Source: Escherichia phage HK6 | Sequence record: PP724615.1 | Length of the DNA: 64,000 bases | Strand: one strand, 5' to 3' | In this document: piece by piece, positions 1 to 64,000 of the stretch | How the letters are laid out: every line of letters starts with the position of its first letter | How positions within the stretch are numbered: the stretch's first letter is position 1 | Position numbers and translations under genes: made by a program | The notes under the pieces: model-generated | What the model saw: the letters and a program-made list of their open reading frames with translations, nothing else | Databases searched by the model: none | Told to the model about the DNA's origin: nothing

Positions 1-53
1 ATCCGCCCTCGAATGAGTTATAATAGTAGTCTTAGTTAGAGAAGGAGAGTATA

Positions 54-1928
54 ATGAATCGCAATGAAGAACTAAAGTATAAAGAAATGCAGGCGTTAAT
101 TAGAAACTGCAAAGAGATTATCGAAGGGTCAGCAGATGAAGAGCTGCTGTTTAATAATGCTAATAAACCCTCAGAACGTTTCCCTACACAAAGGGATATG
201 CTTGCAGGTGAGTTGAGTAAGTATCTGATTCTAGAAGAAATGCCAATTCAGATTCGAAATGCTCATATGATTGGGGATATTCATTTCCATGATGCTGATT
301 ATGCTGCATTAGGCATGACTAATTGTTGTCTGGTAGCTCTGGAAGATATGTTAAAGAATGGTATGAAGGTTGGTAATGCTGAAATTAGCACTCCAAACTC
401 TATTACCACTGCGGCGGCTATTACTGCTCAAATTATCACTCAGGTTAGCTCCCATCAGTATGGTGGTACTTCTGTAGATCGCCTTGATGAAGTATTAGCC
501 CCTTATGTTCGTAAATCCTATGACAAAAATCATGCGTTTGCAAAACGTTGGACTAAGGATGAAGCCAAAGCATCCGTAATGGCTACGGAGATGACTGAAA
601 AAGAAGTCTATGACGCTTGTCAGGGTTTAGAATATGAAATCAATACCATGTTCAACTCTAATGGTCAGAGTCCATTTATTACCTTTGGTTTTGGTCTAGG
701 AACTTCTTGGGAAGCACGTCTAGTACAGAAAGCAATACTGAAAGTACGCATGGATGGTTTAGGTATCAATAAACGTACAGCTATCTTCCCAAAACTGGTA
801 TTTGTACTTCGTGATGGTGTTAACATGAAACCAGGAGATGTTAATTATGACATCAAGAAGTTAGCTATGAAATGTACTGCTGAACGTATGTATCCAGATT
901 ATATCAGCTATGACAAGGTTGTAGAAGTTACTGGAGACTACAAAGTTTCTATGGGCTGCCGTTCATTCCTAGCTGCTACAGAAGATGGTGAAACTGCCGG
1001 TCGTAATAACTTAGGTGTTGTTTCTGTAAACTTGCCTAGAATTGCTATCGAAGCTGAAGGAAATATTGACCTATTCTTTGATTTGCTTGAGCTACGTGTG
1101 GATACAGCGTTAAAAGCATTGGAGTGGAGAGTTGATCGCTTAAAATACATTCAAGCTAAAGCTGCACCTATCCTCTATATGTCCGGAGCCTTTGGGTTAC
1201 GCTTGGGGCCTGATGAGTATGTGTTCGATCATTTCTATAACCGTGCTTCTGTATCTCTAGGGTATATTGGTTGCCATGAAATGCTACAGTTCATGTTTGG
1301 CAAAGATGTAGACACAATGTCCGAGACCTGCATCAAGTTTGTTCAGCGTGTATTGCAGTACATGCGGGATAGAGTCGATCAGAAGAAGGAAGAGACTAAG
1401 TTAGGTTATAGCTTGTATGCTACACCGTCAGAGTCCCTATGCGATAGGTTTTGCCGTTTAGATCGTGAATATTTCCCAGAGCATGAAGATATTCTGTCTA
1501 AAGGATACTACACTAACTCGCACCACCTTGATGTAGAACGTAAAGTTGCTCCCAATGTGAAATTTGATTATGAATCTAACTTTACTCCTATTGCTTCTGG
1601 TGGGTGCATTTCCTATGTAGAACTACCAGATATGAAACGATTCCCAGATGCACTGGAATGGGTTATTAATTATGCTGCTAGTAAAGTTCATTACTTCGGT
1701 ATTAATACTCCAGTGGATTCTTGTGGTAAATGTGGATTCTTAGGTGAAACAGTAGCATCCGAAGATGGGTTTAAGTGCCCTATCTGTGGTAATCATGACC
1801 CCGAAACTCTTGAAGTAACTCGTCGAGTTTGTGGGTATCTTGGAAATCCAGGTGCTCGTCCATTTAACCCCGGCAAACAGCACGAGGTAATGGGCAGAGT
1901 GAAGCATCAAGATATTCGAGCTAAGTAA
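54..1928 (+). CDS. nrdD: anaerobic ribonucleoside-triphosphate reductase (class III RNR), 624 aa
   Basis: ATG at 54 preceded by AGGAG; C-terminal glycyl-radical motif RVCGYLG and Zn-ribbon cysteines CGKCGF...CPICG typical of NrdD. Confidence 0.85.
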   Translation: MNRNEELKYKEMQALIRNCKEIIEGSADEELLFNNANKPSERFPTQRDMLAGELSKYLILEEMPIQIRNAHMIGDIHFHDADYAALGMTNCCLVALEDMLKNGMKVGNAEISTPNSITTAAAITAQIITQVSSHQYGGTSVDRLDEVLAPYVRKSYDKNHAFAKRWTKDEAKASVMATEMTEKEVYDACQGLEYEINTMFNSNGQSPFITFGFGLGTSWEARLVQKAILKVRMDGLGINKRTAIFPKLVFVLRDGVNMKPGDVNYDIKKLAMKCTAERMYPDYISYDKVVEVTGDYKVSMGCRSFLAATEDGETAGRNNLGVVSVNLPRIAIEAEGNIDLFFDLLELRVDTALKALEWRVDRLKYIQAKAAPILYMSGAFGLRLGPDEYVFDHFYNRASVSLGYIGCHEMLQFMFGKDVDTMSETCIKFVQRVLQYMRDRVDQKKEETKLGYSLYATPSESLCDRFCRLDREYFPEHEDILSKGYYTNSHHLDVERKVAPNVKFDYESNFTPIASGGCISYVELPDMKRFPDALEWVINYAASKVHYFGINTPVDSCGKCGFLGETVASEDGFKCPICGNHDPETLEVTRRVCGYLGNPGARPFNPGKQHEVMGRVKHQDIRAK

Positions 1929-1970
1929 GCTAATCAGCCGGGTTGCTAGTCGACCTGGCTTTTATTTTAT

Positions 1971-1999
1971 TTGCTTTCATCCAAAAATTTATATATAAT
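1971..1999 (+). promoter_or_regulatory. sigma70-type early promoter (TTGCTT-17-TATAAT) with downstream ATAAATTTGAGAGGAG element
   Basis: -35 TTGCTT 1971-1976, 17-nt spacer, -10 TATAAT 1994-1999, 28 nt upstream of ATG 2028; same architecture recurs at 8927, 11169, 21209 and 53777. Confidence 0.6.
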
Positions 2000-2027
2000 A
2001 GATTTATAAATTTGAGAGGAGAAAGAT

Positions 2028-2408
2028 ATGGAATTAAAGCCCTATATAGTTGAATCTACATGTGGTAGTTTCCATCTGGGTGTGGATGATATTGCTGAGG
2101 CTGTCTTTGCTGCTACAGGTGATTACTCGCATATAGAGGGTGTTGCATACCCTACCATTATTGGCGATTGGGTGGAAACAAATCTAGATGTATCGCCTTA
2201 TAACCCATATTGCTTGTTTGATGAAGACAGAGATGAAGTAAAATGTAATCTTGAATTTGTGTATAATAGAGTGTTAAAAGTATACCAACGTAGCCCCAAT
2301 GGGTACGAAGATATTACTTGGAGTATTAAACAGTATCTTAAAGATATATACTCTAGTTTTTCTGACGAAGACCTAGAAATAGTTGCAGTGGAGTTTAATA
2401 ATGACTAA
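2028..2408 (+). CDS. hypothetical acidic protein, 126 aa
   Basis: ORF with GAGAGGAG RBS 8 nt upstream, directly downstream of a strong promoter; D/E-rich; no recognisable motif. Confidence 0.6.
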   Translation: MELKPYIVESTCGSFHLGVDDIAEAVFAATGDYSHIEGVAYPTIIGDWVETNLDVSPYNPYCLFDEDRDEVKCNLEFVYNRVLKVYQRSPNGYEDITWSIKQYLKDIYSSFSDEDLEIVAVEFNND

Positions 2409-2607
2409 GAATGTGAAACACCTTAAATATCGCTTAATTTACAACGGACGTATGGAAACAGAAGATCTGGCCCAGTTAGCTATTAATTCTAAGGAGGTTA
2501 CAGTGCGTGCGCTGGCAATTGAAAAGTTGCGTGCCTCTTATGAAAATCGTGTTATGGAATTAGAGGAGAAACTTTATGGCATTCTCGAAGCCGATGCTAC
2601 CAGATAA
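2401..2607 (+). CDS. hypothetical protein, ~68 aa
   Basis: ATG at 2401 overlaps the stop of the upstream gene (TAATGA) with GGAG 8 nt upstream; the track ORF starts 18 nt earlier at 2383. Confidence 0.45.
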   Translation: MTKNVKHLKYRLIYNGRMETEDLAQLAINSKEVTVRALAIEKLRASYENRVMELEEKLYGILEADATR

Positions 2608-2797
2608 GGGTTTAAACGCCGCTTTGGAAAACGCATTAATGCAGCACTGGGAAACTGGCTATAAGGATGGTGTTGAATCCTGCGCTACTATGCTAGAAGT
2701 TATTGCTAATACCTTAATGGAGAAAGGCAATAAAGAATTAGCTGAGCTATTAGATAGTATTGGGCAAAACTTCAGAGAACAGGTGAAAAATGCGTAG
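2576..2797 (+). CDS. hypothetical protein, 73 aa
   Basis: ORF with GAGGAG RBS; overlapping start and stop with neighbours suggests translational coupling. Confidence 0.5.
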   Translation: MAFSKPMLPDKGLNAALENALMQHWETGYKDGVESCATMLEVIANTLMEKGNKELAELLDSIGQNFREQVKNA

Positions 2798-3626
2798 ATT
2801 AATTATTATTAGTGGTGCAGGTTTGAGTGTTGAAAGTGGTGTACGAGCTTTTCGTACTAATACTGCTAGCGGTAAAGCATTGTGGGATGATTATGATCTA
2901 GAAGAAGTATGTAATATTCATGCCTTTCGTGGTAATTTTTATCATAAAACCCATATGTTTTACAACAAGCGTCGTGAAGAGCTAAAAACTGTTGAACCCA
3001 ATCTTGCGCATTTGCGTATTGGTGAATGGTATAAACAATATCCAGGTCAAGTAGTAAACTTGACTACCAACGTTGATGACCTTATTGAGCGTGCTGGCGT
3101 TTCACATAGTGACATTCTGCACATTCACGGATATTTAAAAGAGGTTGTTGTAGCTGATAGCTACAATAGTAGCAATAAACGGATTATTGATGTAGGATAC
3201 AGTTCTATCGATCCGGATGATTATAAATGGGTTAAACCTAATGTAATCTTCTTTGGAGAGCATGCTCCAGCATATGCAGAAATGTACAATGTTTTTGATG
3301 GTATTACCAGTCAAGATATGATTGTTGTGGTTGGTTGTTCTAACCAAGTAATTAACTTCTACTGGGAATTATTTCCTGTTCTTAATTTGACTGCTGCGAA
3401 ACTTATGGTTGTTAACTACCATGATAGTGCCCTCGCAGCGGAACCGGGCTATCAAGGTATGACTCGTAGTGAGATGTACCAGCTGGAGGAACGCGGTATC
3501 CCTTACTGGAGTAAAGGTGCGGTAGATGCTTTCAGTGACCCTGATTTTATTGCTCGTGTAGAAGCTCATTTAGAGGGTAGACCTTATGTGTTGAGAAGCA
3601 AGGGAAACAGATATGTCCATAGTTAA
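2790..3626 (+). CDS. Sir2-like (sirtuin-family) NAD-binding protein, 278 aa
   Basis: N-terminal GAGLSVESGVRAFR matches the sirtuin signature GAGxSxxSGIPxFR; downstream HIHGYL (catalytic His) and PNVIFFGEHAP motifs; no CxxC Zn-binding pairs. Confidence 0.6.
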   Translation: MRRLIIISGAGLSVESGVRAFRTNTASGKALWDDYDLEEVCNIHAFRGNFYHKTHMFYNKRREELKTVEPNLAHLRIGEWYKQYPGQVVNLTTNVDDLIERAGVSHSDILHIHGYLKEVVVADSYNSSNKRIIDVGYSSIDPDDYKWVKPNVIFFGEHAPAYAEMYNVFDGITSQDMIVVVGCSNQVINFYWELFPVLNLTAAKLMVVNYHDSALAAEPGYQGMTRSEMYQLEERGIPYWSKGAVDAFSDPDFIARVEAHLEGRPYVLRSKGNRYVHS

Positions 3627-3795
3627 ATCTGTATATACACATCCCGATGACATATTTGTATGGGCAGATGGTAGTTGGTGCTATCGATGTGAGTTATGGG
3701 AAATGGACTATAAATCCGATGACTATGGCGTCATATATGTTGATACGGTTGAGTATGATACGTTCTTAGAAAGGAACAAAAATGGAAATAAGTAA
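3613..3795 (+). CDS. hypothetical protein, 60 aa
   Basis: ORF overlapping neighbours in an operon-like arrangement; Trp/Tyr/Asp-rich; no motif. Confidence 0.4.
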   Translation: MSIVKSVYTHPDDIFVWADGSWCYRCELWEMDYKSDDYGVIYVDTVEYDTFLERNKNGNK

Positions 3796-4288
3796 TACTC
3801 CAATTATTTTTCTAGATATTGATGGGGTGCTCAATTCGAGCATCTCCCACCATCATGCACCTGATAATGAAAAGATTTTCTTTGGAAGTGACTGGGTTTT
3901 CAAACCGCTTCTCAAGGCTTTTCAGGATTTTATTCGTCCTTCTCCGATAATGATTGTTGGAGTATCCTCATGGTTCTCTGTCAGGAATGAGATGGAAAAC
4001 GTTCAGATTATGACCGGATTAGGTCTTATCGATCGTTTTCTTGGTACAACGGATTTTACTGGGGGTGGATTATCTAGGGGTAATTCTGTTCTTCGCTTCG
4101 TTGAAAAGCATAAGCTCAAACATTGGTGTGTGCTTGATGATGCTGGTGCTATGATGTATCAGTATCCAACGGTTATAGTCAACGGTAGGACTGGGATAAA
4201 TCTTCAAGATTTAAAAGCTGTTAGCTATATGCTAGAATTTAGCCCAGATCTTGAAATGTGTAAATCCTTACAACAATTTAAGGTGTAA
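3782..4288 (+). CDS. HAD-superfamily phosphatase-like protein, 168 aa
   Basis: Motif I IIFLDIDGVLNS (hhhDxDGxL) at the N-terminus and motif IV CVLDDAG; RBS AAAGGAA. Confidence 0.55.
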   Translation: MEISNTPIIFLDIDGVLNSSISHHHAPDNEKIFFGSDWVFKPLLKAFQDFIRPSPIMIVGVSSWFSVRNEMENVQIMTGLGLIDRFLGTTDFTGGGLSRGNSVLRFVEKHKLKHWCVLDDAGAMMYQYPTVIVNGRTGINLQDLKAVSYMLEFSPDLEMCKSLQQFKV

Positions 4289-4290
4289 AT

Positions 4291-4719
4291 ATGTTCAATA
4301 ATGTATTCTCTAAAGAAGCTAACCCAATTTTGGTTAACTTTTGGCGTACTCTCCCAGCTAGCCTGTATAATGAGGCTATTAACTCCTTGAAAATATGGTG
4401 TGAGAATAATGAAATCTCCTTTGCTTTTAAAGATGATATTGATGAGGCCCCCTGTATTGGTTTAATTGTTCAGGTAGAGGAGGGTCTTGAGGAGATTGTC
4501 GGCTGGAAAGAGTTAGATGAAATAGGCTTAGTTTTTGCGTTAAACTATAAGCTGTTTATGCCTGCTAAGCATCGCCTCGTTGTTAACTATAAAACTAGTG
4601 AATCTCCTGGTTTTCAAGTTAATGAACGTTACGGTTGGTCTTACTTACCGGAAGAAGTAAATGATGGTATCCAAAAACTTCGCCGTTTTGGTTATCAAAT
4701 TCCGGGTTTAACTGCTTAA
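4291..4719 (+). CDS. hypothetical protein, paralog A of a tandem pair, 142 aa
   Basis: AAGGTG RBS; shares PCIG...GW.ELD/S..GL..ALN and R.G...PGL segments with the next ORF. Confidence 0.6.
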   Translation: MFNNVFSKEANPILVNFWRTLPASLYNEAINSLKIWCENNEISFAFKDDIDEAPCIGLIVQVEEGLEEIVGWKELDEIGLVFALNYKLFMPAKHRLVVNYKTSESPGFQVNERYGWSYLPEEVNDGIQKLRRFGYQIPGLTA

Positions 4720-4728
4720 GGAGGAAGA

Positions 4729-5121
4729 ATGGAACAAGTATATTGGCGTCAGATTGACCCTAGTTTGGTGAAGCGTGCGGAAAAGCTGCTACAACGTTGG
4801 TTAGGGGTAAGGCAAGCCTCCTTCACTTTTCCGGAGCAGCAAACGGATGATCCCTGCATTGGCGTTTTCCTGTCTGGATATGCCGGGGAATGGGAGATGG
4901 ACTGGAATGAATTGTCAGCTATGGGTTTAATTGTTGCCCTAAACTTCTCTATATTCCATCCACGTGGTTTGGCCATATGTCGCGTGCCTGATGACGGTTG
5001 TTCGCCCCATCTTTTACAGGTGGAAAATGATATTTGGGAGTACACTCCAGATATTCTCGCAGAAGCTAAAGAACAATTAAATCGTGTTGGGATTTATGTT
5101 CCGGGATTAAATGATGAATAA
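4729..5121 (+). CDS. hypothetical protein, paralog B of a tandem pair, 130 aa
   Basis: AGGAGG RBS; sequence similarity to ORF 4291-4719 (DDPCIGVFL, MGLIVALN, GIYVPGLND). Confidence 0.6.
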   Translation: MEQVYWRQIDPSLVKRAEKLLQRWLGVRQASFTFPEQQTDDPCIGVFLSGYAGEWEMDWNELSAMGLIVALNFSIFHPRGLAICRVPDDGCSPHLLQVENDIWEYTPDILAEAKEQLNRVGIYVPGLNDE

Positions 5122-5308
5122 GGAATTTTGGAAAATAAAAGGGAAGATTTCTAAGTGGAATACTACAGGGAAAATTAGTAAGTCTCTAGAGATAGAGATA
5201 GCTAGAATGTTTACTGATCCTAATTTTGATATAGAAAAACTAAGCAAAGTAGATGCTAAAAAAGTAGATAAGTATATAGAAGAGATTAGAAGTATTTTAA
5301 GTGTCTAA
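5111..5308 (+). CDS. hypothetical Lys-rich protein, 65 aa
   Basis: ORF overlapping the upstream stop; followed by an intrinsic terminator. Confidence 0.45.
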   Translation: MMNKEFWKIKGKISKWNTTGKISKSLEIEIARMFTDPNFDIEKLSKVDAKKVDKYIEEIRSILSV

Positions 5309-5315
5309 TCCACGT

Positions 5316-5342
5316 AACCGAGTCATTTTGGCTCGGTTTTAT
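5316..5342 (+). terminator. rho-independent terminator
   Basis: Hairpin CCGAGTCATTTTGGCTCGG followed by TTTT. Confidence 0.55.
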
Positions 5343-5384
5343 CCGTACTCAAGACCAATGATAGCACCATCCGGAAAATTTTAC

Positions 5385-5413
5385 TTGCAGGATGCCCAAA
5401 ATCTTGATATAAT
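5385..5413 (+). promoter_or_regulatory. sigma70-type promoter (TTGCAG-17-TATAAT)
   Basis: -35 TTGCAG 5385-5390, -10 TATAAT 5408-5413, followed by ATTTATATTGAATTGAGAGA resembling the downstream element of the other early promoters. Confidence 0.45.
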
Positions 5414-5911
5414 ATTTATATTGAATTGAGAGACATTAGTAAAAATTGATTTTGCTAATTTTTCTTGTTTACAATCCGCGATACGGAACAGTTAGGCTGC
5501 CCCATTAAGGGTTGTTTTAACTGTTACGTGTTAGTTTTTAAACAAATAGTTAATAGAATACTTAGCGATCTACATCCCGTAGGAACCCTGGTAAGGCCTC
5601 GAAGCAACCTAGTGTGAGGTGGTTGTGAAGTGAGACGGGAAGAGTGAAAAACTCTGAGAAGTGATGACGTAAGGTATACTGCATCTAGTATGAGCTAGTA
5701 CATGAAGCATTAGGTGAGCAAATCTGGCTTAGCGGCCATCCTCAAGGATTTGTGCGGTATAGTGAAGCGGCAGTGTAGCGTGAAAGGGGAAGTTGCCACC
5801 CCCCTTCAGTATTTGCGATTAATTGTTGAGAAATTGACAGTAACAGTTGTTCTATTCTTTCTGAATAGTCCTAAAGAAAACTTATTTCATTTCCAACACA
5901 GGAGTATTGTT

Positions 5912-8701
5912 GTGTTCTCAATCCTACAAGGTCATGCAGGATTTCATCGCGACTTAGCCACAGGCATTTGGCGAGAAGTTAAAGCAGAAGACTATCTTTT
6001 TGCTAAAAGATTTTCCTCAAAGCATCCTGAAGGTAAACCAGCTTCAATGCCCTTCAAGTTTGATGTAATTGATGAAGTTGATCCTCAAACCCTAGTAGAA
6101 ATGCTCCCTCTTATGAGACGTTTAACGTCTGACCCTCATATCGTTGCGGTACGAGGTCGATGTCTTGCACCCAAAAATAACGTGCGGCGTAAGAAGGGCA
6201 ACTTTAATGTATCTAACCCAAGTCATATAATTGCATTGGACGTGGATGGTATTGTAGATACAGGTGGTTGTAACAAGTTTGATCTTGTTGGCATGGCTCG
6301 ACATATTATTAGGATGTTAAATAGTATTAGTGAGGATATGTTTCCTCTTGATGCAGGGTTTATTGCTCATGCATCGTCTTCGGCTGGGCTAAAACCAGGT
6401 ATCCGAATGCACTTAATACTAGAATCTAATGTTAAAGTAACTCAGGGTCAAATCAAATTCTTATTTACATCTATCAACGAAAGTAGTAGACAAAAGTATG
6501 GCTTTGATATTGCCGACTTAGCTTATTACTCTTCCGTACAGCTCCATTATTTTGCAGATCCGTTATTTACCGATGGTATAGTAGATCCGTTTAAAGCGGA
6601 GGGTGCCTCACGTCTGGTATTTGTTAAGGGTTCTAAAGTAAATTTACCTAATAATCTGGTTGACTATGAAACAACTAGAGGTGAGTTTAAAGAGGAGTTC
6701 TACTCTTTACTCGACCAAATTAAGGGTAAAAAAGCTGCCTCTGATAAAGTAGAGGAAACTATCAGCGAACTAGAAGAAGCTGAGGATGGAGTGTACCTAC
6801 GTATTATACCTAAACTCTATCATAGAGCTTTGGAGGATGGTGTTGATTTTGCATGGCTAGAAAAAGAAATCCGTCCAGCCTTATCAGAATATATTGCAAC
6901 TAAAGATAATAGTCGCAATATTCAAGATTACTTTAATAACGGTCGTAAGCAGGCTCTAAAAGCATTTGTTAATAATTCTAAACGTGATATACCTGATGTT
7001 TTAAAAGGTATTCCACTTAAAAAGCTAGAAACTAACTCTCTAGAAACTGATAACTTCTTGAAATTAAATACTGTACCACCAGAAGGTTATATGACTTTTG
7101 TAAAAGCAAGTCTAGGTACAGGTAAAACTACGGCGGTTGTGCGTTGGTTAGATTCAGGAGTTATTAAAGGTAATTTCTTAGCAATTACCAATACTCGAGC
7201 ACTGGTATCTTCAAATGCTAAGAAATTTAGTGCAGGACAATATGATAAGTCTGTAGATATGCTTAATTTTAAGCGTGGCGCTATTGACCGTATGTCCACA
7301 ACTATACATTCTTTGCATAAGTTCAAGAGTTTTATTGGTCAAATTGATGCAATCTTTATCGATGAATGTGATGCTGTAATGAATGACCTATTATTCGCCC
7401 CGGTTGTTAAACAACGTCGTGAATGTATTCAGGTTCTTCGGGATATTCTTGCAACTGCAAAAATCATTATATTATCTGATGGGGATATTAGTGCAGAAAC
7501 AATTGAAGCATACGGTTCTTTGATTGAGTTTGATAAACCAGTAGCATTTTATAATCATCACCGTAAGATGCTGTCAAAAGCTCATGCTTATGAGTTCCCT
7601 GACGAATCCAGTATTTGGGTTGCACTTCAGACTTCTCTAGAGATGGGTGAGAAATCTATCCTAGTATCTGACTGTGGTCCAGATGAACTGAATGAGAAGG
7701 GCATGGCGTTGCGTCGTAATACGGGTGCGTTAGTTAAGGAAATCCACTCAAACTCTACGTCTGATGTAGATATTCGACGTATTCTGGATTACACAACTAA
7801 TGAGTTAATTGACCAACAAATTGATTGCTTATTATGTAGCCCATCCGTAACGAGCGGTGTTGACTTTAACTATTTTGATAACGTATTCGTTATTACTAGG
7901 ACCAGTAACCAAGCGCCAAACATGCGTTTTCAAGCAATCAGGCGCGACCGTGGCGCTCAGAACATTTATTATTTTATTGATAAATCTACGAGTGGATTCT
8001 CCGCAGGTTCTGAGCAATATAACATTGACGAGGGTTGGCTGGAGTTAGCACAGCAATTATACGCACGTCGCAGAGAGCTGGAATCTAGGAACTATACTAG
8101 TACTTTACGTTACTATTTGCTTGATCAGGGTGCAACTATTGATATTTTCAGTGAAAGCTGGGGAACTATCGAAGGTGCGGGGAAAGAATATACAGAAGAG
8201 CGAATCAAAGCCATTTTGTATTCAACCCCTGATTATTGTGCTCCACGCCATGCAGATGCGTATGAAGCTAAACTACTTCTTGTACGCTATTATCATCTTG
8301 AGTCTATTAAAGATGTAACAGTTGAGCATGTTGAACAATATATCAAGGATAAACCGAATGATCGAGCTGCATTCTTCCATAAGATGCACGAGATGTTCTG
8401 GGAAGATATTAAGAAGTGTTCAAATGTCACTATCAAACCATTCATAGAAGCTCTGAAAGGTAAGAAGAAAGATTTCTTCCTTAAAACAGGTCAGAGTGCT
8501 AACCCAAAATATGCAAGAATGTATCTTGGTATGATGGGTATTGGTAAGGATATGAACACGGAGAATATTGTAGACTGGTACAGAACCTATTGTAAAATCG
8601 AGTGTATGCCAATCCCATATAAGTTTATGACTGATGAGGAGAAACATATGCATGATGAAGCAATGGCAGAGCTAGGTGCTAGAAATGACAGTGAAGAATA
8701 A
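5912..8701 (+). CDS. replication-associated P-loop helicase (replication-origin-binding-protein-like), ~930 aa
   Basis: Walker A ASLGTGKTTAV, Walker B IFIDECDAV and later LLCSPSVTSGVDF; proposed start is GTG 5912 with AGGAG 7 nt upstream; the track start at 5714 is an in-frame GTG without RBS, and ATG 6047 is an alternative. Confidence 0.6.
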   Translation: MFSILQGHAGFHRDLATGIWREVKAEDYLFAKRFSSKHPEGKPASMPFKFDVIDEVDPQTLVEMLPLMRRLTSDPHIVAVRGRCLAPKNNVRRKKGNFNVSNPSHIIALDVDGIVDTGGCNKFDLVGMARHIIRMLNSISEDMFPLDAGFIAHASSSAGLKPGIRMHLILESNVKVTQGQIKFLFTSINESSRQKYGFDIADLAYYSSVQLHYFADPLFTDGIVDPFKAEGASRLVFVKGSKVNLPNNLVDYETTRGEFKEEFYSLLDQIKGKKAASDKVEETISELEEAEDGVYLRIIPKLYHRALEDGVDFAWLEKEIRPALSEYIATKDNSRNIQDYFNNGRKQALKAFVNNSKRDIPDVLKGIPLKKLETNSLETDNFLKLNTVPPEGYMTFVKASLGTGKTTAVVRWLDSGVIKGNFLAITNTRALVSSNAKKFSAGQYDKSVDMLNFKRGAIDRMSTTIHSLHKFKSFIGQIDAIFIDECDAVMNDLLFAPVVKQRRECIQVLRDILATAKIIILSDGDISAETIEAYGSLIEFDKPVAFYNHHRKMLSKAHAYEFPDESSIWVALQTSLEMGEKSILVSDCGPDELNEKGMALRRNTGALVKEIHSNSTSDVDIRRILDYTTNELIDQQIDCLLCSPSVTSGVDFNYFDNVFVITRTSNQAPNMRFQAIRRDRGAQNIYYFIDKSTSGFSAGSEQYNIDEGWLELAQQLYARRRELESRNYTSTLRYYLLDQGATIDIFSESWGTIEGAGKEYTEERIKAILYSTPDYCAPRHADAYEAKLLLVRYYHLESIKDVTVEHVEQYIKDKPNDRAAFFHKMHEMFWEDIKKCSNVTIKPFIEALKGKKKDFFLKTGQSANPKYARMYLGMMGIGKDMNTENIVDWYRTYCKIECMPIPYKFMTDEEKHMHDEAMAELGARNDSEE

Positions 8702-8918
8702 AAAATGGGAAACAAGGAAGTTCCCAGTAAAAGAACGTAAAGTTCCTGTTTACGACACTTCGGAAAAGCTATGTAGGGTAGTACCGCATAGATTAGCTGG
8801 CATCCCTAACATATCCGAGTGGTTACTTAAACAACGGAAAACAAACGTGTCTCTTCGTATCGGCTTTGAGTTAGATAAAGTCTACGCTGAACTTGCTTCT
8901 TTGCTCAAGGAATCGTAA
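8676..8918 (+). CDS. hypothetical protein, 80 aa
   Basis: ORF overlapping the 3' end of the helicase gene; start uncertain. Confidence 0.35.
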   Translation: MLEMTVKNKKWETRKFPVKERKVPVYDTSEKLCRVVPHRLAGIPNISEWLLKQRKTNVSLRIGFELDKVYAELASLLKES

Positions 8919-8926
8919 AAATTTAT

Positions 8927-8955
8927 TTGCTTTCAGGAAAATTTTTCTGTATAAT
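8927..8955 (+). promoter_or_regulatory. strong early promoter, matches the classic T5 PN25 promoter as I recall it
   Basis: AAAATTTATTTGCTTTCAGGAAAATTTTTCTGTATAATAGATTCATAAATTTGAGAGAGGAG; -35 TTGCTT 8927-8932, 17-nt spacer, -10 TATAAT 8950-8955. Confidence 0.7.
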
Positions 8956-8986
8956 AGATTCATAAATTTGAGAGAGGAGTTTAAAT

Positions 8987-9691
8987 ATGGCTGGTTCTCG
9001 CAGAAAGAAACATATCCATGAAATCCCGGATGAAGTCTTTAAAAAGGTTATAGAGCATCTGGAGAACGGTGGTACTAAGAAAGCAGCATGTGAAATGCTC
9101 GGCGTATCATCCAATCCAACTATGGAAAGGATGATTGAAGAATGGCAAGACCGCCAGATTCAAGTTGCCGAAATGAAGAAAAAGAAACGTGGTACACTCA
9201 TTGAAGGCATTGAGTTAGCTAACGTTATTGAGCAGTATTTATCTGGTGATTCTTTTGAAGAAATTGCCGATCGTAATTATCGCTCTGTAGCAATGGTCAA
9301 ATCAGTTTTGGAACGCTATGGTGCTTTACTTCGTTTGAACGATATTGTAGACCCATTGAATCCTCCAATTATTCCTGATGATGCTGTAGCAGAAGAATTT
9401 GCAGTTGGTGAGCTTGTTTGGGTTCCTGGATACCAGTGTATAGGCGAAATCAAAAAGGCAATGGATAATCCTGTAGGTTGCTACCGTGTATGGCTTCTAT
9501 CGGAAGGCAAACAACAGAACGTCCATTATATGAATTACGAGCTGGCCTCTGTTAAACATCTGGAAAAATTAGGGGTTGACGTAAAATCTCTAGGGTACAA
9601 GTGGACTCGTGAAGAAGTAATTTCATTAATTAATGAAGCTGTTAAGGCTGCCTTGAAACTTGATAAAGAAAAAGGAAAACGCCGTGAGTAG
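8987..9691 (+). CDS. putative HTH DNA-binding protein, 234 aa
   Basis: Directly downstream of the PN25-type promoter with GAGAGGAG RBS; N-terminal HTH-like segment GGTKKAACEMLGVSSNPTMERMIEEW. Confidence 0.55.
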   Translation: MAGSRRKKHIHEIPDEVFKKVIEHLENGGTKKAACEMLGVSSNPTMERMIEEWQDRQIQVAEMKKKKRGTLIEGIELANVIEQYLSGDSFEEIADRNYRSVAMVKSVLERYGALLRLNDIVDPLNPPIIPDDAVAEEFAVGELVWVPGYQCIGEIKKAMDNPVGCYRVWLLSEGKQQNVHYMNYELASVKHLEKLGVDVKSLGYKWTREEVISLINEAVKAALKLDKEKGKRRE

Positions 9692-9935
9692 GCTAACTGA
9701 TTTGCTTAAAGATGGGGAAGTAAAAACTCTCTATCGTAGAAGCTGGGATAATGATAATAATGGCTTAGTATTACTAACTCTAGATGCTGACTCAGATGTA
9801 GTTACCCAACATACCTGGGTAGCTGGTAATTATCCCTATAGTGAGGTTGTTACGTTAACAGTATGCGAAGCTATTGCCGACGATTGGGAGGTTGCCAGCA
9901 TCGATGATATGCTCGCTGTTGGCCTGGTGGAGTAA
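9660..9935 (+). CDS. hypothetical acidic protein, ~85-91 aa
   Basis: ORF overlapping the upstream gene end; start ambiguous (ATG 9660 or GTG 9687). Confidence 0.4.
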   Translation: MIKKKENAVSRLTDLLKDGEVKTLYRRSWDNDNNGLVLLTLDADSDVVTQHTWVAGNYPYSEVVTLTVCEAIADDWEVASIDDMLAVGLVE

Positions 9936-10038
9936 CTACAGAAAAATTTCAGTTGCTTAATCCTATAATTCTTGATATAATATTCTCATAGTTTGAAAGA
10001 ACTATTCTGTTTAATTCTTAATTAAGGAAATATAAAAT

Positions 10039-10449
10039 ATGACTACTCCAACTCAGTGGACTGATGAACTGTTCGAAAAAATGTCTTCCGAATACGTTGC
10101 TCGCATGGAGCAATTTCCAGAGGATGAACGTCCGGGTGTTAGCATGGAAATTGTTAGCGAAATTGCCCAGGAAAATGGTGTAACTCCGAATGGTTTTCGT
10201 ATGAAGCTAACTAAAGCAGGTGTGTATATCAAGAAAGCTGCTGGCTCCGCTTCTAAATCTAGCGCATCTACTGGAGAAAAAGCTTCTGGTGGTTCTCGTA
10301 CTTCTAAAGCCCAAGCTCATGCCGACCTTCGTTCAGCATTCTCTGATGCTGGCCTAGCACCAGATTTTCTGGATGATGCAATTATCGACAAACTGACCGG
10401 TAAAGCGGCTGCTCATCTGGCAGAAGCAATCCGAGCTATCACTAAGTAA
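10039..10449 (+). CDS. hypothetical protein, 136 aa, Ser/Ala-rich low-complexity centre
   Basis: ORF with AAGGAA RBS; highly optimised codons suggest strong expression. Confidence 0.55.
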   Translation: MTTPTQWTDELFEKMSSEYVARMEQFPEDERPGVSMEIVSEIAQENGVTPNGFRMKLTKAGVYIKKAAGSASKSSASTGEKASGGSRTSKAQAHADLRSAFSDAGLAPDFLDDAIIDKLTGKAAAHLAEAIRAITK

Positions 10450-10485
10450 TTTTTAGATAAATCCACCAACAAAAGGAACACAGTT

Positions 10486-10782
10486 ATGACCAAAGCTGAA
10501 ATTATCGCACAATGTGAAAAATTTGGTGAGTTTTATCTTCATTACGAAAAACTTCGTCAGAAAGGAACCACGTACCTTCAGGGTACGATGGAATTTGATC
10601 CAGCTCAAGATAAATATCTGGCTGAGCGTATTAAACGTGAACGTATTCGTAAAGCGAAAGATGATGAGATCCTTGTCTTCTCTCGTACTAATGATAGCTT
10701 CCGTTTTATTCCTGTCGAGAAAGTCCGTCGTGTGACTAGCCTCCAATCAGAGTTAGATCGTGCTTCTCCAGTAGGCCGATAA
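10486..10782 (+). CDS. hypothetical basic protein, 98 aa
   Basis: AAAGGAA RBS; followed by a terminator. Confidence 0.55.
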   Translation: MTKAEIIAQCEKFGEFYLHYEKLRQKGTTYLQGTMEFDPAQDKYLAERIKRERIRKAKDDEILVFSRTNDSFRFIPVEKVRRVTSLQSELDRASPVGR

Positions 10783-10789
10783 GAAACCA

Positions 10790-10816
10790 ATTAGCCCCTA
10801 TATGGGGCTTTTTGTG
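10790..10816 (+). terminator. rho-independent terminator
   Basis: Hairpin AGCCCCTATATGGGGCT followed by TTTTTG. Confidence 0.6.
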
Positions 10817-10832
10817 TATTTGGGATATGTAA

Positions 10833-11141
10833 ATGAGCGAACAGGTAAATCAAAACTATGAAGGACACGTTGATGACCAGTCCATCATACTCTGGGAGAA
10901 GGAGGGAGAACAAGTAAGATTAACAGTATCTGAATTTCGTGGGAATCTATACATGGGTATTCGTTACTGGCTTCTTGATATTAATGATGAATGGTTTCCA
11001 ACGAAATCTGGCTTCTCTTTTCCTTACACCCTAGAAACAACATCACAGCTTTTCTATGCGTTTACACAGATTCTTAGCGAATCTGAGGTTTTACATGAGG
11101 TACAGAAACGAGCTGAAGAACTCAAAGCCAAGAATGCCTAG
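10833..11141 (+). CDS. PC4-like ssDNA-binding protein, 102 aa
   Basis: RLTVSEFRGNLYMGIRYWLLDINDEWFPTKSGFSF resembles the PC4/Sub1 fold signature (F.G..y.dIRey...dge..ptkKGisl). Confidence 0.5.
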   Translation: MSEQVNQNYEGHVDDQSIILWEKEGEQVRLTVSEFRGNLYMGIRYWLLDINDEWFPTKSGFSFPYTLETTSQLFYAFTQILSESEVLHEVQKRAEELKAKNA

Positions 11142-11158
11142 TTCTTGGCTTTTTCTTT
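11127..11158 (+). terminator. rho-independent terminator
   Basis: Hairpin GCCAAGAATGCCTAGTTCTTGGC overlapping the stop codon, followed by TTTTTC. Confidence 0.6.
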
Positions 11159-11168
11159 ATAAATGTAT

Positions 11169-11197
11169 TTGCTTTCAACTCAGTTTTGTTATATAAT
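11169..11197 (+). promoter_or_regulatory. sigma70-type early promoter (TTGCTT-17-TATAAT)
   Basis: -35 TTGCTT 11169-11174, -10 TATAAT 11192-11197, downstream ATTTATATAAATTAATGAGAGGG. Confidence 0.55.
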
Positions 11198-11227
11198 ATT
11201 TATATAAATTAATGAGAGGGTTGCAAA

Positions 11228-11500
11228 GTGAAAAAGATAAATATAAGTACACTTAAACCTTTCCCATATATCGGACAGCCTCTTATACTTATGTGGGAGG
11301 AGAAGATTAATGGAGAAAAGTATACTAAAATTAGAAGTGGGTATAAGCTGATTTCACTTCATTACGAAAAAGAAGTATTAACAGCTGAAATATACTCTCC
11401 ATTATCAGATAGGCTAGTAAAAACCACGTATTTGCATCTCTGCAAAAATTTTACATGGCACGGATCCACTAGACAGCCCACGTACTATGAGGCAGAATAA
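11228..11500 (+). CDS. hypothetical protein, 90 aa (GTG start)
   Basis: ORF starting at GTG with GAGAGGG upstream, ending immediately before the ligase start codon. Confidence 0.4.
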   Translation: MKKINISTLKPFPYIGQPLILMWEEKINGEKYTKIRSGYKLISLHYEKEVLTAEIYSPLSDRLVKTTYLHLCKNFTWHGSTRQPTYYEAE

Positions 11501-12472
11501 ATGACTAATGTAAAAGACTTTATTAAACGTTGCCAAGAAGCGTATTACCAGGGAATGTCTTTAATCTCTGACGAAGAATATGATCGTCTGATTAAAAGAT
11601 TTCCGTTAGAAGAAGAGATCGGGCCTAAGGGCGATATTCCACATCTGTATCGTATGTATTCTTTACAGAAAGTTTATTATAATCGTGGAGATAAACCTCC
11701 ATTTAACCCATTAGGTCAGGTAGAAACTGATAAGTTAGATGGTTGTGCGATTTCTCTGTTATATATTAATGGAGAATTTGTTCAAGCACTAACTCGTGGT
11801 AATGGTATTCTAGGGAATGATGTCACAAGCAACGTAAGATTGCTGAACATCCCTAAAAAGATTTCCCAAAAAGTACCTACTCAAATCACTGGTGAAGTTC
11901 TAATTACAAAAGAAGTAGAAAATAAACGTAACTTTGCCTCTGGTGCTATTAACCTCAAAGATAGTGATGATTTCGTACAACGTATCGGAGAAGGTGGTTT
12001 AATCTTCGTTGCATACGGTATCCAGTGTTCTGCTGAATCTGTAGGTATTACAGAAGCATATTTAAAAGATATGCTTTGGCTAGAGAATGAGGACTTCTTA
12101 ACAGTTGTTAATGTGCGTTCCTTCTTTAAATGGATTCCGACGGACGGTAAAGTTGTTCGTATTAATGATAACAACAAATTCTTTCGTGAAGGCTGGACTA
12201 ATAAATTTCCTCGTGGCGCATTCGCTATTAAAGAAGATGAAGAAGGCGAAATTACAACTCTTACTAAAGTTGAATGGCAGGTAGGGGCTTCTGGTAAAGT
12301 AACTCCAGTTGGTTATTTCGAACCGGTAATTATTGATGATGCTACAATTGTTAAGGCGACTCTTAATAACGTTGATTATATTAACTCTCTTGATCTAGAG
12401 ATCGGTTGCCAGATTCGAGTAATTCGTGCTGGTGGTGTGATCCCGTGCATAGTAGAGCGAGTATACGATTAA
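11501..12472 (+). CDS. NAD-dependent DNA ligase, N-terminal part (adenylation/OB domains), 323 aa
   Basis: N-terminal Ia-domain-like segment (YYQGMSLISDEEYDRL) and adenylation motif I KLDG (ETDKLDGCAISLLY). Confidence 0.8.
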   Translation: MTNVKDFIKRCQEAYYQGMSLISDEEYDRLIKRFPLEEEIGPKGDIPHLYRMYSLQKVYYNRGDKPPFNPLGQVETDKLDGCAISLLYINGEFVQALTRGNGILGNDVTSNVRLLNIPKKISQKVPTQITGEVLITKEVENKRNFASGAINLKDSDDFVQRIGEGGLIFVAYGIQCSAESVGITEAYLKDMLWLENEDFLTVVNVRSFFKWIPTDGKVVRINDNNKFFREGWTNKFPRGAFAIKEDEEGEITTLTKVEWQVGASGKVTPVGYFEPVIIDDATIVKATLNNVDYINSLDLEIGCQIRVIRAGGVIPCIVERVYD

Positions 12473-12522
12473 TACATAACCCTTTGCTACCCATCTACCA
12501 TATCGGAATTATAAAGTGGTTA

Positions 12523-12551
12523 TTGACATTTTCGCCGCTTAGGTATATACT
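12523..12551 (+). promoter_or_regulatory. near-consensus sigma70 promoter between the two ligase genes
   Basis: -35 TTGACA 12523-12528, 17-nt spacer, -10 TATACT 12546-12551; a second T5-type promoter (TTGCTA..TATAAT) follows at ~12614-12642. Confidence 0.55.
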
Positions 12552-12674
12552 ATTATCATTCAGTTGAGGGATAGAAAGTTATGGCGAGGGTAAGCAAAGT
12601 TAGTTAAAATTGTAGTTGCTAAATGCTTAAATACTTGCTATAATATTTATATAAATTGATAAGGAAGAAATTTG

Positions 12675-13454
12675 ATGAAAATCGAAATTCCAACACAATG
12701 TCCCTCTTGTGGTTCTAAGCTAGATCTTGTCAACGGACAATTATTCTGTAGGAATAAGTCCAACTGTCCAGCGCAATCAAGTAAGTTAATTGAGAACTTC
12801 TGTTCAAAAATGAAGTTAAAGGGCTTTGGCCCAAAAACTATTGAGAAGCTGGAGCTGACGAAGATTTCAGAACTATTTTACCTAACCGAAGAAGATTTGG
12901 TTAGAGCCGTGGGTAGCAAGGTTGCCGCTAAGTTAATTAGCGAATTAAATACTAAAGTTCGCGGAGGCATTGACTTTGGTTCAGTTCTCGGTTCTTTAGG
13001 AATCCCTCTAATTGGAGAGGTTGCAGCAAAGAAATTATCCCAAAATTGCACTAGCTTCCACGATGTGAAGGCTGACGGCAAGGCTGGAGAAAACTATAAA
13101 GCCTGGCTAAATTCCCCACAAGGCAAGGATGTTATCGAACTACCGTGGAAATTCTCAACTGGTATTAAGGGCACTAAAGCCGACATCATCATTACAGATG
13201 AGTTAGTTGCCCAGCCAAATGGAATCGCGGTATGTATTACCGGATCTTTGCAAGATTTTGCAAATCGAACGGATGCAACAAACTATTTAGAGAGTCTAGG
13301 ATATACGGTTAAGAAATCCGTTACCAAAGACGTCAAATACCTAATCTGTGAGGATGAATCAAAACGTTCTTCCTCATCTTATAAGAAAGCCGAAACGAAT
13401 GGGATAGAAATCCTGTCGATTAAAGAACTATTGGAGAAAAATAATAATGTCTAA
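12675..13454 (+). CDS. NAD-dependent DNA ligase, C-terminal part (Zn finger / HhH / BRCT-like), ~259 aa
   Basis: Four-cysteine Zn finger CPSCGSKL...CRNKSNCPAQ typical of LigA, followed by a Gly-rich HhH-like region; ATG 12675 with AAGGAAG RBS. Confidence 0.7.
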   Translation: MKIEIPTQCPSCGSKLDLVNGQLFCRNKSNCPAQSSKLIENFCSKMKLKGFGPKTIEKLELTKISELFYLTEEDLVRAVGSKVAAKLISELNTKVRGGIDFGSVLGSLGIPLIGEVAAKKLSQNCTSFHDVKADGKAGENYKAWLNSPQGKDVIELPWKFSTGIKGTKADIIITDELVAQPNGIAVCITGSLQDFANRTDATNYLESLGYTVKKSVTKDVKYLICEDESKRSSSSYKKAETNGIEILSIKELLEKNNNV

Positions 13455-14214
13455 ACTGAACTGGAACGTAGAAGGTGTAACCGAGTCTCTGAAAGCAAAA
13501 GCCACTGCTCTGGGTGTTGCTGTAATCTCTCAAGAACAAGTAGCTGCTATCGCTGCTGAACTGGCTGCTGAAACTGGCAAAGATGTTACTGCTCGCTCTG
13601 TTGGCTCTAAACTGCGTAAAGAAGGTTTTGAAGTACAGAAAGCTAACGAAGTGCAGAAATCTCCGTGGACTCCTGAGCAGGAAGCTGAACTGGTTGATTT
13701 CCTGAACGCTCATGCTGGTCAGTATACCTATGCTGAAATCGCTGCTGCTGTAGCTGGTGGTCAGTTCGGTGCTAAACAGGTACAGGGTAAGATCCTGAGT
13801 CTGGAAATGACCGCTTCTGTTAAACCAACTGAAAAAGCTGCTGCTGTTCGTTCCTTCACTCCGGATGAAGAAACTGATTTTGTTAATCAGGTTGTTGCTG
13901 GTGCTACTATTGAAGCTATCGCTGCTCACTTCGGTCGCAATATTAAGCAGATCCGTGGTAAAGCTCTGAGCCTGCTTCGTGAAGGTCGTATTGCTGCTAT
14001 GCCGGTACAGGAAACTTCAAGTGCTAAAACTCGTGAAGATCTGTTAGAAGGTCTAGATCTGGTTAACATGACTGTTGCTGAGATCGCTGAGAAAACCGGT
14101 AAGTCTGAGCGTGGTGTTAAATCTATGCTGTCTCGTCGTGGTCTGGTTGCTAAGGACTATGATGGTGCCGCTAAGCGTGCTAAACTGGATGCAAAAGCTG
14201 CGGCTGCTGAATAA
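13447..14214 (+). CDS. abundant repeat-containing putative DNA-binding protein, 255 aa
   Basis: Four internal repeats of an HTH-like module (AAIAAELAAETGKDVTARSVGSKLRKEG; YAEIAAAVAGGQFGAKQVQGKILSL; IEAIAAHFGRNIKQIRGKALSLLREG; VAEIAEKTGKSERGVKSMLSRRG); strongly optimised codons. Confidence 0.6.
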   Translation: MSKLNWNVEGVTESLKAKATALGVAVISQEQVAAIAAELAAETGKDVTARSVGSKLRKEGFEVQKANEVQKSPWTPEQEAELVDFLNAHAGQYTYAEIAAAVAGGQFGAKQVQGKILSLEMTASVKPTEKAAAVRSFTPDEETDFVNQVVAGATIEAIAAHFGRNIKQIRGKALSLLREGRIAAMPVQETSSAKTREDLLEGLDLVNMTVAEIAEKTGKSERGVKSMLSRRGLVAKDYDGAAKRAKLDAKAAAAE

Positions 14215-14231
14215 TCTGGTAAATTAAACCT

Positions 14232-14265
14232 AAGGGGAGGGGGCTATGCTCCTTCCCCTTTTTGC
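14232..14265 (+). terminator. rho-independent terminator
   Basis: GC-rich hairpin AAGGGGAGGGGGCTATGCTCCTTCCCCTT followed by TTTTGC. Confidence 0.55.
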
Positions 14266-14296
14266 ATTTAGAAGGCACGAAAGCGTGCAAAGGAGA

Positions 14297-15769
14297 ATGA
14301 CCTTGTTTAACGTGCAAGCTGTAGTGTTGAAGATGCTTCTCGCTTCCGAACAGAAGCAAATAGCATTGGAAACATTCTCAAAACTGCATAAAGATCATTT
14401 TAATGACGCTTTCTCCTCAATTTACCAAGCCGTCCAGAATTATTATAAAAAATATAACACAATGCCGTCCATTGACGCACTTATGCTTGAAGCTAATAGG
14501 AACGCCCGCCTTTCTCAAGCTCTAGTCGTCTTAGCTAACACTCAAATTCCAGAAGTGAGCATGGAACAGGCACTTGAAGTCCTAGAGGCCGAATATACAC
14601 AGGATTTATTCCTGAAGCTTCTAGAAACAGACGTGCTTCAAGATTTAACAATGCTGGATCAGGGAGAAATTCTCAACCGAGTTGCCTCCCTTCACTTAAA
14701 ATTAGAAGAGAAAGTAACGAATACTGGAAAAGTATTCAACGCAGATAACATGCGTATTTTCCAGAGAGAAGAAGATACCAAACTGAACTTAATCGCTCTT
14801 GGTATTTGTAATGAGTTCGACGCTCAAATTGGTTTAGCTCGCACAGAAACGTTACTGCTTGGTGGTTGGCGTGGTACTGGTAAATCCATTATCTGTTCAA
14901 ACATACAGGTTCAGCAATATTTGAATGGGGATATTGCTCCATACTTCTCAATTGAGATGAAAGAACATGAAGTATTTAGACGTAATCTAGCCATGTTAGC
15001 TGGTGTATCAGCATTAGCAATGCGTAATAATACTCTAGAAGGTGCAGCTCTATTAAGATTAGCCAGAACTAGAGCTAGAATGTTTAATGGTGGTGAAGAG
15101 CTTTTCGATAACTTCGTTAAACAGTACACAATGGCTAAGATGAGTGATTTCTACGATATGGAGAGTAAACTAATAGAAGGGTATGAGCTACATACTCCTA
15201 TGATTATTGTTTATGACCCTGAGCTGTCTATTACAACAGTTGACGTAGAATTAAATAAATTAGTTGCTAGATATGGAGATAAAGTTACAGTAGCTTTACT
15301 GGACTATATTAACCAAACCCGACTTCCAGATTCTAAAACCATTGATATGTATGACTGGAAAGAACAGATGGTTGTTAGCTCGTCTTTCAAATCTATCTGC
15401 CAGAAACATAACGTGGCTGGTGTAGCTCCTTACCAGATCGATCAAGATGGTAGAACACGTATGTCAAAGGGGATTCTTGATTCCGCAGACATGGCTGCTA
15501 ATCTTAATGCTGCAAAAGCTGATAATGGTCAAGGTGCTATTATGTTTGACTTCGTTAAGACTCGTTCTTCTGATAGCGTGAAGTTTATGCCTAAAATGAA
15601 CTGGGAAACTCTGCGAATGGATAACACTACCAACCTAGCAATGGAAGATATATCTCAAATGGAAGCTGAGTTCGTTATCCCTATTGAGAAGGATAAGCCG
15701 GCTCAACCTAAACGTGCTAAGAAAGACAAAACTGAAAATTCAACAGGTGAACAGGCCAGCGATATATGA
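14297..15769 (+). CDS. DnaB-family replicative helicase, ~490 aa
   Basis: Walker A GGWRGTGKS followed by FSIEM (DnaB H1a), Walker B VALLDYINQ, and PYQIDQ; ATG 14297 with AGGAG RBS (track start 14246 lies inside the terminator). Confidence 0.75.
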   Translation: MTLFNVQAVVLKMLLASEQKQIALETFSKLHKDHFNDAFSSIYQAVQNYYKKYNTMPSIDALMLEANRNARLSQALVVLANTQIPEVSMEQALEVLEAEYTQDLFLKLLETDVLQDLTMLDQGEILNRVASLHLKLEEKVTNTGKVFNADNMRIFQREEDTKLNLIALGICNEFDAQIGLARTETLLLGGWRGTGKSIICSNIQVQQYLNGDIAPYFSIEMKEHEVFRRNLAMLAGVSALAMRNNTLEGAALLRLARTRARMFNGGEELFDNFVKQYTMAKMSDFYDMESKLIEGYELHTPMIIVYDPELSITTVDVELNKLVARYGDKVTVALLDYINQTRLPDSKTIDMYDWKEQMVVSSSFKSICQKHNVAGVAPYQIDQDGRTRMSKGILDSADMAANLNAAKADNGQGAIMFDFVKTRSSDSVKFMPKMNWETLRMDNTTNLAMEDISQMEAEFVIPIEKDKPAQPKRAKKDKTENSTGEQASDI

Positions 15770-16656
15770 GTAGAATAACAGAACTACTTGATCTGAAAGG
15801 CATTGAATATAAAGACACAGGTGGGGACATCCTCATCTGTTGTCTCAATCCAGATCATGACGATAAACACCCAAGTTTGCGTATTGATCCTGAAACAGGT
15901 ATTATGCACTGCTTGAGTTGTGGCTTCGGTAAAGGTATACCGAGCATTTACCATTATTTTAATGAGACTCAGTACAGACAGTCCCCAAGGCTATCGCAAG
16001 TACGCAAAAAGATTTCAGAGATTAGGAATGGATCAACGAATCTTGCAATTCCTGAATCTGCTTACCTTTTCGAAGGTGATTTCCGAGGTATAAGTTCTAA
16101 GACCTTGAAGAAATATTTTGCTTTCCAACACCAAGCAGACTGGGAAGGCAGAATTGTATTCCCAATCACAGATGCTGTTGGACGCAATATCCTATTTTTG
16201 GGTCGTTCTATAAACAGTTCTGCCCCTCCTAAATACTTAGTAAAACCAAAACAAGTTTCACCGCCGATTTTCCCTGTACGATATAATACTCCAGTGCTTA
16301 TTCTAGTTGAAGGTATCTTTGATATGCTGAACCTAGAGGATAATGGTATAGACTATGCTTCTTGCTGCTTTGGTACACATCAGTTCACTTCAGATAACAT
16401 TGCAGATAAGTTCAGTCCTTATATTATTGCTGGTGTAAAAGTTGTTGTTATCTTACTAGATAATGATGCTTCTGGTAATAAAGCTGCACAAGCGTTGGCC
16501 AAGCTAATTCGTACAAAAACGCGTTTAACACCTGTAGTTGCTAACTTTCTCCTACCTGAAGGCAAAGATCCAGGTGAGTTAAACAAAGATGAAATTGATA
16601 TGTTAGCAAAACGTATTGAAATTTTAGTTGCTGAATCGCTTAAAGATTTGGTATAA
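15766..16656 (+). CDS. DnaG-like DNA primase (Zn ribbon + Toprim), 296 aa
   Basis: Zn-binding CCLNPDHDDKHPSLRIDPETGIMHCLSCG; Toprim acidic motifs EGIFDMLNLED and ILLDNDASGNKAA; start overlaps the helicase stop. Confidence 0.75.
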   Translation: MSRITELLDLKGIEYKDTGGDILICCLNPDHDDKHPSLRIDPETGIMHCLSCGFGKGIPSIYHYFNETQYRQSPRLSQVRKKISEIRNGSTNLAIPESAYLFEGDFRGISSKTLKKYFAFQHQADWEGRIVFPITDAVGRNILFLGRSINSSAPPKYLVKPKQVSPPIFPVRYNTPVLILVEGIFDMLNLEDNGIDYASCCFGTHQFTSDNIADKFSPYIIAGVKVVVILLDNDASGNKAAQALAKLIRTKTRLTPVVANFLLPEGKDPGELNKDEIDMLAKRIEILVAESLKDLV

Positions 16657-16657
16657 T
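16628..16657 (+). promoter_or_regulatory. candidate sigma70 promoter for the polymerase gene inside the primase 3' end
   Basis: TTGCTG 16628-16633, 18-nt spacer, TATAAT 16652-16657. Confidence 0.4.
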
Positions 16658-16718
16658 ATATTGGTAAGTTAGAGAAGAAACACTGAAGTTATACTTACTT
16701 ACCAAGAGGAGATTAAAT

Positions 16719-19286
16719 TTGAAAATCGCAGTAGTTGATAAAGCTCTAAATAACACTCGTTATGATAAACATTTCCAGCTATACGGCGAGGAAGTTGATG
16801 TATTCCATATGTGTAACGAGAAGTTATCTGGTCGTTTGCTTAAAAAGCACATTACTATTGGAACACCAGAAAACCCATTTGATCCGAATGATTATGATTT
16901 TGTTATACTAGTAGGTGCTGAACCTTTCCTGTATTTCGCAGGTAAGAAAGGCATTGGTGACTATACTGGTAAACGTGTAGAGTATAATGGATATGCTAAC
17001 TGGATTGCGAGTATCAGCCCAGCCCAGTTACACTTTAAACCTGAAATGAAACCAGTTTTTGATGCAACAGTAGAGAATATCCACGATATTATCAATGGTC
17101 GTGAGAAGATTGCAAAAGCTGGTGATTACCGTCCTATTACTGACCCTGACGAGGCGGAAGAATATATCAAGATGGTGTATAATATGGTTATCGGACCTGT
17201 AGCATTCGACTCCGAAACCTCAGCACTATACTGTCGAGATGGTTATCTGCTTGGTGTTTCTATGTCTCACCAAGAGTATCAGGGTGTGTATATCGATTCT
17301 GATTGCCTCACAGAGGTTGCAGTATATTATCTCCAGAAAATTCTGGATAGTGAAAATCACACTATTGTTTTTCACAACCTGAAGTTTGATATGCACTTTT
17401 ATAAGTACCATCTGGGACTTACTTTTGACAAAGCACATAAAGAACGCAGGCTCCATGATACCATGTTGCAGCATTATGTTCTGGATGAGCGTCGTGGTAC
17501 TCATGGCTTGAAATCTCTAGCAATGAAGTATACCGATATGGGTGACTATGACTTTGAACTAGATAAGTTCAAGGAGGATTACTGCAAAGCACATAAAATC
17601 AAGAAAGAAGATTTCACTTATGATTTAATTCCGTTTGATATTATGTGGCCTTACGCTGCAAAAGATACCGATGCCACCATACGTTTGCACAATTTCTTCT
17701 TACCAAAAATTGAGAAGAATGAAAAACTTTGCAGTCTGTATTATGATGTTCTAATGCCTGGTTGTGTATTTCTCCAGCGTGTTGAGGATCGTGGTGTACC
17801 AATTTCTATTGATCGCTTGAAAGAAGCTCAGTATCAGTTAACTCATAATCTGAATAAAGCTCGTGAGAAGCTGTATACTTATCCAGAAGTCGTTCAGCTA
17901 GAGAAAGATCAGAACGAAGCGTTTAACCCAAACTCTGTTAAACAACTCCGTGTTCTTCTGTTTGATTATGTTGGCTTAACTCCAACAGGTAAATTGACGG
18001 ATACTGGAGCAGACTCTACAGATGCAGAGGCTTTGAACGAATTGTCTACGCAGCATCCAATTGCTAAGACTCTACTAGAAATTCGTAAGCTGACTAAGCT
18101 GATCTCTACTTATGTTGAGAAGATTCTTCTGAGTATTGATGCAGATGGTTGCATTCGTACTGGCTTCCATGAACACATGACTACTTCTGGTCGTCTGAGT
18201 TCTTCTGGTAAACTGAACCTGCAACAGTTACCTCGTGATGAATCTATTATCAAGGGTTGTGTAGTAGCTCCTCCCGGGTATCGTGTAATCGCATGGGACT
18301 TAACAACTGCGGAAGTTTATTATGCTGCTGTTCTATCTGGTGATAGAAATATGCAACAGGTATTTATCAACATGAGAAATGAACCTGATAAATACCCTGA
18401 CTTCCACTCTAACATCGCACACATGGTATTTAAGCTCCAATGCGAACCTCGTGATGTTAAAAAGTTGTTCCCAGCTCTGCGTCAGGCTGCTAAGGCAATT
18501 ACCTTTGGTATTTTGTATGGTTCTGGCCCGGCTAAAGTAGCTCATTCTGTTAATGAAGCTCTTCTGGAACAAGCTGCTAAGACAGGCGAACCGTTTGTAG
18601 AATGTACTGTTGCAGATGCTAAAGAGTACATTGAAACTTATTTCGGTCAGTTCCCGCAGCTTAAGCGTTGGATTGATAAGTGCCACGATCAAATCAAGAA
18701 TCATGGGTTTATCTATAGTCACTTTGGGCGTAAACGTCGTCTGCATAATATCCACTCCGAAGACCGTGGTGTTCAGGGTGAAGAAATTCGTTCTGGATTT
18801 AACGCAATCATTCAGTCTGCTTCCTCTGATAGCCTCCTTTTAGGTGCTGTAGATGCAGATAATGAGATCATTTCTCTTGGCCTAGAACAAGAGATGAAGA
18901 TTGTTATGCTGGTTCATGACTCCGTAGTTGCTATTGTTCGTGAGGATTTGATTGATCAATACAATGAAATCCTGATTCGTAATATCCAAAAAGACCGTGG
19001 TATCAGTATTCCTGGCTGTCCGATTGGTATTGATTCTGATTCTGAAGCTGGAGGTTCTCGTGACTACTCTTGTGGTAAGATGAAGAAGCAGCATCCATCA
19101 ATCGCTTGTATTGATGATGATGAATATACTCGTTATGTCAAGGGTGTATTACTTGACGCAGAATTCGAGTATAAGAAACTAGCTGCAATGGATAAAGAGC
19201 ATCCAGATCATAGCAAATACAAGGATGATAAGTTTATTGCTGTATGTAAAGATTTGGATAACGTGAGAAGGATTCTCGGTGCTTGA
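16719..19286 (+). CDS. family A DNA polymerase with 3'-5' exonuclease domain, 855 aa
   Basis: Exo motifs VAFDSETSAL, FHNLKFDMHF, YAAKDTDAT; polymerase motif B RQAAKAITFGILYGSG and motif C VHDS; TTG start with AGGAG 7 nt upstream. Confidence 0.9.
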   Translation: MKIAVVDKALNNTRYDKHFQLYGEEVDVFHMCNEKLSGRLLKKHITIGTPENPFDPNDYDFVILVGAEPFLYFAGKKGIGDYTGKRVEYNGYANWIASISPAQLHFKPEMKPVFDATVENIHDIINGREKIAKAGDYRPITDPDEAEEYIKMVYNMVIGPVAFDSETSALYCRDGYLLGVSMSHQEYQGVYIDSDCLTEVAVYYLQKILDSENHTIVFHNLKFDMHFYKYHLGLTFDKAHKERRLHDTMLQHYVLDERRGTHGLKSLAMKYTDMGDYDFELDKFKEDYCKAHKIKKEDFTYDLIPFDIMWPYAAKDTDATIRLHNFFLPKIEKNEKLCSLYYDVLMPGCVFLQRVEDRGVPISIDRLKEAQYQLTHNLNKAREKLYTYPEVVQLEKDQNEAFNPNSVKQLRVLLFDYVGLTPTGKLTDTGADSTDAEALNELSTQHPIAKTLLEIRKLTKLISTYVEKILLSIDADGCIRTGFHEHMTTSGRLSSSGKLNLQQLPRDESIIKGCVVAPPGYRVIAWDLTTAEVYYAAVLSGDRNMQQVFINMRNEPDKYPDFHSNIAHMVFKLQCEPRDVKKLFPALRQAAKAITFGILYGSGPAKVAHSVNEALLEQAAKTGEPFVECTVADAKEYIETYFGQFPQLKRWIDKCHDQIKNHGFIYSHFGRKRRLHNIHSEDRGVQGEEIRSGFNAIIQSASSDSLLLGAVDADNEIISLGLEQEMKIVMLVHDSVVAIVREDLIDQYNEILIRNIQKDRGISIPGCPIGIDSDSEAGGSRDYSCGKMKKQHPSIACIDDDEYTRYVKGVLLDAEFEYKKLAAMDKEHPDHSKYKDDKFIAVCKDLDNVRRILGA

Positions 19287-19776
19287 TTTCAAATTGCCCG
19301 TATATGCTTTACGGGCGTTTGTATCAATTGAGCAAGAAGGTGATTATTCCGTAATTACAACAAGGTATAATAAATACGTGCTAGATAACAGGAAGTTGCC
19401 TGGCACTTTTTCTCAACGTAGGCTTATTCTATTTGAGAAACGGAAAGAATTACCATACAAGCTCTATCCTATTAGAGGTAGAATATCAATGTTGTCTCAA
19501 TTAGTTGGGTCAAAGCGTAGCCAATTTATAGATTCTGATGGAAATCTTATTAACTGGAAGAAAACTACGTTCTATGATGTTGTCACCTCTAAAGTTTTGC
19601 ATTCAGCTAGAATTTATAACGGAAAATACCAATGCTATGTAGCTAAAGTTCCATACCCATTTGTATTATCCTATGTTCCAGCTTATATAAGCTATATTCT
19701 GGTAAATAATAGCCCTGTTATTTATCAAGTCCATCAAGAGGAGCCTGAAATTCCTAGACTTAGAATAAAATTATGA
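19279..19776 (+). CDS. hypothetical protein (165 aa as drawn; true start possibly ATG ~19489)
   Basis: ORF bridging polymerase and helicase genes; its 5' part contains a terminator-like hairpin GCCCGTATATGCTTTACGGGC+GTTTGT (19297-19325), so the real CDS may be shorter. Confidence 0.3.
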   Translation: MLDFKLPVYALRAFVSIEQEGDYSVITTRYNKYVLDNRKLPGTFSQRRLILFEKRKELPYKLYPIRGRISMLSQLVGSKRSQFIDSDGNLINWKKTTFYDVVTSKVLHSARIYNGKYQCYVAKVPYPFVLSYVPAYISYILVNNSPVIYQVHQEEPEIPRLRIKL

Positions 19777-21125
19777 AGGTTGTCATATCTAATAAAGCAT
19801 ATTTCAAGCCCGATGATGAACTTTGGGATTATTGTAGTAAGCAAACCACTTATCACATTGAGACAATGACTAGTAAATACCCTATTATGTATAAGAATAG
19901 TGGTGTTGTTGCCAAAGAGATTAAGTGGATTCCTATTACGCGTCTGGACTTACTAGACGCTAAAGGAGTAAAATACGAATTAGTCGATAAACGTACATTA
20001 GCTCCGGTAGATATACCAAAACCTAAGTTCAAACTGCGTGAAGAAGACCAGCTCCCAATATATGAAGAGTGTGATGATACCTGTATTATTAATGGTAAGC
20101 CCGGATTCGGTAAAACTATCCTAGCCCTTGCACTTGCGTATAAATTTGGCCAAAAAACTCTGGTAATATGTACGAATACATCCATTCGTGAGATGTGGGC
20201 AGCAGAAGTTCGTAAATGGTTTGGGTTTGAGCCTGGTATCATAGGTTCTGGGAAATATAACATTGATCCACCAATTGTGGTCAGTAATATTCAAACAGTG
20301 AATAAACATGCGAATAATCTTTCTAAAGTATTCGGTACTGTTATAGTTGATGAGGTTCACCATTGTGTGGCTACAACTTTCACTAACTTCCTAGAAATAT
20401 CATGTGCTCGCTATAAGATTGGGCTATCTGGAACATTAAAACGTAAAGACGGTCTACAAGTTATGTTCAAAGATTTCTTTGGATATAAGATCTTTAGCCC
20501 ACCGGTTAATAATACTGTTGCACCTACAATCCATAGATACTCCGTACCTGTTGAGTTATCAGGGAACCAAAACGTACCATGGGCATTACGTGCTAACGAT
20601 GTATATAATCATCCTGAATATCGAGAGACTATTATAAATCTAGCACATCTATACGTGAATATGGGGCATAAAGTACTCATTGTAAGCGATAGAACAGAGT
20701 TAATCCAAACAGTACTAGAAGCTCTTGCACAGCGTGGTGTTACAACATATGAAATTATAGGGGCAACCCACTTAGATGATCGATTAAAAATTCAGGAAGA
20801 TATAGCAAAAGGTGGACCTTGTGTACTTGCAGCAGCTCAAAGTATCTTCTCTGAAGGTATTTCTCTTAATGAGTTGTCCTGTTTAATAATGGGAAGTCTC
20901 ATTAATAATGAGTCTCTCATTGAACAGCTTGCAGGTCGTGTTCAACGTATTGTCGATGGTAAACTCGACCCTATTGTTGTAGATCTAATTATGAAAGGGG
21001 GCACTGGACTAAGACAGGCTTCTGGACGTATGGCAGTATATCGTAACAACGGGTGGAAAACTATTACCATGACTCCGGAGAAAGCAGTTCAATTAGCTAA
21101 AATTGCATTTGGCAACAGCTCATAA
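19773..21125 (+). CDS. SF2 DNA helicase (DExH-box), 450 aa
   Basis: Walker A GKPGFGKT, motif II VIVDEVHHC, motif III LSGT, motif VI-like QLAGRVQR. Confidence 0.75.
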   Translation: MKVVISNKAYFKPDDELWDYCSKQTTYHIETMTSKYPIMYKNSGVVAKEIKWIPITRLDLLDAKGVKYELVDKRTLAPVDIPKPKFKLREEDQLPIYEECDDTCIINGKPGFGKTILALALAYKFGQKTLVICTNTSIREMWAAEVRKWFGFEPGIIGSGKYNIDPPIVVSNIQTVNKHANNLSKVFGTVIVDEVHHCVATTFTNFLEISCARYKIGLSGTLKRKDGLQVMFKDFFGYKIFSPPVNNTVAPTIHRYSVPVELSGNQNVPWALRANDVYNHPEYRETIINLAHLYVNMGHKVLIVSDRTELIQTVLEALAQRGVTTYEIIGATHLDDRLKIQEDIAKGGPCVLAAAQSIFSEGISLNELSCLIMGSLINNESLIEQLAGRVQRIVDGKLDPIVVDLIMKGGTGLRQASGRMAVYRNNGWKTITMTPEKAVQLAKIAFGNSS

Positions 21126-21208
21126 ATGATGTATAATATATACATAAATTTGAGAGAGAAAGTTTCGGATTGATAAGAAAGTCCGAAGCAGAAAAATAAA
21201 AATTTTAG

Positions 21209-21238
21209 TTGCTAAATTCTCTCGAAATCTAGTATAAT
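21209..21238 (+). promoter_or_regulatory. sigma70-type early promoter (TTGCTA-18-TATAAT)
   Basis: -35 TTGCTA 21209-21214, -10 TATAAT 21233-21238, then ATATACATAAATTCGAGGAG; a second -10 plus ATACATAAATTTGAGAGAG copy lies at 21132-21160. Confidence 0.5.
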
Positions 21239-21345
21239 ATATACATAAATTCGAGGAGAAAACAAAAATTAAATTCTTCGATTATGAAAAGCTATACTTA
21301 CTAGCTAGAGGAAATTCCGACCTAATTATTAAGCTATTCAAAAGA

Positions 21346-21630
21346 ATGCTTACAGAGCCTGATGCTCACCAATTATTGGTCGGTTCCTCATTCATTTTGA
21401 ATGAATCAACAATAGTTGATAATCCAAATAAATTGTCTAATAGACAACTGGCAGAATATCTAGGAATTTTAAGTCTACGAAATTATGCCGAATACAAGTT
21501 TACAAACGATCCTAGTTTGGACATACAATATGTTCCAGTATGGATACCACGTTTAGTAATCGACACTAACCCACTAATCGCAATTAACAAATCGAAATTA
21601 ATCTTTAAAGAGGAAATAAAATATGGCTAA
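21346..21630 (+). CDS. hypothetical protein, 94 aa
   Basis: ORF downstream of the tandem promoters; weak RBS; no motif. Confidence 0.4.
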   Translation: MLTEPDAHQLLVGSSFILNESTIVDNPNKLSNRQLAEYLGILSLRNYAEYKFTNDPSLDIQYVPVWIPRLVIDTNPLIAINKSKLIFKEEIKYG

Positions 21631-22396
21631 GTCTTGGGGCGAAACTACTGGCGGTTCTAACGATAAAATCGAATTCCTGAAGTTCAACAACGGTATCACT
21701 CGTGTTCGTATCGTTTCTGGTGTTCTTCCACGTTATGTTTATTGGCTGACTAATAAAGATGGTAACGCAGCTCCTTTCGAATGTCTCCGTTTTAACCGTG
21801 ACAAAGAGAGTTTTGTTCGTGGTAAAGCTGATCCGGTTCATGAGATGGGCTTCTTCGAGAAAGAGCTGGATAAAGATGGTAATCGTGTTCCGCTGAAACC
21901 GAAGAAAAACTATATCGCTTTTGTTATCGACCGTTCTGATAACAAACTGAAGGTAATGGAAGTCAAGGCTACTATTCTGAAAGGCATCCAGTCTATCATG
22001 AAGCAGTTGAGCCTGGCAACTCCGTTTGATATTGATATTTCTATCGAGAAAAAAGGTAAAGGTTTCGATACTGAGTATGATGTACAGCAGATTGCTGCTA
22101 TGCAGTTCCAGATTAAGCTGCAAGATCCTAACAGTGCGGAATCTAAGCAATATGTTGCGGATGTAGATCTGATCGGTGAAGCTATGTGTGACGAAGATGG
22201 CGACATCATTAAGTTCGAAAAAGTTCCTTCTCTGGAACAAACCTATCCGGTTCCTACCTATGAAGAGCAGAAAGAAGCAATCCAAGCCTTCATGGAAGGT
22301 CGTGAGAATAAAGATGATGATGCCAAATCTGGTAATAGCAATGCAGGCTCCCAGAAAGGTATTGACTCAGAAGCTGCAAGCGATCTAGACGACTAA
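21623..22396 (+). CDS. putative ssDNA-binding protein, 257 aa
   Basis: AGAGGA RBS; highly optimised codons; acidic C-terminal tail (DDDAKSGNSNAGSQKGIDSEAASDLDD) as in SSB/gp32-type proteins; assignment is inferential. Confidence 0.4.
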   Translation: MAKSWGETTGGSNDKIEFLKFNNGITRVRIVSGVLPRYVYWLTNKDGNAAPFECLRFNRDKESFVRGKADPVHEMGFFEKELDKDGNRVPLKPKKNYIAFVIDRSDNKLKVMEVKATILKGIQSIMKQLSLATPFDIDISIEKKGKGFDTEYDVQQIAAMQFQIKLQDPNSAESKQYVADVDLIGEAMCDEDGDIIKFEKVPSLEQTYPVPTYEEQKEAIQAFMEGRENKDDDAKSGNSNAGSQKGIDSEAASDLDD

Positions 22397-22399
22397 TAA

Positions 22400-22425
22400 A
22401 TAGAGGGGCTTCGGCCCCTTTTCTT
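22400..22425 (+). terminator. rho-independent terminator
   Basis: Hairpin AGGGGCTTCGGCCCCT followed by TTTTCTT. Confidence 0.6.
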
Positions 22426-22433
22426 ATATCTTT

Positions 22434-22910
22434 ATGATTACACAAGATAGACTTAAAGAGCTATTGGACTATGATCCTCTAACCGGTATATTTAGATGGA
22501 AAGTCTCAAGAGGAAGAGTATCAAAAGGATTCATAGCAGGGACGGAAGTATGGGTATCTGATAACTATATCAGATTGGAAATCCGAATTGATGGTAAAAG
22601 GTATAAAGCACATCAACTAGCTTTCTTATACGTGTATGGATACATTCCAGAAGAAATTGACCATAAGGATAGGAATCCATTAAATAATGCCATAGATAAT
22701 TTACTAGACTCTTCTAAGTCACGCAATCAGTTGAATAGAAACAAGAATAGTAATAAAGAATTACCAAAAGGTGTTTTCTTAAAACATTCAACTGGTAGAT
22801 ATTTTGTTCAAATTAAAGGTAAGCATTATGGATATACAGATTCCATATATGAAGCAGAGACTGTAGCAAATGCAGTATATGATAGTCTATTAAGTGAAAA
22901 TACTATTTAG
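22434..22910 (+). CDS. HNH homing endonuclease with AP2-like DNA-binding domain, 158 aa
   Basis: HNH_3-type motif AHQLAFLYVYGYIPEEIDHKDRNPLNNAIDNL; C-terminal AP2-like GVFLKHSTGRYFVQIKGKHYGYTDSIYEAE. Confidence 0.7.
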   Translation: MITQDRLKELLDYDPLTGIFRWKVSRGRVSKGFIAGTEVWVSDNYIRLEIRIDGKRYKAHQLAFLYVYGYIPEEIDHKDRNPLNNAIDNLLDSSKSRNQLNRNKNSNKELPKGVFLKHSTGRYFVQIKGKHYGYTDSIYEAETVANAVYDSLLSENTI

Positions 22911-23871
22911 TGCTGATCATCATATTAAGCTGGGCCAAGATAAGATACCAAAAGAATGGCAGAAGCGTCGCTTCCTGATGCTAGGAGAACGGTTAAATGA
23001 TATATTCCATAGTCATAACTGTGATCTTCATATTGCTGGTGGTGATATACTTGATGTTGCCGACCCGTCGTCAGAAGAAATAGAACTGCTTGAACAGTTC
23101 ATGTCAAGACTTGACCATCCAGGCAAAATCTTTACTGGAAATCATGAAATGTTAACGAAAACCATTTCATGCCTATATCATTATGCAGGAGTTATTAATA
23201 AAGTAACGAGTGGGAAGTGGGAAGTAATTACCAAACCATATCGTTCCCCTGAGTTTGATATTGTTCCATATGACGAAATCCATAAATCCAAATGGAAACC
23301 ATCTGAATCAAAACTATGTTTCACACATGTTCGTGGTGAAATACCTCCACATGTAAAACCAGAAATTGATCTAACTAAGTACAACTGTTATGATACTGTA
23401 ATTGCTGGCGATTTACATTCTTATACTAATAGCCAGACTATCGGATCCACTAGACTTCTCTACCCAGGGTCTCCATTAACTACATCGTTTCATAGAGAAC
23501 GCACAAAAGGTACAAATGGTTGCTTTATCATTGATACCGACACATTAAAAGTAGAATGGATTGAACTCGGTGATTTACCACAACTGATTCGTAAAACAAT
23601 CGGAGCGGGTGAAGAGATGGAACCTAGTGATTATGATCGTGTAGTCTATGAAGTTACTGGTGACGTTGTTCAATTAAAGTCTATTAAAGACTCTGATTTA
23701 TTAGATAAGAAGATTAACCATCGAGTTACTAAAGATGCTAAGTTAAATCTTGTTGATCTTGATATGTTAGGTGAACTTGAACTTTACTTCCGTGAAGTCG
23801 AGAAGCTATCTCAAGGAGACATTGATAGAATCTTAGCTAGAGCTGCGAAATATGTCAAAGATTACAATTAA
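22894..23871 (+). CDS. SbcD/Mre11-like nuclease, 325 aa
   Basis: Calcineurin-like phosphoesterase motifs: N-terminal SADHH, FTGNHE, IAGDLHS. Confidence 0.7.
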   Translation: MKILFSADHHIKLGQDKIPKEWQKRRFLMLGERLNDIFHSHNCDLHIAGGDILDVADPSSEEIELLEQFMSRLDHPGKIFTGNHEMLTKTISCLYHYAGVINKVTSGKWEVITKPYRSPEFDIVPYDEIHKSKWKPSESKLCFTHVRGEIPPHVKPEIDLTKYNCYDTVIAGDLHSYTNSQTIGSTRLLYPGSPLTTSFHRERTKGTNGCFIIDTDTLKVEWIELGDLPQLIRKTIGAGEEMEPSDYDRVVYEVTGDVVQLKSIKDSDLLDKKINHRVTKDAKLNLVDLDMLGELELYFREVEKLSQGDIDRILARAAKYVKDYN

Positions 23872-25690
23872 GACACTAAAATTTAGTAACGTTATGTCTT
23901 ACGGTAAGGACATCGTAATTCATTTCGATAAGAATCCAGTTACTCAACTAATTGGTGGCAATGGGCTAGGGAAATCCACCATCGCTACTGTTATTGAAGA
24001 ACTATTCTATAATAAGAACTCACGTGGTATTAAGAAGGATGCTCTGTTCTCTTGGTCTACTCCGAAAAAAGAGTACGATATGCACGCTTACTTCTCGAAA
24101 GATGAAGATGAGTACGAACTACATAAAGTAGTTAAATCAACTGCTAAAGTAACTCTTATTAAGAATGGAGAAGATATTAGTGGACACACGGCAACTCAAA
24201 CATACAAGATGATTGAGGAGATTATGGGAGGTGACTTCCAAACGTTCACCAAACTAATTTATCAATCAGTGGGTTCCAATCTAGACTTTCTAAAAGCAAC
24301 AGATGCAACACGTAAGGCTTTTCTTGTTAACTTGTTCAATCAAGAACAGTATAAAGAAATGTCAGAAACTATTAAGGCTGACCGTAAAGAAATAGCAAAT
24401 ACCTTAAATAATTTGCAGGGCCAAATGGCTGTAATTACGAAAATCCTTAATGGAAAGAATAATCTAGGAACTCTACAGGAACCTGTAGAAGTACCCGAGT
24501 TTGATGAAGAGCCATTAGCACAAGAACTTACTGAATCGAAAATTAAGGCGGCATTAGCCAAGTCTCAAGAGGCTAATATTACTAAATTGCGTAATTTGGA
24601 CAAAGCTGTACAAGTTGCCGAACAATCTTTCGAGCCTTTCAAAAATTTGCCTGCGCCCACTGACCAAAATGAAGAGATCTCGAGTGTTACGCGTGACCTA
24701 ACGATTGTGACCTCACGTGCGGGCGAAGTCAAGAAACGTTATCAGAAGTTCAAGCAAGAAGCTTCAAATACTGAATGTCCTACTTGTGGTACTCATCTGG
24801 ATACAACTGCTGCTCAAAAAGCAATGGATATGGCTAGAACAGAATATGATCCTCTGTTCAAAGAGAAGCAATCTCTTGAAGCTAAGTTAGAACAGTTGAA
24901 GAAAGAACAACTTGAATACACTGCATATATTAGAGCAAAGGATGCTTTGGATAAAGCAGTGATAGCTAGAGACGAGTTCAAAAATTCAATGAGTGATGCT
25001 TCTTTTGAAGAACTCAATGTGCAAATCCTACAGGTGCAAATCCGACAATTAGAACAGGAAATCGCTGATGGCCGTTCTAAGGTTGCAATTGCCAAAGAGC
25101 ATAACGCAAATGTTGAATTAGCCAATGCAAAATATAAGGCGAAACTAGAACAGATTGAGAAAGCTGAGGCAGAACTGTCTGAGATTACTTCCAAACTGGA
25201 TGAAGTATCAGAAGCTGTTGCTGATCTCGATATTCTGATCGCCGCATTGAAAAATCTGGTAGGGTATAAGCTAGAGCATAGTGTGAAAGTATTTGAAGAG
25301 CTTATCAATAAATACCTTTCCATTATGACTGGTGGTAAGTTCGCACTTGGATTTGAACTTGATGAAACAAAATTACAAGTAGTAATCTTCAATGATGGAA
25401 ATCGTACTAGTATGGAGAATTGCTCTACTGGTCAGCAAAGTAGAATCAATCTAGCAACTCTGTTAGCTATTCGAATGCTACTAACATCTATTAGTAAAGT
25501 TAATATTAATCTTCTATTCCTTGATGAAGTAATTAGCTTTATTGATACTAAAGGACTTGACACTCTTGTTGAATTATTAAATGAGGAAGAAAGTCTAAAT
25601 TCTATCATTGTTTCTCACGGGCATACGCATCCATTGGCTCATAAGATTACTGTCAAAAAAGATGCAGAAGGATTTTCCTACTTAGAATAA
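23852..25690 (+). CDS. SbcC/Rad50-like ATPase, 612 aa
   Basis: N-terminal Walker A GGNGLGKST, central coiled coil with CPTCG zinc-hook-like motif, C-terminal Walker B/D-loop LLFLDEVISFID. Confidence 0.75.
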   Translation: MSKITIKTLKFSNVMSYGKDIVIHFDKNPVTQLIGGNGLGKSTIATVIEELFYNKNSRGIKKDALFSWSTPKKEYDMHAYFSKDEDEYELHKVVKSTAKVTLIKNGEDISGHTATQTYKMIEEIMGGDFQTFTKLIYQSVGSNLDFLKATDATRKAFLVNLFNQEQYKEMSETIKADRKEIANTLNNLQGQMAVITKILNGKNNLGTLQEPVEVPEFDEEPLAQELTESKIKAALAKSQEANITKLRNLDKAVQVAEQSFEPFKNLPAPTDQNEEISSVTRDLTIVTSRAGEVKKRYQKFKQEASNTECPTCGTHLDTTAAQKAMDMARTEYDPLFKEKQSLEAKLEQLKKEQLEYTAYIRAKDALDKAVIARDEFKNSMSDASFEELNVQILQVQIRQLEQEIADGRSKVAIAKEHNANVELANAKYKAKLEQIEKAEAELSEITSKLDEVSEAVADLDILIAALKNLVGYKLEHSVKVFEELINKYLSIMTGGKFALGFELDETKLQVVIFNDGNRTSMENCSTGQQSRINLATLLAIRMLLTSISKVNINLLFLDEVISFIDTKGLDTLVELLNEEESLNSIIVSHGHTHPLAHKITVKKDAEGFSYLE

Positions 25691-25693
25691 AAC

Positions 25694-26176
25694 ATGGCTG
25701 TAGATAGTAGAGAGAAAGGTAAACGTGGTGAATATCAGGTAAGAGATATTTTACGTGAACGTACAGGTCTTGAGTGGGAACGTGTTCCTGGTTCTGGTGC
25801 TTTTGGCCAGAGCCATGGACTAAAAGGTGACATCTACCTTCCACCACAAAGCGGACACATTAGTAAATACTGCTTCGAAGTTAAGTGGTATAAAGATGAC
25901 GCATTATCAAGTAATTTATTTAATGTTGGTGAATCCACTCTAGAGAAGTGGTGGCAGCAGTGCTCACGTGAAGGTGAGCAGATGAACTCCAAACCTGCAT
26001 TAATATTCAAAAAAGACAGAGGACAGTGGTTAATAGCTTTGGATAGCTCAGACCCGATGGTTGACAACTTAATGAGTCGTACCCATATGGTGTTAAATAA
26101 GAAAGACATGGAAATCGTAATTGGTTTATTTGAGCCGTGGCTACATCATGCATCTGTTGAGGACTTAATTAAATAA
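25694..26176 (+). CDS. PD-(D/E)xK nuclease, Holliday-junction-resolvase-like, 160 aa
   Basis: GKRGEYQVRDIL...GDIYL...FEVKW arrangement matches the Hjc-type G..E / D / E.K catalytic motif pattern. Confidence 0.45.
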   Translation: MAVDSREKGKRGEYQVRDILRERTGLEWERVPGSGAFGQSHGLKGDIYLPPQSGHISKYCFEVKWYKDDALSSNLFNVGESTLEKWWQQCSREGEQMNSKPALIFKKDRGQWLIALDSSDPMVDNLMSRTHMVLNKKDMEIVIGLFEPWLHHASVEDLIK

Positions 26177-27051
26177 TGAGTAAATCCTGGGGAAAATTTA
26201 TTGAAGAAGAGGAAGCTGAAATGGCTTCCCGTCGTAACCTAATGATTGTCGATGGAACTAACTTAGGCTTTCGCTTCAAGCATAATAATAGTAAGAAACC
26301 ATTTGCCTCAAGTTATGTTTCCACTATTCAATCTCTTGCAAAATCTTATTCTGCTAGAACTACAATAGTTTTAGGGGATAAAGGGAAGTCAGCATTCCGC
26401 TTAGAGCATTTACCTGAGTATAAAGGGAACCGAGATGAGAAATACTCGCAGCGTACGGAAGAGGAGAAAGCGTTAGATGAGCAGTTCTTCGAGTATTTGA
26501 AAGATGCTTTCGAGTTATGTGAAACTACATTCCCAACTTTCACTATTCGTGGTGTAGAAGCAGACGACATGGCAGCTTATATTGTTAAGCTCATCGGGCA
26601 TCTATATGATCACGTTTGGCTAATTTCTACCGATGGTGACTGGGATACCTTATTAACTGATAAAGTTTCTCGTTTTTCTTTCACAACGCGTCGTGAATAC
26701 CATCTTCGTGATATGTATGAGCATCATAATGTTGATGATGTAGAGCAGTTTATCTCTCTGAAAGCAATTATGGGTGATTTAGGGGATAATATCCGTGGTG
26801 TCGAGGGTATCGGGGCAAAACGCGGGTATAATATTATTCGTGAATTTGGTAACGTTCTGGATATTATTGATCAGCTTCCACTGCCTGGAAAACAGAAATA
26901 TATACAGAATTTAAATGCTTCGGAAGAACTGCTTTATCGAAACCTAATTCTGGTTGATTTACCTACCTACTGTGTGGATGCTATTGCTGCTGTAGGTCAA
27001 GATGTATTAGATAAGTTTACAAAAGATATTTTGGAGATTGCAGAACAATGA
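26176..27051 (+). CDS. flap endonuclease / 5'-3' exonuclease (T5 D15-type), 291 aa
   Basis: N-terminal LMIVDGTNLGFRF, ISTDGDWDTL and the H3TH-like GVEGIGAKRG motif; length equals the 291-aa T5 D15 exonuclease. Confidence 0.85.
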   Translation: MSKSWGKFIEEEEAEMASRRNLMIVDGTNLGFRFKHNNSKKPFASSYVSTIQSLAKSYSARTTIVLGDKGKSAFRLEHLPEYKGNRDEKYSQRTEEEKALDEQFFEYLKDAFELCETTFPTFTIRGVEADDMAAYIVKLIGHLYDHVWLISTDGDWDTLLTDKVSRFSFTTRREYHLRDMYEHHNVDDVEQFISLKAIMGDLGDNIRGVEGIGAKRGYNIIREFGNVLDIIDQLPLPGKQKYIQNLNASEELLYRNLILVDLPTYCVDAIAAVGQDVLDKFTKDILEIAEQ

Positions 27052-27494
27052 TTAAAATTAAATTAACTCATCCAGATTGTATGCCTAAGATTGGTTCCGA
27101 AGATGCCGCAGGTATGGATCTACGAGCATTCTTTGGTACTAACCCTGCTGCAGATTTACGCGCTATTGCACCTGGTAAATCCCTAATGATTGACACCGGT
27201 GTCGCGGTGGAAATTCCGCGAGGTTGGTTCGGTTTGGTAGTTCCACGCAGCTCTTTAGGTAAGCGTCATCTGATGATTGCAAACACCGCAGGGGTGATCG
27301 ATTCAGACTATCGTGGAACTATTAAGATGAACCTTTATAACTATGGTTCTGAAATTCAAACTCTGGAGAATTTTGAAAGACTTTGTCAGCTAGTAGTAGT
27401 ACCACACTACTCAACTCATAATTTTGAAATCGTTGACGAACTGGGGGAGACTAATCGTGGGGAAGGCGGATTTGGAAGTTCAGGAAGCAAATAA
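27048..27494 (+). CDS. dut: dUTPase, 148 aa
   Basis: dUTPase motifs AGMDLRA, GVIDSDYRGTIKMNLYNYG and C-terminal RGEGGFGSSG. Confidence 0.85.
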   Translation: MIKIKLTHPDCMPKIGSEDAAGMDLRAFFGTNPAADLRAIAPGKSLMIDTGVAVEIPRGWFGLVVPRSSLGKRHLMIANTAGVIDSDYRGTIKMNLYNYGSEIQTLENFERLCQLVVVPHYSTHNFEIVDELGETNRGEGGFGSSGSK

Positions 27495-27508
27495 TTTTAC
27501 TGATCCTA

Positions 27509-27720
27509 ATATGATAGGTGTTGATACTAATGCGTCAACTTATCAGATTAAAACTACTGAACCAGAAACGTTTGTGCTAAGAACGGATAAAGAAGGTAAT
27601 GTTATTTTCTGGGATCCTGAAGGTTTTGTAGAGCTTTGTACTAATACAGATAATGAGCAGTTAAAATTACTACTAACTATTTATAATCTTGGCATTATAG
27701 AAGGTTGTAGAAGTGAATAA
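27509..27720 (+). CDS. hypothetical protein, ~70 aa
   Basis: Track ORF 27424-27720 overlaps the dUTPase 3' end; the first ATG after the dut stop is 27509; ends just before the bidirectional terminator. Confidence 0.3.
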
Positions 27721-27722
27721 CA

Positions 27723-27760
27723 GAAAAAACCCCAGTGGATTTTGTCCACTGGGGTTTATT
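27723..27760. terminator. bidirectional rho-independent terminator at the early/late convergence point
   Basis: AAAAAACCCCAGTGGATTTTGTCCACTGGGGTTTATT: 10-bp GC-rich stem flanked by an A-run and a T-run, usable from both strands. Confidence 0.6.
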
Positions 27761-27810
27761 GTACTTAGCATCATAAAACTACGCTAAGTTCTCTATATTA
27801 ACAAGTTTAT

Positions 27811-27975
27811 TTACAGGGCTTTAAGTTCTTCAGCGAAGTTACCGCGACCACCCCAACCGTTACCGATCCAGAAACCAATCAAACCACCAATTGCATCACC
27901 GATACCAGCCGCACCAGCTTCGCTACCAAAGCCGTCACCGCCCAGATTGGTAGGTAAAAGAGTCAAGTCAGACAT
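27811..27975 (-). CDS. small glycine-zipper peptide, 54 aa
   Basis: ATG at 27975 with GGAGA 7 nt upstream; product MSDLTLLPTNLGGDGFGSEAGAAGIGDAIGGLIGFWIGNGWGGRGNFAEELKAL; promoter-like TTTACA-16-TAGTAT at 28075-28048 (minus); below the 60-aa track threshold. Confidence 0.5.
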   Translation of the reverse strand: MSDLTLLPTNLGGDGFGSEAGAAGIGDAIGGLIGFWIGNGWGGRGNFAEELKAL

Positions 27976-28196
27976 AAGAAAATCTCCATATATGGGTTGT
28001 TAGACGGATGTAACCAGTTGGTTACACTGGTAAGTATACTCGCTAACATACTATTTACCATGATATGCGTGTAAATAAATTGTAAATAGCCTGGCATTGG
28101 TACTCCTATAATGCAATGGACGCCATGACTTGAACAAAAGGAGGGAGTTATGTTTAAACGCGGTGCGGTCATAGGTAAGGCGAGAAAGTGACAACT

Positions 28197-28228
28197 AAAA
28201 AAAAAAAAAAAAGGAGCCAAACGGCTCC
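28197..28228 (-). terminator. rho-independent terminator downstream of the tail fiber gene
   Basis: On the minus strand, hairpin GGAGCCGTTTGGCTCC followed by a 16-nt T-run (A16 on the plus strand). Confidence 0.65.
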
Positions 28229-28241
28229 TTAATTATTGTGG

Positions 28242-30899
28242 TTATGGCAGATCGTTGTTAACCACATTGCCCTTCAACGCAGCTATCTCCGCTTTCAAAC
28301 TATCAATTTCTGCTTTGAGCGCTTGAGTGGCGCCCATCAAGTCCATAATAATAGGGTTAGTATCAATTGAAGGTCTGTCTCGGGTCTTCTGTGAAACAAT
28401 TTTCTTCTCGACTTCACGACGAATAAATTTCTGTTCAATGCGTTGTTCTTTGATTTGTTCTGTAATACCAGTTTCGGGGTCGGTATAATCTACAGTAACC
28501 TCTACAGGTACATCCTCGTATATATCCTTATAAACATCCTCGTATACATCCTCATAAATCTCTTCATTGTGCTTCACATATTGTGGGGTGACTTTCTCCG
28601 ATTCTTCTGCAATAATACCAAATCTTATTCTTTCTTGTTCATCATCCTTATAAATAAAAGTGACCATGCGTTGTGCCATGATGCGGTTTAAAGCATCAAT
28701 AGGATTACCGTCATTGATCTCCTTTTTATATGCTAAGCCAGATGTTCCTTGCAGTGCAAGGGTTCCGGCAGCACTCGGAAGCCTAATCCAATACTCAGGC
28801 GAACCTGCTGGGGTATATGTTTGAAATCCATAGCTCCCTACAGTTTCGCTAAATCCAACACGGGTTCGAATAACTCCATTTGCTGCTAAGTTACAAGCAT
28901 AAGACGCTGCACCATTGGATCTAAACGTTGCAGCGTCGGTTCCTGCTTCCCCGCCACCTGCTACAATCCGCCCGGTAATATAGGTAGAGAACGCAAGTGT
29001 AATCCCAGTACCCGCACCCCCAATGATTACCGGAGTAGAATGATACGTGCCATCCTCATTGTAGTAGTAGAATGCATAGGCCCCGCTGGCAGCATGCCCT
29101 GATCGCCATCTTACAGTAGATGGACTGGAAGGTCCAGTATAGGCTGTGTAAGCCGTACCCGCACCCGTCGCTCTAACTAATAGGCTGTCTTGACTATAGC
29201 TCCCAGTTGTCCTGAGCTGACCAACTTCCCCAAATGAATTAGTCTTGTGAGATGGTAGCGTGACTGTTTTAGCTGAAGCGCTGTAGTTAAAGACAGCATT
29301 AGTGCTACTAGTATTATTCTCCTGGAGTCGTATGCTACCGCCATCCATAACCATAACATAGCCAGTTACATCACCTGCGGCGTCAACTTCTTCAAATTTA
29401 ATTGTTGGGTTAGCACTCTTGATTAAAAGAGGGTCACTAGCGGTCGCCCCAAATTCTGCATTAAGGTTAAACTTCTGCTTTTTGGTAAAAGTATTTTCAG
29501 CACCAAGTCTAGCTATGCTGGAAGGGTCCATTGAATCCACATACCCTTTCGCACGGTTAGCTTCCTCTGTTGCTAGGGTAGCTTTCTGCCCTGCGGTTGT
29601 AGCGCTGCCTGCGGCTGCTGTAGCTTGTTTCACCGCTTCGGTTGCACTAGCACCCGCTTGAGTTGCAGAAGCTGCGGCAGCGTCTTTTAGTGGGGTTATT
29701 GCATTAATTGCTTCCGTCTTAGCTGTATTAACTTCTTTGACTGCGTCGGCTTTAGCTGTTGCGACTTCAGTCAACGCGGAGTCTTTAATTGCTTGAGTAT
29801 CTGTTTTTAACTGAGTAACGTCAGCCTTAATCTGAGTAACTGTAGCTACAGCAGCGTTAGTTGTGTTAGCAGACCCCGCCGCGTCAGCTTGTGCTTGTCT
29901 AGCAGCCTCTTCACTAGCTTTTGAGTTAGTTTCACTAGCTTTTGAGTTAGTTTCTGAATTTTTTGCTGCAGCAGCAGCAGCAGTAGCCTGCGTAGCGAAT
30001 ATTTCTGCCTCATCCCTGAATCCTTTGGAATCAGAAGCAGATGCAGCACTACTAGCAGCGTTAGTTTCTGAAGTTTTAGCTGCGGAAGCGGATGCAGCAG
30101 CGTTAGTTTCTGAAGCTTTTGCAGCTGCAGCAGAAGCAGCCGCAGCCGTTTCTGAGGTTTTAGCCGCTGAAGCAGAAGCAGACGCAGCAGTTTTGCTACT
30201 ATTAGCATTAGTCTCAGAAGTTTTAGCCGCTGTTTCACTAGCTTTTGCATTAGTCTCAGAAGTTTTAGCTGCGGTTTCACTAGCTTTTGCGTTGGTTTCT
30301 GAAATTTTTGCTGCTGTTTCACTAGCTTTTGCATTAGTCTCAGAAGTCTTAGCAGCTTTAGCACTGTTAGCAGAAGCAGTAGCAGAAGAAGCAGAAGCAG
30401 TAGCAGAAGAAACAGACTGAGCTGCAGAAGAAGCAGACTGAGTTGCAGATTGTTGAGAAGATCCTGCGGAAATTTCTGCTTCATTCTCAGAAGTTTTAGC
30501 CGCTATTTCACTTGCTTTTGCGTTAGTTTCTGAAGTTTTAGCCGCTATTTCACTTGCTTTTGCATTGGTCTCAGAAGTCTTAGCAGCTTTAGCACTATTA
30601 GCCGAAGCAGTAGCAGAAGACGCAGACTGAGTTGCAGATTGCTGGGAAGATGTTGCGGAAATTTCAGCTTCATTCTCAGAGTCTTTAGCACTTAATTCTG
30701 ACTGTTTAGCATTAATCTCAGATTGCTTAGCTGCTGCAGCGGATGCTTTAGAGGACTCTATAGCAGAGGTTAGCTCTGCAGCAGTAATGGAGCTAATTGT
30801 ATTCCCAAGAACTACAGTGTATTTAGGGTATTTACTTGCAGTTACACTATTTTGGTCCATAGTGACCATTTGTTGTAAAATTATTTTCGTTATAGCCAT
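28242..30899 (-). CDS. tail fiber protein with Ala/Ser-rich tandem repeats and C-terminal intramolecular chaperone (S74-like) domain, 885 aa
   Basis: C-terminal SGLAYK (Ser/Lys dyad candidate) followed by IDALNRIMAQRMVTFIYKDD...RFGIIAEESEKV typical of autoproteolytic fiber chaperone domains; N-terminal half made of (K)TSETNAKASE(T/I)AA repeats. Confidence 0.7.
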   Translation of the reverse strand: MAITKIILQQMVTMDQNSVTASKYPKYTVVLGNTISSITAAELTSAIESSKASAAAAKQSEINAKQSELSAKDSENEAEISATSSQQSATQSASSATASANSAKAAKTSETNAKASEIAAKTSETNAKASEIAAKTSENEAEISAGSSQQSATQSASSAAQSVSSATASASSATASANSAKAAKTSETNAKASETAAKISETNAKASETAAKTSETNAKASETAAKTSETNANSSKTAASASASAAKTSETAAAASAAAAKASETNAAASASAAKTSETNAASSAASASDSKGFRDEAEIFATQATAAAAAAKNSETNSKASETNSKASEEAARQAQADAAGSANTTNAAVATVTQIKADVTQLKTDTQAIKDSALTEVATAKADAVKEVNTAKTEAINAITPLKDAAAASATQAGASATEAVKQATAAAGSATTAGQKATLATEEANRAKGYVDSMDPSSIARLGAENTFTKKQKFNLNAEFGATASDPLLIKSANPTIKFEEVDAAGDVTGYVMVMDGGSIRLQENNTSSTNAVFNYSASAKTVTLPSHKTNSFGEVGQLRTTGSYSQDSLLVRATGAGTAYTAYTGPSSPSTVRWRSGHAASGAYAFYYYNEDGTYHSTPVIIGGAGTGITLAFSTYITGRIVAGGGEAGTDAATFRSNGAASYACNLAANGVIRTRVGFSETVGSYGFQTYTPAGSPEYWIRLPSAAGTLALQGTSGLAYKKEINDGNPIDALNRIMAQRMVTFIYKDDEQERIRFGIIAEESEKVTPQYVKHNEEIYEDVYEDVYKDIYEDVPVEVTVDYTDPETGITEQIKEQRIEQKFIRREVEKKIVSQKTRDRPSIDTNPIIMDLMGATQALKAEIDSLKAEIAALKGNVVNNDLP
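29850..30720 (-). repeat. imperfect in-frame tandem repeats (~39-bp units) inside the tail fiber gene
   Basis: Recurring GCTTTTGCATTAGTCTCAGAAGTTTTAGCNGC units; both-strand long ORFs in the track (29846-30484, 29863-30420) are artefacts of this low complexity. Confidence 0.6.
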
Positions 30900-31321
30900 T
30901 ATTGAGTTACCCCGTCACTAATATAAATTTTACCTTCCATAATACGGAAAGAGCTAGTAGCACTACCAACAGCTGTTCTAGTAATTATAACATCGTAGTA
31001 TCCAGCTAACCTTTGTCTAGGATTATACCTATCCCTTTCTTTGGATGCTTTGGAAGCAATAGTAGTTACGGCATTAACAGGTAAGCTTATAGATGCTACA
31101 CCTTGTCTAGCATCCACAATAGAAGTGGTAAAGGATGCTAAAGTTTCAGCTCCATCTTCTAAGCTACTTTTAATACTTCCTCTAAGAGAGAAGCCAGTAA
31201 GATCTACTGGCTTAGATGTAGCAGGATAAACACTATCATCTACATCCATAAATTGCATAAGTAAACCATAAGGTACGTTTTCGTCTACTACTAAATCAAT
31301 AACTCTATTTTCTGTACTCAT
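30899..31321 (-). CDS. tail structural protein (position and size of the T5 collar/p132-type protein), 140 aa
   Basis: Size and synteny only; start overlaps the stop of the upstream gene. Confidence 0.35.
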
Positions 31322-31325
31322 TATT

Positions 31326-33428
31326 TTACCTTATATGGATATACCCGTTTTGCAGGTCTATCTTCATTTTGTAAGATCCCTCTGGATTAGAGGATAGTGC
31401 TGCTGCACGATCATATATAATATTTACACCAATTTGTGATAAGAAAGCGTTATTAGCAACAATTTTACTAGCAGTTACTGTACCATTAACTATCATATCA
31501 CCATGTAAAACCATTGCAGGGCTAGCCCATGCTGAACCATTCCACTGCCTAGTAAACGCTGTTCCTGGTGCTCCGCTCTTATACTCTGTTAGTACATCAT
31601 ATTTAACAGGACCAGTACCAAAGTTAGATGTAAAAAACGAATTAGCTTGAGAATCATTCCATGCTGTTAAATTCGCAATAGCAAGAGAATACATTCCAGG
31701 ACCACGTTGTCCATTATTACCTGGTCGTCCATCAGCTCCTGGTTTACCATCTGCTCCTGGTCTACCATCAACACCTTCAGTACCACTCCATTGAACTACA
31801 TCTGACCAACTGGTTCCGGATACTAACTGATTAGTAACAGGGTCTAGAGTACCAGTAGAGCAGTAAATATTTTGAGTATTAGATGTTCTATTTGGTGGGG
31901 TTTTAGACCAACCAGAAGGTGGGTATGCAGGGCTTGTTGGTTTAGCAGGTAATGAAGTACCTAGAATATAAATAAATACTGTTTGTTTACCCTGTATACC
32001 CGTCGCTATATCAATGTCGCCATTAGGTGTACCGATCACAACTCCACTAGAAATTCTTAAGGTATCACCATCATAACGAATATATTGTGTAGCATTACCG
32101 ATATCTAGTTTTGGCTTCGCAGTAGCATTATCCATACCCATCCAAATACCAGATTTTGTATCCCCCCAAGTTTTACCTTGAGTATAGATTGCAGGGTTGT
32201 CTTGACCAGTCAAATTAGTCATGACAAAGTTCGCAGCATTAATGGTTTTGGTTATTACACTTCCATCAACGTTAACTATCTTTTTAATAGGGTCAAAAGA
32301 TATTGGTGCTTTTCCTTCGGCATCTAGAAGTCCAATGTTAATTGCACCGGTGGCAGCGTCTATTAGAAAGGTTTGTTTCCAGGTAGATCCATCTTTAATC
32401 TTACCCTTGATGTATGCATAGTTTACTTCGATACCGGTCTCATTAACAAAACTATTATCTAACGGTGTACTCTCATTTAGTATAAATGTCTGTACTGCGG
32501 AATCAGTAACATCTTGAGCATCTGGTCCCCAGGCAATAGATGACACTTTAAATTTATGCTCTACTTTCCATGGGAATGATATAATTGTTGCCGACTGAGC
32601 AGCCCCCACGTTGATTTTTTGTGCTTTAGTCCATCCAGTTCTTGCAAATTCTGCTGAATCTATATAAGAGACAACGAATTCACGAACGTTGGCACCTGCA
32701 CCCCTATTCCAATCCCATTGCACACGTAAATCATAGCGTTCTTTACCGTCTGCTATACGCGCAGCTTTAAACGCAATATTAACAGGAGCTGTAGGGGGTA
32801 CAAAGTTATATCTAACTTCAAAGACAGTAGGATACTCATAGTATCCAGATGAATCAATAGTTACTCCATCTGGTAGGGATATTTGTCCAGAAATTCTTAC
32901 CTTATAGAACCCTATTGGCACACCACCAAACATAATAGTTGGCATCAACGCACCAACATAATATTTAACCCACGGATTATTAGCATTAGAATTGTTTTTT
33001 AATTCTATAGTACAATAATCAGCTTCTCCTGTAGTATCTATATAAACTATTGGCGCTCCAACACCTACGTCTACAGGCTCTGATTCACATCTAGTACCTG
33101 TAATTCTAGGTGCCGACTTCATTTTAAAAGTTTGTTTGTCAGATAGATTAATACCTATCTGAGCATTAAGTAGTTCAGAGTCTATTATAGAATCATAAAA
33201 TGCACCCTGAACTTCATAAGTTGTTGTAGGTTTTAGGTTATTAATAGTTACAGAGAAGGTATCAACTCCAGTAAAATCTCTACGAGTAACATTGCTACCT
33301 TCTTTAAGCCAAAAAGATCTGCCTATAACGTCGTAATCAGAGTAGATAGAATGCTGGATATACGCCAACGTATATCCAGTTAAGACGCTATTTAGGACCA
33401 TTTTAGCTGGTGCATTATTTGAAATCAT
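31326..33428 (-). CDS. baseplate/central fiber protein (pb4-like) with collagen-like segment, 700 aa
   Basis: Size and synteny; Gly-X-Y run [27 protein letters not shown] near the C-terminus. Confidence 0.5.
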
Positions 33429-36278
33429 TTAAATAGTAGCCCAACTAACAGATTGCTCACCATTTTCCCCTTCTGCTCTAATCCTAAATCGTAGTTTACG
33501 ATTAATTCCTAAAGCACCAGAGTTTAATAGTGCAAAATCCGCCTTATTATATGTTAATAGATAGTCATAAGTATAGGCATCCTCTATCCTAATACTACGA
33601 AGCATTCTATCCTGAGAATCATGTATTTCTAGAGTATAATAAATTTCTGGAATTATTTCTTCCTCAGGTATCTTATCCCAAGCAAGCTTCACGTCTGGCC
33701 CAACAAATTCAGTTACATCTCCAGAAGCTGTATTAGTTACTCTGAAGTTACTAACTACACTCAAGTTTCTAGCAGAGTTAAGATCCACGGAAAGAGTAAC
33801 AGGAGAACTACGTCTACCGTTAATATCAACAGCACGTAATTCAAAAATAGCTAAACCAGCAGGCTCACCTATAATCTCCTGAATCATCCTTTCATTAGGA
33901 TTATTCTCTAATTGCTGAATTATGTAAGGATCTACATGACCTGAATGAGCTATAGAATAATATACTACGTTATTAGTAAGACTAGGTAGCCAAGATAGTT
34001 CCCCATTTTTACCTATAGCACCTATCATGCCACCAGGAGTTGGGGTATATTTAAAGTCTCTAGGAGGAAGAACATTATTACTAATATCTGGAATATCATT
34101 GCCGCTATTATCCACTTGATCAGAATTGATGAATACATCTTCACCATACTCTTGTAGTGTTAAATTAATCTTACCATCACGAGTATTTTCTACTTCATCT
34201 ACTAAGAAGAACTTGTCTTTCCACCCATAACGCTCGTAAGTAAAAGCAATCGGGTCATTTGGCTCTATACCAATAAACTTATATGGTACTGAGAAGCTAA
34301 GTGTACGTGAGTACCTGGACTTTTTAAGCTCTCTATCAGCGTAACTACGAGCGGTGTAGTAGTTAGTAATATTTGCAAAAGATAGCTGAAGTTTTTTATC
34401 CAAACCCTTATCTTGTTCTTTAAACTTAGAGTTATAGAATGTAATAGAGTTTGTTTTCCAGCTTAGTGCAGGATCTACTAAAGATGCTTGTACTGAGTTA
34501 AACTTATTCCTACCAGTAGTATCAGATAAGTCTAAGTCCCCATAAGTATCTAGAAAACCTATTTTCAAAGGAGTTGTAGAGTGCTTCTCTACAGTTATTC
34601 TATACTCACCAGATAAGTTATTTATAGCACCACCAAAAGAGTCTAGTACTCCCTGAACGTTTTTAAATACTGATTCGGAGGTGTCTAATATAGTGTTTAA
34701 CTGGACTACTTGGCGGTGTTCAGAAATAGAATCACTCCAACCAATATATCTCCAATAGGGTTGCCAACTAATCTGATAAGACTCATCGATTATATCCAGA
34801 ATTTTTGCTTCTGATATAATTTTTTGTAGTGGAAACTGATCTAGAGTTATATTAGCTCCATAACGTTCAGAGGTTAGATAGTCCATGAGCTGCCAGATAC
34901 CGTTAAGGCTAGTTTTATCAGCTTTAACAGACCCATCAGAGCTATATACTTTAACTTTCTTACCTTGTACTTCGGCACTAATTTCTGGAATTTCAGTTCT
35001 ATTCTCGTTAATAGTAAATCTAACTACAGCATAGGCTGTATCTAAGAGCTTATAACGAGAATCCCAGTACTCTGGACCATTGCCATTTTGATTCTGTAAA
35101 TAGAAACCTCTTCTTTTAGCAATATCTACTAGTACTTGAGCTGCTGTCTGGTCGGGTTTGCCATGAAAAGTCCATATTCTTATATCGCCATTACCATCAT
35201 TATACTTGTACTCCTGGCCATGTACAGAGGGTTGAGAAGTACTTGTACCCGCAGCCAATCTATGCATTGTATCGCCCACTAGTTTCTTACGACCAAAGCA
35301 GGTTCTAGCACTGGAATCCGTTTCATCAAAACAGATCATTGGGCTGTCACCAATATAGAAATCTAGAAATCCGTCAATTTCTCCTTCCGAAAACGCATAG
35401 ACTACATACACTATATTAGGGTTATTTAGCTCAGTATCTGCAAAAATAGGGATACCAGGAATTTTCTGAACCCCATATACAACAGGTATGAATTTAGCAG
35501 CTAAGTTAAAGTCTAAATCAACTTCTTTAGTTACAGTCTCATAATACTTTTTAAGACTGTAACTTCTTGATAGCCCAAAAAGTTTCTTCTTGGACTGAAG
35601 TTTATAGCGTTCTTCTTTTACCTGATATTTAGCTAATATAGTGGTACTTTTATTAGAGTGGAAGAATCCATAGTCTTCTTGGTACTCAGGGCGTTTAGCA
35701 CCATTTGATGGCTGAAGAGTCCCATTAACAACTTCAAGACCTCGGTGAGAAGCATCATCAGTATAACGACCATTCACTCTATCAAAGTCGTAGAACTGGT
35801 TGGAACAGTTCCACGTTATAACAGAAGTTCCTATACCAGAAGTGTTAACATTATCCTTTATTCCTCCGCCAGTAATTTTACCCCGAAAGAATAGTAAAGG
35901 TCCATTAGTATCAGGATCCACAGGAAGAATATTACCTTCTTCATCAATTATAGCTTGATGTATAGTGATAGTTCTATCTAAGAAAGATACTCCATTTTGA
36001 ACTAGTTTTAATACTTCATCTTCTGCTGTACCAGTTATGGTAAAAGATAGGCTCCCAATAGATAGTTCACGGTTTTGTTTATGGGAGCCGATACTTTTTA
36101 CTTTACCAGATCTATATAAGATTCCGTTATAAGTAACATCTCTAAAGTAGTCAGTTAAATAAATATAAGTAGCAGCAGAGCCTGATGAACTAGGAAGCTC
36201 TAAAGCTATAAGACAAGCTGTTTTTAGCTTGTCATGAGTATTAAGATATGTTTTAGCACTATCGAGTATCTGCTTCAT
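33429..36278 (-). CDS. baseplate hub protein (pb3-like), 949 aa
   Basis: Size identical to my recollection of T5 pb3 (949 aa) and position immediately downstream of the tape measure and distal tail protein genes. Confidence 0.5.
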   Translation of the reverse strand: MKQILDSAKTYLNTHDKLKTACLIALELPSSSGSAATYIYLTDYFRDVTYNGILYRSGKVKSIGSHKQNRELSIGSLSFTITGTAEDEVLKLVQNGVSFLDRTITIHQAIIDEEGNILPVDPDTNGPLLFFRGKITGGGIKDNVNTSGIGTSVITWNCSNQFYDFDRVNGRYTDDASHRGLEVVNGTLQPSNGAKRPEYQEDYGFFHSNKSTTILAKYQVKEERYKLQSKKKLFGLSRSYSLKKYYETVTKEVDLDFNLAAKFIPVVYGVQKIPGIPIFADTELNNPNIVYVVYAFSEGEIDGFLDFYIGDSPMICFDETDSSARTCFGRKKLVGDTMHRLAAGTSTSQPSVHGQEYKYNDGNGDIRIWTFHGKPDQTAAQVLVDIAKRRGFYLQNQNGNGPEYWDSRYKLLDTAYAVVRFTINENRTEIPEISAEVQGKKVKVYSSDGSVKADKTSLNGIWQLMDYLTSERYGANITLDQFPLQKIISEAKILDIIDESYQISWQPYWRYIGWSDSISEHRQVVQLNTILDTSESVFKNVQGVLDSFGGAINNLSGEYRITVEKHSTTPLKIGFLDTYGDLDLSDTTGRNKFNSVQASLVDPALSWKTNSITFYNSKFKEQDKGLDKKLQLSFANITNYYTARSYADRELKKSRYSRTLSFSVPYKFIGIEPNDPIAFTYERYGWKDKFFLVDEVENTRDGKINLTLQEYGEDVFINSDQVDNSGNDIPDISNNVLPPRDFKYTPTPGGMIGAIGKNGELSWLPSLTNNVVYYSIAHSGHVDPYIIQQLENNPNERMIQEIIGEPAGLAIFELRAVDINGRRSSPVTLSVDLNSARNLSVVSNFRVTNTASGDVTEFVGPDVKLAWDKIPEEEIIPEIYYTLEIHDSQDRMLRSIRIEDAYTYDYLLTYNKADFALLNSGALGINRKLRFRIRAEGENGEQSVSWATI

Positions 36279-36889
36279 AGACTTTCCCTCAAGGAAAGTG
36301 AAATACCAGAGTAAGTACCATTGTTATTTAATGTAGAACCAAAAGAATCAGCATTCATTAGCTTAGTTCTAAATAGGATACCATTAAAAACTGGTTTTTC
36401 ACTACCCGTAGTAGTAATAAATAGGTCAGGGTATAAGGATAAGTTCCATACATTTCCTGAGCTAGTAAAATTTGTTATTTTATAGACTTTTGGGTGGTTG
36501 GATAATTTAAATAGATCTCCAGCTTTTGGTAGTCCTGTCAAGGTTCCATTAGTATTTAGTATAATCTGAGAACCTTTCTGTCCTGCTGGTATAGTAACAC
36601 TTTTAGTATCACCACGTACTCTAAATGCTTCATACTGAGGTAGAAGTACTTCTAGGTAATCTCCAGTTCTTTTATATTCTAAAATTTTAGAATCTAGGAA
36701 CGCATATTCATCTGGGAAAAGTTCCGGGTATGAGATATTAATTCCCCAGTATTGAGCAGATATTTTAACCTCTTTGACTTTACCATTAGGTAATTCATCA
36801 CGAATCATAGGGTCATTATCTACTACGTTGACGCTTTCAAAACCTAACCCTGGGTACTCTGGGTTCGTGTATGGATCTGGTAGTCTCAT
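36275..36889 (-). CDS. distal tail protein (pb9-like), 204 aa
   Basis: Size and synteny (between tape measure and hub); preceded by a strong RBS AAAGAGGAGAAATTAACT. Confidence 0.45.
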   Translation of the reverse strand: MRLPDPYTNPEYPGLGFESVNVVDNDPMIRDELPNGKVKEVKISAQYWGINISYPELFPDEYAFLDSKILEYKRTGDYLEVLLPQYEAFRVRGDTKSVTIPAGQKGSQIILNTNGTLTGLPKAGDLFKLSNHPKVYKITNFTSSGNVWNLSLYPDLFITTTGSEKPVFNGILFRTKLMNADSFGSTLNNNGTYSGISLSLRESL

Positions 36890-36916
36890 AGTTAATTTCT
36901 CCTCTTTAATAACAAT

Positions 36917-36945
36917 ATTATAATAGTATTGGAAAATTTTATCAA
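36917..36945 (-). promoter_or_regulatory. consensus-like sigma70 promoter (TTGATA-17-TATAAT) upstream of the pb9-like gene
   Basis: Minus-strand TTGATA (36945-36940), 17-nt spacer, TATAAT (36922-36917), followed by ATTGTTATTAAAGAGGAGAAATTAACT ATG. Confidence 0.5.
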
Positions 36946-36954
36946 GAAATTTTT

Positions 36955-36991
36955 ATTTTTCCATAAAGAAAAGGAGGACATAAAGTCCTCC
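36955..36991 (-). terminator. rho-independent terminator after the tape measure gene
   Basis: Minus-strand hairpin GGAGGACTTTATGTCCTCC followed by TTTTCTTTATGG. Confidence 0.5.
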
Positions 36992-36998
36992 TCCAATA

Positions 36999-39900
36999 TT
37001 ACATATTACCAAGAGATTTAAGGGTGGATCCATTCTCATTAAGAGCCAGTTCCACGGCATCTCTTAAAGCAGTGCTGTTATTCGATGCAAAATCTCTAAA
37101 GCTAGCAGCATCCATTGTGCTAATATTCAGAATGATTGGTCTTCCAGAGGTAGTCTTTGATCCATCGGAAAGCTGATCATTAGGTGTGGCTTTCATAGGA
37201 ACCATAGGAGTTACTACTTCGGTACCATGCTCACCCATTTGATAGCTAACTCCAGGATACATCATACCACCTTCAGCACGCGGAACAAATGAGTTAGCAT
37301 TACCAACACCTTTATCACCACGTAAGTAGGATAATTCTCCTGAACTAGCCTGCATAGATACATCAACGTTCTTCTGTCGCTCACCTAAAGTTAGGTACTG
37401 AGTAGTATCTGCTCCAGAATCTGCAATAGAAGACATACCAGATGCAGAAGATGCTTGAGCAAGAGCTAAGGCACCTGCCAAACCTGCCGCCACCATCAAA
37501 GGAATAGAGAACGGGTATGGTACAGCTGTTGCCGCTTGCATTACTGCTACTGCAGTTTGGATGATAATCTGCTTCTTAGCTGCGTCTTGTTGAATCTTCA
37601 GCTTTTCAGCTTCCAACTTCTTCAACTTAGCTTTAGATGCTTCTGATTTACCATCACGTTTCTGCTCTGCTGCAATAGCTTGATCAATGGCACTAACCTG
37701 CTGGCTAGTACTATATTGAATCATAGAGGCTACAGTCTGCATACCGGAAGCAATCATAGACGTAGTATCTAGAGACCCCTGAGAGAACTGAATCATAGCA
37801 TTAGTTAAATTACCCATGCTTTGAGCTACAGCAGTAGCTTCGGAATTTAACTCAGATAGTTTAGAAATTGCTTGGTCATAGGAAGACATCCTATTCTGCA
37901 TATCAGCAAAATCTTTATCCTCTCCAGATAGCCCAGTTGTAGGAGTATACGTAGCTCCTACGGAAGAACCTACCTGTTGCTGCATCTGACTTTCTCTCTG
38001 CTTCCTAAGTTGCTCTAAAGCAGCTGCAGTTTTATAAATCTCATTGCGATACTTAAGCTCTTCTTCAGTATTGCCCTTAGACAGCTCCAGCTGTTGCTGC
38101 AGAATGGATAACCTTTCAGTGAGAATCTGAGACTGGCCAGTAACATTTCTCTGCGTTTGGCTAACCTCTAAGGCATCCATGAGAGCTGACACATGAGTAG
38201 CGGTAGCCTGTTTCTCTGCTTCCCATAGTTCTCTACTTATTTGTGCTTGAGCACGTCTAGACTGTTCAGCCTCTTTCTGTTTGTCCGCTTGTTTTGTATA
38301 CCATTCGTACTTCTCTCTCTCTATAGTTAGTTCTAGTTTTAGCTGAGCTAGTCTATATTGAGTAGTAGTCATAGTACGGTCATTCAGAAGAGCTATCTCA
38401 CGATCTACACCAAGAATTTTATCTGTGTAATCCTTGACCTTCTTCTGGGCTTCCATACCCTGATTGGTAAGTTTAAGTTTCTCCAGCTGAATTTTTTCAA
38501 TTTCTTTTTCAACAGCTTTATTCCCCTGGTTTGTTTGAAGAACGCGGCGTAAAGCAGCTTCTTGCTCTTCTAACTGTTGTAATTCTAAACGCCTACCGGC
38601 TTCCTGTGCCTTTTCTTTATCCTTAGTTTGATTGTATACATCAGCTATCTTCTGTTGAACTGCTAACTGATTTTTAGTTTCATTACCAGTTAGTTTAACA
38701 TACTCAGATAGAGCCTGAGACGCAGTTTTCATTTCAGACAGAGTGTTATACCCCAGGTTAAGGTTTTTAACATACTCATCTGCACTTTTACCAGTACCTA
38801 GAGATAGAGATTCTATGTTTTTTATAGCATCTGCTAAAGTAGCACTAGTCTTAGCAGCAGTATCTGTATTCTGAGCAACGTTCTGTATATCATTAGCTAA
38901 GTCACTAGCAGTTTTCTTAGTCTGATTATATGCTTTTTGTTGTTCAGTTAGTCCTTTTAATACAGTAGAGTTAAAATCGTATACAGCATCAGGATCAGTA
39001 GTATCTCTCTGTAGATTAATCTGTTTCTGAAACTCTGGATTAGCCTTTGCAGCAGCAGCCCCAGCAGCTTGATACGCTGATTTCCAAGCAGTAAGATTCT
39101 CTGTAGAATCAGTAACTTCTTTATCCAAGCGTGCTACTTGTAGTCCCATAGCGGCGGTTTCTGCTACAAATTGTTTATTAGCTTCCGAAGCACCTGCTGC
39201 TGCAAGACCAACAGGAATACCTTCACCAACTTGACGTATAGCTAATTTTGTATAGAAATCTGCTTGTTCCATTCGTTTATCGAACTCAGATTTTAGCTTA
39301 TTACGCTTATCAAGAGATTCCTTATACATATCTAGAGCTTTATTATAGCCCTCTTCAGAAGCGGCCAAACTTAAAGCAACAGCACCAACGTTAGTAGGAT
39401 CTATCTGTCTATTAGTTTTTTCTTGAGCTCTAGCTGCTTCAGCAGATACAGAAGCCTGAGAAGTATAAAATACTGTGTTGATAGCATCAATTACTGGCCC
39501 TAGGTATTTAGCAGCAGCTTGTTGTATTGTTCTTAGTGCAGCATCTGCGTTAGCAGCAAATTGCTCCCACGGAGTAGCACGTAAAACTTCATCTAAGTAA
39601 CCAAAACGTTTAGTAGATTCTGCTATAACAGCATTGGCATACGCTTGCTGTTTCTGGAAGGTAGTAAGGCTATTAATATTATATGTTATACCTGTGTTTG
39701 CAGCATTTAACTGTTTAACGTAATCAGCATAAGCATCGTTAAGACGAATAGTAACACCAAGTTCATCCAGAAGTTCGATTTCTTGTTTAGATACACCCTT
39801 AATTACACGGTTAAGTGCATCAGTCATATCAACGCCAAGAACAGCAGCAGCACGACGAGCTACTAAACCAAATTTATTAAGTTGTTCGGCATCAAATCCA

Positions 39901-40679
39901 TAAGCAGATGCTGAAGATGCCTGTCTCATTGCTTCTTCAAAAGAGATTGCATAGCCAGCTGCCTCTTGTAGTGATCTAGCAAGGGACTGAACAGGAGTAC
40001 CTGTCTGAGTACCTACTATAACACCAAATTTTTCTAGACGATTTAACTGATCACCTAGTTTAAGTTGTTCGAATGCAGATTGCAAAACGAAGATGTTGGA
40101 AGCAATAGCAGCGTATAACAGTGGTAAACCACCACCTACCTTAGCCATTGCCGCAAAATCACGAGTTGCACCACGTGCTGAACCAGAAGTATTACCAATG
40201 GCTCTAGAAGCTCTACCAGCGGCACCAGCAGTATCATTAAAACCTCTAGCTGTACCGCCTAAAACTCTATTGGTATCATACAATCTATCTTGAACTTTTT
40301 CTGTTGCAGCTGCAACATCATTACCCATTGCTTTAACAGATCTAGAAACTCCATCGAATCCAATCTCTAGTTTATCTGTTACTTCAATAAGTTGGATAGC
40401 CAGGTAATCTAGCTTATCACCAATACCATCAATGGATTTAGTGATACCAGCCATACCCCTACTAGCTTGCATTTTAGTAAGACTTTTTGCTGCCCTATCC
40501 GCTGCCCTCTCAATGGAGTAAAGGGTTTTGGGCATTTTACCTAACTGCTCATTTGTCAGTTCGGAAGCAGCAGCAGCGTTTTCCAACGCATCAGATACGT
40601 TTTCAATAGACTTTGCAGTACGAGTTGCCCCCTTCTGCTTAACGTCTATTAGTAATTCTCGTATTAGCTTATCAGTCAT
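36999..40679 (-). CDS. tail tape measure protein (pb2-like), 1226 aa
   Basis: Very long Ala/Gln/Glu-rich coiled-coil protein with hydrophobic segments near the C-terminus (PYPFSIPLMVAAGLAGALALA), placed between chaperone-like ORFs and baseplate genes. Confidence 0.8.
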   Translation of the reverse strand: MTDKLIRELLIDVKQKGATRTAKSIENVSDALENAAAASELTNEQLGKMPKTLYSIERAADRAAKSLTKMQASRGMAGITKSIDGIGDKLDYLAIQLIEVTDKLEIGFDGVSRSVKAMGNDVAAATEKVQDRLYDTNRVLGGTARGFNDTAGAAGRASRAIGNTSGSARGATRDFAAMAKVGGGLPLLYAAIASNIFVLQSAFEQLKLGDQLNRLEKFGVIVGTQTGTPVQSLARSLQEAAGYAISFEEAMRQASSASAYGFDAEQLNKFGLVARRAAAVLGVDMTDALNRVIKGVSKQEIELLDELGVTIRLNDAYADYVKQLNAANTGITYNINSLTTFQKQQAYANAVIAESTKRFGYLDEVLRATPWEQFAANADAALRTIQQAAAKYLGPVIDAINTVFYTSQASVSAEAARAQEKTNRQIDPTNVGAVALSLAASEEGYNKALDMYKESLDKRNKLKSEFDKRMEQADFYTKLAIRQVGEGIPVGLAAAGASEANKQFVAETAAMGLQVARLDKEVTDSTENLTAWKSAYQAAGAAAAKANPEFQKQINLQRDTTDPDAVYDFNSTVLKGLTEQQKAYNQTKKTASDLANDIQNVAQNTDTAAKTSATLADAIKNIESLSLGTGKSADEYVKNLNLGYNTLSEMKTASQALSEYVKLTGNETKNQLAVQQKIADVYNQTKDKEKAQEAGRRLELQQLEEQEAALRRVLQTNQGNKAVEKEIEKIQLEKLKLTNQGMEAQKKVKDYTDKILGVDREIALLNDRTMTTTQYRLAQLKLELTIEREKYEWYTKQADKQKEAEQSRRAQAQISRELWEAEKQATATHVSALMDALEVSQTQRNVTGQSQILTERLSILQQQLELSKGNTEEELKYRNEIYKTAAALEQLRKQRESQMQQQVGSSVGATYTPTTGLSGEDKDFADMQNRMSSYDQAISKLSELNSEATAVAQSMGNLTNAMIQFSQGSLDTTSMIASGMQTVASMIQYSTSQQVSAIDQAIAAEQKRDGKSEASKAKLKKLEAEKLKIQQDAAKKQIIIQTAVAVMQAATAVPYPFSIPLMVAAGLAGALALAQASSASGMSSIADSGADTTQYLTLGERQKNVDVSMQASSGELSYLRGDKGVGNANSFVPRAEGGMMYPGVSYQMGEHGTEVVTPMVPMKATPNDQLSDGSKTTSGRPIILNISTMDAASFRDFASNNSTALRDAVELALNENGSTLKSLGNM

Positions 40680-40689
40680 GTTTTATTTT

Positions 40690-40727
40690 TCCCAATAAAA
40701 AAGGCTCTGGGCAAATCACCCAGAGCC
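40690..40727 (-). terminator. rho-independent terminator immediately upstream of the tape measure start
   Basis: Minus-strand hairpin GGCTCTGGGTGATTTGCCCAGAGCC followed by TTTTTTATTGGGAAAAATAAAAC then ATG. Confidence 0.6.
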
Positions 40728-40762
40728 AAGCCTCATCGTGGAACGCCCATTGGAGGAAACTT

Positions 40763-41131
40763 TTACCGTGCTCGAGATTTAGCATGTGGCTTAACGTTAG
40801 GAATCCTTCCGTTTTGCGGTTTATGCTTCTCAGCACGTTTACGTGCAGCATCTACAGCTTTAGCATCAAATATATTGATAATGTGTAGAACAAATTCTTT
40901 TTCTATAGGATCAGTAATCCCATAAATATCAAATAAAACACCTAATGCAGCCTTATCCTTACCTATAAAAATAGGAAAGTCACCCGGTATGAAACAGTCA
41001 ATTAGACTGTTATAAATATTCATACTAATAGCTACAATAGGTGGAAAATCCTCAAGTTCAACGGGCATAGCCTTAGGATCAGGCTCTATACCCATTGACT
41101 CACAAAGTATTAAATATTGTTGTTTGGTCAT
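40763..41131 (-). CDS. hypothetical protein, candidate tail assembly chaperone, 122 aa
   Basis: Position between the major tail tube gene and the tape measure gene; no motif. Confidence 0.3.
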   Translation of the reverse strand: MTKQQYLILCESMGIEPDPKAMPVELEDFPPIVAISMNIYNSLIDCFIPGDFPIFIGKDKAALGVLFDIYGITDPIEKEFVLHIINIFDAKAVDAARKRAEKHKPQNGRIPNVKPHAKSRAR

Positions 41132-41192
41132 TTTAGATGCTGAGCTTTTAATACATTTATCTGCAAAATCAGCAACAGCATCTAGAAGTTCT

Positions 41193-41597
41193 TTACGCTT
41201 TTGCGCTACGAAAAGTGTCTAAGTGGAACACTGTCTGGTTGATCCAAGAATCAAACGCAGCAGAGTTCTGCATAAGCATTACAGCATTATCGCGACTAAA
41301 AGGAACTTCAGTCTCAGGATCAGCATCTGTTTCAATCAGCATCAGTTTTTCAACGTCACCTACAGTCAAACCAGTCCAACCTTTAATAGCAGCATCAACG
41401 AAGGCTTCAATGAACTTATCATCATCCTGTACCTGAATCAAAGTACCATTAACCCACTCATCACGCTTAGCAGAAGTGATAACTCGTTTAGAAGTAGCAC
41501 GAGACATATAATTAAGCTCTAGCTTAAAATTCGGCATACCTGGGTATGAGAGAGTGACAGTACGAGTTTCTAGAGTAATATCTTTTAAGTTAATCAT
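41193..41597 (-). CDS. hypothetical protein, candidate tail assembly chaperone, 134 aa
   Basis: Position between the major tail tube gene and the tape measure gene; acidic. Confidence 0.3.
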   Translation of the reverse strand: MINLKDITLETRTVTLSYPGMPNFKLELNYMSRATSKRVITSAKRDEWVNGTLIQVQDDDKFIEAFVDAAIKGWTGLTVGDVEKLMLIETDADPETEVPFSRDNAVMLMQNSAAFDSWINQTVFHLDTFRSAKA

Positions 41598-42493
41598 TAT
41601 TTTCTTTCTCCAAAGAAGTTTATTTCTACAGGATCTGAATCAGCAGTAGGTATTACATCATACTCTACCTGATACAAATCTGAGAAGTTTAGGCGTTTTG
41701 AAATACGTGCTAAAGGGAATGTTATAGAAACATATTTATTCTTAATAATTAGTGGAGTTCTTGTTTCAGGGTCTAGATTCAAGAACTTATCTCCTACCAA
41801 TCTCTTAACGTAATAGAAAGCTAGCGTTGCGGAAGCATTCATTTCATTGACATAAGCTCGTTTATTAGTATAAACTTTATTTATATCAAATATACTTCTA
41901 TCTTCTCTCCAAGAACATTGTTGCTGGAAGGACATAGATGCTGAAACTAATGCAGGCAATGGTGCGCTATTAGTATACACAGCTGGAGGACTATATGGAA
42001 GTACTTCACCTTGTGTAATTGTATATCCATCGCGGAAAGTAGATACTTCAGAGAATTTTCCAGACTCAATACCAACATTTAGGATCGGTATACTCTTATC
42101 TAGAGAAAAATCAACTGTTGATACATAACAGTTTTCGAAATAAATACAGCTATTATTAGGATTAATAATATACATATTGAACATAATAGGTTCAATATTG
42201 GGAGTATTTCTTGGCAAAAATAAAGAATTTCCCTCACGCGTGAATCCCATCCAATCAAAGAAATTAGACTCAATAAGCGTAGTACTGAAATTTATTGCCA
42301 ATGAAATAGATGAAGGATCTTGAGCATTAATAATAGAGTCTGCATAGTTTGTACGATTATGGATAGTACGTCTAAGAGTTTTAAACTCTTGAAAAGACGT
42401 ACTAGCATCATAGTTAGAGAGGGCATCGAAATGATACCCTCTACCATCGTACTCAATAACTATTTTAGACTCTCGCATGAGAGAATAAAACAT
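41597..42493 (-). CDS. tail-associated structural protein, 298 aa
   Basis: Synteny (directly downstream of the major tail tube gene). Confidence 0.4.
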   Translation of the reverse strand: MFYSLMRESKIVIEYDGRGYHFDALSNYDASTSFQEFKTLRRTIHNRTNYADSIINAQDPSSISLAINFSTTLIESNFFDWMGFTREGNSLFLPRNTPNIEPIMFNMYIINPNNSCIYFENCYVSTVDFSLDKSIPILNVGIESGKFSEVSTFRDGYTITQGEVLPYSPPAVYTNSAPLPALVSASMSFQQQCSWREDRSIFDINKVYTNKRAYVNEMNASATLAFYYVKRLVGDKFLNLDPETRTPLIIKNKYVSITFPLARISKRLNFSDLYQVEYDVIPTADSDPVEINFFGERK

Positions 42494-42497
42494 TTAA

Positions 42498-43889
42498 TTA
42501 ACCACCTGTTACAGTAATCTGTTTAGTGCCTTTAACTCCAGAACCATCTTTAGCAGTAGCTTCTACAGTTACTGCACCAGTTTTACTAGCATGTGCTGTT
42601 AACAGTCCGGTTGCACTGATAGTAGCTGCATCACCGGCAGTGATAGCCCAAGTAACTTCCTTATTATTTGCGGAAGAAGGAGTAACTTCAACACTCATCT
42701 GAAGAGTAGCCGAGTTGTTTACTGTAGTAGCATCACCGGCAGATTTAACAGTAATTGCGGTTACAGCATCAGTAGCACCATTACCATTAACAATCAAGTT
42801 ATTAATAGTTGTTTTGGTATATTTACTAGAGAAGCCTAAGTAACCTTCATCACCAGCATCCAGATCAGATGGAATAGCCTTAAACTCTACTGAAGTACCA
42901 AGTACATCATCAGTTTCAATAGTAGGAATATTAACGTGGGCTTGTTTAGCTACTAGAATAGCTGCAGGACGTTCATCATCATACTCACCACCAAGTACTA
43001 GAGCGATTTCGAAGCGGTTAACTACCTTCAGAGTTTTGATAAGATCTTTATACAGTTCCATAGAACCAAGAGATTTATCATTCAGATAAGCAGTTAATGA
43101 ACCAGTTAATTCAAAAGCACCAGTAAAGGAACCAATTGGAATAGTGACACGGGACATTACATTAGGTGTTAAATAAGTAATGTTGTTGTTAATAGTAAAA
43201 GTACCACCGGTAATAGGTATGTCATAAGACTTATTGGTATCCATGTCCTTGATCTTCAAGATCGTTAGTTTGTTCTTAATATAAGAACCCTGGATAGTCA
43301 TATAAGTTTCATCATCAATACCTAGTTGATCTGGATCAAATGGGGCGGAATCCAGAGGAATAAGCTGATTACCATTACCAGACCAAGTTACACGGCCAAT
43401 ATCTTCAATATCAACGTTAACTTCTGCCTGATTAATCTGACAGGAATCGATATAACTCCATGCTTTATCAGTCAGAATATAAATATGTAACATTGCTAAC
43501 TCGTGATAAGAGTTATCTTTGAAGTTAACCATGAAGTTAGCTTCGTTATTGTGTGCCCCTGTATTACCTTCTAGATTAATAGCTTTACCACTAGAAAGTG
43601 CATGCCATAACATATAGTCAGGAACAATTTGTTTGTTGGTAGTTTTATCTTTATACGGTAGGATGTAAGTAGAAAAACTCCACTCAGCTGCGTTTAAAGA
43701 GTCGTTAAAACGTTTAGAACCACGAGTTGGACGCGGACCAGCTTCATTAACAGTAATATCTGTTGAGTTACTGTCCTGACCCCAAGAAATATCATCCTGA
43801 ACTAGAATCTCTTGCGTGTTGGTCTTATTATGACCAGTCTTAACCGTAGACACGAAGATTCGAGTATTACGTAATAGTTGTAAAGACAT
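42498..43889 (-). CDS. major tail tube protein (pb6-like) with C-terminal Ig-like (Big_2-type) domain, 463 aa
   Basis: Size and position; C-terminal ~80 aa (ATLQMSVEVTPSSANNKEVTWAITAGDAATISATGLLTAHASKTGAVTVEATAKDGSGVKGTKQITV) has a bacterial Ig-like pattern. Confidence 0.6.
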   Translation of the reverse strand: MSLQLLRNTRIFVSTVKTGHNKTNTQEILVQDDISWGQDSNSTDITVNEAGPRPTRGSKRFNDSLNAAEWSFSTYILPYKDKTTNKQIVPDYMLWHALSSGKAINLEGNTGAHNNEANFMVNFKDNSYHELAMLHIYILTDKAWSYIDSCQINQAEVNVDIEDIGRVTWSGNGNQLIPLDSAPFDPDQLGIDDETYMTIQGSYIKNKLTILKIKDMDTNKSYDIPITGGTFTINNNITYLTPNVMSRVTIPIGSFTGAFELTGSLTAYLNDKSLGSMELYKDLIKTLKVVNRFEIALVLGGEYDDERPAAILVAKQAHVNIPTIETDDVLGTSVEFKAIPSDLDAGDEGYLGFSSKYTKTTINNLIVNGNGATDAVTAITVKSAGDATTVNNSATLQMSVEVTPSSANNKEVTWAITAGDAATISATGLLTAHASKTGAVTVEATAKDGSGVKGTKQITVTGG

Positions 43890-43915
43890 TTAATTATTTT
43901 CTCCTAATCTGTAAC

Positions 43916-44401
43916 TTATCTGCGAAGTGACCTACGTGGAGGCTGATACCTCACTGTTACATTTATTTCTGCTAAACCATATGGGGCCAGTAGACCCTCA
44001 TCTGTACTAACTGATGTAATGATCATATCAGTTGCCTCACATGGGAAGGTCGATCCATTAGGTTTACTAACAGTATATTCTAAATTTCCACCTGTGTCAA
44101 TAACGGTTTTTATATCCGCTACGAGTTTTTCAAGTTGCTCTTGAATGTCTGTTTTCTCTTTATCGTACACCAGGATTGGAAGTTCTAAAAACATCCACTG
44201 TTGGCCTGAAGGAAGATACTGCCCAGTTTCAGTTCCGATATGAACTGCCACATAAGGAAACTCTCGTATTTCCTCAAATTTATAAGTTTGACGAGAAACG
44301 TTTCCGTATAGATTATTAAAATATTCGTCAGGTTGAGAACCATCCATTTGTTTAGAGATTCGGTCAACCATAGCTTGTGCAATACTTGTTCTATGATCCA
44401 T
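43916..44401 (-). CDS. tail completion/terminator-type protein, 161 aa
   Basis: Synteny only. Confidence 0.35.
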   Translation of the reverse strand: MDHRTSIAQAMVDRISKQMDGSQPDEYFNNLYGNVSRQTYKFEEIREFPYVAVHIGTETGQYLPSGQQWMFLELPILVYDKEKTDIQEQLEKLVADIKTVIDTGGNLEYTVSKPNGSTFPCEATDMIITSVSTDEGLLAPYGLAEINVTVRYQPPRRSLRR

Positions 44402-44404
44402 TTA

Positions 44405-45172
44405 TTAGGTTCCTTGATTAACCTTAATTTTATATCTGGAGTGAATCAGGTCTCTTGCAGCTTTTGCTATAGCCTCACCAATAAGTTTTTGTGGGTTTCT
44501 AGCGCCAGGATAAGGTCGTAGAGATAATCTTCTGTATGTAGATACTGCCGGATTGAACACAGAATATGGACGAGTCATATAATTATATGTTACGTTCAAT
44601 TCAGGAGAGCCTTTACTAGCTTCAGAATCACGAAGCATAACATCTTTAATTTTTAAAGAGTTTGCAAAGCGACCCGTTCTAAACTTTAAGGGTGCTCCCG
44701 CTTTTTTCATATCCTTTATTAAGTATTCTTTAGCAACTATCTCTAATATAATCTTCATATTGCTGTTAGACACAAAACGTCCAGAAGCACCTGTTACTGC
44801 ACCAGAGTATCCATCCTCAACATCACTAGGATCACCAAAGTTTACCTGCACTCTACCAGTAGAACGTTTTTTACCTACTGAGGATTTTTTACCAGCAGTT
44901 GCTTGTATTAGATTCTCCAGAGCACCTAAATCTCCAGAAAGATCTAAACTAGAGGATACAGCTTTTAGTATAGAGGCTGTTCTAACATCAAGAAGATCTT
45001 GGGATACAGGTTTTGAAAACTTAAAAGATACTTGAGCAACAGTACCATCTCTGGTAGGATCTTTTAACCCTGTTTCAACAGAGTATACAACAGTATTCTT
45101 ATTATTTTCAGATCGGCCTGCAGTATCTAGCTGCTCTTTAATAATTTGTTTAGCTAGATCGGAAAGAGACAT
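44405..45172 (-). CDS. head-tail joining protein candidate, 255 aa
   Basis: Synteny only. Confidence 0.3.
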   Translation of the reverse strand: MSLSDLAKQIIKEQLDTAGRSENNKNTVVYSVETGLKDPTRDGTVAQVSFKFSKPVSQDLLDVRTASILKAVSSSLDLSGDLGALENLIQATAGKKSSVGKKRSTGRVQVNFGDPSDVEDGYSGAVTGASGRFVSNSNMKIILEIVAKEYLIKDMKKAGAPLKFRTGRFANSLKIKDVMLRDSEASKGSPELNVTYNYMTRPYSVFNPAVSTYRRLSLRPYPGARNPQKLIGEAIAKAARDLIHSRYKIKVNQGT

Positions 45173-45684
45173 TATACTCTCCTATATACTTCAATAATAG
45201 TACGAATATGCTCTGGAATACCAGACTTAGTGCTATTGAAGGTTACTGTTTCACCACCAATTGTTTTAGCTTGGCGATAATCTTGTTTGTGCCAATGATC
45301 TACTAGCATACATGCTGCAAGTTTGAGATCTTCAGGTATTGGATTGAATCCACCTTGTGTATATGCTACGTCCATATAACCTTCTGGAGGATTAAATTTG
45401 AGAAGGATAATACCGTCAGAGTATAGCTTATACTGCTCTGGGTCAATCTCATTATCGTTAATCGTCACTTTAGTTACGGAGGTAGCAGATGGTGAGCTCA
45501 GAAAATATTTCCTACGTGTAGGTTTTGTATTGATTAACTGGTCTACCGCATCAGCATCATCCATGCCTAGAAGGCTCGTGATCAGCGCATTGGCAGCAGT
45601 AATCATCATTTCTACACCAGATTCTAATTCAGGTCGTTTTAAACCACCATATAATCTATAATCTTCGGCTGTGATGATTTGCAT
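45172..45684 (-). CDS. head completion/adaptor protein candidate, 170 aa
   Basis: Synteny only; start codon preceded by the conserved TTTTTTATTGGGAAAAATAA element. Confidence 0.35.
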   Translation of the reverse strand: MQIITAEDYRLYGGLKRPELESGVEMMITAANALITSLLGMDDADAVDQLINTKPTRRKYFLSSPSATSVTKVTINDNEIDPEQYKLYSDGIILLKFNPPEGYMDVAYTQGGFNPIPEDLKLAACMLVDHWHKQDYRQAKTIGGETVTFNSTKSGIPEHIRTIIEVYRRV

Positions 45685-45689
45685 TTATT

Positions 45690-45725
45690 TTTCCCAATAA
45701 AAAAGGAGAGCCGAAGCTCTCCTTA
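45690..45725 (-). terminator. rho-independent terminator after the capsid gene
   Basis: Minus-strand hairpin GGAGAGCTTCGGCTCTCC followed by TTTTTTATTGGG. Confidence 0.6.
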
Positions 45726-45743
45726 TCGGCTGAAAAGCCTGTA

Positions 45744-47120
45744 TTAAGATGCAGCGTAAGCACCAGATACAACGCCATTATTAAAGTAACGTTGCAGGTT
45801 AACACGCTGAGTAACGTAGTACGCATCACGCTGTTTACCAGCTTGGCGCTCACGTTCAACAGTAACAGCACGCTGACGCGGCATTACGAAGTTATCTTTA
45901 TAAACAATAACTGCGAACTCTGCAGAGTTAGCTTTAGCCGGGAAGAACTCAGAAACTACAACCGGCAAACCGTAAATACGACCAACCTGACCTTGCAGTT
46001 TAACAGCATCATTACCAACCTGGGCAACATCCTGCCATTCTTCATCTTCCAGCAAATCGTAATAAGCATCCATAGATACGATCAGTACCAGTTTGCTCAG
46101 TTTCAGACCATGACGGCCCAGTTTACGACGCAGTTTAGAGATAGTTTTAGCAGTTACCAGAACAGAACCATCAGCTTTAGCTTCAGTAATAACTTTAGCA
46201 CTATCGCCTTCAGCCAGTTTCAGCAGACCCTTAGGCTTACCAGTACCGTCACCCGTCATAAACGCTTCTTCGATAGAAACAGCGTGTGCTTCAATCAGAC
46301 GCTTACGCAGCAGAGGTAGCAGGGAGAAGATTGCATCTTCTTCAGTTTCATCAGTAATGAAGGACTTAGCAGCCAGTTTATAGGTTTTGAACTGAATTTC
46401 AGTCAGAGCACCTTTAACTTCGTCACCAGTAGTAGTGTCAGTACCATATGCACTAGCATCTACCCAAGTAGCTTTACCAGCATCTGGTTCAACCAACATA
46501 GTAAGAATTTTGCTAGACATTGGCAGTTCTTCAAACAGAGCACCAACTACTAGTTCTTTCTGCAGGTCACGAATAATACGCTGGGAGAAAATAGTTTCAT
46601 AGCTTTCACTAGAAACTTCTACTGAAGAGGACTGGTTTACAGCTTTCAGGTGTCTCTGGCCATGTTCGGTATCAAATACACCTTTTTCCATCACATAAGA
46701 CAGAAGAACCAGTTTTTCAACTTCATCTTCAAAGTTTTCCTGAGTACCGTACAGTGCTTTAGCTACGCTATCACCAACGAAGGAACGACCTTCACGAGCT
46801 GCTAGCAGAGATTTAATTTCATCCTGGAGACCAACAATAGTTTCCTGCTGTTTTTCTACAGTCTGTGCAAACAGTTCTGCGCTCTTTTTAGATTTTTCAT
46901 CCAGGGACTTAACCAGTTCCAGAGCTTGTTCCAGTTTCTGACGATCTTCGCCAACTGCTTTAGAAACCAGATCATTCATACGAGCCAGTTCTTTTTCTTC
47001 CTGCTCTTTACGCATACGTTCAGCTTCAGCAGCTTTCTGAGCAGCGGTCAGACCTTCCAGAGATTTAGCCAGATCACCCAGACCAAGTTCTTCTTTCAGC
47101 TTATTAATATCAATAGTCAT
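45744..47120 (-). CDS. major capsid protein precursor (pb8-like, HK97-fold type with N-terminal scaffolding domain), 458 aa
   Basis: N-terminal ~150 aa coiled-coil region (scaffold/delta-domain-like) followed by a capsid-type body; size equals T5 pb8 (458 aa) as I recall; adjacent to the prohead protease. Confidence 0.7.
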   Translation of the reverse strand: MTIDINKLKEELGLGDLAKSLEGLTAAQKAAEAERMRKEQEEKELARMNDLVSKAVGEDRQKLEQALELVKSLDEKSKKSAELFAQTVEKQQETIVGLQDEIKSLLAAREGRSFVGDSVAKALYGTQENFEDEVEKLVLLSYVMEKGVFDTEHGQRHLKAVNQSSSVEVSSESYETIFSQRIIRDLQKELVVGALFEELPMSSKILTMLVEPDAGKATWVDASAYGTDTTTGDEVKGALTEIQFKTYKLAAKSFITDETEEDAIFSLLPLLRKRLIEAHAVSIEEAFMTGDGTGKPKGLLKLAEGDSAKVITEAKADGSVLVTAKTISKLRRKLGRHGLKLSKLVLIVSMDAYYDLLEDEEWQDVAQVGNDAVKLQGQVGRIYGLPVVVSEFFPAKANSAEFAVIVYKDNFVMPRQRAVTVERERQAGKQRDAYYVTQRVNLQRYFNNGVVSGAYAAS

Positions 47121-47137
47121 TTTTAAATAATTCTCCG

Positions 47138-47770
47138 TTATTCTTTAACGTAGCCTAAAGCTATCGCAAGTTTTTCTAGTTCAGAAAGATTACGTTCTTG
47201 AGCTGGGACAGCTTTAGAACTTATTGCAGTAAAAGATTTACGCCATTCAGTATAATCATGACCATTCATGCTCTTAGCGAGATTGAATGTCGAGTCCTGA
47301 TTACAAGGTACAGAAACTACCGAAACTTCGTATAGTTCTAAATCTTTAATAATAAATATATCAGTAGCTTCATCCCACTCTGCATCTAGGCAGCGGAATC
47401 CGATACTAAAAGTTTTCAGTACACCGTTTTTAATTAGTGAAAAGATAGCTGGATCAGAACTTTCATAGATCTCGCATTCGATTTCGAGACCCATTTCAGT
47501 AGGGTTAAGATCAATACACTTGCCTATTGGACGACGATGGTCATGTCCGAAAAGAATAATCGGGTTTTTCATGTAGTTGGCAAGTGCATTAGATGTTTTC
47601 CATGCGGAGGCAGGAATTACATCCCCAGCGCGATCCTTACTAATTGTATTAGCGAATCCACGGATTTTTACAACACCCTCTCTGGATTCACTATCAATAG
47701 ATTTAATATAAGCATCTAAATGAACCGGTGCTGATTTTAACTTGTTATAGTCAATAGCAGCTTGTGTCAT
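47138..47770 (-). CDS. prohead protease (pb11-like), 210 aa
   Basis: Position between portal and capsid genes; candidate catalytic His (LFGHDHRRPIG) and Ser (FSIGFR) segments of the HK97-type protease family. Confidence 0.55.
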   Translation of the reverse strand: MTQAAIDYNKLKSAPVHLDAYIKSIDSESREGVVKIRGFANTISKDRAGDVIPASAWKTSNALANYMKNPIILFGHDHRRPIGKCIDLNPTEMGLEIECEIYESSDPAIFSLIKNGVLKTFSIGFRCLDAEWDEATDIFIIKDLELYEVSVVSVPCNQDSTFNLAKSMNGHDYTEWRKSFTAISSKAVPAQERNLSELEKLAIALGYVKE

Positions 47771-47773
47771 TTA

Positions 47774-48262
47774 TTAGCCTCCAACACCAGGTGCAGTTGG
47801 GGTAGCTTTTACTGCCGCAGACTTAGGAGATTCTCCCGCCCCATTAACAGCTACTGCCTGGAAAGTATACTCTTTTGCTTCTAAGGTAGAAATAGTACCT
47901 GTTTTAGAAGACCCAGAATTATAGGTTTTTGGAGTAGTTCCATCAGTATAGTATACTTTATACTGGGTGATTGGTGAGCCGGTATTAGTACCATCAGTAA
48001 TTGTATAAGTTACTGAATTTTCACCTGGAGTTACCTGCAACGTAGGGGCTCCAGGGACAACGTCTACTGGACCAGCCTTACCATAAGCCTCTACAAATTT
48101 CTTCCATACTTTGCGGTTAGTATGCGCAGATGAAAGTCCTAGTTCTCTACGCAGAAAAGCATAGCTAGGAACATATTTATGCGCGGCAACCGTAGCAAAG
48201 AAGATATGAGATTCTGGCAGTTTTTCACCAAAAATGGTCTTTAGACCACTATAATCAATCAT
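47774..48262 (-). CDS. capsid decoration protein candidate with C-terminal Ig/FN3-like domain (pb10-like), 162 aa
   Basis: C-terminal beta-rich segment TPGENSVTYTITDGTNTGSPITQYKVYYTDG...YTFQAVAVNGAGESP typical of FN3/Ig-like domains; size and position. Confidence 0.45.
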   Translation of the reverse strand: MIDYSGLKTIFGEKLPESHIFFATVAAHKYVPSYAFLRRELGLSSAHTNRKVWKKFVEAYGKAGPVDVVPGAPTLQVTPGENSVTYTITDGTNTGSPITQYKVYYTDGTTPKTYNSGSSKTGTISTLEAKEYTFQAVAVNGAGESPKSAAVKATPTAPGVGG

Positions 48263-49476
48263 TCTTTATCTCCCTCGGTGGAACCTTGAGGTCTACCACC
48301 TTCTTGACCGGATACACCTGTTGCAGAACCAGCAACGTTGGCAGGAATACGAATCTTATTCATCTGCTCATCATCTAAAGGTTCAAGGTTTAGCTCTACA
48401 CGAGCTTCGTTACCAGTCATAATACCATTATTAACCAATGAGGTTAAATGTTTAGCCTCAGCTTCTTTATCTGGTGTTAATGCAGCTACTTCCTTAGTAT
48501 TAGGAGTAATCTTATAACCAAAAAAGAAAGTAAGAGAACTAGTCAGTTTGTTCAGCATAGGGATGATAGTCATGTAATAGAACAGTTCGATATTTGGTCG
48601 AATGTTCGCATTATTACCACCATCAAGTAGCACCTGCGGAACACCAAAGGCTAGACAGATAGATTTATTAAATCCTTCTATGTCTTCCTTAAAGTCTAGA
48701 TCTTTAAAAGAGGATATTTGGGAGTACGGTTTAGCTTTCATACCACCATCTAGAATCAGGACAGAGGACTGACCAGTACTAGGATTATAATCTAGTTGTA
48801 ATTCTTCTTGTTTACGCTCACGCAATTTCTTGTTCAGGATTTCATCCGTCTCAAGAATAAGACCAATCACGGTTCCGTTATCTAGGAACTTCTCTTTAAA
48901 GTTAAGCATCTTAGAACGCTTCTCAAGAGAATCAATAACAGTAGCAACACGAGATTGTCCAGAAATTTGAGAATTTGTGCCACACACGTAACTGTTATCC
49001 TTTATAAAGATAATCTCATCTACGCGATAGTCTATCTGATTATTAAATATAAATTTTTTGATAAACTTATTGGCATCTGCCTCTACTTGCATTAGTGCAG
49101 CAGGGACATGGTAAAGTGCTGTGCCATCCCAATAGATGTATGCACAACCTTCAAAAAGTAGGTCAGTGACTACAAGTCTACGGAATGTGCTTATATCCAT
49201 GAATGGATTAGGTCGTACATTTAAGAGAGTGTCTAGAGTCTTTGTCTTGATGCCATTGGCATACGTGACAATATTATATTTATCTCCGACAGTATAAGAA
49301 CACTCCGCCGCACTATCTATAACCATATTAGCAGTTCTATTGAGAATCTCAATTTTACTGTAGGCTTGTCCAGTGGTAAAAGGCTTACGGTTAGTGCGAT
49401 GACTAACTGGTTCCATGTCTCTTATAATACGTTGACCCGGATTTAGCTTTTCAGTAATCCAGCTTTTAAAACCCAT
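48259..49476 (-). CDS. portal protein (pb7-like), 405 aa
   Basis: Size and synteny (between terminase/HNH and protease genes). Confidence 0.5.
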   Translation of the reverse strand: MGFKSWITEKLNPGQRIIRDMEPVSHRTNRKPFTTGQAYSKIEILNRTANMVIDSAAECSYTVGDKYNIVTYANGIKTKTLDTLLNVRPNPFMDISTFRRLVVTDLLFEGCAYIYWDGTALYHVPAALMQVEADANKFIKKFIFNNQIDYRVDEIIFIKDNSYVCGTNSQISGQSRVATVIDSLEKRSKMLNFKEKFLDNGTVIGLILETDEILNKKLRERKQEELQLDYNPSTGQSSVLILDGGMKAKPYSQISSFKDLDFKEDIEGFNKSICLAFGVPQVLLDGGNNANIRPNIELFYYMTIIPMLNKLTSSLTFFFGYKITPNTKEVAALTPDKEAEAKHLTSLVNNGIMTGNEARVELNLEPLDDEQMNKIRIPANVAGSATGVSGQEGGRPQGSTEGDKE

Positions 49477-49913
49477 TATAAGAACCTTGCGAATCCTGAT
49501 TTTGTTTCAGTCTTGACTTGTGTCTTTTCTTGAGGATTCTGTAATTTGTCTTTCTGCTTTTGAACCCACACTTTTTGCTTATTAGCAGAAAATAAAGGAG
49601 GTTCTTTTGTGTAAACCTTATGTAATAATTGGTGATGGTGTACACAAAGGGTAACAGTGTCTTCTACTAGCTCATGCCTATATCGATCATAGAATGCCGT
49701 CCTATTTGAAAGGACTATTTCTTCGTCAGTGAAATCCAATTGGAGTTCTTTAGCAAATTTTTTAACTAGTAGAGACACCGTATGGTAATGATGAAGCTCT
49801 AATTCTTCAGCACAACCGCAGATAGCACATTGAGAGTCTTTTTTATATTGACTTTTTATTCCGTCTCTCATAAGGGATATAGCATCGCGTTTATATTTTA
49901 CATTGCTTGCCAT
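49476..49913 (-). CDS. HNH-type zinc-finger nuclease-like protein, ~145 aa
   Basis: CAICGCAEELELHHYH ... CVHHHQLLH Cys/His pattern of HNH nucleases; ATG at 49913 with GAGGAG RBS (track ORF extends to 50000). Confidence 0.5.
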   Translation of the reverse strand: MASNVKYKRDAISLMRDGIKSQYKKDSQCAICGCAEELELHHYHTVSLLVKKFAKELQLDFTDEEIVLSNRTAFYDRYRHELVEDTVTLCVHHHQLLHKVYTKEPPLFSANKQKVWVQKQKDKLQNPQEKTQVKTETKSGFARFL

Positions 49914-50027
49914 AGTGTTCTCCTCAACTGTATGAATATAGTATACATAATCGTATCGAATTTGTAAAGGGGATTTTAAAATGCAGGAATGGGATACCAA
50001 CTGAGTAGTATCCCATCCTATACTTAT

Positions 50028-51344
50028 TTATTTACCACGGGAAATAGAGTAAATTCCGTAGCGCAGCGCATCACAAAGGTGAGAGTTAGCATCATGACGT
50101 GGTTTTTCACGTGATAATTTCTCTTCGCCTTCTTGGAAATCCCACTTATAGTTCTGCAATGCATGGATTAATGAGGAACATGAAGCATCTACAATAATCT
50201 TATCCTGCTGGAATAGTGCTTGCAAGCATGCTAGACCGTCTAGGACAGACTTTTTAGCTGGAGCTGATGCAATTTCATGTTCATAAGCTAAGTCCTGACG
50301 GAACTGGGCAGCCGCGGAGTCAACGAAGATACGATCTACGTTATAACGATCTATACAGTGCTGAATATACGCAGCATGTTGGGCTGTGGTTTTCTCCGCC
50401 TGCTGGTATTCTTCTAGTACATAGTAAGTATCCGTATCGTAATGATATTTAATAGTAAGAACTGCTGTAGGATCACGATAACCAACGTCAATACCGAGCA
50501 ACGTTTCGAAGGCTTCATCATCTTTAAAGAAGTGACGCATACCTTTGAGGTCTTTAACATGATCTATAGCATTAAAGGTATCAAAGATCTGACCTTCGAA
50601 TACAGAGAAGTCAGCCTCGTATTCTTGGCGGAAGTAGTTTTTACTAACAGTACGACGTGCTTCCTCGATATCATTCAGGTCAGCACGTGGATTATCACGA
50701 TATGTACCATGAATAGATACCCAGTTAGGCAACGTATCATCAAACCCATAGGCATAAAACTCTTTAAACCAGTTACCGCCACGAGGAGTAGAGATAAACA
50801 GAGCCTTAGAATTAGGTTTATCTAGGGTAGGACGCAACTGAACCCTGAAGGCATCACCACCTACATCGGAAATTGCCGCCTCATCAAAGATGATAAAGTC
50901 ATATGAACGTCCAACTGCGGAGTCAGCCTGAGCTGCAGAAGCTAGTTTAAACAGTGAGCCGTTTGCCAGCTCAATTTCTTTATCTTTAGCATTCTCACGT
51001 TCAGTTTGTAGGCCGTACTTTTTAATAAGACCACGAATCTGAGACCACCCGATGTTGGCCAGTGAGTAGTTAGGGGCAACTACTAATACCTTCACATTAG
51101 GTTCCAGCAATTTTAGGAACCCAAGGGTATACGCGATGAAGGATTTACCTACACGGCGTGATACACACGCCGTTACAAAACGATGTCTAGGATCCTCTAA
51201 AGCATTGATAATCGCTATTTGAGGACCATTAGGTGTAATGCCTTCTTGCGCTAATATTCCAGAAACAGGTAGACGAAAGAAACGTTTATCTATTCCGAAA
51301 TCAATAACATCTACTGTGTTAACGTAGGGTCTTGATACTTCCAT
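50028..51344 (-). CDS. terminase large subunit, 438 aa
   Basis: Walker A CVSRRVGKS, Walker B FIIFDEAA, C-terminal acidic nuclease-type residues (GIDVGYRDPTAV, FVDSAAAQ). Confidence 0.8.
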   Translation of the reverse strand: MEVSRPYVNTVDVIDFGIDKRFFRLPVSGILAQEGITPNGPQIAIINALEDPRHRFVTACVSRRVGKSFIAYTLGFLKLLEPNVKVLVVAPNYSLANIGWSQIRGLIKKYGLQTERENAKDKEIELANGSLFKLASAAQADSAVGRSYDFIIFDEAAISDVGGDAFRVQLRPTLDKPNSKALFISTPRGGNWFKEFYAYGFDDTLPNWVSIHGTYRDNPRADLNDIEEARRTVSKNYFRQEYEADFSVFEGQIFDTFNAIDHVKDLKGMRHFFKDDEAFETLLGIDVGYRDPTAVLTIKYHYDTDTYYVLEEYQQAEKTTAQHAAYIQHCIDRYNVDRIFVDSAAAQFRQDLAYEHEIASAPAKKSVLDGLACLQALFQQDKIIVDASCSSLIHALQNYKWDFQEGEEKLSREKPRHDANSHLCDALRYGIYSISRGK

Positions 51345-51826
51345 TACTTTTTACCTCCAGTAGCTAGGGAAGTAATTAAGTCCATGTAGTTTTGATCCCC
51401 AGCTCCAGCAATAATGTTATTCTGGATATTGGTCTGATTAGCAGGAGCACGGACGGCAGCTTTAGCTTTTTCTAGCTCCACCATCATTTTCATTTCCTCC
51501 ATTTTCATCTTATGTGCCTTCCAGAGAATATCCATAATATCTTGGTCAGAACCCATGCCAGTTTCTTCTAGTTCCTCCAGCTTACGTTTAATAACTTCAT
51601 CTAGAACACCGAACAAACGATCTCTGTTACGGAAACCACTCTCCATAAAAATATCATTTAAGTAATTCTTAACTTCACTACGATTCATAATATCTCGAAA
51701 AGCAATTTCGGACATTCCAAGACTACGTGCGGCAGAAGGCACATCGCTGCCGCACTGTAAATAAGCTTCAATCACATCCATCCCTTCAGGGGACATAAGA
51801 TCTGGTACTAATACATCATTTGCCAT
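51344..51826 (-). CDS. putative terminase small subunit, 160 aa
   Basis: Position immediately upstream of the large subunit with overlapping stop/start; N-terminal HTH-like region; inferential. Confidence 0.35.
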
Positions 51827-51836
51827 ATTTCCTCCT

Positions 51837-53756
51837 TTAGGTAAGGCGTTGAATTGTTATTTTTACATTAGGTAAGCAAGCTTTTAGCCCAGTTACATTA
51901 CTAACAGAAGCATTTAACCATACGCTAACATTACCATTACCATCATTTTTTAAATAATAAGTTATAGTATAGTATCCAGTTTGTGCATTACCACCATACA
52001 AGCTAGATACCCAGAAAGCTGTAGGAGTAAACATAGCACCACCACCACCAGTAGCATTAACCGCGGTTCCTTTGATAGTCATAAAAGGAACATACTTTCC
52101 TGATGGTAACGATAAAATTTGGTGAAGTTTTTTACTAACTGCATTACTAGTAATTCTAAGACGACTATCGCCTGTGGTTGCTCCTCTATTGAGAATCTCG
52201 TTAGGATTAAAACATCCAATACCACCCGCGGATAACCAAGTATCATCTAAGAATTCCATAGTACATACAATAGCCCCGTCTCTAGCGCTCTGTATACCTA
52301 ATCCCATAGTAGTTAAATGAACTGAACCCCCGCTATTAAATACAACATTCCCTGATAGTGTTGCAGATGCACTCCCAGATATTAAACGTAAAGGTATGTT
52401 ACTCTCACTCCATACATCACCATATTTATTACCTATTTTTGGTGGAGTACTTTGTACATACCAGGAACTAGAAGGCATAAAACTATAAATACTAACAGTA
52501 CTATTAGTTAACCCACTAATATTACCACCTTTGAATAGGGGAACATTACTTCCGTTAGTAACAGGTACTGCAAAGGTAGCTATACCGTTTACTCCAGTAG
52601 AGGCAGAACCACTACTAACATTATTACCAATATTTCGTATATCGGCCCTACTGCCGGGGTTATACCCAGGTTGAACGAAATTTATAAATTTCCAAGAAGT
52701 GGTAGATAGATTAACTCCACGAATGGTAAAATCAGTAGGACTTATTTTTATATCAGACCCTTTAAATAGGTCAGTACCTACAGTAAAGCCACTACCAGTA
52801 TACCTTAGATTAGTAACGTACCATGTAACTTTTTTAGGTGTTACACCTAAACTTTCACTATATATCCCTATAGGACCACCAGGACCATTATTTGGGTCAG
52901 ACATACCCTCCCAATACGCATACCCATGCGGTGCAGCTCTAGCAAAGCCTACAGCCCATGCCATAGAACTAGGATCAGTAGAGTTATAGTTTTTTACCAT
53001 TTCTGCAGCTGAGCTAGCTACCCCCTGTACTTTACCAGCAGTGGTATGGTTTGGCCCATTGTAACCGTAGACTATTCTGGGACAAGATTTGCCGCGTACA
53101 TAGATAGCATTAAAACCTAAACTTCGTGATCCAGGGTGTCTAACTGAGGCACTTTTAACTGTAAGAGTATTTCTATCAGCCACAACATTACTAGAGCCAT
53201 CCCAGGCGGATTTATAGAGTGCTGCACTGCCCATGAACATAGCTGCAGTAGCAAATCCTCGTCGCATAGCATAGGAACCAAACATGTGCTGACAACCAGT
53301 ACCATCTCGTAGTTTTTCTACTACACTACCAGAAGTACCAGTGTTAAAATACCCTACATCTAATGATAGATCAGCACTAGCGGTTATTTGGACTTTATTT
53401 CCACCACCGCTACTAACCTGAGGGTTTGTAGTACCATAAGCTTTTACCCCCACTCCCATGCTCATACCATTTAACATATGCCTAGTACCATCCGTAAACT
53501 CAACTTCAGTAAGAATAACTAAGTTAGAGTCATTATTATGTAGTGCAGCTATCCTACTTGGTAATTCAGCCCAGTAATATTCATTAGTCGCTAGAGCTAA
53601 ATTAGCAGAATAAGTTTCTGTAATAATAACATGAGGCATATTAGAATGAAATATAGTATTATTGTCGGGGTTAATATGCTGATTAATATCTCCTCCACTA
53701 CCCCTTTTTAAAGAAAGAGTAGGAGTGTTATTTAGTCTTCCTGCAAAAAAGCCCAT
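51837..53756 (-). CDS. receptor-binding tail protein (pb5/oad-like), 639 aa
   Basis: Size matches T5 pb5 (~640 aa); divergently paired with an llp-like lipoprotein gene; N-terminus resembles my recollection of pb5. Confidence 0.5.
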
Positions 53757-53776
53757 TTATCCTCCAAAAATTTAAT

Positions 53777-53805
53777 TGCTTAGATTGCTATAATCTTGTA
53801 TAATA
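53777..53805 (+). promoter_or_regulatory. sigma70-type promoter for the llp-like gene (TTGCTT-17-TATAAT)
   Basis: -35 TTGCTT 53777-53782, 17-nt spacer, -10 TATAAT 53800-53805, then TTATAAATTAAATAGAGGAGGA and ATG 53836. Confidence 0.5.
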
Positions 53806-53835
53806 GTATTATAAATTAAATAGAGGAGGATGTAA

Positions 53836-54069
53836 ATGAAAAAATTATTTTTAGCTATGGCAGTTGTGCTTCTTTCGGCTTGCTCTACTTTTGGACCAAA
53901 AGATATTAAATGTGAAGCCTATTATGTACAAGATCATGTTAAATATAAGGCTAATGTTTTTGATAGGAAAGGGGATATGTTTTTAGTGGCACCAATTATG
54001 GCTTATGGGTCATTTTGGGCTCCTGTAAGCTATTTTACTGAGGGAAATACCTGTGAAGGAGTTTTCTAA
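53836..54069 (+). CDS. llp: small lipoprotein (Llp-like, receptor-masking superinfection exclusion type), 77 aa
   Basis: Signal peptide with lipobox LLSAC; small size; divergent from the receptor-binding protein gene as in T5 oad/llp. Confidence 0.65.
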   Translation: MKKLFLAMAVVLLSACSTFGPKDIKCEAYYVQDHVKYKANVFDRKGDMFLVAPIMAYGSFWAPVSYFTEGNTCEGVF

Positions 54070-54370
54070 AGAGAAGCCCTTCCAGGAACTCATGCCACTT
54101 GAGATGAATCCTAGGGCAAAAGCAATTCACGATGCAATTAATGAAATCATTCAGGGCGTCATACAAGACACTAGGGAAGATGTAATGGGAACATCATTTA
54201 TTCTAGAAGAATCTGGATTTGATGAAATGATGAACCTCGTAGGAACAGTTATAATGGTTCGTGCAATTGCTAGAATATTCCAAATACCACATTTACGGGA
54301 GCATGAAAGACATGTCAAACGGCAACAAAAGAAAGAACAGACGCGGAGAAGTGTACGAAGCGTGGATTAA
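54053..54370 (+). CDS. hypothetical protein, 105 aa
   Basis: ORF overlapping the llp stop; no motif. Confidence 0.4.
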   Translation: MKEFSKEKPFQELMPLEMNPRAKAIHDAINEIIQGVIQDTREDVMGTSFILEESGFDEMMNLVGTVIMVRAIARIFQIPHLREHERHVKRQQKKEQTRRSVRSVD

Positions 54371-54446
54371 CATTTACGGATTTGGTTTTGTATTATTCCT
54401 AGTCTTCGTAGGTTTTTGGTTAGCAGCTATGGCGGGGTGGATCTAA
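54312..54446 (+). CDS. small membrane protein (C-terminal TM), ~45 aa
   Basis: ATG 54312 with GGGAG ~10 nt upstream; C-terminal hydrophobic helix GFGFVLFLVFVGFWLAAMAGWI; overlaps the 3' end of the previous ORF, so one of the two may be spurious. Confidence 0.3.
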   Translation: MSNGNKRKNRRGEVYEAWINIYGFGFVLFLVFVGFWLAAMAGWI

Positions 54447-54601
54447 TGGAATGGGTAATTATTGGCATATTCGTCTTGTTAATACTTCTCTTTGTAGGCT
54501 TACGTGTAATAGATACCTCTGTAACCCAAACAGAAATTAAATTAATGCAGTTGAGTAATAGATTATCTAGAATCGAAACTTTATTAGAGGAGCGTAAATA
54601 A
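54446..54601 (+). CDS. small single-pass membrane protein, 51 aa
   Basis: MEWVIIGIFVLLILLFVGL TM helix followed by charged helix ...RLSRIETLLEERK; start within the track ORF 54416-54601. Confidence 0.45.
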   Translation: MEWVIIGIFVLLILLFVGLRVIDTSVTQTEIKLMQLSNRLSRIETLLEERK

Positions 54602-54708
54602 TGGAATGGGTAATTATTGCACTACTAGGGATTGTGATTATTGGGCAGTGTATTCTAGATAATCACTTAGCTAGAATTGAAACCTTACTATCGGAGAAAC
54701 GTAAATGA
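54601..54708 (+). CDS. small single-pass membrane protein, paralog of the previous, 35 aa
   Basis: MEWVIIALLGIVIIGQCIL...LARIETLLSEKRK; start overlaps the previous stop (TAATG) and its stop overlaps the next start. Confidence 0.4.
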   Translation: MEWVIIALLGIVIIGQCILDNHLARIETLLSEKRK

Positions 54709-54899
54709 TGGAGGTGGCGGTTACACTAATAGTAATATTAGTCTGGGTAATCCTCATTGTCTCTCGTATCGTGTATCTCCGCCTAAAAACTCTAGAAGCT
54801 CAGGTGAAACAACAACAAGTTATTCTAGAAAAGCTAGTACTACTGCAACGCTGTGATAGCACCCGTATTCTGCAAATTGAGAGGGAATTAGATGTTTAG
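54705..54899 (+). CDS. small single-pass membrane protein, 64 aa
   Basis: N-terminal TM helix VTLIVILVWVILIVSRIV followed by a coiled-coil-like tail; translationally coupled. Confidence 0.45.
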   Translation: MMEVAVTLIVILVWVILIVSRIVYLRLKTLEAQVKQQQVILEKLVLLQRCDSTRILQIERELDV

Positions 54900-55137
54900 T
54901 ATTGTAGTTGCTTTTATTATCGGGGTACTCGCGGGGGTTTTCGGGACGACTGCGGCAATCAACAAGCATCGTAAATATATTGCGGAAGTATCGCGGGAGA
55001 TTGCGGAAAGGGAGCGGAAGTTTGACGAGAAACGTGCGGAGTTTGAACGAGAATGGTCGGATGGATCTCGGGCGTCGCGGAAGAGATTTCGCATGTCAGA
55101 ATCAGGAGACAAGCCGGTAGACAGGAGAAGCTCATGA
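54892..55137 (+). CDS. small single-pass membrane protein, 81 aa
   Basis: N-terminal TM helix FSIVVAFIIGVLAGVFG followed by a highly charged tail (REIAERERKFDEKRAEFEREW). Confidence 0.45.
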   Translation: MFSIVVAFIIGVLAGVFGTTAAINKHRKYIAEVSREIAERERKFDEKRAEFEREWSDGSRASRKRFRMSESGDKPVDRRSS

Positions 55138-55607
55138 TATTTAAGAAGATTCCAGATGAAATAGCTGGTAGCTTCTCATATGACCCAGATACAGGACAAT
55201 TCTCCCCTATTGTAGGGTATACAAAGGAAAGTGAAGGATATCTTGTATACCGTCACCCTAAATTTGGGGAGTTTAAGGTACATCGCCTAGCGTGGTGGTA
55301 TACCTACGGAGAAGATCCTGGAGAGTCTCTAATAGACCATAAGAATTGTGAGGGATTTGATAATAGAAAGAGTAATCTTCGTAAAGCATCCCACGAGCAG
55401 AACTTAGCAAATCAGCGATTATCAAAGAATAATACCTCAGGGGTTAAGGGTGTATATTGGGACAATACTCGTAAGAAGTGGAGAGCACGCGGGAGATATC
55501 AAGGAAAATATTTTATCTCGGCCTACTTCGAGAGTCTCGAGGAAGCTGAGAGTGCAATAAGGGAAGCACGTGAGAAAGTGTGTGGTGAGTTCACAAATCA
55601 CGGTTAA
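55134..55607 (+). CDS. HNH homing endonuclease with AP2-like domain, ~157 aa
   Basis: HRLAWWYTYGEDPGESLIDHKNCEGFDNRKSNL (HNH_3 pattern) and GVKGVYWDNTRKKWRARGRYQGKYFISAYFESLEEAESA (AP2-like); ATG 55134 with AGGAG RBS. Confidence 0.6.
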   Translation: MIFKKIPDEIAGSFSYDPDTGQFSPIVGYTKESEGYLVYRHPKFGEFKVHRLAWWYTYGEDPGESLIDHKNCEGFDNRKSNLRKASHEQNLANQRLSKNNTSGVKGVYWDNTRKKWRARGRYQGKYFISAYFESLEEAESAIREAREKVCGEFTNHG

Positions 55608-55780
55608 TAGCGCTAATTTGGAAATCTTGAAATTTCATAAGATTACACATACGGGTGTGCCCAGTGGCTAGGGGGAGAATACTTAGTCTGCTAACCGCCA
55701 CCCCCGTTACTATTACCATGCTAACTATTTCACCCTGCAACCATTTTAATTGCAAGGTGAAACAATTTCAACTTTAATTA

Positions 55781-56515
55781 TTACGCAACCTTTAGTTTCT
55801 CAATATATTGTTGCGGGCTGCAACTATATTCTGCGCGTTCTTCTTCTGTCATACTTTCCCAACATAGTTTTAAGCGATCGGCTAGGAACTGATAATCATT
55901 ATCATCCTCAAGAGATTCATCAATAAAGGTTCCGCCTATCAATGCCACGCCGATTGATAGAATATCATTAACGGCTTGCGCGTCCAACGTTTTAAATCCA
56001 TATGATGCCGCCGCCGCCAATACTCCTTTATGATCATCAATCATTGTAAAATCAGCGTTCGGATATAGTTGCTTAAATAATTCAAAATAATAACTTTTAT
56101 ATACTGCGTCCTTGCTGTGGTATATTTCGCTAACCTTATCAGCCTCAAAATATTTATGCAGTGTATCGCGGGAAAATACACGGATATTGGTATCCCCACG
56201 CCCGCGCAATCCTTGCTTGCGTAGGAAGTAATAATCTGACTTGCTCATCAGGCGAGCGGTGCAAATAATGTTTAAAGTATTTGCGTCATTCATGCATTGG
56301 CGCATATATTCCACCAAAGGCAATAAGGTATCTCGCATTATTAAATGATGTTTGCAAGCCTCGTTTTTGTATTTATTTAAATTTAAATTCCCGTCGCTAT
56401 CAAAGCAAGGCGCGACACGATGAAACGAATTAACGATAGTGCCATCAAGATCCCAGATCATGACGCGGGTAATATGCGGAAAAGCGCGGGTAATATTCGT
56501 TTTTACTTGATTCAT
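55781..56515 (-). CDS. dmp: HAD-family 5'-deoxyribonucleotidase (dmp-like), ~244 aa
   Basis: HAD motif I MIWDLDGTIVNS and motif IV MIDDHKGV; first pre-early-type gene on the minus strand; start chosen at ATG 56515, which has the conserved GGAG element (track ORF extends to 56557). Confidence 0.55.
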   Translation of the reverse strand: MNQVKTNITRAFPHITRVMIWDLDGTIVNSFHRVAPCFDSDGNLNLNKYKNEACKHHLIMRDTLLPLVEYMRQCMNDANTLNIICTARLMSKSDYYFLRKQGLRGRGDTNIRVFSRDTLHKYFEADKVSEIYHSKDAVYKSYYFELFKQLYPNADFTMIDDHKGVLAAAASYGFKTLDAQAVNDILSIGVALIGGTFIDESLEDDNDYQFLADRLKLCWESMTEEERAEYSCSPQQYIEKLKVA

Positions 56516-56595
56516 TTTGTTACGTTCTCCAATAAAGGGATGTAGTTTATCCAGCATTACCCGCTATTTATCAGCGGGCAATAATAAATCAACTA

Positions 56596-56988
56596 TTAAA
56601 GACCATAAGCCAACGCATCAGCGATATAACTAATATCTTCGCCGGATACATGGGAACGAATGCCCGCGCATGTAAATACCTTCGCGCTCATTAGTTGATC
56701 ATCAAAGCAAGCCGGACAAGGCGCGACAACTGCAAACGCTAGGCCGGATTTTACGGCGTCGATGATAATCGTTTCCTGCTTCACCGTATCAACATAAACG
56801 CCGGCGGCCTTGATGTGACTACTTGCACGGCCTTGCGTATAGGCGAAAGTCGTGATCTGTAGCGCCTCATTAAACTCAATTAAATCATCAACAACGTGCC
56901 CCGCCTCAACGTGATACCGCTCACCATTTGAATAAACCAGAACAATGGAAGATTGAGCGCGATCGAATGGAATATTTTGCTTTTTCAT
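56596..56988 (-). CDS. hypothetical protein with HxE ... PCxxC zinc-motif pattern, 130 aa
   Basis: HVEAGH and PCPACFDD are reminiscent of cytidine/dCMP-deaminase-fold Zn sites, but their spacing is longer than typical, so assignment is tentative. Confidence 0.45.
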   Translation of the reverse strand: MKKQNIPFDRAQSSIVLVYSNGERYHVEAGHVVDDLIEFNEALQITTFAYTQGRASSHIKAAGVYVDTVKQETIIIDAVKSGLAFAVVAPCPACFDDQLMSAKVFTCAGIRSHVSGEDISYIADALAYGL

Positions 56989-57055
56989 ATTTATAAAACT
57001 CCAATTAATTTAATAAGGGGCATAAGCGGGGTATATACCCCGCTTATAAATTTAA

Positions 57056-58726
57056 TTATGCGAAAAATTTGCCGTTTTTAAAGTCAATCAAAGTGCGCTG
57101 CCCGTTGGCGTATGTAATTAAATGCGTTTGCGTCCAGCTTGACGCGCCAACGTTATAGCCCATATCTAGGGAACCAGCGACGCCCGCTGTGTATACGCCG
57201 CCGTATATGCTGGCGGTGTGGGTGTGCCCCGTGTTTAACTTGCCCAATTTCTTAAACTGTTTAGGATTGCCACGGCTGCCGTTAATGCCGTTGTGACCGT
57301 GTACGCCGCACTCAATGCCTGCAATTTTAAATGATTGGTCAGTGGTCAGGAAAATCGCGTTAAACTCGCAACCTGCAACCGTACGCAGCGCATAATCTAG
57401 CACGTTGAAAGTATCGTCATGATTACCGATTGCCGCGTAAATCGCAGCATTAAGGCGGTGATATAGTTCCGCATTGGCTGGATCGTCTTTAATGTTAGCA
57501 TTACGATCATCAAGCCAACGAGATAACGCCAGATCGTGGTTTGATTCGACAATGATCGTTTGACTAAAATCGCGCTCCATTGACTCCAGCACGCGCCCGG
57601 TGTCGATGAGATCATCCAGAACCTTATCACGTCCGGCTGCATACTGTTTCGCTAGAAATACACCTGAAGCGCGGTTGTGATGGTTGCGTGATGTAAAATC
57701 ATGCACGTCATGCACAAACTGATATTTTGGCTTGAGAATATCCACTAGCCCATAAGTATCACCGTGCCCCCATGACGCAGCGGCGCACTCCTCATCTAAT
57801 TTTTCAGCGTGTACGTCGCCATACTGCAAGCCTAAAACATGCCCCGACGTTTCAAAACATCCGGCGGGGGTCGCGCAAATATTCAGATCGTAAAACATGC
57901 CGCTTTCGTCCATCGTTTCAAGCTGGCGAACAAAAAATTCCCCGTCCTCGTCGAACTCAACAATCAGCGCGCCGTAATTATGCAATGCTTCAGCTTTTTG
58001 CCCTGCTTTCTGCTGAATGTAGTTTTTAAGTGTTGCCGTTCCGGTTGAGTACATGCGGCGCACTACTTCACCTTTGAGAGCTGGTACGCTTTCTGCGGTG
58101 ATTTTAGCGTGACCAATTGCCAGACCTTCAATATTCAAAGCCGTTGCAGTTTCTGCAAATCCAGACAGCGGATAGTCTGCGGTCGGTAGTACGTTAATTT
58201 CAGCCATGAAAGCGAAACGGCGGTTATTTAAAAACACGTTCTTATTGCAGATATATTTGTCAAAAGCGGAATCATATTTTACACCGTCTGCGCCTTCCCC
58301 ATTCTGGAATCCGTTTTTGTTATAAATATACTTAGAAACAAGCAAATCAGCGCCGATAAATTGGGCGTATTGCTCCAACGCGGCTAAAAAGTTTTTATGC
58401 GGGAAAGTATTATTCTGAATCGATGTAATAATAAAGCGTTTACCTTGTTTTACTTCCCACTGTTCCACCGTGCTAGAAATAATTCCAGCCGCTTCGGGGC
58501 GCTCGTCGTTTTTGATAGCTTTTACAGCTTTCGCCGCTTTTGGTTTTGCTGGTTTATTTGCTTCTAACCAATCACAAATCGCGGTCGAGTGTTTCGTTGT
58601 ATCGTAGACCGCTTTTGAAATATCGTCGCAGACTTCCAGCTTAGTAGCGCGCAGACGTTTACCATAGAAATTAAAGTCAGCGGCCAGCTTCAGGATAACG
58701 GTTTGTTTTTCTGCGGAAATAATCAT
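57056..58726 (-). CDS. A1: A1-like pre-early protein, calcineurin-like metallophosphoesterase, 556 aa
   Basis: Phosphoesterase motifs GDVHAE, GDTYGLVD, VESNHD, GHTHT; 556 aa equals the size I recall for T5 A1; location in the pre-early-type block. Confidence 0.6.
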   Translation of the reverse strand: MIISAEKQTVILKLAADFNFYGKRLRATKLEVCDDISKAVYDTTKHSTAICDWLEANKPAKPKAAKAVKAIKNDERPEAAGIISSTVEQWEVKQGKRFIITSIQNNTFPHKNFLAALEQYAQFIGADLLVSKYIYNKNGFQNGEGADGVKYDSAFDKYICNKNVFLNNRRFAFMAEINVLPTADYPLSGFAETATALNIEGLAIGHAKITAESVPALKGEVVRRMYSTGTATLKNYIQQKAGQKAEALHNYGALIVEFDEDGEFFVRQLETMDESGMFYDLNICATPAGCFETSGHVLGLQYGDVHAEKLDEECAAASWGHGDTYGLVDILKPKYQFVHDVHDFTSRNHHNRASGVFLAKQYAAGRDKVLDDLIDTGRVLESMERDFSQTIIVESNHDLALSRWLDDRNANIKDDPANAELYHRLNAAIYAAIGNHDDTFNVLDYALRTVAGCEFNAIFLTTDQSFKIAGIECGVHGHNGINGSRGNPKQFKKLGKLNTGHTHTASIYGGVYTAGVAGSLDMGYNVGASSWTQTHLITYANGQRTLIDFKNGKFFA

Positions 58727-58823
58727 AGTAATAAAACTCCATTAAAGGGATTAAAAAACGTTTGTTATTGGCAATATTGCCAAATATAACGCCTCCAATA
58801 ATAGGCGTTATAATTTGCAACAT

Positions 58824-59021
58824 TCAACTAATAGGCATCAGGCTAGAACTAACACCACAAACAACGGCGGCAATAAAACAAATCAGACCTAAACGCTTTG
58901 CCAGCCTAGATTTGCGTTTAAAATAATACGAATCTAAGTCATTTTGAAAATATGCGAACAATAACGAGGCCGCCATAATAAATAAGCCTAGAATGAGCGA
59001 TTCAGTGGGGTAAAAGATCAT
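58824..59021 (-). CDS. small two-helix membrane protein, ~65 aa
   Basis: Hydrophobic segments LILGLFIMAASLLFAYF and LGLICFIAAVVCGVSSS; ATG 59021 preceded by the conserved TTAATTGGAGTT element (track ORF extends to 59069). Confidence 0.45.
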   Translation of the reverse strand: MIFYPTESLILGLFIMAASLLFAYFQNDLDSYYFKRKSRLAKRLGLICFIAAVVCGVSSSLMPIS

Positions 59022-59078
59022 TTTAATAACTCCAATTAAAGGGAAATTATAGTGGGGAATAATCCCCACTAATTAAAT

Positions 59079-59486
59079 TTATTCACCTGCGGCCTGCTTT
59101 ACTTCATCGGCAACGCCCAATAATTGCGCCACAGCGTCCAATGTTTCTAATTTCGCGCTTTCAAGGCTTGCCAGATCATCGGCGTCCTTGATAATGCCGG
59201 AATCGATGGCATGTTTTGCAATTACTCGCACGTAATGAGCTTTACGGATTGAGCTGCCGCCGCCTACTTTGCGCGGCTTGTCGCTTTTCTGATAGGCTTT
59301 CGCGCTGGTCAATTTCGAACGAACTGACACGGGAGAAGCCGCGCCCACTGCCTTTGCGATCTCTTTCAAGCCGTCGCTGTTTGCGAATTCTAGCCCGTTT
59401 TCATTGATTAACTGCTGATACATGGAAACAGCCTGCTGAGTGTTTTCTTCGTTCCAGGAAAATTTTGCGGCTTTAACGTTAGTCAT
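59079..59486 (-). CDS. A2: A2-like pre-early protein, 135 aa
   Basis: Size (~15 kDa) and position downstream of A1 in the pre-early-type operon; conserved TTAATTGGAGTT element before ATG. Confidence 0.45.
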   Translation of the reverse strand: MTNVKAAKFSWNEENTQQAVSMYQQLINENGLEFANSDGLKEIAKAVGAASPVSVRSKLTSAKAYQKSDKPRKVGGGSSIRKAHYVRVIAKHAIDSGIIKDADDLASLESAKLETLDAVAQLLGVADEVKQAAGE

Positions 59487-59587
59487 GGTAAAAACTCCAA
59501 TTAATTTAATTTAAGGGATTAAATGATTAACATAATGTTAATCGTTATATGCCCCGAACTACTGGGGCATATAAAGTTAACACTATA

Positions 59588-59839
59588 TTATAAAACGGCT
59601 TCCCATTTTTCGTTGCGTTGAACAACCTTTACAACGTCGCCAGATTTAACGCGAACGCTAAAAACGGTTTTTCCGTTGTTACTGCGCTCATTTTCAGCGT
59701 ATACCGCGTCAATTGTATCGAACGGCATGAGCGCCGCGCCTTTAATACGTTCGGCTTTTCCGGTTAATTCATCCGTTTTAGTAACGAAAGGAATAAAAAC
59801 GGATTGACCAACTTTCGGCGCATTAATAACGTTTTTCAT
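59588..59839 (-). CDS. hypothetical pre-early protein, 83 aa
   Basis: ORF with ACCGGAGTT element 11 nt upstream of ATG, same operon and orientation. Confidence 0.5.
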   Translation of the reverse strand: MKNVINAPKVGQSVFIPFVTKTDELTGKAERIKGAALMPFDTIDAVYAENERSNNGKTVFSVRVKSGDVVKVVQRNEKWEAVL

Positions 59840-60274
59840 GGTATAAACTCCGGTTTATTTAGTGGATTGTTCCGCATTATCTGCTACTTTCTAGCAGATA
59901 ATAAGAAAAAATCCGCTCGCCATTATAAAATCAATTTAAGGAACTCCACGCGGGCCGCTATATCCCAGTTAGGGGGCGGGATGCATTATGGTAAGCACCG
60001 ACCGTCAAATTGTATCAAGTTATCGCTCTTATCGAACTGGGTACATCTTAAAGCCTATCGGCTAGGGTGTCAAATAGTTTTTTCGTTTTCTTTTAAGTTA
60101 GGATTTTCCCAACTGAATATCATTTCGCAAAATATTTTCCCATCTTTATGATGGTAAGCTATTTCGCTTCCGTGGTTCGCGCAAAAACTGATCACTGCTT
60201 CAGCTTGTTCTACCGTGATATTGTTAGCCGTTTCTTTGATTTTCATATCGTCGATTCCTTATATATAATAGATA

Positions 60275-60334
60275 AGTTTACCGCCGATAGGCTTTAAGAT
60301 ATACCCAATTTTTAAAGAGCGCGGCGGTAAACTT
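60275..60334. repeat. 13-bp perfect inverted repeat separated by 34 bp
   Basis: AAGTTTACCGCCG (60275-60287) and CGGCGGTAAACTT (60322-60334). Confidence 0.6.
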
Positions 60335-60952
60335 CCCGCCGTGTAGTTCGTCATTGCCGCCCTACGAGATAAATAATAACAAACAACGAAAAAGGCGCAA
60401 CCTTATATTTGTAAAGAAATGTAAAGACAAACGCCACCGGACACCATGCGGCGGGCTGGGCGCGGCGGCCCAAAATTAAAAGAAACGGGCGCGCGAATAC
60501 CACAAAACAAAGCAGATAGGCAAGTAATTTTTTTTATTTATATTTGCTTTGCCCTACTTGACAAAACCTAAAAAGCTCGTGGCAGCGATAAACGGCTTAT
60601 CCCCTTATGATGGGATGGCTAAAAACTTTACTGCGTTCTGGGGCGTTTTAGGCCGCCTATTATCGACTTAACAAATCATTAACAAAAGCAAAATTGAAAA
60701 ATAGTTGTAAAAGGTCTTGACTTTTAAAAATCAAGGGGCGTTGCGTTAATTTATTAAATAAAATATTTGACTTTTATTTGTTAGTATGCATCGGAAGGAT
60801 AGCAGACTAATAATTGCTAGGATGATAATCATGCTGGTGGATTGTAACGGCCTGAATTATTAGCAGACTATTAATCACGGAAAATCTCATTAGCCAACTA
60901 ACTATTTCATGATATATAATATACTTATAAATTAATGAGAAATAATAAATAT

Positions 60953-61060
60953 ATGAAATCATCACCATTATAATAATAACTATATGAAATCATCACCGTT
61001 ATAATAATAACTATAAGAAATTATCACCATTATAATAATAACGATAAGAAACTATCGGCA
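60953..61060. repeat. 31-bp direct repeats, about 3.5 tandem copies
   Basis: ATGAAATCATCACCATTATAATAATAACTAT / ATGAAATCATCACCGTTATAATAATAACTAT / AAGAAATTATCACCATTATAATAATAACGAT / degenerate fourth copy. Confidence 0.8.
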
Positions 61061-61085
61061 TAAGTGAGAACCACTATCATTTAAG

Positions 61086-61106
61086 TTATCCACAACGTTA
61101 TCCACA
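61086..61106. promoter_or_regulatory. two tandem consensus DnaA boxes
   Basis: TTATCCACA at 61086-61094 and 61098-61106, matching the TTATNCACA consensus. Confidence 0.6.
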
Positions 61107-61152
61107 GCACAAAATAACTTGACACAATAGGCGGCGATATGGGGACTTTTGC

Positions 61153-61195
61153 ACAGACTTATCCACAGGTTATTCCACTGTATAAATATACAGGG
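61153..61195. repeat. left copy of a 43-bp inverted repeat (DnaA box + SOS-box-like palindrome)
   Basis: ACAGACTTATCCACAGGTTATTCCACTGTATAAATATACAG: DnaA box 61159-61167, CTGT-N8-ACAG palindrome 61178-61193; ~39/43 identical to the reverse complement of 63947-63990. Confidence 0.65.
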
Positions 61196-61459
61196 TAGAA
61201 AGATAGTGTTAACGACTGCAATCAATTTTAAGCGGCCTAAAACGCTTTCTAACGAGCTAAACGCTGCGGGGCAATATTAAAGTAAAGACCCAACGCGTCG
61301 GCCTGGTGGCCTCATCGTGTTTTGCTCTTTACTACACCGCTGCGCGGTTAGCATAAAACTAGGCGTTAGGCAAGGAAAATAAAAAAGTAAAATAATCTTT
61401 GCCTATGCTAGAAAATTACCCTTATCATTCACTCACCGATTAACGAGAGGGCCGAACAA

Positions 61460-62452
61460 ATGAGGCTATATAAACCAGATAACGCAACCGTCTTAAAAGG
61501 TGCGCTGCGTAACCTGCTGGATGGTAGCAGAACAACCAGCATCCGGCATTTTGTTTTCAATATTGAAACTATTCATCAAAACTTTTTTGATGAATATGAT
61601 GCTTATAATATGAATAGTTTTCTACCGTTATATAAGCAAGGGGCAACGCTTGTTTTGTATAATCAGGATTATCAATTGCTCACTAGTCGGGGGCCGGATA
61701 CTGATTTCATAATTGTAAAAGGCAACACAGTAAAAGCCTATGATACTGGGGCGAGCTTAGAAGTTTTTTCAATAGAAAACTATGAGGCCAATGATAATGA
61801 TCTTTATGACGTAGAAAATTTTCTTGATTCATTTTGGCGTTATTTATCAGTTGGCTGGAATCGGTCGGATTCTGATGGGTATCGTTTTGCGGCTATAATG
61901 GCCTTTGATGATAACGGTAATTTTTTGCTACCGTCGGAACTATACCCGTATGTTTATAATGATCTGATACAGGAAGCCGGTTTTACTTTCTGGAAAGATG
62001 AAAATCAGCCTATTGACAATATAGAAAAACATGCTGTAAATTCTAACACTCAAAGCGTTATCGCTCAAACTACTGAAAATAAAGGAAAAAACACCATGAC
62101 CAAGATTGCTAACATCGTTGCCGCTAATAAATCCGCCGTTGTAAACGCTGCAAAACTGGAAGCGGGTAAAATTGCACTAACTCAAATCACGAAAGTAGCG
62201 GCTAAAAAAGCGCCGTTCATGATCAAAGGCTATATTGATACGCCGATTGGTCGCGTAGTGATCGCTAACCTGCTGAGTGTAGCGGTTGACCAGTACGCCC
62301 CGAGTAATCAAAAAGCGAAAGCGGTAGCGGGGGCGGCTATGGAAGCGGCAATGTTGGAAATGGTGCAAAGTTTTAACATCGCTGAGATGATCGATGAAAT
62401 GGTAAAAGGTATCGATATTTCTACTTTTACCAATAACACCGAAAACGAGTAA
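61460..62452 (+). CDS. hypothetical protein, 330 aa
   Basis: ORF with GAGAGGG RBS; first gene inside the inverted-repeat-bracketed segment; no motif. Confidence 0.55.
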   Translation: MRLYKPDNATVLKGALRNLLDGSRTTSIRHFVFNIETIHQNFFDEYDAYNMNSFLPLYKQGATLVLYNQDYQLLTSRGPDTDFIIVKGNTVKAYDTGASLEVFSIENYEANDNDLYDVENFLDSFWRYLSVGWNRSDSDGYRFAAIMAFDDNGNFLLPSELYPYVYNDLIQEAGFTFWKDENQPIDNIEKHAVNSNTQSVIAQTTENKGKNTMTKIANIVAANKSAVVNAAKLEAGKIALTQITKVAAKKAPFMIKGYIDTPIGRVVIANLLSVAVDQYAPSNQKAKAVAGAAMEAAMLEMVQSFNIAEMIDEMVKGIDISTFTNNTENE

Positions 62453-62537
62453 TAACTAGCCTATTGTAAAGTTTTGTAAAGGTCGCCTTTTATGGTGGCC
62501 TTTTTTGTTATAATGCCTTTACACCGTTTGAGGACGG

Positions 62538-62801
62538 TTGAAAATTTTCCCAAAATTTTGGAGGCTTATAATGGTTGCTTTTTCTTCTTCTGACGCTCTT
62601 TTCACTGGTAAAGGCTGGGTATCAAATCGCTGGATTATTCAGGAAATGGTGCAAGAATACGGCATTGCTAAAACTTATACTACCATTCAGGCGCTTTATG
62701 ATAATGATCAAATCGATCAGCAAACGGCGGGCTTTTTACTGGATACCCTGAAAGCGGAACATTGCACCGAAAAGCAAGCCGCCAAAATTGTTTTAATGTA
62801 A
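62538..62801 (+). CDS. hypothetical protein, 87 aa (start uncertain)
   Basis: ORF followed by a hairpin (GGGGCGATACTTTCGCCCC) at 62811-62829. Confidence 0.4.
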   Translation: MKIFPKFWRLIMVAFSSSDALFTGKGWVSNRWIIQEMVQEYGIAKTYTTIQALYDNDQIDQQTAGFLLDTLKAEHCTEKQAAKIVLM

Positions 62802-62850
62802 TTAATAACGGGGCGATACTTTCGCCCCGATAACTAGGGGAGTATTAAAA

Positions 62851-63000
62851 ATGGTTATTTTTCAAGCTTTTTTAGCGGGTATCTTGGGCGCTATCTTATC
62901 GTTGTTTGCAATAGCTTTCGACGTTCACGCGGTTATTATTGGCGCGGGTATCGCTGTATTTTCTTATCTGCTGGGCTGCATGACTAGTAAAGGAGAATAA
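62851..63000 (+). CDS. small hydrophobic membrane peptide, 49 aa
   Basis: ATG 62851 with AGGGGAG RBS; product MVIFQAFLAGILGAILSLFAIAFDVHAVIIGAGIAVFSYLLGCMTSKGE; below the track threshold. Confidence 0.35.
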   Translation: MVIFQAFLAGILGAILSLFAIAFDVHAVIIGAGIAVFSYLLGCMTSKGE

Positions 63001-63002
63001 AA

Positions 63003-63215
63003 ATGATCCGCAACGTTTCTCTTGCACGTTCGAAAGGTTTTAAGCTGGTGGATGTTAACACGTTCGAGCGTCCAGACTGTAAAATCGAATATGTAGCACG
63101 TAATAAAAATGCCTTTCGTGTTACTGAAAAGAAATTCGACAAGCGCGGCAACGTGGTCACTGAAACGGTTAAATATTTTGCCACCTTTTACGCTGCATTT
63201 CGTGGGGTACTATGA
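63003..63215 (+). CDS. hypothetical protein, 70 aa
   Basis: ORF with AAAGGAGAA RBS supplied by the 3' end of the preceding small ORF. Confidence 0.5.
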   Translation: MIRNVSLARSKGFKLVDVNTFERPDCKIEYVARNKNAFRVTEKKFDKRGNVVTETVKYFATFYAAFRGVL

Positions 63216-63337
63216 AAAGCGTTATTGTTGTTCTCCTTGCAATGGCTGGCGGTTTTATCGCCACCTTATTTAAGAATGACCCCGTTTCGCTGGGGATCTT
63301 TATGCTTTTATCGGGCTATCTGATCGGGAGGCTATAA
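63212..63337 (+). CDS. small hydrophobic membrane peptide, 41 aa
   Basis: ATG overlapping the upstream stop (ATGA); product MKSVIVVLLAMAGGFIATLFKNDPVSLGIFMLLSGYLIGRL; below the track threshold. Confidence 0.35.
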   Translation: MKSVIVVLLAMAGGFIATLFKNDPVSLGIFMLLSGYLIGRL

Positions 63338-63338
63338 A

Positions 63339-63683
63339 ATGATCATTTACGAGGGAAATCGCTTTGTTGCTAACTGCCGCCCGGCATTATTAGCAAACTA
63401 TTTGAATCAGCTTTCCCCAGCTTATAAGGGCGTTATTAATATTTATGAGGGCAAGGCGCATTATAAAATCAATGCGGTCGTTGCCCGTGAACTAGCGTTT
63501 CAATTTTTAACCTTCGCATCTTGTGATATTCAGGTCATGGGTGAGGCGTTAATTGCAGAAAATGAGGATGATTTTATTAATATTTTTCGCAAGATATGCA
63601 CCGAGCGCCTGATAATCAAAGGCGCATATATTCAATCCACGGCCGATAGTATTGAAACAGCGTTTCGAAAGGTGGCGCAATAA
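63339..63683 (+). CDS. hypothetical protein, 114 aa
   Basis: ORF with GGGAGG RBS, translationally coupled to the preceding peptide gene. Confidence 0.5.
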   Translation: MIIYEGNRFVANCRPALLANYLNQLSPAYKGVINIYEGKAHYKINAVVARELAFQFLTFASCDIQVMGEALIAENEDDFINIFRKICTERLIIKGAYIQSTADSIETAFRKVAQ

Positions 63684-63946
63684 GATTATATAATCACGGG
63701 GCGCAACTATCGAGAAGTGCCCCCAATTTTCAAATGATAATCATTCTCATTTGACCGCGCCCGCGATGGTTAGCCTGCTAATGGTTAGGGTGTTACGTGT
63801 CGCCTTGTGTGATCGTTAGCGAGCTAACTAATTTTCAAGCCTCCTCCAATTTTGCCCTTGTTTTAGTATCCCCACCAAAATTAAACGCGTTAGAATGCGT
63901 TTGAGAGCGTTTTAACGCTATATTAGAACTATTCACTGCGTAGGAA

Positions 63947-63990
63947 TACTGTATATTTATACAGTAGGATAAGCTGTGGATAAGTCTGTT
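63947..63990. repeat. right copy of the 43-bp inverted repeat (SOS-box-like palindrome + DnaA box, opposite orientation)
   Basis: TACTGTATATTTATACAGTA (CTGT-N8-ACAG) at 63947-63966 and TGTGGATAA (reverse DnaA box) at 63975-63983. Confidence 0.65.
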
Positions 63991-64000
63991 AATAACGCCT

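Follow-up and report, generated by a model that had tools for sequence, protein, structure and literature searches.

A zinc-less class III-type sirtuin and its HAD_SAK_2 neighbour in T5-like phages: a possible NAD+-dependent phosphate-removal module

Introduction

Why does a T5-like phage carry, almost side by side, a sirtuin without a zinc site and a small predicted phosphatase, and what could the two products do together? The question is raised by a stretch of 64,000 nt from Escherichia phage HK6 (referred to here as the window), which belongs to a T5-like phage and in which ORFs 2790-3626 (Sir2) and 3782-4288 (HAD) are orthologues of T5.102 and T5.105, respectively.

Parts of this locus have been described before. 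The Sir2 gene was already annotated with the T5 genome, and phage sirtuins lacking the zinc site were noted by Skliros (2016). Iyer, Burroughs, Anantharaman and Aravind (2022; Viruses 14:1977; PMC9503650) reported a neighbourhood of a sirtuin and a 'Swiss-army-knife' HAD in the T5-like phage SP15, predicted KptA/Tpt1-like RNA repair for the phage sirtuin clade, and published both the KptA analogy and the three types of neighbourhood that are considered below; no Macro-domain partner was found for the clade in that study either. The Sir2-HAD pair is hence not new, and its published RNA-repair function is a prediction; no experimental work on T5.102, T5.105 or another protein of the sirtuin clade turned up in literature searches. 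The clade is present in about 1,000 sequenced phage genomes, T5 included. The present analysis adds to Iyer et al. (2022) the reversed-order loci, the co-deletion in phage DT57C, the conservation of the class III YxxR motif, the link of the HAD to NARP1-like operons, and the mosaicism of Sir2 alleles.

Gene Layout of the Locus

The Sir2 ORF (2790-3626, + strand; 278 aa, ATG) and the HAD ORF (3782-4288, + strand; 168 aa, ATG) exist as the initial annotation had them, and all the motifs quoted there were located. The two were also called adjacent, which is true of their membership in one gene string and not in the strict sense: a 60-aa T5.104-like ORF (3613-3795, + strand; phrog_5116, E 6e-30) overlaps Sir2 at its stop and HAD at its start and separates the two genes, which are thus near-adjacent members of a single, tightly packed + strand string. 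The spacer comprises 0, 1 or 2 small ORFs in other T5-like phages; T5 itself has two, and the 60-aa ORF is missing from four loci (L007, L009, L013 and L015), where HAD lies directly 3′ of Sir2.

Upstream, three small overlapping ORFs on the + strand (2028-2408, 2383-2607 and 2576-2797) lead into Sir2, and a terminator-like hairpin (1936-1960, + strand) is located 3′ of nrdD, which places the start region of the transcription unit at 1936-2797. The T5 record has an annotated terminator and promoter at the place equivalent to this hairpin, and another terminator after T5.107. The hairpin was the sole usable signal from a promoter and terminator scan of 1800-5800, in which 13 sigma-70 promoters were found versus 11.8 expected from shuffling, a number not above chance. 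The wider surroundings are made up of nucleotide-metabolism and replication genes, with nrdD upstream and a replication origin-binding helicase downstream of Sir2, and no tRNA genes were found within the 64-kb window.

Immediately downstream of HAD, a tandem pair of DUF7415 paralogues corresponds to T5.106 (4291-4719) and T5.107 (4729-5121), both on the + strand (Pfam DUF7415, E 1.6e-34 and 7.3e-32 for the pair). Such tandem genes follow Sir2/HAD in 31 Demerecviridae-type loci, three of which lack HAD, and the SP15 protein is 92% identical to the DUF7415 of the HK6 window; the type 3 neighbourhood of Iyer et al. (2022), from Escherichia phage SP15, shows no substantive difference from the HK6 pair. 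The DUF7415 genes have been kept in phage DT57C despite the deletion of Sir2 and HAD, and in Aeromonas phage Aeh1 a DUF7415 gene is found after rnlA. It is uncertain whether the DUF7415 pair belongs functionally to the Sir2-HAD module. A search for DUF7415 relatives returned close T5-like copies only, with no informative fusions, and the label 'exonuclease (ACLAME 70)' borne by some relatives is unsupported.

A Class III-Type Sirtuin without Its Zinc Module

ORF 2790-3626 matches Pfam SIR2 (PF02146; E 9e-25) over profile positions 1-178 of 180, which was the only match in a Pfam scan at E<=0.1. The sirtuin signature GAGLSVESGVRAFR, an NAD loop of the GAGxSxxSG(I/V)xxFR type, occupies residues 9-22, HIHGYL residues 111-116 (with the catalytic His113 at window 3126-3128), and FFGE residues 154-157, while Tyr58-x-x-Arg61 lies at window 2961-2972. 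The key residues are G9-A10-G11, S16-G17, F21-R22, Y58/R61, N94/D96, H113, F154-F155-G156-E157, G182/S184 and N209. Column conservation was computed for two sets, one of 121 phage homologues and one of 65 homologues; G9, A10, G11, S13, S16, G17, F21, R22, Y58, R61, N94, D96, H113, G114, F154, F155, E157 and N209 are invariant in the 121. The initial annotation of a sirtuin-fold NAD+ enzyme is borne out in that the nicotinamide/NAD pocket and the catalytic His are intact, and the structure prediction that had been proposed for both proteins yields a sirtuin fold for this one (AF2 model, pLDDT 89.8), with CobB, Sir2Af1 and SIRT5 as top Foldseek matches (E 7e-18; TM 0.83-0.86 on target).

In an alignment with CobB (1S5P; E 1.8e-17), N94, D96 and H113-G114 coincide with catalytic residues, and Y58/R61 with CobB Y92/R95. 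The phage protein shares with the class III sirtuins CobB (E. coli), SIRT5 (human) and Sir2Af1 (Archaeoglobus) the fold, the motifs GAGxSxESGxxxFR, FYNxRR (which contains Tyr-x-x-Arg), PNxAH and TxNVDxLxERAG, the catalytic HG, and the loop [RK]P[HN]V[VI][WF]FGE. It differs from them in lacking zinc cysteines and the second knuckle, in the replacement of the Gln of TQN[IV]D by Thr (Thr93), and in a cofactor loop that is four residues longer. Unlike CobB, it belongs to a phage-only family set among genes for RNA-end and NAD metabolism, and not in a setting of acetyl-CoA synthetase-type regulation. Judging from motifs and alignments, ORF 2790-3626 codes for a stand-alone class III-type (CobB/SIRT5-like) sirtuin in which the NAD+ pocket and catalytic His are retained.

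The zinc module is absent, as had been noted from the letters. The protein has only two Cys (C41 and C183) and none in the small-domain stretch 117-150; the CxxC...CxxC pattern occurs in 0/121 homologues, and the only recurrent Cys in this region is at position 148 (51/121). C..C...CPxC survives in jumbo-phage relatives at a greater distance (L062 and L063), relative to which the T5/rV5-type clade carries a deletion of about 8 residues that has removed the second knuckle. Loss of the module is real and common to the T5/rV5-type clade; its three-stranded sheet persists in the AF2 prediction. Replacement of the metal site by the invariant C41, H74 or H55 was considered and rejected: there is a single conserved Cys, and H74 is part of the general PNxAH motif.

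These features bear on two readings. In class III sirtuins, the Tyr-x-x-Arg residues bind succinyl or malonyl groups, and the phage protein could be an ordinary protein lysine deacylase, i.e., an NAD+-dependent desuccinylase/deacetylase akin to CobB, through which acyl marks on proteins of the host or the phage are reset in the course of infection. Metabolic enzymes might be among its targets, as might ligases at their catalytic lysines, and the HAD would have a separate job. In sequence and fold it is nearest to CobB, Sir2Af1 and SIRT5, all bona fide deacylases; Tyr58/Arg61 match the succinyl/malonyl-binding pair of CobB, and the FGE loop, His113 and nicotinamide pocket are all invariant. On the other side, the zinc module, which supports the peptide-binding cleft in cellular sirtuins, is gone, and scores against the NCBIfam CobB equivalog models are all far under their cut-offs (best 101 vs 243 bits). 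The same conclusion of deacylase function was reached for Vibrio phage homologues by Skliros (2016). Taken with the genomic evidence below, this reading seems possible without being probable, and it is the main rival to the phosphate-removal model.

The other reading is that of the initial annotation, in which a minimal Sir2 domain like those of defence systems has NADase or protein ADP-ribosyltransferase activity and modifies host targets or sabotages NAD+-dependent immunity. The sirtuin fold can support both NAD+ hydrolysis and ADP-ribosyl transfer, and the NAD+ pocket is intact. In addition, Sir2 alleles differ by about 50% between phage backbones that are otherwise 89-97% identical, a divergence that could reflect an arms race. 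The defence SIR2 NADases (ThsA, DSR1/2, SIR2-HerA and SPARSA) share with the phage protein the Rossmann-type NAD+-binding fold of the sirtuin superfamily and, like it, have no canonical zinc ribbon; the phage protein differs from them in being phage-encoded, in having no sensor or partner domain, and in the absence of any HMM or top-fold match to them. It falls in the classical SIR2 family with no match to SIR2_2 (Pfam); a PADLOC scan of Sir2, the 60-aa ORF and HAD at E<=0.01 gave no match, and no defence SIR2 protein is among the best 50 fold matches. A Macro-domain partner of SirTM type was sought among the scanned neighbours (the small ORFs, HAD and DUF7415) and not found, and an unregulated NADase would presumably harm a phage that itself depends on NAD+, being said to use a LigA-type ligase. 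The sequence, fold and context results contain no pointer to host-target modification or to interference with NAD-depleting immunity, and the resemblance to defence NADases does not hold against the closest relatives and the invariant Tyr58-x-x-Arg61. The NADase or ADP-ribosyltransferase reading is accordingly regarded as very unlikely.

The HAD_SAK_2 Phosphatase

With regard to the second gene, ORF 3782-4288 matches HAD_SAK_2 (PF18143; E 7.4e-20), with FLDIDGVL, from which a HAD phosphatase had been proposed, at residues 10-17. Like the SIR2 match of the first ORF, this one lies well outside chance expectation. Motif I is D12-x-D14 (window 3815-3823), motif II is S62/S63, and motif IV is D119-D120 (window 4136-4141); for motif III, the sequence alignment offers a single candidate, namely R99 within GGGxxRG, which is invariant. 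The motifs are invariant across homologues, the modelled structure confirms the Rossmannoid HAD fold, and the product is best described as a predicted cap-less HAD_SAK_2 phosphatase whose DxD...S...DD active site is intact, with every catalytic aspartate present.

The family name implies action on RNA terminal phosphates, and a 2016 RNA-repair paper by Burroughs and Aravind reportedly defines the SAK HAD. The HAD profile had nothing significant among PDB chain sequences (best E 0.53), and a Foldseek search of BFVD with the HAD model gave uncharacterised phage HADs only. The best 150 HAD_SAK_2 relatives are mostly stand-alone proteins, and a Pfam scan of the ten longest relatives showed tandemly repeated HAD domains and a single Metallophos fusion only.

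Linkage of the Two Genes across Phages

A functional link between the two genes, as had been supposed, is upheld by their distribution. HAD lies directly 3′ of Sir2 in 28/31 Demerecviridae-type IMG/VR loci, and the order is reversed, with HAD before Sir2 and the genes still adjoining, in three divergent T5-like lineages (L073, L080 and L081). In the viable phage DT57C, one deletion took out Sir2 and HAD together and left a Sir2′-′HAD chimera, which shows that the module is dispensable for laboratory growth. The partnership is not obligatory, because three Sugarlandvirus-type loci have Sir2 without HAD and Serratia phage ChuuTotoro has HAD with no Sir2 within the 32-kb stretch inspected. Sir2 and HAD have been inherited, rearranged and lost as a pair, and this genomic context supports real coupling. 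The pairing of Sir2 with a phosphatase in both gene orders is left unexplained by the deacylase reading; it would be easier to explain if the sirtuin handled or produced a phosphomonoester, since a protein deacylase yields none.

RNA-Repair and NAD+ Metabolism Neighbourhoods

In 13 Vequintavirinae-type (rV5-like) loci, Sir2 is associated with a cassette of calcineurin-like phosphoesterase, T4 Rnl1-type RNA ligase and P-loop kinase, after which it is placed in most of them. An ATP DNA ligase is downstream of Sir2 in 13/13 of these loci and MazG is present in 13/13, overlapping the Sir2 start in one; cREC was detected in nine and NADAR in six. This repeated embedding of Sir2 among RNA-ligase, kinase and phosphoesterase genes is also unaccounted for by a plain deacylase. 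No homologues of Rnl1, the kinase, cREC, Metallophos, MazG or NADAR were found among the ORFs of the 64-kb window, and the T5 annotation over positions 1-62 kb lists no RNA ligase, polynucleotide kinase or cREC; for 'heal and seal' repair, T5-like phages would therefore have to rely on host enzymes.

The HAD family has a neighbourhood of its own. Aeromonas phage Aeh1 has a HAD_SAK_2 gene two genes before rnlA, and in three phage lineages of about 150 kb a HAD_SAK_2 relative is directly upstream of a Prs-like and Nampt-like pair. The pair is probably NARP1 (Adps/Namat), to judge by domain composition and by how widely the Prs-like protein is spread among phages, and HAD relatives beside NARP1-like genes occur in Vequintavirinae. 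In NARP1-AP operons, a comparable position is held by Adpp, a Macro-domain ADPR-1″-phosphate phosphatase (Osterman et al., 2026, preprint). The putative phosphatase HAD_SAK_2 resembles Adpp in its place directly upstream of the Prs-like/Nampt-like pair, and differs in having a HAD instead of a Macro fold and in a T5-like partner that is Sir2 and not NARP1. This placement suggests ADPR-1″-P dephosphorylation and lends contextual support to the initial proposal that the HAD handles an ADP-ribose-derived product. The context evidence for action on RNA terminal phosphates is mixed, HAD being near rnlA in Aeh1, beside Sir2 in T5-likes and beside NARP1-like genes in Vequintavirinae.

It may also be asked whether the pair serves soluble NAD+/ADP-ribose metabolism with no RNA involved, the HAD being a non-homologous Adpp analogue and the sirtuin making or consuming a soluble ADP-ribose derivative. 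Such a pair could counter defences that turn NAD+ into unusual products (RES-type phosphorolysis) or ADPR-based signals. No NARP1 genes were found in the 64-kb window or the inspected T5 regions, so that the phage could not rebuild NAD+ from ADP-ribose, and the NARP1 label itself is drawn from domain composition only. To our knowledge, no class III sirtuin has a role in a pathway of this kind, and the explanation appears improbable.

A Tentative Mechanism

The reading preferred here, which is held tentatively and with somewhat less than even confidence, is that Sir2 and HAD form an NAD+-dependent module for phosphate removal and clean-up of ADP-ribose phosphate. The sirtuin would cleave nicotinamide off NAD+ and pass ADP-ribose to an anionic oxygen nucleophile gripped by Tyr58/Arg61, most probably a terminal or 2′-phosphate on tRNA or other RNA cut by host nucleases. 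His113 would then activate the ribose 2″-OH, and the phosphate would be expelled as ADP-ribose (cyclic) phosphate. HAD, in turn, may remove the remaining RNA-terminal phosphate or convert the by-product ADPR-1″-P into ADP-ribose.

The expulsion step follows the logic of KptA/Tpt1, as first proposed by Iyer et al. (2022). In the yeast tRNA splicing pathway of KptA/Tpt1, Cpd1 and Poa1p, ADP-ribose is passed from NAD+ to an RNA phosphate with loss of nicotinamide; the phosphate is then released in the form of ADP-ribose cyclic phosphate, which is opened and dephosphorylated to ADP-ribose. By analogy, the neighbouring cREC, 2H and HAD genes could fit the downstream steps. KptA/Tpt1 is not homologous to the phage protein, having an ART fold (H-H-h signature) as against a sirtuin fold, and the analogy comes from gene context only.

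Several points weigh against phosphate removal. We know of no sirtuin with activity on a phosphate acceptor, and all the sequence features, including the class III FGE loop and YxxR, are equally compatible with a CobB-like lysine deacylase. Sir2 and HAD are both acidic (pI 5.9 each), unlike typical RNA-binding enzymes. Moreover, the partnership is facultative, and no RNA-ligase fusions are seen among the top HAD_SAK_2 fusions.

Since a ligase is absent, the T5-type module may not be of the 'heal-and-seal' kind. A more specific version of the phosphate-removal model, which is a long shot, is a counter-defence 'de-blocking' pathway with new sirtuin chemistry and HAD_SAK_2 as an Adpp analogue. 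In this scheme, tRNA 3′ ends that carry a phosphate-type block, for instance a 2′/3′-phosphate resulting from host nuclease cleavage or a toxin-added (pyro)phosphate, would be freed of it by the zinc-less class III sirtuin at the expense of NAD+. HAD_SAK_2 would be a second, non-Macro ADPR-1″-phosphate phosphatase that detoxifies or recycles the by-product, and in rV5-like phages the same activity might feed NARP1.

Implications

The framing of the phage Sir2 as a 'defence-like NADase' should be dropped. If the sirtuin is a plain deacylase, the gene would be an ordinary auxiliary metabolic gene. If the HAD is an ADPR-phosphate phosphatase, the newly described NARP1-AP counter-defence would gain a second enzyme family. 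Should the RNA-phosphate model hold, the phage protein would be the first sirtuin to act on nucleic-acid phosphate, the KptA/Tpt1 reaction would have arisen a second time by convergence, and the protection of tRNA by these phages would be tied to the NAD+ arms race.

Genomic Organization of the Sirtuin Locus

The window belongs to a T5-like phage (Demerecviridae, Tequintavirus), and its segment 2000-5200 matches 444 records, with 95-97% nucleotide identity to fp01, NBSal005, and many others. Downstream of nrdD (54-1928) and a terminator-like hairpin located directly 3′ of it (1936-1960), the ORFs form a tightly packed plus-strand string with overlapping stops and starts. This string comprises three small ORFs (2028-2797), a 278-aa sirtuin (Sir2, 2790-3626), a 60-aa acidic protein (3613-3795; phrog_5116, pI 4.35), a 168-aa HAD-family phosphatase (HAD, 3782-4288), and two tandem DUF7415 paralogues (4291-4719 and 4729-5121), each with two DUF7415 repeats. 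The start of the 60-aa ORF overlaps the Sir2 stop and its stop overlaps the HAD start; thus, Sir2 and HAD, described as adjacent in the initial annotation, are near-neighbours in one string with a small ORF between them. In the T5 reference record, the equivalents are T5.100 to T5.107, located between an annotated promoter and terminator, and T5.102 is annotated as Sir2 with a note citing InterPro IPR003000. What lies between Sir2 and HAD differs among T5-like phages, from no small ORF at all to one or two: HAD directly follows Sir2 in four loci (L007, L009, L013, and L015), and T5 has two small ORFs in this space.

Further downstream, a gap of ~280 nt without a long ORF (5430-5713) precedes a 995-aa ORF with a GTG start (5714-8701), a homologue of the T5 replication origin-binding helicase (T5.108). 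Alignments with other T5-like loci cover only 93-95% of this ORF, so the true start may lie downstream of the called one.

A Zinc-less Class III-type Sirtuin

Both ORFs and all motifs quoted in the initial annotation are present, and Sir2 aligns along the entire length of the Pfam SIR2 profile (PF02146; E 9e-25). An alignment of 121 sequences was built from the window's protein and 120 collected homologues (49-96% identity), which came exclusively from phages or phage-like contigs. Invariant or nearly so are G9, A10, G11, S13, S16, G17, F21, R22, Y58, R61, N94, D96, H113, G114, F154, F155, E157, G182, S184, and N209, which include the NAD loop as well as H113, N94, and D96, the three that align with catalytic residues of CobB. 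The absence of a zinc module is confirmed and extends well beyond the window: the CxxC...CxxC signature occurs in 0 of the 121 sequences, and the sole frequent Cys of the corresponding stretch is at position 148 (51/121). The T5/rV5-type clade carries a ~8-residue deletion exactly at the expected site of the second zinc knuckle. Jumbo-phage relatives on two viral contigs of 279 kb (L062) and 608 kb (L063), with Sir2 at about 8001-8708 and 36-37% identity, still have their zinc cysteines (C..C...CPxC), and their TQN[CI]DD motif is of the canonical form. These sequences show that the zinc loss is real, old, and common to the whole clade, and that both this loss and the Gln-to-Thr change are derived in the T5/rV5-type clade.

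Among solved structures, the best sequence match is E. coli CobB (1S5P, E 1.8e-17), and Sir2Af1 and SIRT5 are also matched; NCBIfam CobB models score well below their cut-offs. AlphaFold2, run with 65 homologues, gives a confident sirtuin model (pLDDT 89.8, pTM 0.88) whose small domain keeps its three-stranded sheet without metal. Foldseek against PDB returns CobB first (E 7e-18, target-normalised TM 0.83-0.86), followed by Sir2Af1 and SIRT5. Class III sirtuins use a Tyr-x-x-Arg motif to hold succinyl- or malonyl-lysine by its carboxylate. The equivalents of CobB Y92/R95 are Tyr58/Arg61, both invariant across the phage clade, and the class III loop RPHVVWFGE reads KPNVIFFGE in the phage protein. 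Given this likeness to CobB and SIRT5, and the lack of any PADLOC or SIR2_2 match, Sir2 is classified as a diverged, zinc-less class III-type sirtuin that is predicted to retain everything needed to cleave off nicotinamide and transfer ADP-ribose.

The initial annotation's observation is therefore confirmed and its interpretation partly supported. Its framing of Sir2 as a defence-type NADase or ADP-ribosyltransferase is very improbable, since the protein lies outside the defence NADase families and no defence-type SIR2 appears among the top 50 PDB Foldseek matches. The main rival to the phosphate-removal reading discussed below is a CobB-like protein deacylase, for which homology is the sole argument; it leaves the gene context unexplained and is somewhat less likely. 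Skliros et al. 2016 (PMC5107563) used 1S5P as the template for models of the Sir2/CobB proteins of Vibrio phages and argued for protein deacetylation. They also pointed out that the zinc ligands are missing and named T5 as one of the carriers.

At this locus, Sir2 occurs as two deeply diverged alleles. The protein encoded in L048 (8001-8849, from another phage genome) shares only 51% identity with that of the window (2790-3626), whereas NrdD, HAD, and helicase are 97%, 89%, and 90% identical (Tequintavirus- versus Epseptimavirus-type backbones). Therefore, the Sir2 alleles have been swapped, as in mosaic replacement, or diverge much faster than their neighbours. In the divergent allele, ~18-20 residues are inserted into the helical small domain, and L048 has one CxxC there.

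The HAD Phosphatase and Its Linkage to Sir2

HAD matches HAD_SAK_2 (PF18143; E 7.4e-20), a family with 8,544 representatives at E<=1e-3. Most of these stand alone and are 150-190 aa long; longer members are few and consist of HAD repeats in tandem or, in one case, of a fusion to Metallophos. In public annotations of the RefSeq/PHROG style (RefSeq fp01, T5, and others), this gene is labelled 'Sir2 (NAD-dependent deacetylase)' (window 3782-4288; L001 4783-5289; L064 5089-5595). The label is an annotation artefact that stems from phrog_18062: this 92-aa family bears the name Sir2, yet it fits the C-terminal half of HAD (E 6e-58) and the real Sir2 only weakly (E 1.8e-5). In Escherichia phage DT57C, a deletion took most of both genes, leaving gp102 ('defective sir2', 90 aa; L068 3980-4252), in which Sir2 residues ~171-213 are fused in frame to HAD residues 128-168. 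A chimera of this type probably seeded phrog_18062 and would explain its origin. Since DT57C is viable, the module is dispensable in the laboratory.

Among 62 IMG/VR loci with a sirtuin relative, 31 were of Demerecviridae type, and in 28 of these HAD is immediately 3′ of Sir2. DUF7415 genes come next, as a pair in 27 loci and as a single detected copy in L032. The order is reversed, with HAD followed by 1-2 small ORFs and SIR2, in three divergent T5-like lineages (L073, L080, and L081), whose HAD shows only 38-42% identity. This adjacency, the reversed lineages, and the co-deletion in DT57C establish that the two genes are linked independently of their order. The partnership is not obligatory: HAD is lacking in Sugarlandvirus-type phages, which carry Sir2 with the DUF7415 pair. 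DUF7415 genes invariably come after Sir2/HAD in Demerecviridae, and the pair stays in place where HAD, or HAD and Sir2, are missing. The label 'exonuclease (ACLAME 70)' on some DUF7415 records has no visible support.

RNA-repair and NAD+ Neighbourhoods

In Vequintavirinae (Raoultella phage Ro1, Bas51 WalterGehring, and 13 IMG/VR loci), sirtuins of the same clade mostly follow genes for a calcineurin-like phosphoesterase, a T4 Rnl1-type RNA ligase, and a P-loop kinase, and a cREC cyclic-phosphate domain protein was detected in the cassettes of 9/13 loci. An ATP-dependent DNA ligase (13/13) and NADAR (6/13) are found 3′ of Sir2, and a MazG-like protein is present in all 13 loci, overlapping the Sir2 start in one. 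Aeromonas phage Aeh1 has a HAD_SAK_2 gene two positions 5′ of rnlA and a single-repeat DUF7415 gene immediately 3′ of rnlA. Directly 3′ of this HAD_SAK_2 gene is nrdA.1 (L065 5446-5730), a DUF4326 protein; DUF4326 was reportedly predicted by Aravind's group to bridge NAD+-ADPr systems with DNA/replication functions.

HAD_SAK_2 relatives are also located upstream of a Prs-like and Nampt-like pair in three ~150-kb, Vequintavirinae-like lineages (Serratia phage ChuuTotoro, L074, and L075), right next to it in ChuuTotoro and one small ORF away in the other two. Such arrangements, with HAD 37-43% identical, span L072 6001-9217, L074 6001-9569, L075 6001-9519, and L078 11889-15105. Judged by domain composition, the pairs are NARP1-like, the NARP1 pathway being one that uses Adps and Namat to make NAD+ again from ADP-ribose and nicotinamide. 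According to a 2026 preprint (Osterman et al.), some NARP1 operons (NARP1-AP) encode an extra Macro-domain phosphatase, Adpp, which overcomes RES-type phosphorolysis of NAD+ by converting ADPR-1′′-phosphate to ADP-ribose. The preprint does not mention HAD genes, and no earlier report of HAD_SAK_2 upstream of NARP1-like pairs was found in the literature. The HAD_SAK_2 relative holds a position comparable to that of Adpp and may be its non-homologous analogue. The sirtuin and HAD families thus recur alongside genes for RNA-end processing and for NAD+/ADP-ribose. That the module acts purely on small-molecule NAD/ADPR is unlikely.

Proposed Reaction

From the sequences, Sir2 is predicted to have a complete NAD+/nicotinamide pocket together with its catalytic His and an invariant, putatively anion-binding Tyr/Arg pair, and HAD an intact active site. 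We tentatively favour an NAD+-dependent phosphate-removal module following the Tpt1/KptA scheme, with a phosphomonoester acceptor. Some Tpt1 enzymes also remove terminal 2′/3′-phosphates in an NAD+-dependent manner. In yeast, Cpd1 opens the cyclic phosphate and Poa1p dephosphorylates ADPR-1′′-P, steps that map onto cREC/2H proteins and HAD. Briefly, nicotinamide would leave and a phosphate oxygen of the acceptor would attack C1′′; His113 would then activate the 2′′-OH, and the phosphate would depart as ADP-ribose 1′′,2′′-cyclic phosphate. A Cpd1-like ring opening by cREC/2H and a Poa1p-like dephosphorylation of ADPR-1′′-P by HAD would complete the process.

The phosphomonoester acceptor is favoured because the product of a deacylase, O-acyl-ADP-ribose, leaves the phosphatase without a task; the HAD link and the ligase/kinase/cREC cassettes are more simply explained by it, and the NARP1-linked HADs also fit a role in ADPR-phosphate clean-up. 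Against phosphate removal, we know of no sirtuin catalyzing such a reaction, no RNA ligase, kinase, or cREC was found in the window or the inspected annotated T5 regions, Sir2 and HAD are both acidic, and DT57C dispenses with the module.

Removal of RNA 2′-phosphates by the sirtuin in the manner of KptA was proposed by Iyer et al. 2022 (PMC9503650), who described the sirtuin together with a 'Swiss-army-knife' HAD in the T5-like phage SP15. The feature is therefore already known, as annotation and computational prediction, and the literature search yielded no experiments on members of the phage sirtuin clade. The biochemical question raised by Sir2 and HAD is directly testable.

Follow-up and report, generated by a model that had tools for sequence, protein, structure and literature searches.

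The window analysed here, a stretch of 64,000 nucleotides from a T5-like phage (Tequintavirus), contains a gap of roughly 570 bp between an intrinsic terminator and a replication helicase gene. Over ~1 kb around the gap the sequence is 98–99.4% identical to that of the Salmonella phages PK7, LmqsSP1, Spc35 and Th1, and the gap itself is 100% identical to that of Th1. Three features frame the locus, with positions numbered from the first letter of the window:

5316..5342, + strand: intrinsic terminator (10-bp hairpin and T-run) that ends the upstream operon of small genes (from the sequence; annotated in the relatives HASG4 and Stitch).
5375..5413, + strand: early sigma-70 promoter with an extended -10 (conserved across genera).
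5912..8701, + strand: helicase gene, T5 D2 (D1 in some labels), encoding a bipolar SF2 helicase (Pfam, annotations of relatives, PMC3632103).

The terminator hairpin, AACCGAGTCA-TTT-TGGCTCGGTT, marks the 5′ boundary of the leader unit. An earlier note, made from the letters of this DNA alone, had placed a terminator at 5316–5342 and a promoter at 5385–5413, and both assignments are borne out by comparison: the terminator is annotated as such in two relatives and its stem covaries, reading ACCAAGTC/GACTTGGT in a Pectobacterium phage, and the promoter is conserved in all genera examined (Tequintavirus, Epseptimavirus, Hongcheonvirus, Sugarlandvirus, Priunavirus and Novosibvirus). The promoter consists of an A/T-rich upstream tract, the -35 element TTGCAG (5385–5390), a 17-nt spacer, TG (5405–5406) and TATAAT (5408–5413), and is overlooked by a simple scanner because its -35 element agrees at just three of six positions. 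Promoter spacing predicts a transcription start at ~5420. A terminator scan detected no terminator-like site between the upstream terminator and the helicase gene (5343–5911). The conserved promoter, the lack of an intervening terminator and the conserved start codon of the gene indicate that the transcript path should be continuous from a strong early promoter into the helicase gene, with the leader transcribed together with that gene.

The product of the downstream gene is UL9-like, is annotated as 'replication origin binding protein' in relatives and matches the Pfam family Herpes_ori_bp over residues 394–533. It corresponds to D2, the bipolar SF2 helicase for which Wong et al. (2013, PMC3632103) proposed the role of initiator in T5 replication. 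Its true start is the GTG at 5912, preceded by AGGAG at 5900–5904: the N-terminus MFSILQG is kept across genera with M1 invariant, the protein aligns from residue 1 in seven genera-level representatives, and relatives' genes are annotated from the equivalent position. This confirms the earlier choice of the RBS-backed GTG as gene start. Since the start is conserved at 5912, the extension of the open reading frame (ORF) back to 5714, previously dismissed for its lack of an RBS, is spurious.

Among ten sequence types, no ORF is conserved in the leader when stop-free frames of at least 30 codons are considered; such frames vary in position, strand and translation from type to type. The earlier reading of 5343–5911 as a region with no convincing ORF thus stands, with no frame conserved among relatives. 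Three short CDSs annotated in the gap by one relative's record are unsupported, as their frames are not shared between types. Annotations that place small hypothetical proteins or an N-terminally extended helicase in the gap are corrected by the present result.

The region is carried by 535 T5-like phage records, and in those examined it occupies the same place, directly upstream of the helicase gene. It measures ~565–570 bp, or ~660 bp with an optional insert, and many relatives align over its two ends only. Between the studied phage and Epseptimavirus Stitch, the promoter and the first ~100 transcribed nucleotides are 98.6% identical, the adjacent coding DNA 84% and the ~330-nt middle 66%. 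Three islands are invariant even in Pectobacterium and Klebsiella phages, namely 5478–5506 (GAUACGGAACAGUUnGGCUGCCCCAU), GAGAAGUG (5656–5663) and CUUAGCGG (5728–5735). Conserved length, conserved islands and a fast-evolving middle suggest a structured RNA, and covariation was tested for that reason.

The comparison reveals a leader of ~490 nt, in which two hairpins (P0 and Pa) precede a ~330-nt multi-helix core (5518–5849) standing on a long-range rod of ~37 bp, followed by a further hairpin (P10) and a hairpin at the start codon. Its elements are as follows:

5428..5466, + strand: P0, the 5′-terminal hairpin, GAGAGA.CAUUAGUAAAA / UUUUGCUAAU.UUUUCU (MFE and centroid folds).
5471..5515, + strand: Pa hairpin, ACAAUCC/GGGUUGU (motif conserved in types A–E).
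5518..5562, + strand: 5′ strand of the P1 rod, comprising P1a (5518–5527), P1b (5529–5539), P1c (5545–5554) and P1d (5557–5562); pairs with 5808–5849.
5808..5849, + strand: 3′ strand of the P1 rod; pairs with 5518–5562.
5570..5778, + strand: P2, CUACAU (5570–5575) with GUGUAG (5773–5778), enclosing the inner domain (covariation).
5576..5665, + strand: P3, P3b, P4 and a single strand (covariation).
5675..5761, + strand: P5, UAUACUGCA (5675–5683) with UGCGGUAUA (5753–5761), enclosing P7 and P8.
5719–5724 with 5747–5752, + strand: P7, inside P5 (covariation).
5726–5737, + strand: P8 hairpin GGCU-UAGC-GGCC with the invariant CUUAGCGG, then a 3′ bulge (covariance model).
5782..5807, + strand: P9 hairpin, GAA(A)GGGG (5782–5789) with CCCCUUC (5801–5807), loop AAGUUGCCACC (covariation).
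5852..5868, + strand: P10 hairpin CUAUUC-UUUCU-GAAUAG, directly 3′ of the rod (covariation).
5895..5916, + strand: start-codon hairpin, AACAC (5895–5899) with GUGUU (5912–5916) (constrained and unconstrained folds).

The sequence types compared were the studied phage, L059, Stitch/Eps7, T5/NBEco002, Pectobacterium DU_PP_V, L078, Klebsiella Sugarlandvirus and the metagenomic type L097, with Proteus and Providencia phages added for one sub-domain alone. Since both global and local MAFFT fail to align the helices across types, we used curated helix tables, within-group sequence alignments and a covariance-model alignment. In nine curated helices, which were chosen for complementarity and to which tests independent of that choice were added, 276 of 279 cells are canonical over unique haplotypes (2000 within-column shuffles: mean 213, maximum 228), and compensatory double changes occur at 35 of the 54 curated base pairs across 8–10 sequence types. 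A covariance model made from type-A sequences alone, with the structure of P7, P8 and P9, locates types B, C, D, E and H at the corresponding place (E = 3e-4 to 1e-2). In the resulting alignment 95.8% of cells pair, versus 69% after shuffling (a level of pairing that 0 of 500 shuffles reach) and 37–46% with slid partners, and 15 of its 19 pairs contain double changes.

The full core was tested within groups, on plain MAFFT alignments of close relatives (group A, n = 19, 96% identity; group B, n = 18, including T5). Over 90 pairs in group A, 99.6% of cells are paired, an exception being an uncompensated A-C in P5 of four phages, and 37 cells carry double changes (0/500 shuffles); pairing falls to 31–50% when partners are slid. 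Group B gives 97.2% over 75 pairs, 30 double-change cells (0/500 shuffles) and 32–52% when slid, with the register of P1b and P1c uncertain in part of the group. In three separate alignments, double-change cells outnumber those of all 500 shuffles, and compensatory changes therefore exceed what column composition and neighbouring columns produce. About 10% of pairs in the group A alignment are G-U on the + strand; as these would be A-C mismatches on the other strand, the selected fold is that of the sense RNA, not of an antisense RNA or duplex DNA. The core fold has z = -3.3, and 0 of 100 shuffles are as stable. Judged from these substitution patterns, the leader fold is maintained by compensatory substitutions and is under purifying selection. 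The long structured 5′ UTR or regulatory RNA considered in the earlier note is hence supported, with helices held by compensatory changes and no conserved ORF; its structure is conserved across T5-like phages, and the region turned out to be neither a conserved frame nor an unstructured and poorly conserved stretch.

At the 5′ end, P0 begins nearly at the predicted end of the transcript, with 44 of 45 cells paired over five haplotypes and double changes at five positions. Pa carries the nearly invariant motif GAUACGGAACAGUUAGGCUGCCCCAU (5478–5506, the first of the islands given above), which occurs once in the window and holds a mini-hairpin, CAG-UUAGG-CUG (5489–5499). Read from the sequences, the closing helix of Pa is CCGAGCAU/AUGCUUGG in Klebsiella and AGUAC/GUAUU in L097, and the mini-hairpin stem in L097 is CGG/CCG. 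No partner for the motif was consistent across types when the 3′ tail UUGUUCU and the P9 stem were tried.

The rod, ~37 bp in total with one bulge and two internal loops, has a near-perfect base in which P1a and P1b make up 21 bp with one bulge, a double-stranded segment of about two helical turns formed by the flanking strands. P1a covaries between types, as AACUGUUAC/GUAACAGUU, AACUAUUAC/GUAAUAGUU, GAUUAUUAU/AUAAUAAUU and GGUUAUUAU/AUAAUAACC, and within groups 97–100% of cells pair in P1a/P1b and P1d and 87–99% in P1c. Read from the sequence, the L097 rod has 23 contiguous bp, nine of them G-U on the sense strand; the other types examined have 12–23 contiguous bp, and the longest contiguous run in the Klebsiella type is 8 bp.

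Above the rod, P1, P2 and P9 form a three-way junction. All six haplotypes of P2 are paired, including CUGCGU/GCGCAG, CUGUGU/GCACAG, CUAGAA/UUCUAG and CUGUAU/GUACAG, and double changes are found inside groups A and B too. P3 (5576–5580 with 5635–5639) is paired in 35 of 35 cells over seven haplotypes, P3b, a hairpin inside P3 (5605–5609 with 5621–5625), in 20 of 20 over four, and the P4 hairpin (5641–5645 with 5651–5655) in 16 of 16 over four; in this region both G-C to A-U and A-U to G-C swaps occur inside group A. The conserved single strand GAGAAGUGAU (5656–5665) lies 3′ of P4. P5 is swapped wholesale in other types (CCUCAAU/AUUGAGG, UCCAG/CUGGA, UACAG/CUGUA), and the helix sequence of P7 differs in each type examined, Proteus and Providencia included. 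P9 shows a G-C to U-A swap in group A and a G-C to A-U swap in group B, and its loop consensus GUUGCCA is common to types A, C, D and H. The GC-rich pairing pointed out earlier, 'GGGGAAG...CCCCCCTTC', is real and corresponds to P9, but its register was wrong, the helix being formed by 5782–5789 with 5801–5807. Single-sequence MFE folding recovers P0, P1, P3, P4, P8, P9 and P10 and mispairs P2 and P5; the MFE pairing of GAUCUAC with GUGAU was rejected, as comparison gives CUACAU/GUGUAG for P2.

Downstream of the core, P10 varies as CUUUCC/GGAAAG, CUAUC/GAUAG and AUACUAU/AUAGUAU, and it is not a terminator, because no U-tract follows it. A variable linker of ~25 nt leads to the start-codon hairpin, which presents the Shine-Dalgarno sequence AGGAG (5900–5904) in its loop and holds the GUG start in its stem. 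Read from the sequences, position 5899 changes in step with the first start-codon base: C:G with GUG, U:A with AUG in Klebsiella and A:U with UUG in L097. A weaker form of this hairpin is seen in the phages of Pectobacterium, Proteus and Providencia. We found no conserved competitor pairing for this hairpin, and no conserved pairing between the large core and the ribosome-binding site. The bulge of P7 was considered as an anti-Shine-Dalgarno element and rejected; it reads CUCCUUA in Pectobacterium types only and does not covary with the ribosome-binding site.

The full element lies upstream of the helicase gene in Tequintavirus, Epseptimavirus, Hongcheonvirus and Sugarlandvirus, and stays linked to that gene while the upstream neighbours change; a metagenome scan added a single type, L097. 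Two very different core types occur among closely related phages. The P7/P8 sub-domain is also present, with further helix sequences, in Proteus (Novosibvirus) and Providencia (Priunavirus) phages, whose leaders are 620–820 nt long. There, an iterated covariance model, R2, matches weakly (E = 0.12–0.55 at Providencia sites, E = 1.3 in Proteus); minus-strand matches of R2 inside the helicase gene are false positives. In Proteus phages a consensus TTGACA-17-TATAAT promoter lies between the structured region and the helicase gene, which suggests that expression of the gene need not depend on a leader in cis. In the family's Vibrio members, gaps of ~700 nt precede the homologous helicase gene, and these leaders share, among themselves, conserved and apparently structured sequence with a few compensatory changes; neither covariance model nor nhmmer gave a match connecting them with the leader of the enterobacterial phages. 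A profile of that leader had no nhmmer match in Proteus, Providencia or Vibrio loci, because sequence alone is too diverged. In a distant relative (L085) the gap is short.

A covariance-model search with Rfam 15 (4227 models, including ROOL, GOLLD, OLE, HEARO, riboswitches, ribozymes, 6S and tmRNA), the check proposed in the earlier note, assigned the leader to no known family, without a match even at E ≤ 10. The best match in 4800–6500, to snoRNA sR17, reaches 17.4 bits against a gathering score of 36 (E = 0.39) and is a chance match; no gathering-level match was obtained in the whole window, and nothing relevant at the homologous loci of six other phages. ARAGORN reports 0 tRNA or tmRNA genes in the window, in line with the earlier failure to see a tRNA-like cloverleaf. 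Among 5,426 E. coli genomes no similarity to the leader was detected, and so no sign of host mimicry. No description of the leader was found in the full-text literature, a search in which subscription-journal papers, including the 2005 T5 genome papers, were mostly inaccessible. Within the searched databases and literature, this leader RNA family appears to be undescribed. The gap is thus best described, from comparative sequence evidence, as the leader of the T5-type initiator helicase gene, a large structured RNA that is backed by covariation and so far uncatalogued.

As to function, we give about even weight to the reading that the leader acts in cis and sets the amount or timing of initiator helicase synthesis. 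The 5′ hairpin would stabilise the transcript, a 5′-terminal hairpin being a common mRNA stabiliser. The near-perfect 21-bp base of the rod could serve as a substrate for host RNase III, which processes stems in the lambda N leader, at T7 processing sites and in rRNA stalks; by analogy, the leader rod is possibly processed in the same way, and cleavage at its base would detach the coding part from the core and the invariant 5′ segment. The small hairpin, with a weak GUG start in its stem, would keep translation low. Simple translational control does not explain the ornate ~330-nt core. Nor does the cis reading account for a core that evolves faster than coding DNA next to an almost frozen first 100 nt, or for the consensus promoter between RNA and gene in Proteus phages. 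A diverged core next to a near-invariant 5′ 100 nt also fits a trans-acting or specificity-determining RNA.

These points, the core size, the divergence pattern and the Proteus promoter, favour a different account, in which the core is a trans-acting non-coding RNA in its own right and is merely co-transcribed with the helicase gene, the rod being a processing stalk that releases a stable RNA of ~290–330 nt. Its conserved loops, CUUAGCGG, GUUGCCAC and GAGAAGUGAU, would bind a phage or host partner such as a replication protein, a host factor or a defence system. The flanks do pair into a rod around a compact multi-helix domain in which few loops are invariant and helices turn over fast, and the presence of two very different core types in close relatives suggests specificity or an arms race. 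Even so, the element was never found apart from the helicase gene, no second copy of any of its parts exists in the window, the core has no terminator of its own, and nothing in E. coli resembles it in a way suggestive of mimicry; we regard this account as a real but clearly less probable candidate. The 'small RNA gene' option of the earlier note likewise finds no support as such, given that no terminator follows the structure. The same absence, together with a sole candidate alternative pairing that is not conserved, leaves its 'attenuator' option unsupported. That pairing is an inverted repeat (I1) by which, in type A, the P1 5′ strand AACUGUUAC could pair instead with the upstream ACGGAACAGUUA (5483–5494 with 5518–5529); it is not kept in types B, C and D. 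Sensing of a metabolite or of a translating ribosome through alternative structures, as in a riboswitch or attenuator, would suit a long structured leader upstream of a gene, but neither a terminator nor a Shine-Dalgarno-sequestering helix alternating with an anti-element was found in 5343–5911, a conserved leader peptide is absent, and Rfam, as noted, returned nothing. The core sequence also appears less conserved than that of ligand-binding aptamers: only the short islands (5478–5506, CUUAGCGG and GAGAAGUG) are invariant, and the rest of the core is 66% identical between genera. We consider this explanation very improbable. Least probable of all, and hardly credible, is that small protein-coding genes lie here, or that the stretch is a spacer without function whose structure arose by chance. 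It could appeal to the three CDSs annotated in one record and to a 50-codon TTG ORF at 5465–5617, but these frames are not shared from type to type, and the substitutions follow no codon periodicity but compensate each other within helices. In every test the observed pairing or covariation lies beyond all column shuffles, and slid partners pair far less.

The region might also be, or be part of, a T5 replication origin, at which the strong early promoter would give rise to a structured G-rich RNA that forms an R-loop or primer beside the initiator helicase gene. The downstream protein is the proposed initiator helicase (PMC3632103), and T5 is described as replicating from internal origins (Bourguignon 1976, as cited in PMC3632103); the T5 locus lies at ~59.5 kb of 121.75 kb (49%), near the middle of the genome. 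The DNA of the promoter and of the first 100 nt hardly varies, and the GC skew of the core is strongly positive (+0.18 to +0.47). The cumulative GC skew of the window, however, turns at ~28 kb and not at the leader, and GC skew is uninformative as an origin marker at this locus. We found no iterons or conserved DNA repeats, the sole direct repeat being one of 10 nt in two copies (5624 and 5655) that is not conserved in type B; nor does a distinct AT-rich element for unwinding follow the RNA. The leader thus shows neither the repeated sites and unwinding element of an iteron-type origin nor a skew switch. Covariation that includes G-U pairs points to selection on an RNA fold and not on a DNA site, though the origin transcript ColE1 RNA II likewise depends on its fold. 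On balance an origin at this locus seems unlikely to us. We likewise rate as unlikely the bolder proposal that the leader represents a new class of large, ornate phage RNAs with a direct part in replication initiation by the D2 helicase at a central origin of T5, as a primer or R-loop RNA, an RNA cofactor or a specificity determinant; if it were true, the hypervariable core would define replication 'types' among near-identical T5-like phages.

T5 is a classic model phage. An RNA of ~490 nt with more than 10 covarying helices ahead of its initiator helicase gene offers a testable handle on the start of T5 replication and on helicase control, and adds one more large structured RNA to the small set from virulent phages. 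Several genera of Demerecviridae share the leader, which appears neither in Rfam nor in the searchable papers, and its sharply different core types in near-identical phages hint at a specificity function. Its structure is established computationally, and the cis-acting role preferred here is inferred.

The leader can be set beside several known systems. With the lambda N leader (nutL and an RNase III-sensitive stem) and the T7 RNase III sites it shares a long structured 5′ leader or inter-cistronic RNA in an early transcript made by host RNA polymerase, and an extended, imperfect double-stranded stem of at least 20 bp near the point where a regulatory or replication gene begins. Translation and stability change in those systems when the stem is processed. 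They are single hairpins of ~60–100 nt, whereas the present RNA is a ~330-nt multi-junction domain closed by a long-range rod, with two upstream hairpins; sequence similarity to them is absent, and cleavage of the present rod is proposed by analogy. The stalks of rRNA operons (16S and 23S) are similar in that flanks pair over tens of base pairs and a structured RNA stands on a double-stranded stalk; here, by contrast, the enclosed RNA is non-ribosomal and lies in an mRNA leader, and its release as a separate molecule is hypothetical.

In ColE1 RNA II, T4 oriF and oriG and the T7 origins, as here, a strong promoter drives a structured, G-rich non-coding transcript of ~500 nt beside replication functions, and in ColE1 RNA II the RNA fold is required for priming. 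Unlike these, the present transcript would run on into a protein-coding gene, and we know of no antisense regulator, RNase H site, unwinding element or mapped origin at the leader. The large structured RNAs ROOL and GOLLD (phage-associated), OLE and raiA resemble it in size (300–500 nt), in their link to phages in the case of ROOL and GOLLD, and in combining many covarying helices with few conserved nucleotides. It differs from them in matching none of their covariance models, in not lying near tRNA genes, and in being confined to one phage family, always as the leader of one gene. Finally, the operators of T4 gene 32, gene 43 and regA also place structure over the start codon of a replication gene or directly ahead of it, with a small hairpin that includes the initiation codon; those operators span 20–40 nt and bind the encoded protein, whereas in the T5-like phages a leader of ~490 nt precedes the small hairpin.

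At the 3' end of the gap, the helicase start codon lies in a small hairpin that is found in the window and in two compared loci, L012 and the metagenomic L097.

Window 5895-5916, with homologous sites in L012 and L097: small start-codon hairpin

Across these three, the base 13 nt upstream covaries with the first base of the start codon, C being found with GUG, U with AUG and A with UUG, and the start codon therefore stays inside the hairpin.

Sequence elements within the leader core differ between its types. In both Pectobacterium-type leaders, the 3' bulge of helix P7, which adjoins the CUUAGCGG hairpin, reads CUCCUUA, matching the 16S rRNA anti-Shine-Dalgarno end exactly; this motif is absent from the P7 3' bulge in the remaining leader types. 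The window's type-A core additionally contains a direct repeat, the second copy of which (5655-5664) overlaps the conserved GAGAAGUG strand, and this repeat is not kept in type B.

L008 ~2362-2368 and L078 ~1339-1346: P7 3' bulge of the Pectobacterium-type leaders
Window 5624-5633 and 5655-5664: direct repeat inside the core, TGTGAAGTGA and TGAGAAGTGA, 31 nt apart

Some leaders carry an optional module between the 5'-terminal hairpin P0 and hairpin Pa, inserted after the position corresponding to ~5467 of the window. Copies of an 8-nt direct repeat, TTTTTCTT, lie on either side of this module, which contains an 8-bp hairpin of its own (AUUUACGG/CCGUAAAU). The module was found in 51 of ~535 T5-like records, always as a single copy per genome, and on both core types, type A (DT57C) and type B (DT571/2).

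L005 1520-1616, and also in L070: optional leader module, 97 nt

Upstream of the leader, gene content varies as well. Immediately 5' of the leader promoter in Escherichia phage mar003J3 is a free-standing, putative homing endonuclease gene, in place of the small ORF and terminator of the window. Just 5' of that small ORF and terminator, the window has two adjacent ORFs with a common ...ELxxxGLxxALN... motif, the second of which matches Pfam DUF7415; the two look like tandem paralogues.

L007 1016-1468 (mar003J3): putative homing endonuclease gene
Window 4291-4719 and 4729-5121: neighbouring ORFs with the common motif

In Klebsiella phage IME260, the same -10 box is found again downstream of the DnaB-like helicase gene, together with the start of its transcript (TATAATATTTATATTGAATTGAGAGAC), followed by two further promoter-like repeats inside a 560-nt gap 5' of the SSB gene. 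Early promoters sharing one initial transcribed region seem to be reused.

L009 2534-2740 (IME260): recurring -10 box and initial transcribed region

Elsewhere in the window, two stretches have no ORF of at least 70 codons on either strand. At ~27000-31000, GC content climbs to 0.45 and cumulative GC skew turns over, from positive to negative; this turn is probably where gene blocks with divergent transcription give way to one another.

Window 54371-54887 (517 nt) and 60152-61459 (1308 nt): stretches without such ORFs

Non-coding leaders, of ~700 nt, also precede the helicase homologue in Vibrio members of Demerecviridae.

L014 705-1417, L087-L089 ~650-1372, and the upstream regions of L015 and L016: Vibrio leaders

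Neither a covariance model nor an HMM finds homology between these and the enterobacterial leader. Among phages of V. harveyi and V. parahaemolyticus, the Vibrio leaders are ~95% identical, with an additional ~93-nt insertion in L088, and some of the changes between them are compensatory.

Follow-up and report, generated by a model that had tools for sequence, protein, structure and literature searches.

Escherichia phage HK6 (PP724615.1), of which a stretch of 64,000 nucleotides, hereafter the window, was analyzed, carries the parts of an NAD+-dependent DNA ligase (LigA) in two genes. This arrangement raises the question of whether the two products form one enzyme or are the remains of a broken gene, and of what the promoters that lie between the genes might do. 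A sequence-only reading had placed the two genes about 200 bp apart and had asked how their products assemble.

Two ORFs that tile one ligase

The upstream gene, ligA (11501-12472, plus strand), encodes a subunit A of 323 amino acids with domain Ia, a nucleotidyltransferase (NTase) domain and an OB fold. Pfam matches to DNA_ligase_aden (PF01653, E = 3.5e-23) and DNA_ligase_OB (PF03120, E = 3.6e-22, residues 252-321) place the OB fold after the NTase domain, as in LigA. The NTase domain carries motif I (KxDG, here KLDG at residues 78-81) together with motifs III, IV and V. Aligned with Escherichia coli LigA, K78/D80/G81 correspond to K115/D117/G118, E132 to E173, D215 to D285 and K244 to K314, while the motif IV lysine (E. 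coli K290) is replaced by Arg220, an arginine that is invariant in the clade. Domain Ia is shorter than its bacterial counterpart but retains the NMN-contact set on which NAD+ specificity depends, with Y15, Y16, D24, Y27 and D28 in place of E. coli Y22, H23, D32, Y35 and D36; a tyrosine at the position of Y16 is also present in the T. filiformis enzyme. In 21 relatives the catalytic residues and those of Ia are conserved and do not vary; within the contact set, Y15 and D28 are invariant among these and Y27 is nearly so. An AlphaFold model of subunit A (pLDDT 88.5) places N-terminal helices at residues 2-16 and 24-33, and its top PDB matches are 9I5I and 9HU3, followed by LigA structures.

The downstream gene, ligB (12675-13454, plus strand), encodes 259 amino acids from its ATG and supplies the remaining LigA domains, a Cys4 zinc finger, HhH and BRCT. 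An alternative TTG start at 12672 (260 amino acids) is the choice of the ORF finder and of the T5 record; in relatives the homologous start is the ATG 3 nt 3′ of it, and chain B of PDB entry 9HU3 (E = 4.7e-81 to ORF B) begins with MKI at the homologous ATG. A Shine-Dalgarno sequence, AAGGAAG (12661-12667, plus strand), was found by direct reading of the sequence 7 nt 5′ of this ATG, and a purine-rich block occupies the same position in 8/8 lineages. The zinc-finger cysteines are residues 9, 12, 25 and 31, which align with the 402-432 region of E. coli LigA, and the BRCT domain scores 33.3 bits against a Pfam cut-off of 21.3. Pfam matches to HhH fall below the gathering score (24.5 versus 27), and the assignment of this domain therefore rests on the LigA alignments.

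Together the two ORFs tile full-length LigA profiles, leaving a gap of about 6-10 positions. On phrog_3869 (656 positions) ORF A covers 9-381 and ORF B 388-654, and on TIGR00575 (652 positions) ORF A extends up to 378 and ORF B covers 388-651. The alignment to E. coli LigA (2OWO) that had been suggested as a check pairs residues 214-320 of A with 284-390 and residues 3-122 of B with 402-529 (E = 7.8e-11), which locates the break in the linker between the OB fold and the zinc finger, at E. coli residues 393|400. About six linker residues (roughly 394-399) are missing, and no docking sequence has been added at either new terminus. The equivalogs TIGR00575 and NF005932 describe all of these domains on one polypeptide; here they are distributed over two ORFs, and the TIGR00575 scores of 174 and 109 bits per subunit, set against a curated cut-off of 444.45, are those expected for halves. 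Families specific to each subunit match over the full length, with ORF A residues 1-323 aligned to 1-325 of the 325 positions of phrog_3359 (E = 3.6e-176) and ORF B residues 1-258 to 1-255 of the 256 positions of phrog_3498 (E = 1.2e-136). An intein was considered and rejected: the termini tile the LigA profiles without extra sequence, and the window shows neither intein nor endonuclease features at the locus.

The domain order across A and B, namely Ia, NTase with KxDG, OB, Cys4 zinc finger, HhH and BRCT, is that of E. coli LigA, with which subunit A also has in common the adenylated lysine and the Ia NMN-contact residues. The phage ligase differs in being two polypeptides rather than one chain and in size, with 582 residues versus 671, or about 88 fewer; the deletions lie within the NTase domain and in the stretch that follows Ia. 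The adjacent genes, on the same strand with ligA 5′ of ligB and the break between OB fold and zinc finger, have the layout of the heterodimeric ligases of Demerecviridae. We conclude, with a probability of roughly 0.93, that the locus encodes the heterodimeric NAD+-dependent DNA ligase of T5-like phages (Demerecviridae), with the promoters P-K28b and P-K28a between its genes.

Conservation of the split and the predicted heterodimer

The same arrangement could in principle arise if a sequencing error or a recent frameshift had broken a single ligA gene; the sequence-only reading had named a sequencing error as what would refute it. However, the spacer (12473-12671) separates the ORFs by 199 bp, every one of its three reading frames contains at least five stop codons, and the ORFs themselves lie in different frames, so that a single indel cannot explain the split. 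At least 80% of the locus is present, with the same layout, in 429 phage records, many of which annotate a subunit A and a subunit B, and 41/41 fetched loci are split at the identical point. Both halves are under purifying selection, with a nucleotide diversity of 0.011-0.013 at second codon positions versus 0.09-0.16 at third positions, and a heterodimer structure exists for the enzyme of a relative. We thus reject a sequencing error or pseudogene, whose chance of being the correct account is negligible, and retain the split ligase of T5-like phages.

The 120 best homologues of A, spanning 99-46% identity, measure 307-337 amino acids, bar one partial sequence of 240 amino acids. This uniform length of about 310-340 amino acids down to 46% identity indicates that the split is fixed across Demerecviridae. 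Farther away, the ligases of the two distant phage-collection matches examined, one from an Erwinia jumbo phage and the other from an Acinetobacter contig, are each encoded by one long gene.

Phage T5 itself carries the pair (T5p114/T5p115, AY692264) in the same order, on the same strand and with the same split point, and the two phages are identical at 320/323 positions of LigA, 249/259 of LigB and 199/199 of the spacer. They differ 5′ of ligA, where the window has an extra 90-amino-acid ORF (11228-11500, phrog_35018) in place of the 87-bp gap that is annotated as a “putative promoter” in T5 st0. The split T5-type ligase is referred to in a passage of a 2006 article (PMC1684257), which cites Wang et al. 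2005.

The question of assembly is answered in principle by two structures, 9HU3 and 9I5I (released 2026), titled [quoted passage not shown]; a search of the library available to us returned no publication for them. Chain B in these entries is 100% identical to the protein of Providencia phage PR1/PSTCR5. The ligase of Providencia phage vB_PreS_PR1 likewise distributes the LigA domains over two chains, divided in the same way (A, 339 amino acids; B, 248 amino acids), its subunits show about 54-55% amino acid identity to those of the window with matches that are essentially full length (ORF A matches 9HU3 chain A with E = 6e-104), and its genome has the same succession of ligA, tandem promoters and ligB, with a spacer of 192 bp.

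By homology to these structures, the HK6 subunits are likely to form an active heterodimer. Subunit A (Ia-NTase-OB) would perform the chemistry, adenylylating itself on Lys78 from NAD+ and then transferring AMP to the 5′-phosphate at the nick, and subunit B (Zn-HhH-BRCT) would provide the DNA-binding half of the clamp by which LigA encircles and seals a nick. The two presumably assemble non-covalently on nicked DNA, as the PR1 enzyme does, with the break accommodated in the flexible OB-Zn linker. The conserved residues of the window's subunits and the PR1 enzyme on nicked DNA both point to NAD+-dependent nick sealing by A and B together. A truncated LigN consisting of Ia, NTase and OB still self-adenylylates, according to a passage in PMC1684257.

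Promoters between ligA and ligB

The spacer had been read as containing a near-consensus TTGACA-17-TATACT promoter and a second promoter of T5 type, and both were recovered. P-K28b (12503-12577, plus strand) has its -35 element TTGACA at 12523-12528 and, after a 17-bp spacer, its -10 element TATACT at 12546-12551, which amounts to 11/12 consensus positions. P-K28a (12596-12670, plus strand) has TTGCTA at 12616-12621, again a 17-bp spacer, and TATAAT at 12639-12644 (10/12), accompanied by an A-rich tract upstream, a TG at 12636-12637 and an ATATT-type discriminator after the -10 element. This pair ranks highest in a 3-kb scan, in which sites with at least 9/12 matches occur at chance level (8 found versus 7.6 expected). 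A stricter filter (at least 10/12 with at least 5/6 in the -10 hexamer) yields 16 sites on the plus strand of the whole 64 kb, and the occurrence of two of these within the 199-bp spacer is far above that density.

Each promoter is identical over 75/75 positions to a feature of the T5 record AY692264, “promoter P-K 28b” and “promoter P-K 28a”, respectively. In the comparison of spacers across T5-like genomes that the sequence-only reading had called for, the hexamers of both are invariant across eight divergent lineages despite diverged flanks; the constant parts are TTGAC and TATAnT of P-K28b and TTGnTATAnTAT of P-K28a. No other stretch of the locus is as conserved as the promoter block (12523-12674), which has a nucleotide diversity of 0.0046, to be compared with the codon-position values given above. 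Literature searches with the promoter sequences as strings gave no match, a search for “PK28” gave unrelated matches only, and the supplement of PMC7472727 does not contain promoter sequences as text. Promoter status follows from the GenBank annotation and from conservation, and use in vivo is probable on these grounds.

With two sigma-70 promoters identical to annotated T5 features in the spacer, ligB can probably be transcribed independently, as had been claimed. The early transcription unit upstream would end with ligA. A simple scan found no terminator after ligA, and 12455-12560 folds no better than shuffled sequences do; a tRNA scan of the window was also negative. Given classical T5 promoters and a Shine-Dalgarno sequence in the spacer, ligB would be expressed both by read-through from ligA and from two additional strong starts. 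P-K28b and P-K28a would also drive the genes downstream, which encode a D5-like transcription regulator (13447-14214, plus strand; phrog_323, E = 1.5e-71) and a DnaB-like helicase. The start of the D5-like gene overlaps the ligB stop (ATGTCTAA), and the order of these two genes is kept in T5 and in 5/5 annotated GenBank relatives examined.

The placement of the promoters invites the idea that expression of the subunits is uncoupled, with B made in excess or at other times than A and acting alone; it might, for example, bind or protect nicks, or regulate ligase activity in connection with the site-specific nicks found in T5-type genomes. Two promoters lie directly 5′ of ligB, whereas in the window no strong one lies directly 5′ of ligA, and one of the PDB entries was made with “phage nick sequence” DNA. 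The ATATT discriminator, a mark of T5 early promoters (PMC7472727), is present on P-K28a and absent after the TATACT of P-K28b, so that the timing of the two promoters could differ, although a promoter class read from a 5-nt motif is a weak assignment. However, the D5-like and DnaB-like genes lie downstream of the same promoters and are served by them equally, which is enough to account for the strength and conservation of the promoters. We therefore regard a separate role for free B as improbable, and continue to view the promoters as serving ligB and the genes downstream of it.

The segment between the promoters (12552-12615) might alternatively act as a leader RNA, or encode an eight-codon leader peptide (ATG 12581 to TAA 12607), that regulates ligB. 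An RNA of 133 nt that begins at the presumed start of P-K28b folds with -30.7 kcal/mol (z = -4.7; 0/200 shuffles as good), the segment is nearly invariant across 28 close relatives, and an SD-like GAGGGA follows P-K28b in T5-like phages, Sugarlandvirus and Vibrio phages. Nonetheless, positions 12300-12800 have no Rfam match at E <= 1, an alignment of the spacer from eight lineages yields 0 predicted pairs and no consensus structure, and the leaders of distant relatives mostly fold like shuffles (z = -0.5 to -2.3) into differing shapes. The length and sequence of the mini-ORF are not conserved either, and the conservation of the segment can equally be attributed to the UP element and the initial transcribed region of the two promoters. 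A regulatory leader is doubtful on this evidence.

An insertion site, and a possible origin of the split

The proximal part of the spacer (12473-12522, plus strand), between the ligA stop and P-K28b, is variable, with a diversity of 0.032 versus 0.0046 in the rest of the spacer, and contains no terminator-like site (fold z = -0.04 versus shuffles). The spacer had been judged too short for a homing endonuclease or an intein, and indeed no ORF of at least 60 amino acids occurs within the 199-bp gap of the window. In relatives the proximal segment is an insertion hot spot. A GIY-YIG ORF (PF01541, E = 1e-5) occupies the gap in Salmonella phage SP3, where it takes the place of roughly 12473-12496, and in one other phage. 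A Proteus-type phage has a NADAR gene (PF08719, E = 1.6e-31), the Vibrio phages pVp-1 and Athena have a DprA-like gene (phrog_768, E = 6e-49) plus a small ORF, and a Proteus phage and Vibrio phage 70E37.6 have small ORFs. All inserts fall between the ligA stop and P-K28b, and the block of both promoters adjoins ligB in every case, whatever the upstream insert.

Phage “genes in pieces” are exemplified by nrdA of Aeromonas phage Aeh1, which is split by mobE, and by the T4 topoisomerase genes for gp39 and gp60. The ligase resembles these in that an essential enzyme of DNA metabolism is encoded by two adjacent genes whose subunits reassemble, and in the GIY-YIG gene that occupies the gap of SP3-type relatives. 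Unlike them, the window and most relatives carry promoters and no endonuclease between the halves, and the split is family-wide rather than sporadic.

A similar origin, compatible with the heterodimer reading, would be that an ancestor of Demerecviridae acquired a mobile cassette at the OB/Zn linker, whether a homing endonuclease of the free-standing kind or a module that carried promoters, with the gap kept since then as a landing site for mobile and accessory genes. The clean break in an inter-domain linker, the variety of genes found in the gap and their confinement to one segment are in keeping with such an event. Conversely, an endonuclease is present in the gap of only two distinct phages (three records) out of 437 records matched, and thus seems to have arrived recently rather than to have caused the split. 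At the split locus that has diverged furthest (41% identity), the gap measures 101 bp and contains a single promoter but no ORF. No fused intermediate appears down to 46% identity among the 120 best homologues of A, and the order of events consequently cannot be reconstructed. A cassette origin is conceivable, but we consider it less likely than not to be how the heterodimeric ligase arose.

The ligase pair and both promoters were already known, being annotated in T5, and the enzyme of a relative has been solved on DNA; for the window itself, the ligase yields nothing new. The additions made here are comparative and modest: across the family, conservation within the locus is highest in the promoter block, and the segment adjoining it is an insertion hot spot. 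A bolder reading, which we consider unlikely, is that the phage uses two strong promoters of different build, placed within the ligase, to adjust the amount or timing of the DNA-binding subunit B separately from the catalytic subunit A. If this were true, free B could bind nicks and leave them unsealed or could tune the ligase in some other way, with a bearing on the site-specific nicks retained by T5-type genomes. As a separate part of this reading, the stretch from the ligA stop to P-K28b would be a family-wide landing pad for mobile and accessory genes (GIY-YIG, NADAR, DprA-like). More generally, the enzyme of these phages illustrates that a multi-domain, clamp-like enzyme can function as two non-covalently joined halves, which is of value both in ligase engineering and in explaining the splitting of phage genes.

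Two ligase genes and the point of division

The sequence-only reading of the HK6 locus proposed that an NAD-dependent DNA ligase is divided into two genes, and both this observation and its interpretation are right. The two ORFs lie on the same strand. In ORF A (ligA, 11501-12472, + strand, 323 aa), Pfam recognises the adenylation domain of NAD-dependent ligases (E 3.5e-23) and the ligase OB domain (E 3.6e-22). ORF B (ligB, + strand) runs from 12672 (TTG) or 12675 (ATG) to 13454, giving 260 or 259 aa, and combines an N-terminus bearing four cysteines with weak helix-hairpin-helix matches and a BRCT domain above the Pfam cut-off. The TTG start at 12672 appears in the ORF finder output and in the T5 record. 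The likelier start is the ATG at 12675: it lies 7 nt after an AAGGAAG Shine-Dalgarno sequence, and relatives as well as PDB chain 9hu3_B start at the aligned position.

Together the ORFs tile full-length LigA profiles with zero overlap. ORF A covers positions 9-381 and ORF B positions 388-654 of the 656 in phrog_3869; the corresponding ranges are up to 378 and 388-651 of 652 in TIGR00575, and 106-385 and 395-661 of 664 in NF005932. Both ORFs were also aligned to E. coli LigA (2OWO), the check proposed for defining the split point. Residues 214-320 of A correspond to 284-390 and residues 3-122 of B to 402-529, ranges that place the end of A at about S393 and the start of B at about R400. Relative to E. 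coli LigA, approximately six linker residues are absent at the break and no extra sequence is present.

The adenylated lysine K78 (E. coli K115) is present in subunit A and invariant in 21 relatives, as are D80, G81, E132 (E173), D215 (D285) and K244 (K314). The NMN-binding residues of domain Ia are likewise kept (Y15, Y16, D24, Y27 and D28, equivalent to E. coli Y22, H23, D32, Y35 and D36). The motif IV lysine (E. coli K290) is replaced by Arg220 (12158-12160), which is invariant in 21/21 aligned Demerecviridae subunit A sequences. Modelled with AlphaFold (pLDDT 88.5), A finds its best PDB matches in the ligase of Providencia phage PR1, followed by bacterial LigA structures.

The sequence-only reading allowed that the division might vanish if one indel restored a continuous ligase ORF. 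This explanation is ruled out: the 199-bp spacer (12473-12671) holds at least five stop codons in each frame and the two ORFs are out of frame with each other, and therefore a single indel cannot join them.

Distribution of the split and insertions in the gap

Megablast of the locus returned 446 phage records, 429 of which cover at least 80% of it, with a best match of 97.7% identity; many carry the annotation "NAD-dependent DNA ligase subunit A / subunit B". The T5 record AY692264 lists ligA (T5p114), "promoter P-K 28b", "promoter P-K 28a" and ligB (T5p115) in the same order, and the HK6 spacer is identical to that of T5 at 199/199 positions. What HK6 carries here is T5's textbook ligA/ligB pair, together with P-K28b and P-K28a, so the feature is already known. 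The split ligase was cited in 2006 (PMC1684257, pointing to Wang et al. 2005), in a study where another LigA, truncated to Ia-NTase-OB, retained self-adenylylation. Two PDB entries released in January and February 2026, 9HU3 and 9I5I, match ORF A at E 6e-104 and ORF B at E 4.7e-81. Both bear the title [quoted passage not shown], with the addition "containing phage nick sequence" in one case. Chain B shows 100% identity to Providencia phage vB_PreS_PR1/PSTCR5; a literature search for a paper on these entries found none.

The 120 best subunit A homologues (99% to 46% identity) contain adenylation and OB domains only and measure 307-337 aa, apart from one 240-aa partial sequence. A and B are separate, with the same break point, in all 41 loci fetched, which span Tequintavirus/Epseptimavirus-type phages, Sugarlandvirus, Novosibvirus, Providencia phages, Vibrio phages and a metagenomic contig at 41% identity. 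The remoter ligases of an Erwinia jumbo phage and an Acinetobacter contig are each encoded by one gene of ∼650-680 aa. From these sequences it follows that the split is old and has become fixed in the family Demerecviridae.

The ligA-ligB gap is an insertion hot spot. T5-like, Sugarlandvirus and Providencia phages have a gap of ∼190-200 bp; elsewhere it is longer. It reaches 344 bp in Proteus phages, with a 55-aa ORF (L002:3492-3659 in one), and 437 bp in Vibrio phage 70E37.6, with a 98-aa ORF (L004:3457-3753). A gap of 801 bp in a Proteus-type phage holds a NADAR-domain gene (L038:2192-2809, E 1.6e-31), and gaps of 1048-1135 bp in Vibrio phages pVp-1 and Athena hold a small ORF and a DprA-like gene (L003:3469-4448 and L005:3469-4361; phrog_768 E 6e-49). 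In Salmonella phage SP3 the gap is 794 bp and contains a GIY-YIG endonuclease ORF (PF01541 E 1e-5). In every case the insert follows the ligA stop and precedes P-K28b, leaving the conserved promoter pair downstream of it. The GIY-YIG insert looks recent, because no more than two distinct phages (three records) of the 437 records matched carry it; that it caused the split cannot be shown. In the IMG/VR copy of SP3 (MG387042) this 213-aa ORF (L031:2199-2840) overlaps the ligA stop with its start and replaces roughly 12473-12496 of the HK6 sequence.

Directly upstream of ligA, at 11228-11500, lies a 90-aa ORF (phrog_35018) that is missing in T5 st0, whose record has an 87-bp gap at this place with the annotation "putative promoter". 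Among close relatives, diversity is very high (∼0.34) over 11401-11500, the 3' end of the ORF and its sole aligned part, so 11228-11500 is a second variable spot.

Promoters of the spacer and the downstream unit

The two promoters that the sequence-only reading placed in the spacer hold up, being the two best sites of the promoter scan and matching annotated T5 features. P-K28b, the distal one (core 12523-12551, + strand), reads TTGACA-17-TATACT (11/12), and P-K28a, proximal to ligB (core 12616-12644, + strand), reads TTGCTA-17-TATAAT with an upstream TG (10/12); 12503-12577 and 12596-12670 are each identical at 75/75 positions to T5's 75-nt promoter features. Weaker promoter-like matches occur at chance frequency (8 found versus 7.6 expected). 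A stricter filter leaves only 16 + strand sites in the full 64-kb window, and the presence of two of these in the 199-bp spacer cannot be put down to chance.

Comparison of the spacer across T5-like genomes, also proposed beforehand, shows that no stretch of the locus is more conserved than the promoter block. In 28 close T5-like sequences, diversity is 0.0046 in the block (12523-12674), compared with 0.032 in the first 50 bp of the spacer, 0.011-0.013 at second codon positions and 0.09-0.16 at third positions. When eight divergent lineages are aligned, invariant columns fall mostly on promoter elements: TTGAC and TATAnT in P-K28b, and the upstream A-tract and TTGnTATAnTAT at P-K28a. Promoter-to-ligB-start distances are kept in 7/8 lineages, the -10 hexamers ending ∼122-132 nt (P-K28b) and ∼29-37 nt (P-K28a) before the end of the extracted spacers, which extend a few nucleotides beyond the ligB start codon. 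L039, the most divergent split locus, has the proximal promoter only. An ATATT-type discriminator, which Klimuk et al. (PMC7472727) give as the hallmark of T5 early promoters, is present on P-K28a and absent from P-K28b.

The presumed P-K28b leader RNA (12558-12690) folds with unusual stability in HK6 (-30.7 kcal/mol, z = -4.7), with a long hairpin pairing 12560-12604 with the P-K28a region. A conserved leader structure was rejected: the leader has no Rfam match, no consensus structure emerged across lineages, and the leaders of distant relatives are less stable, not comparable to that of HK6. An SD-like GAGGGA precedes an 8-codon mini-ORF (ATG 12581 to TAA 12607), which was rejected as a conserved peptide, the peptide not being kept in relatives.

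Elsewhere in the window, a second tandem T5-type pair (21109-21137, TTGGCA-17-TATAAT, and 21209-21238, TTGCTA-18-TATAAT; + strand, ∼100 bp apart) lies between a 450-aa ORF and the ORFs that begin at 21346, both promoters having A-rich tracts upstream and a CATAAATT motif downstream. The stricter scan also detects near-consensus promoters at 36945-36917 and 44100-44072 (- strand), whose sequences probably match the classical T5 promoters PD/E20 and PJ5 described by the Bujard laboratory. A site at 49968-49940 (- strand) has the downstream motif CAT.CAGTTGAGG in common with P-K28b.

Scanning and folding detected no terminator-like element after ligA, and read-through from the upstream unit into ligB is therefore likely. 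The start of a D5-like regulator gene overlaps the ligB stop (13447-13454, ATGTCTAA), which suggests translational coupling, and a DnaB-like helicase gene comes next. Because these genes follow ligB, P-K28b and P-K28a appear to head a replication-gene unit that extends beyond ligB alone.

By analogy with 9HU3 and 9I5I, we infer that the halves assemble on nicked DNA in HK6, with subunit A performing adenylylation and nick chemistry and the Zn, HhH and BRCT domains of subunit B forming half of the DNA clamp. Transcripts of ligB would arise from read-through and from the two spacer promoters, which would also drive the downstream replication genes.
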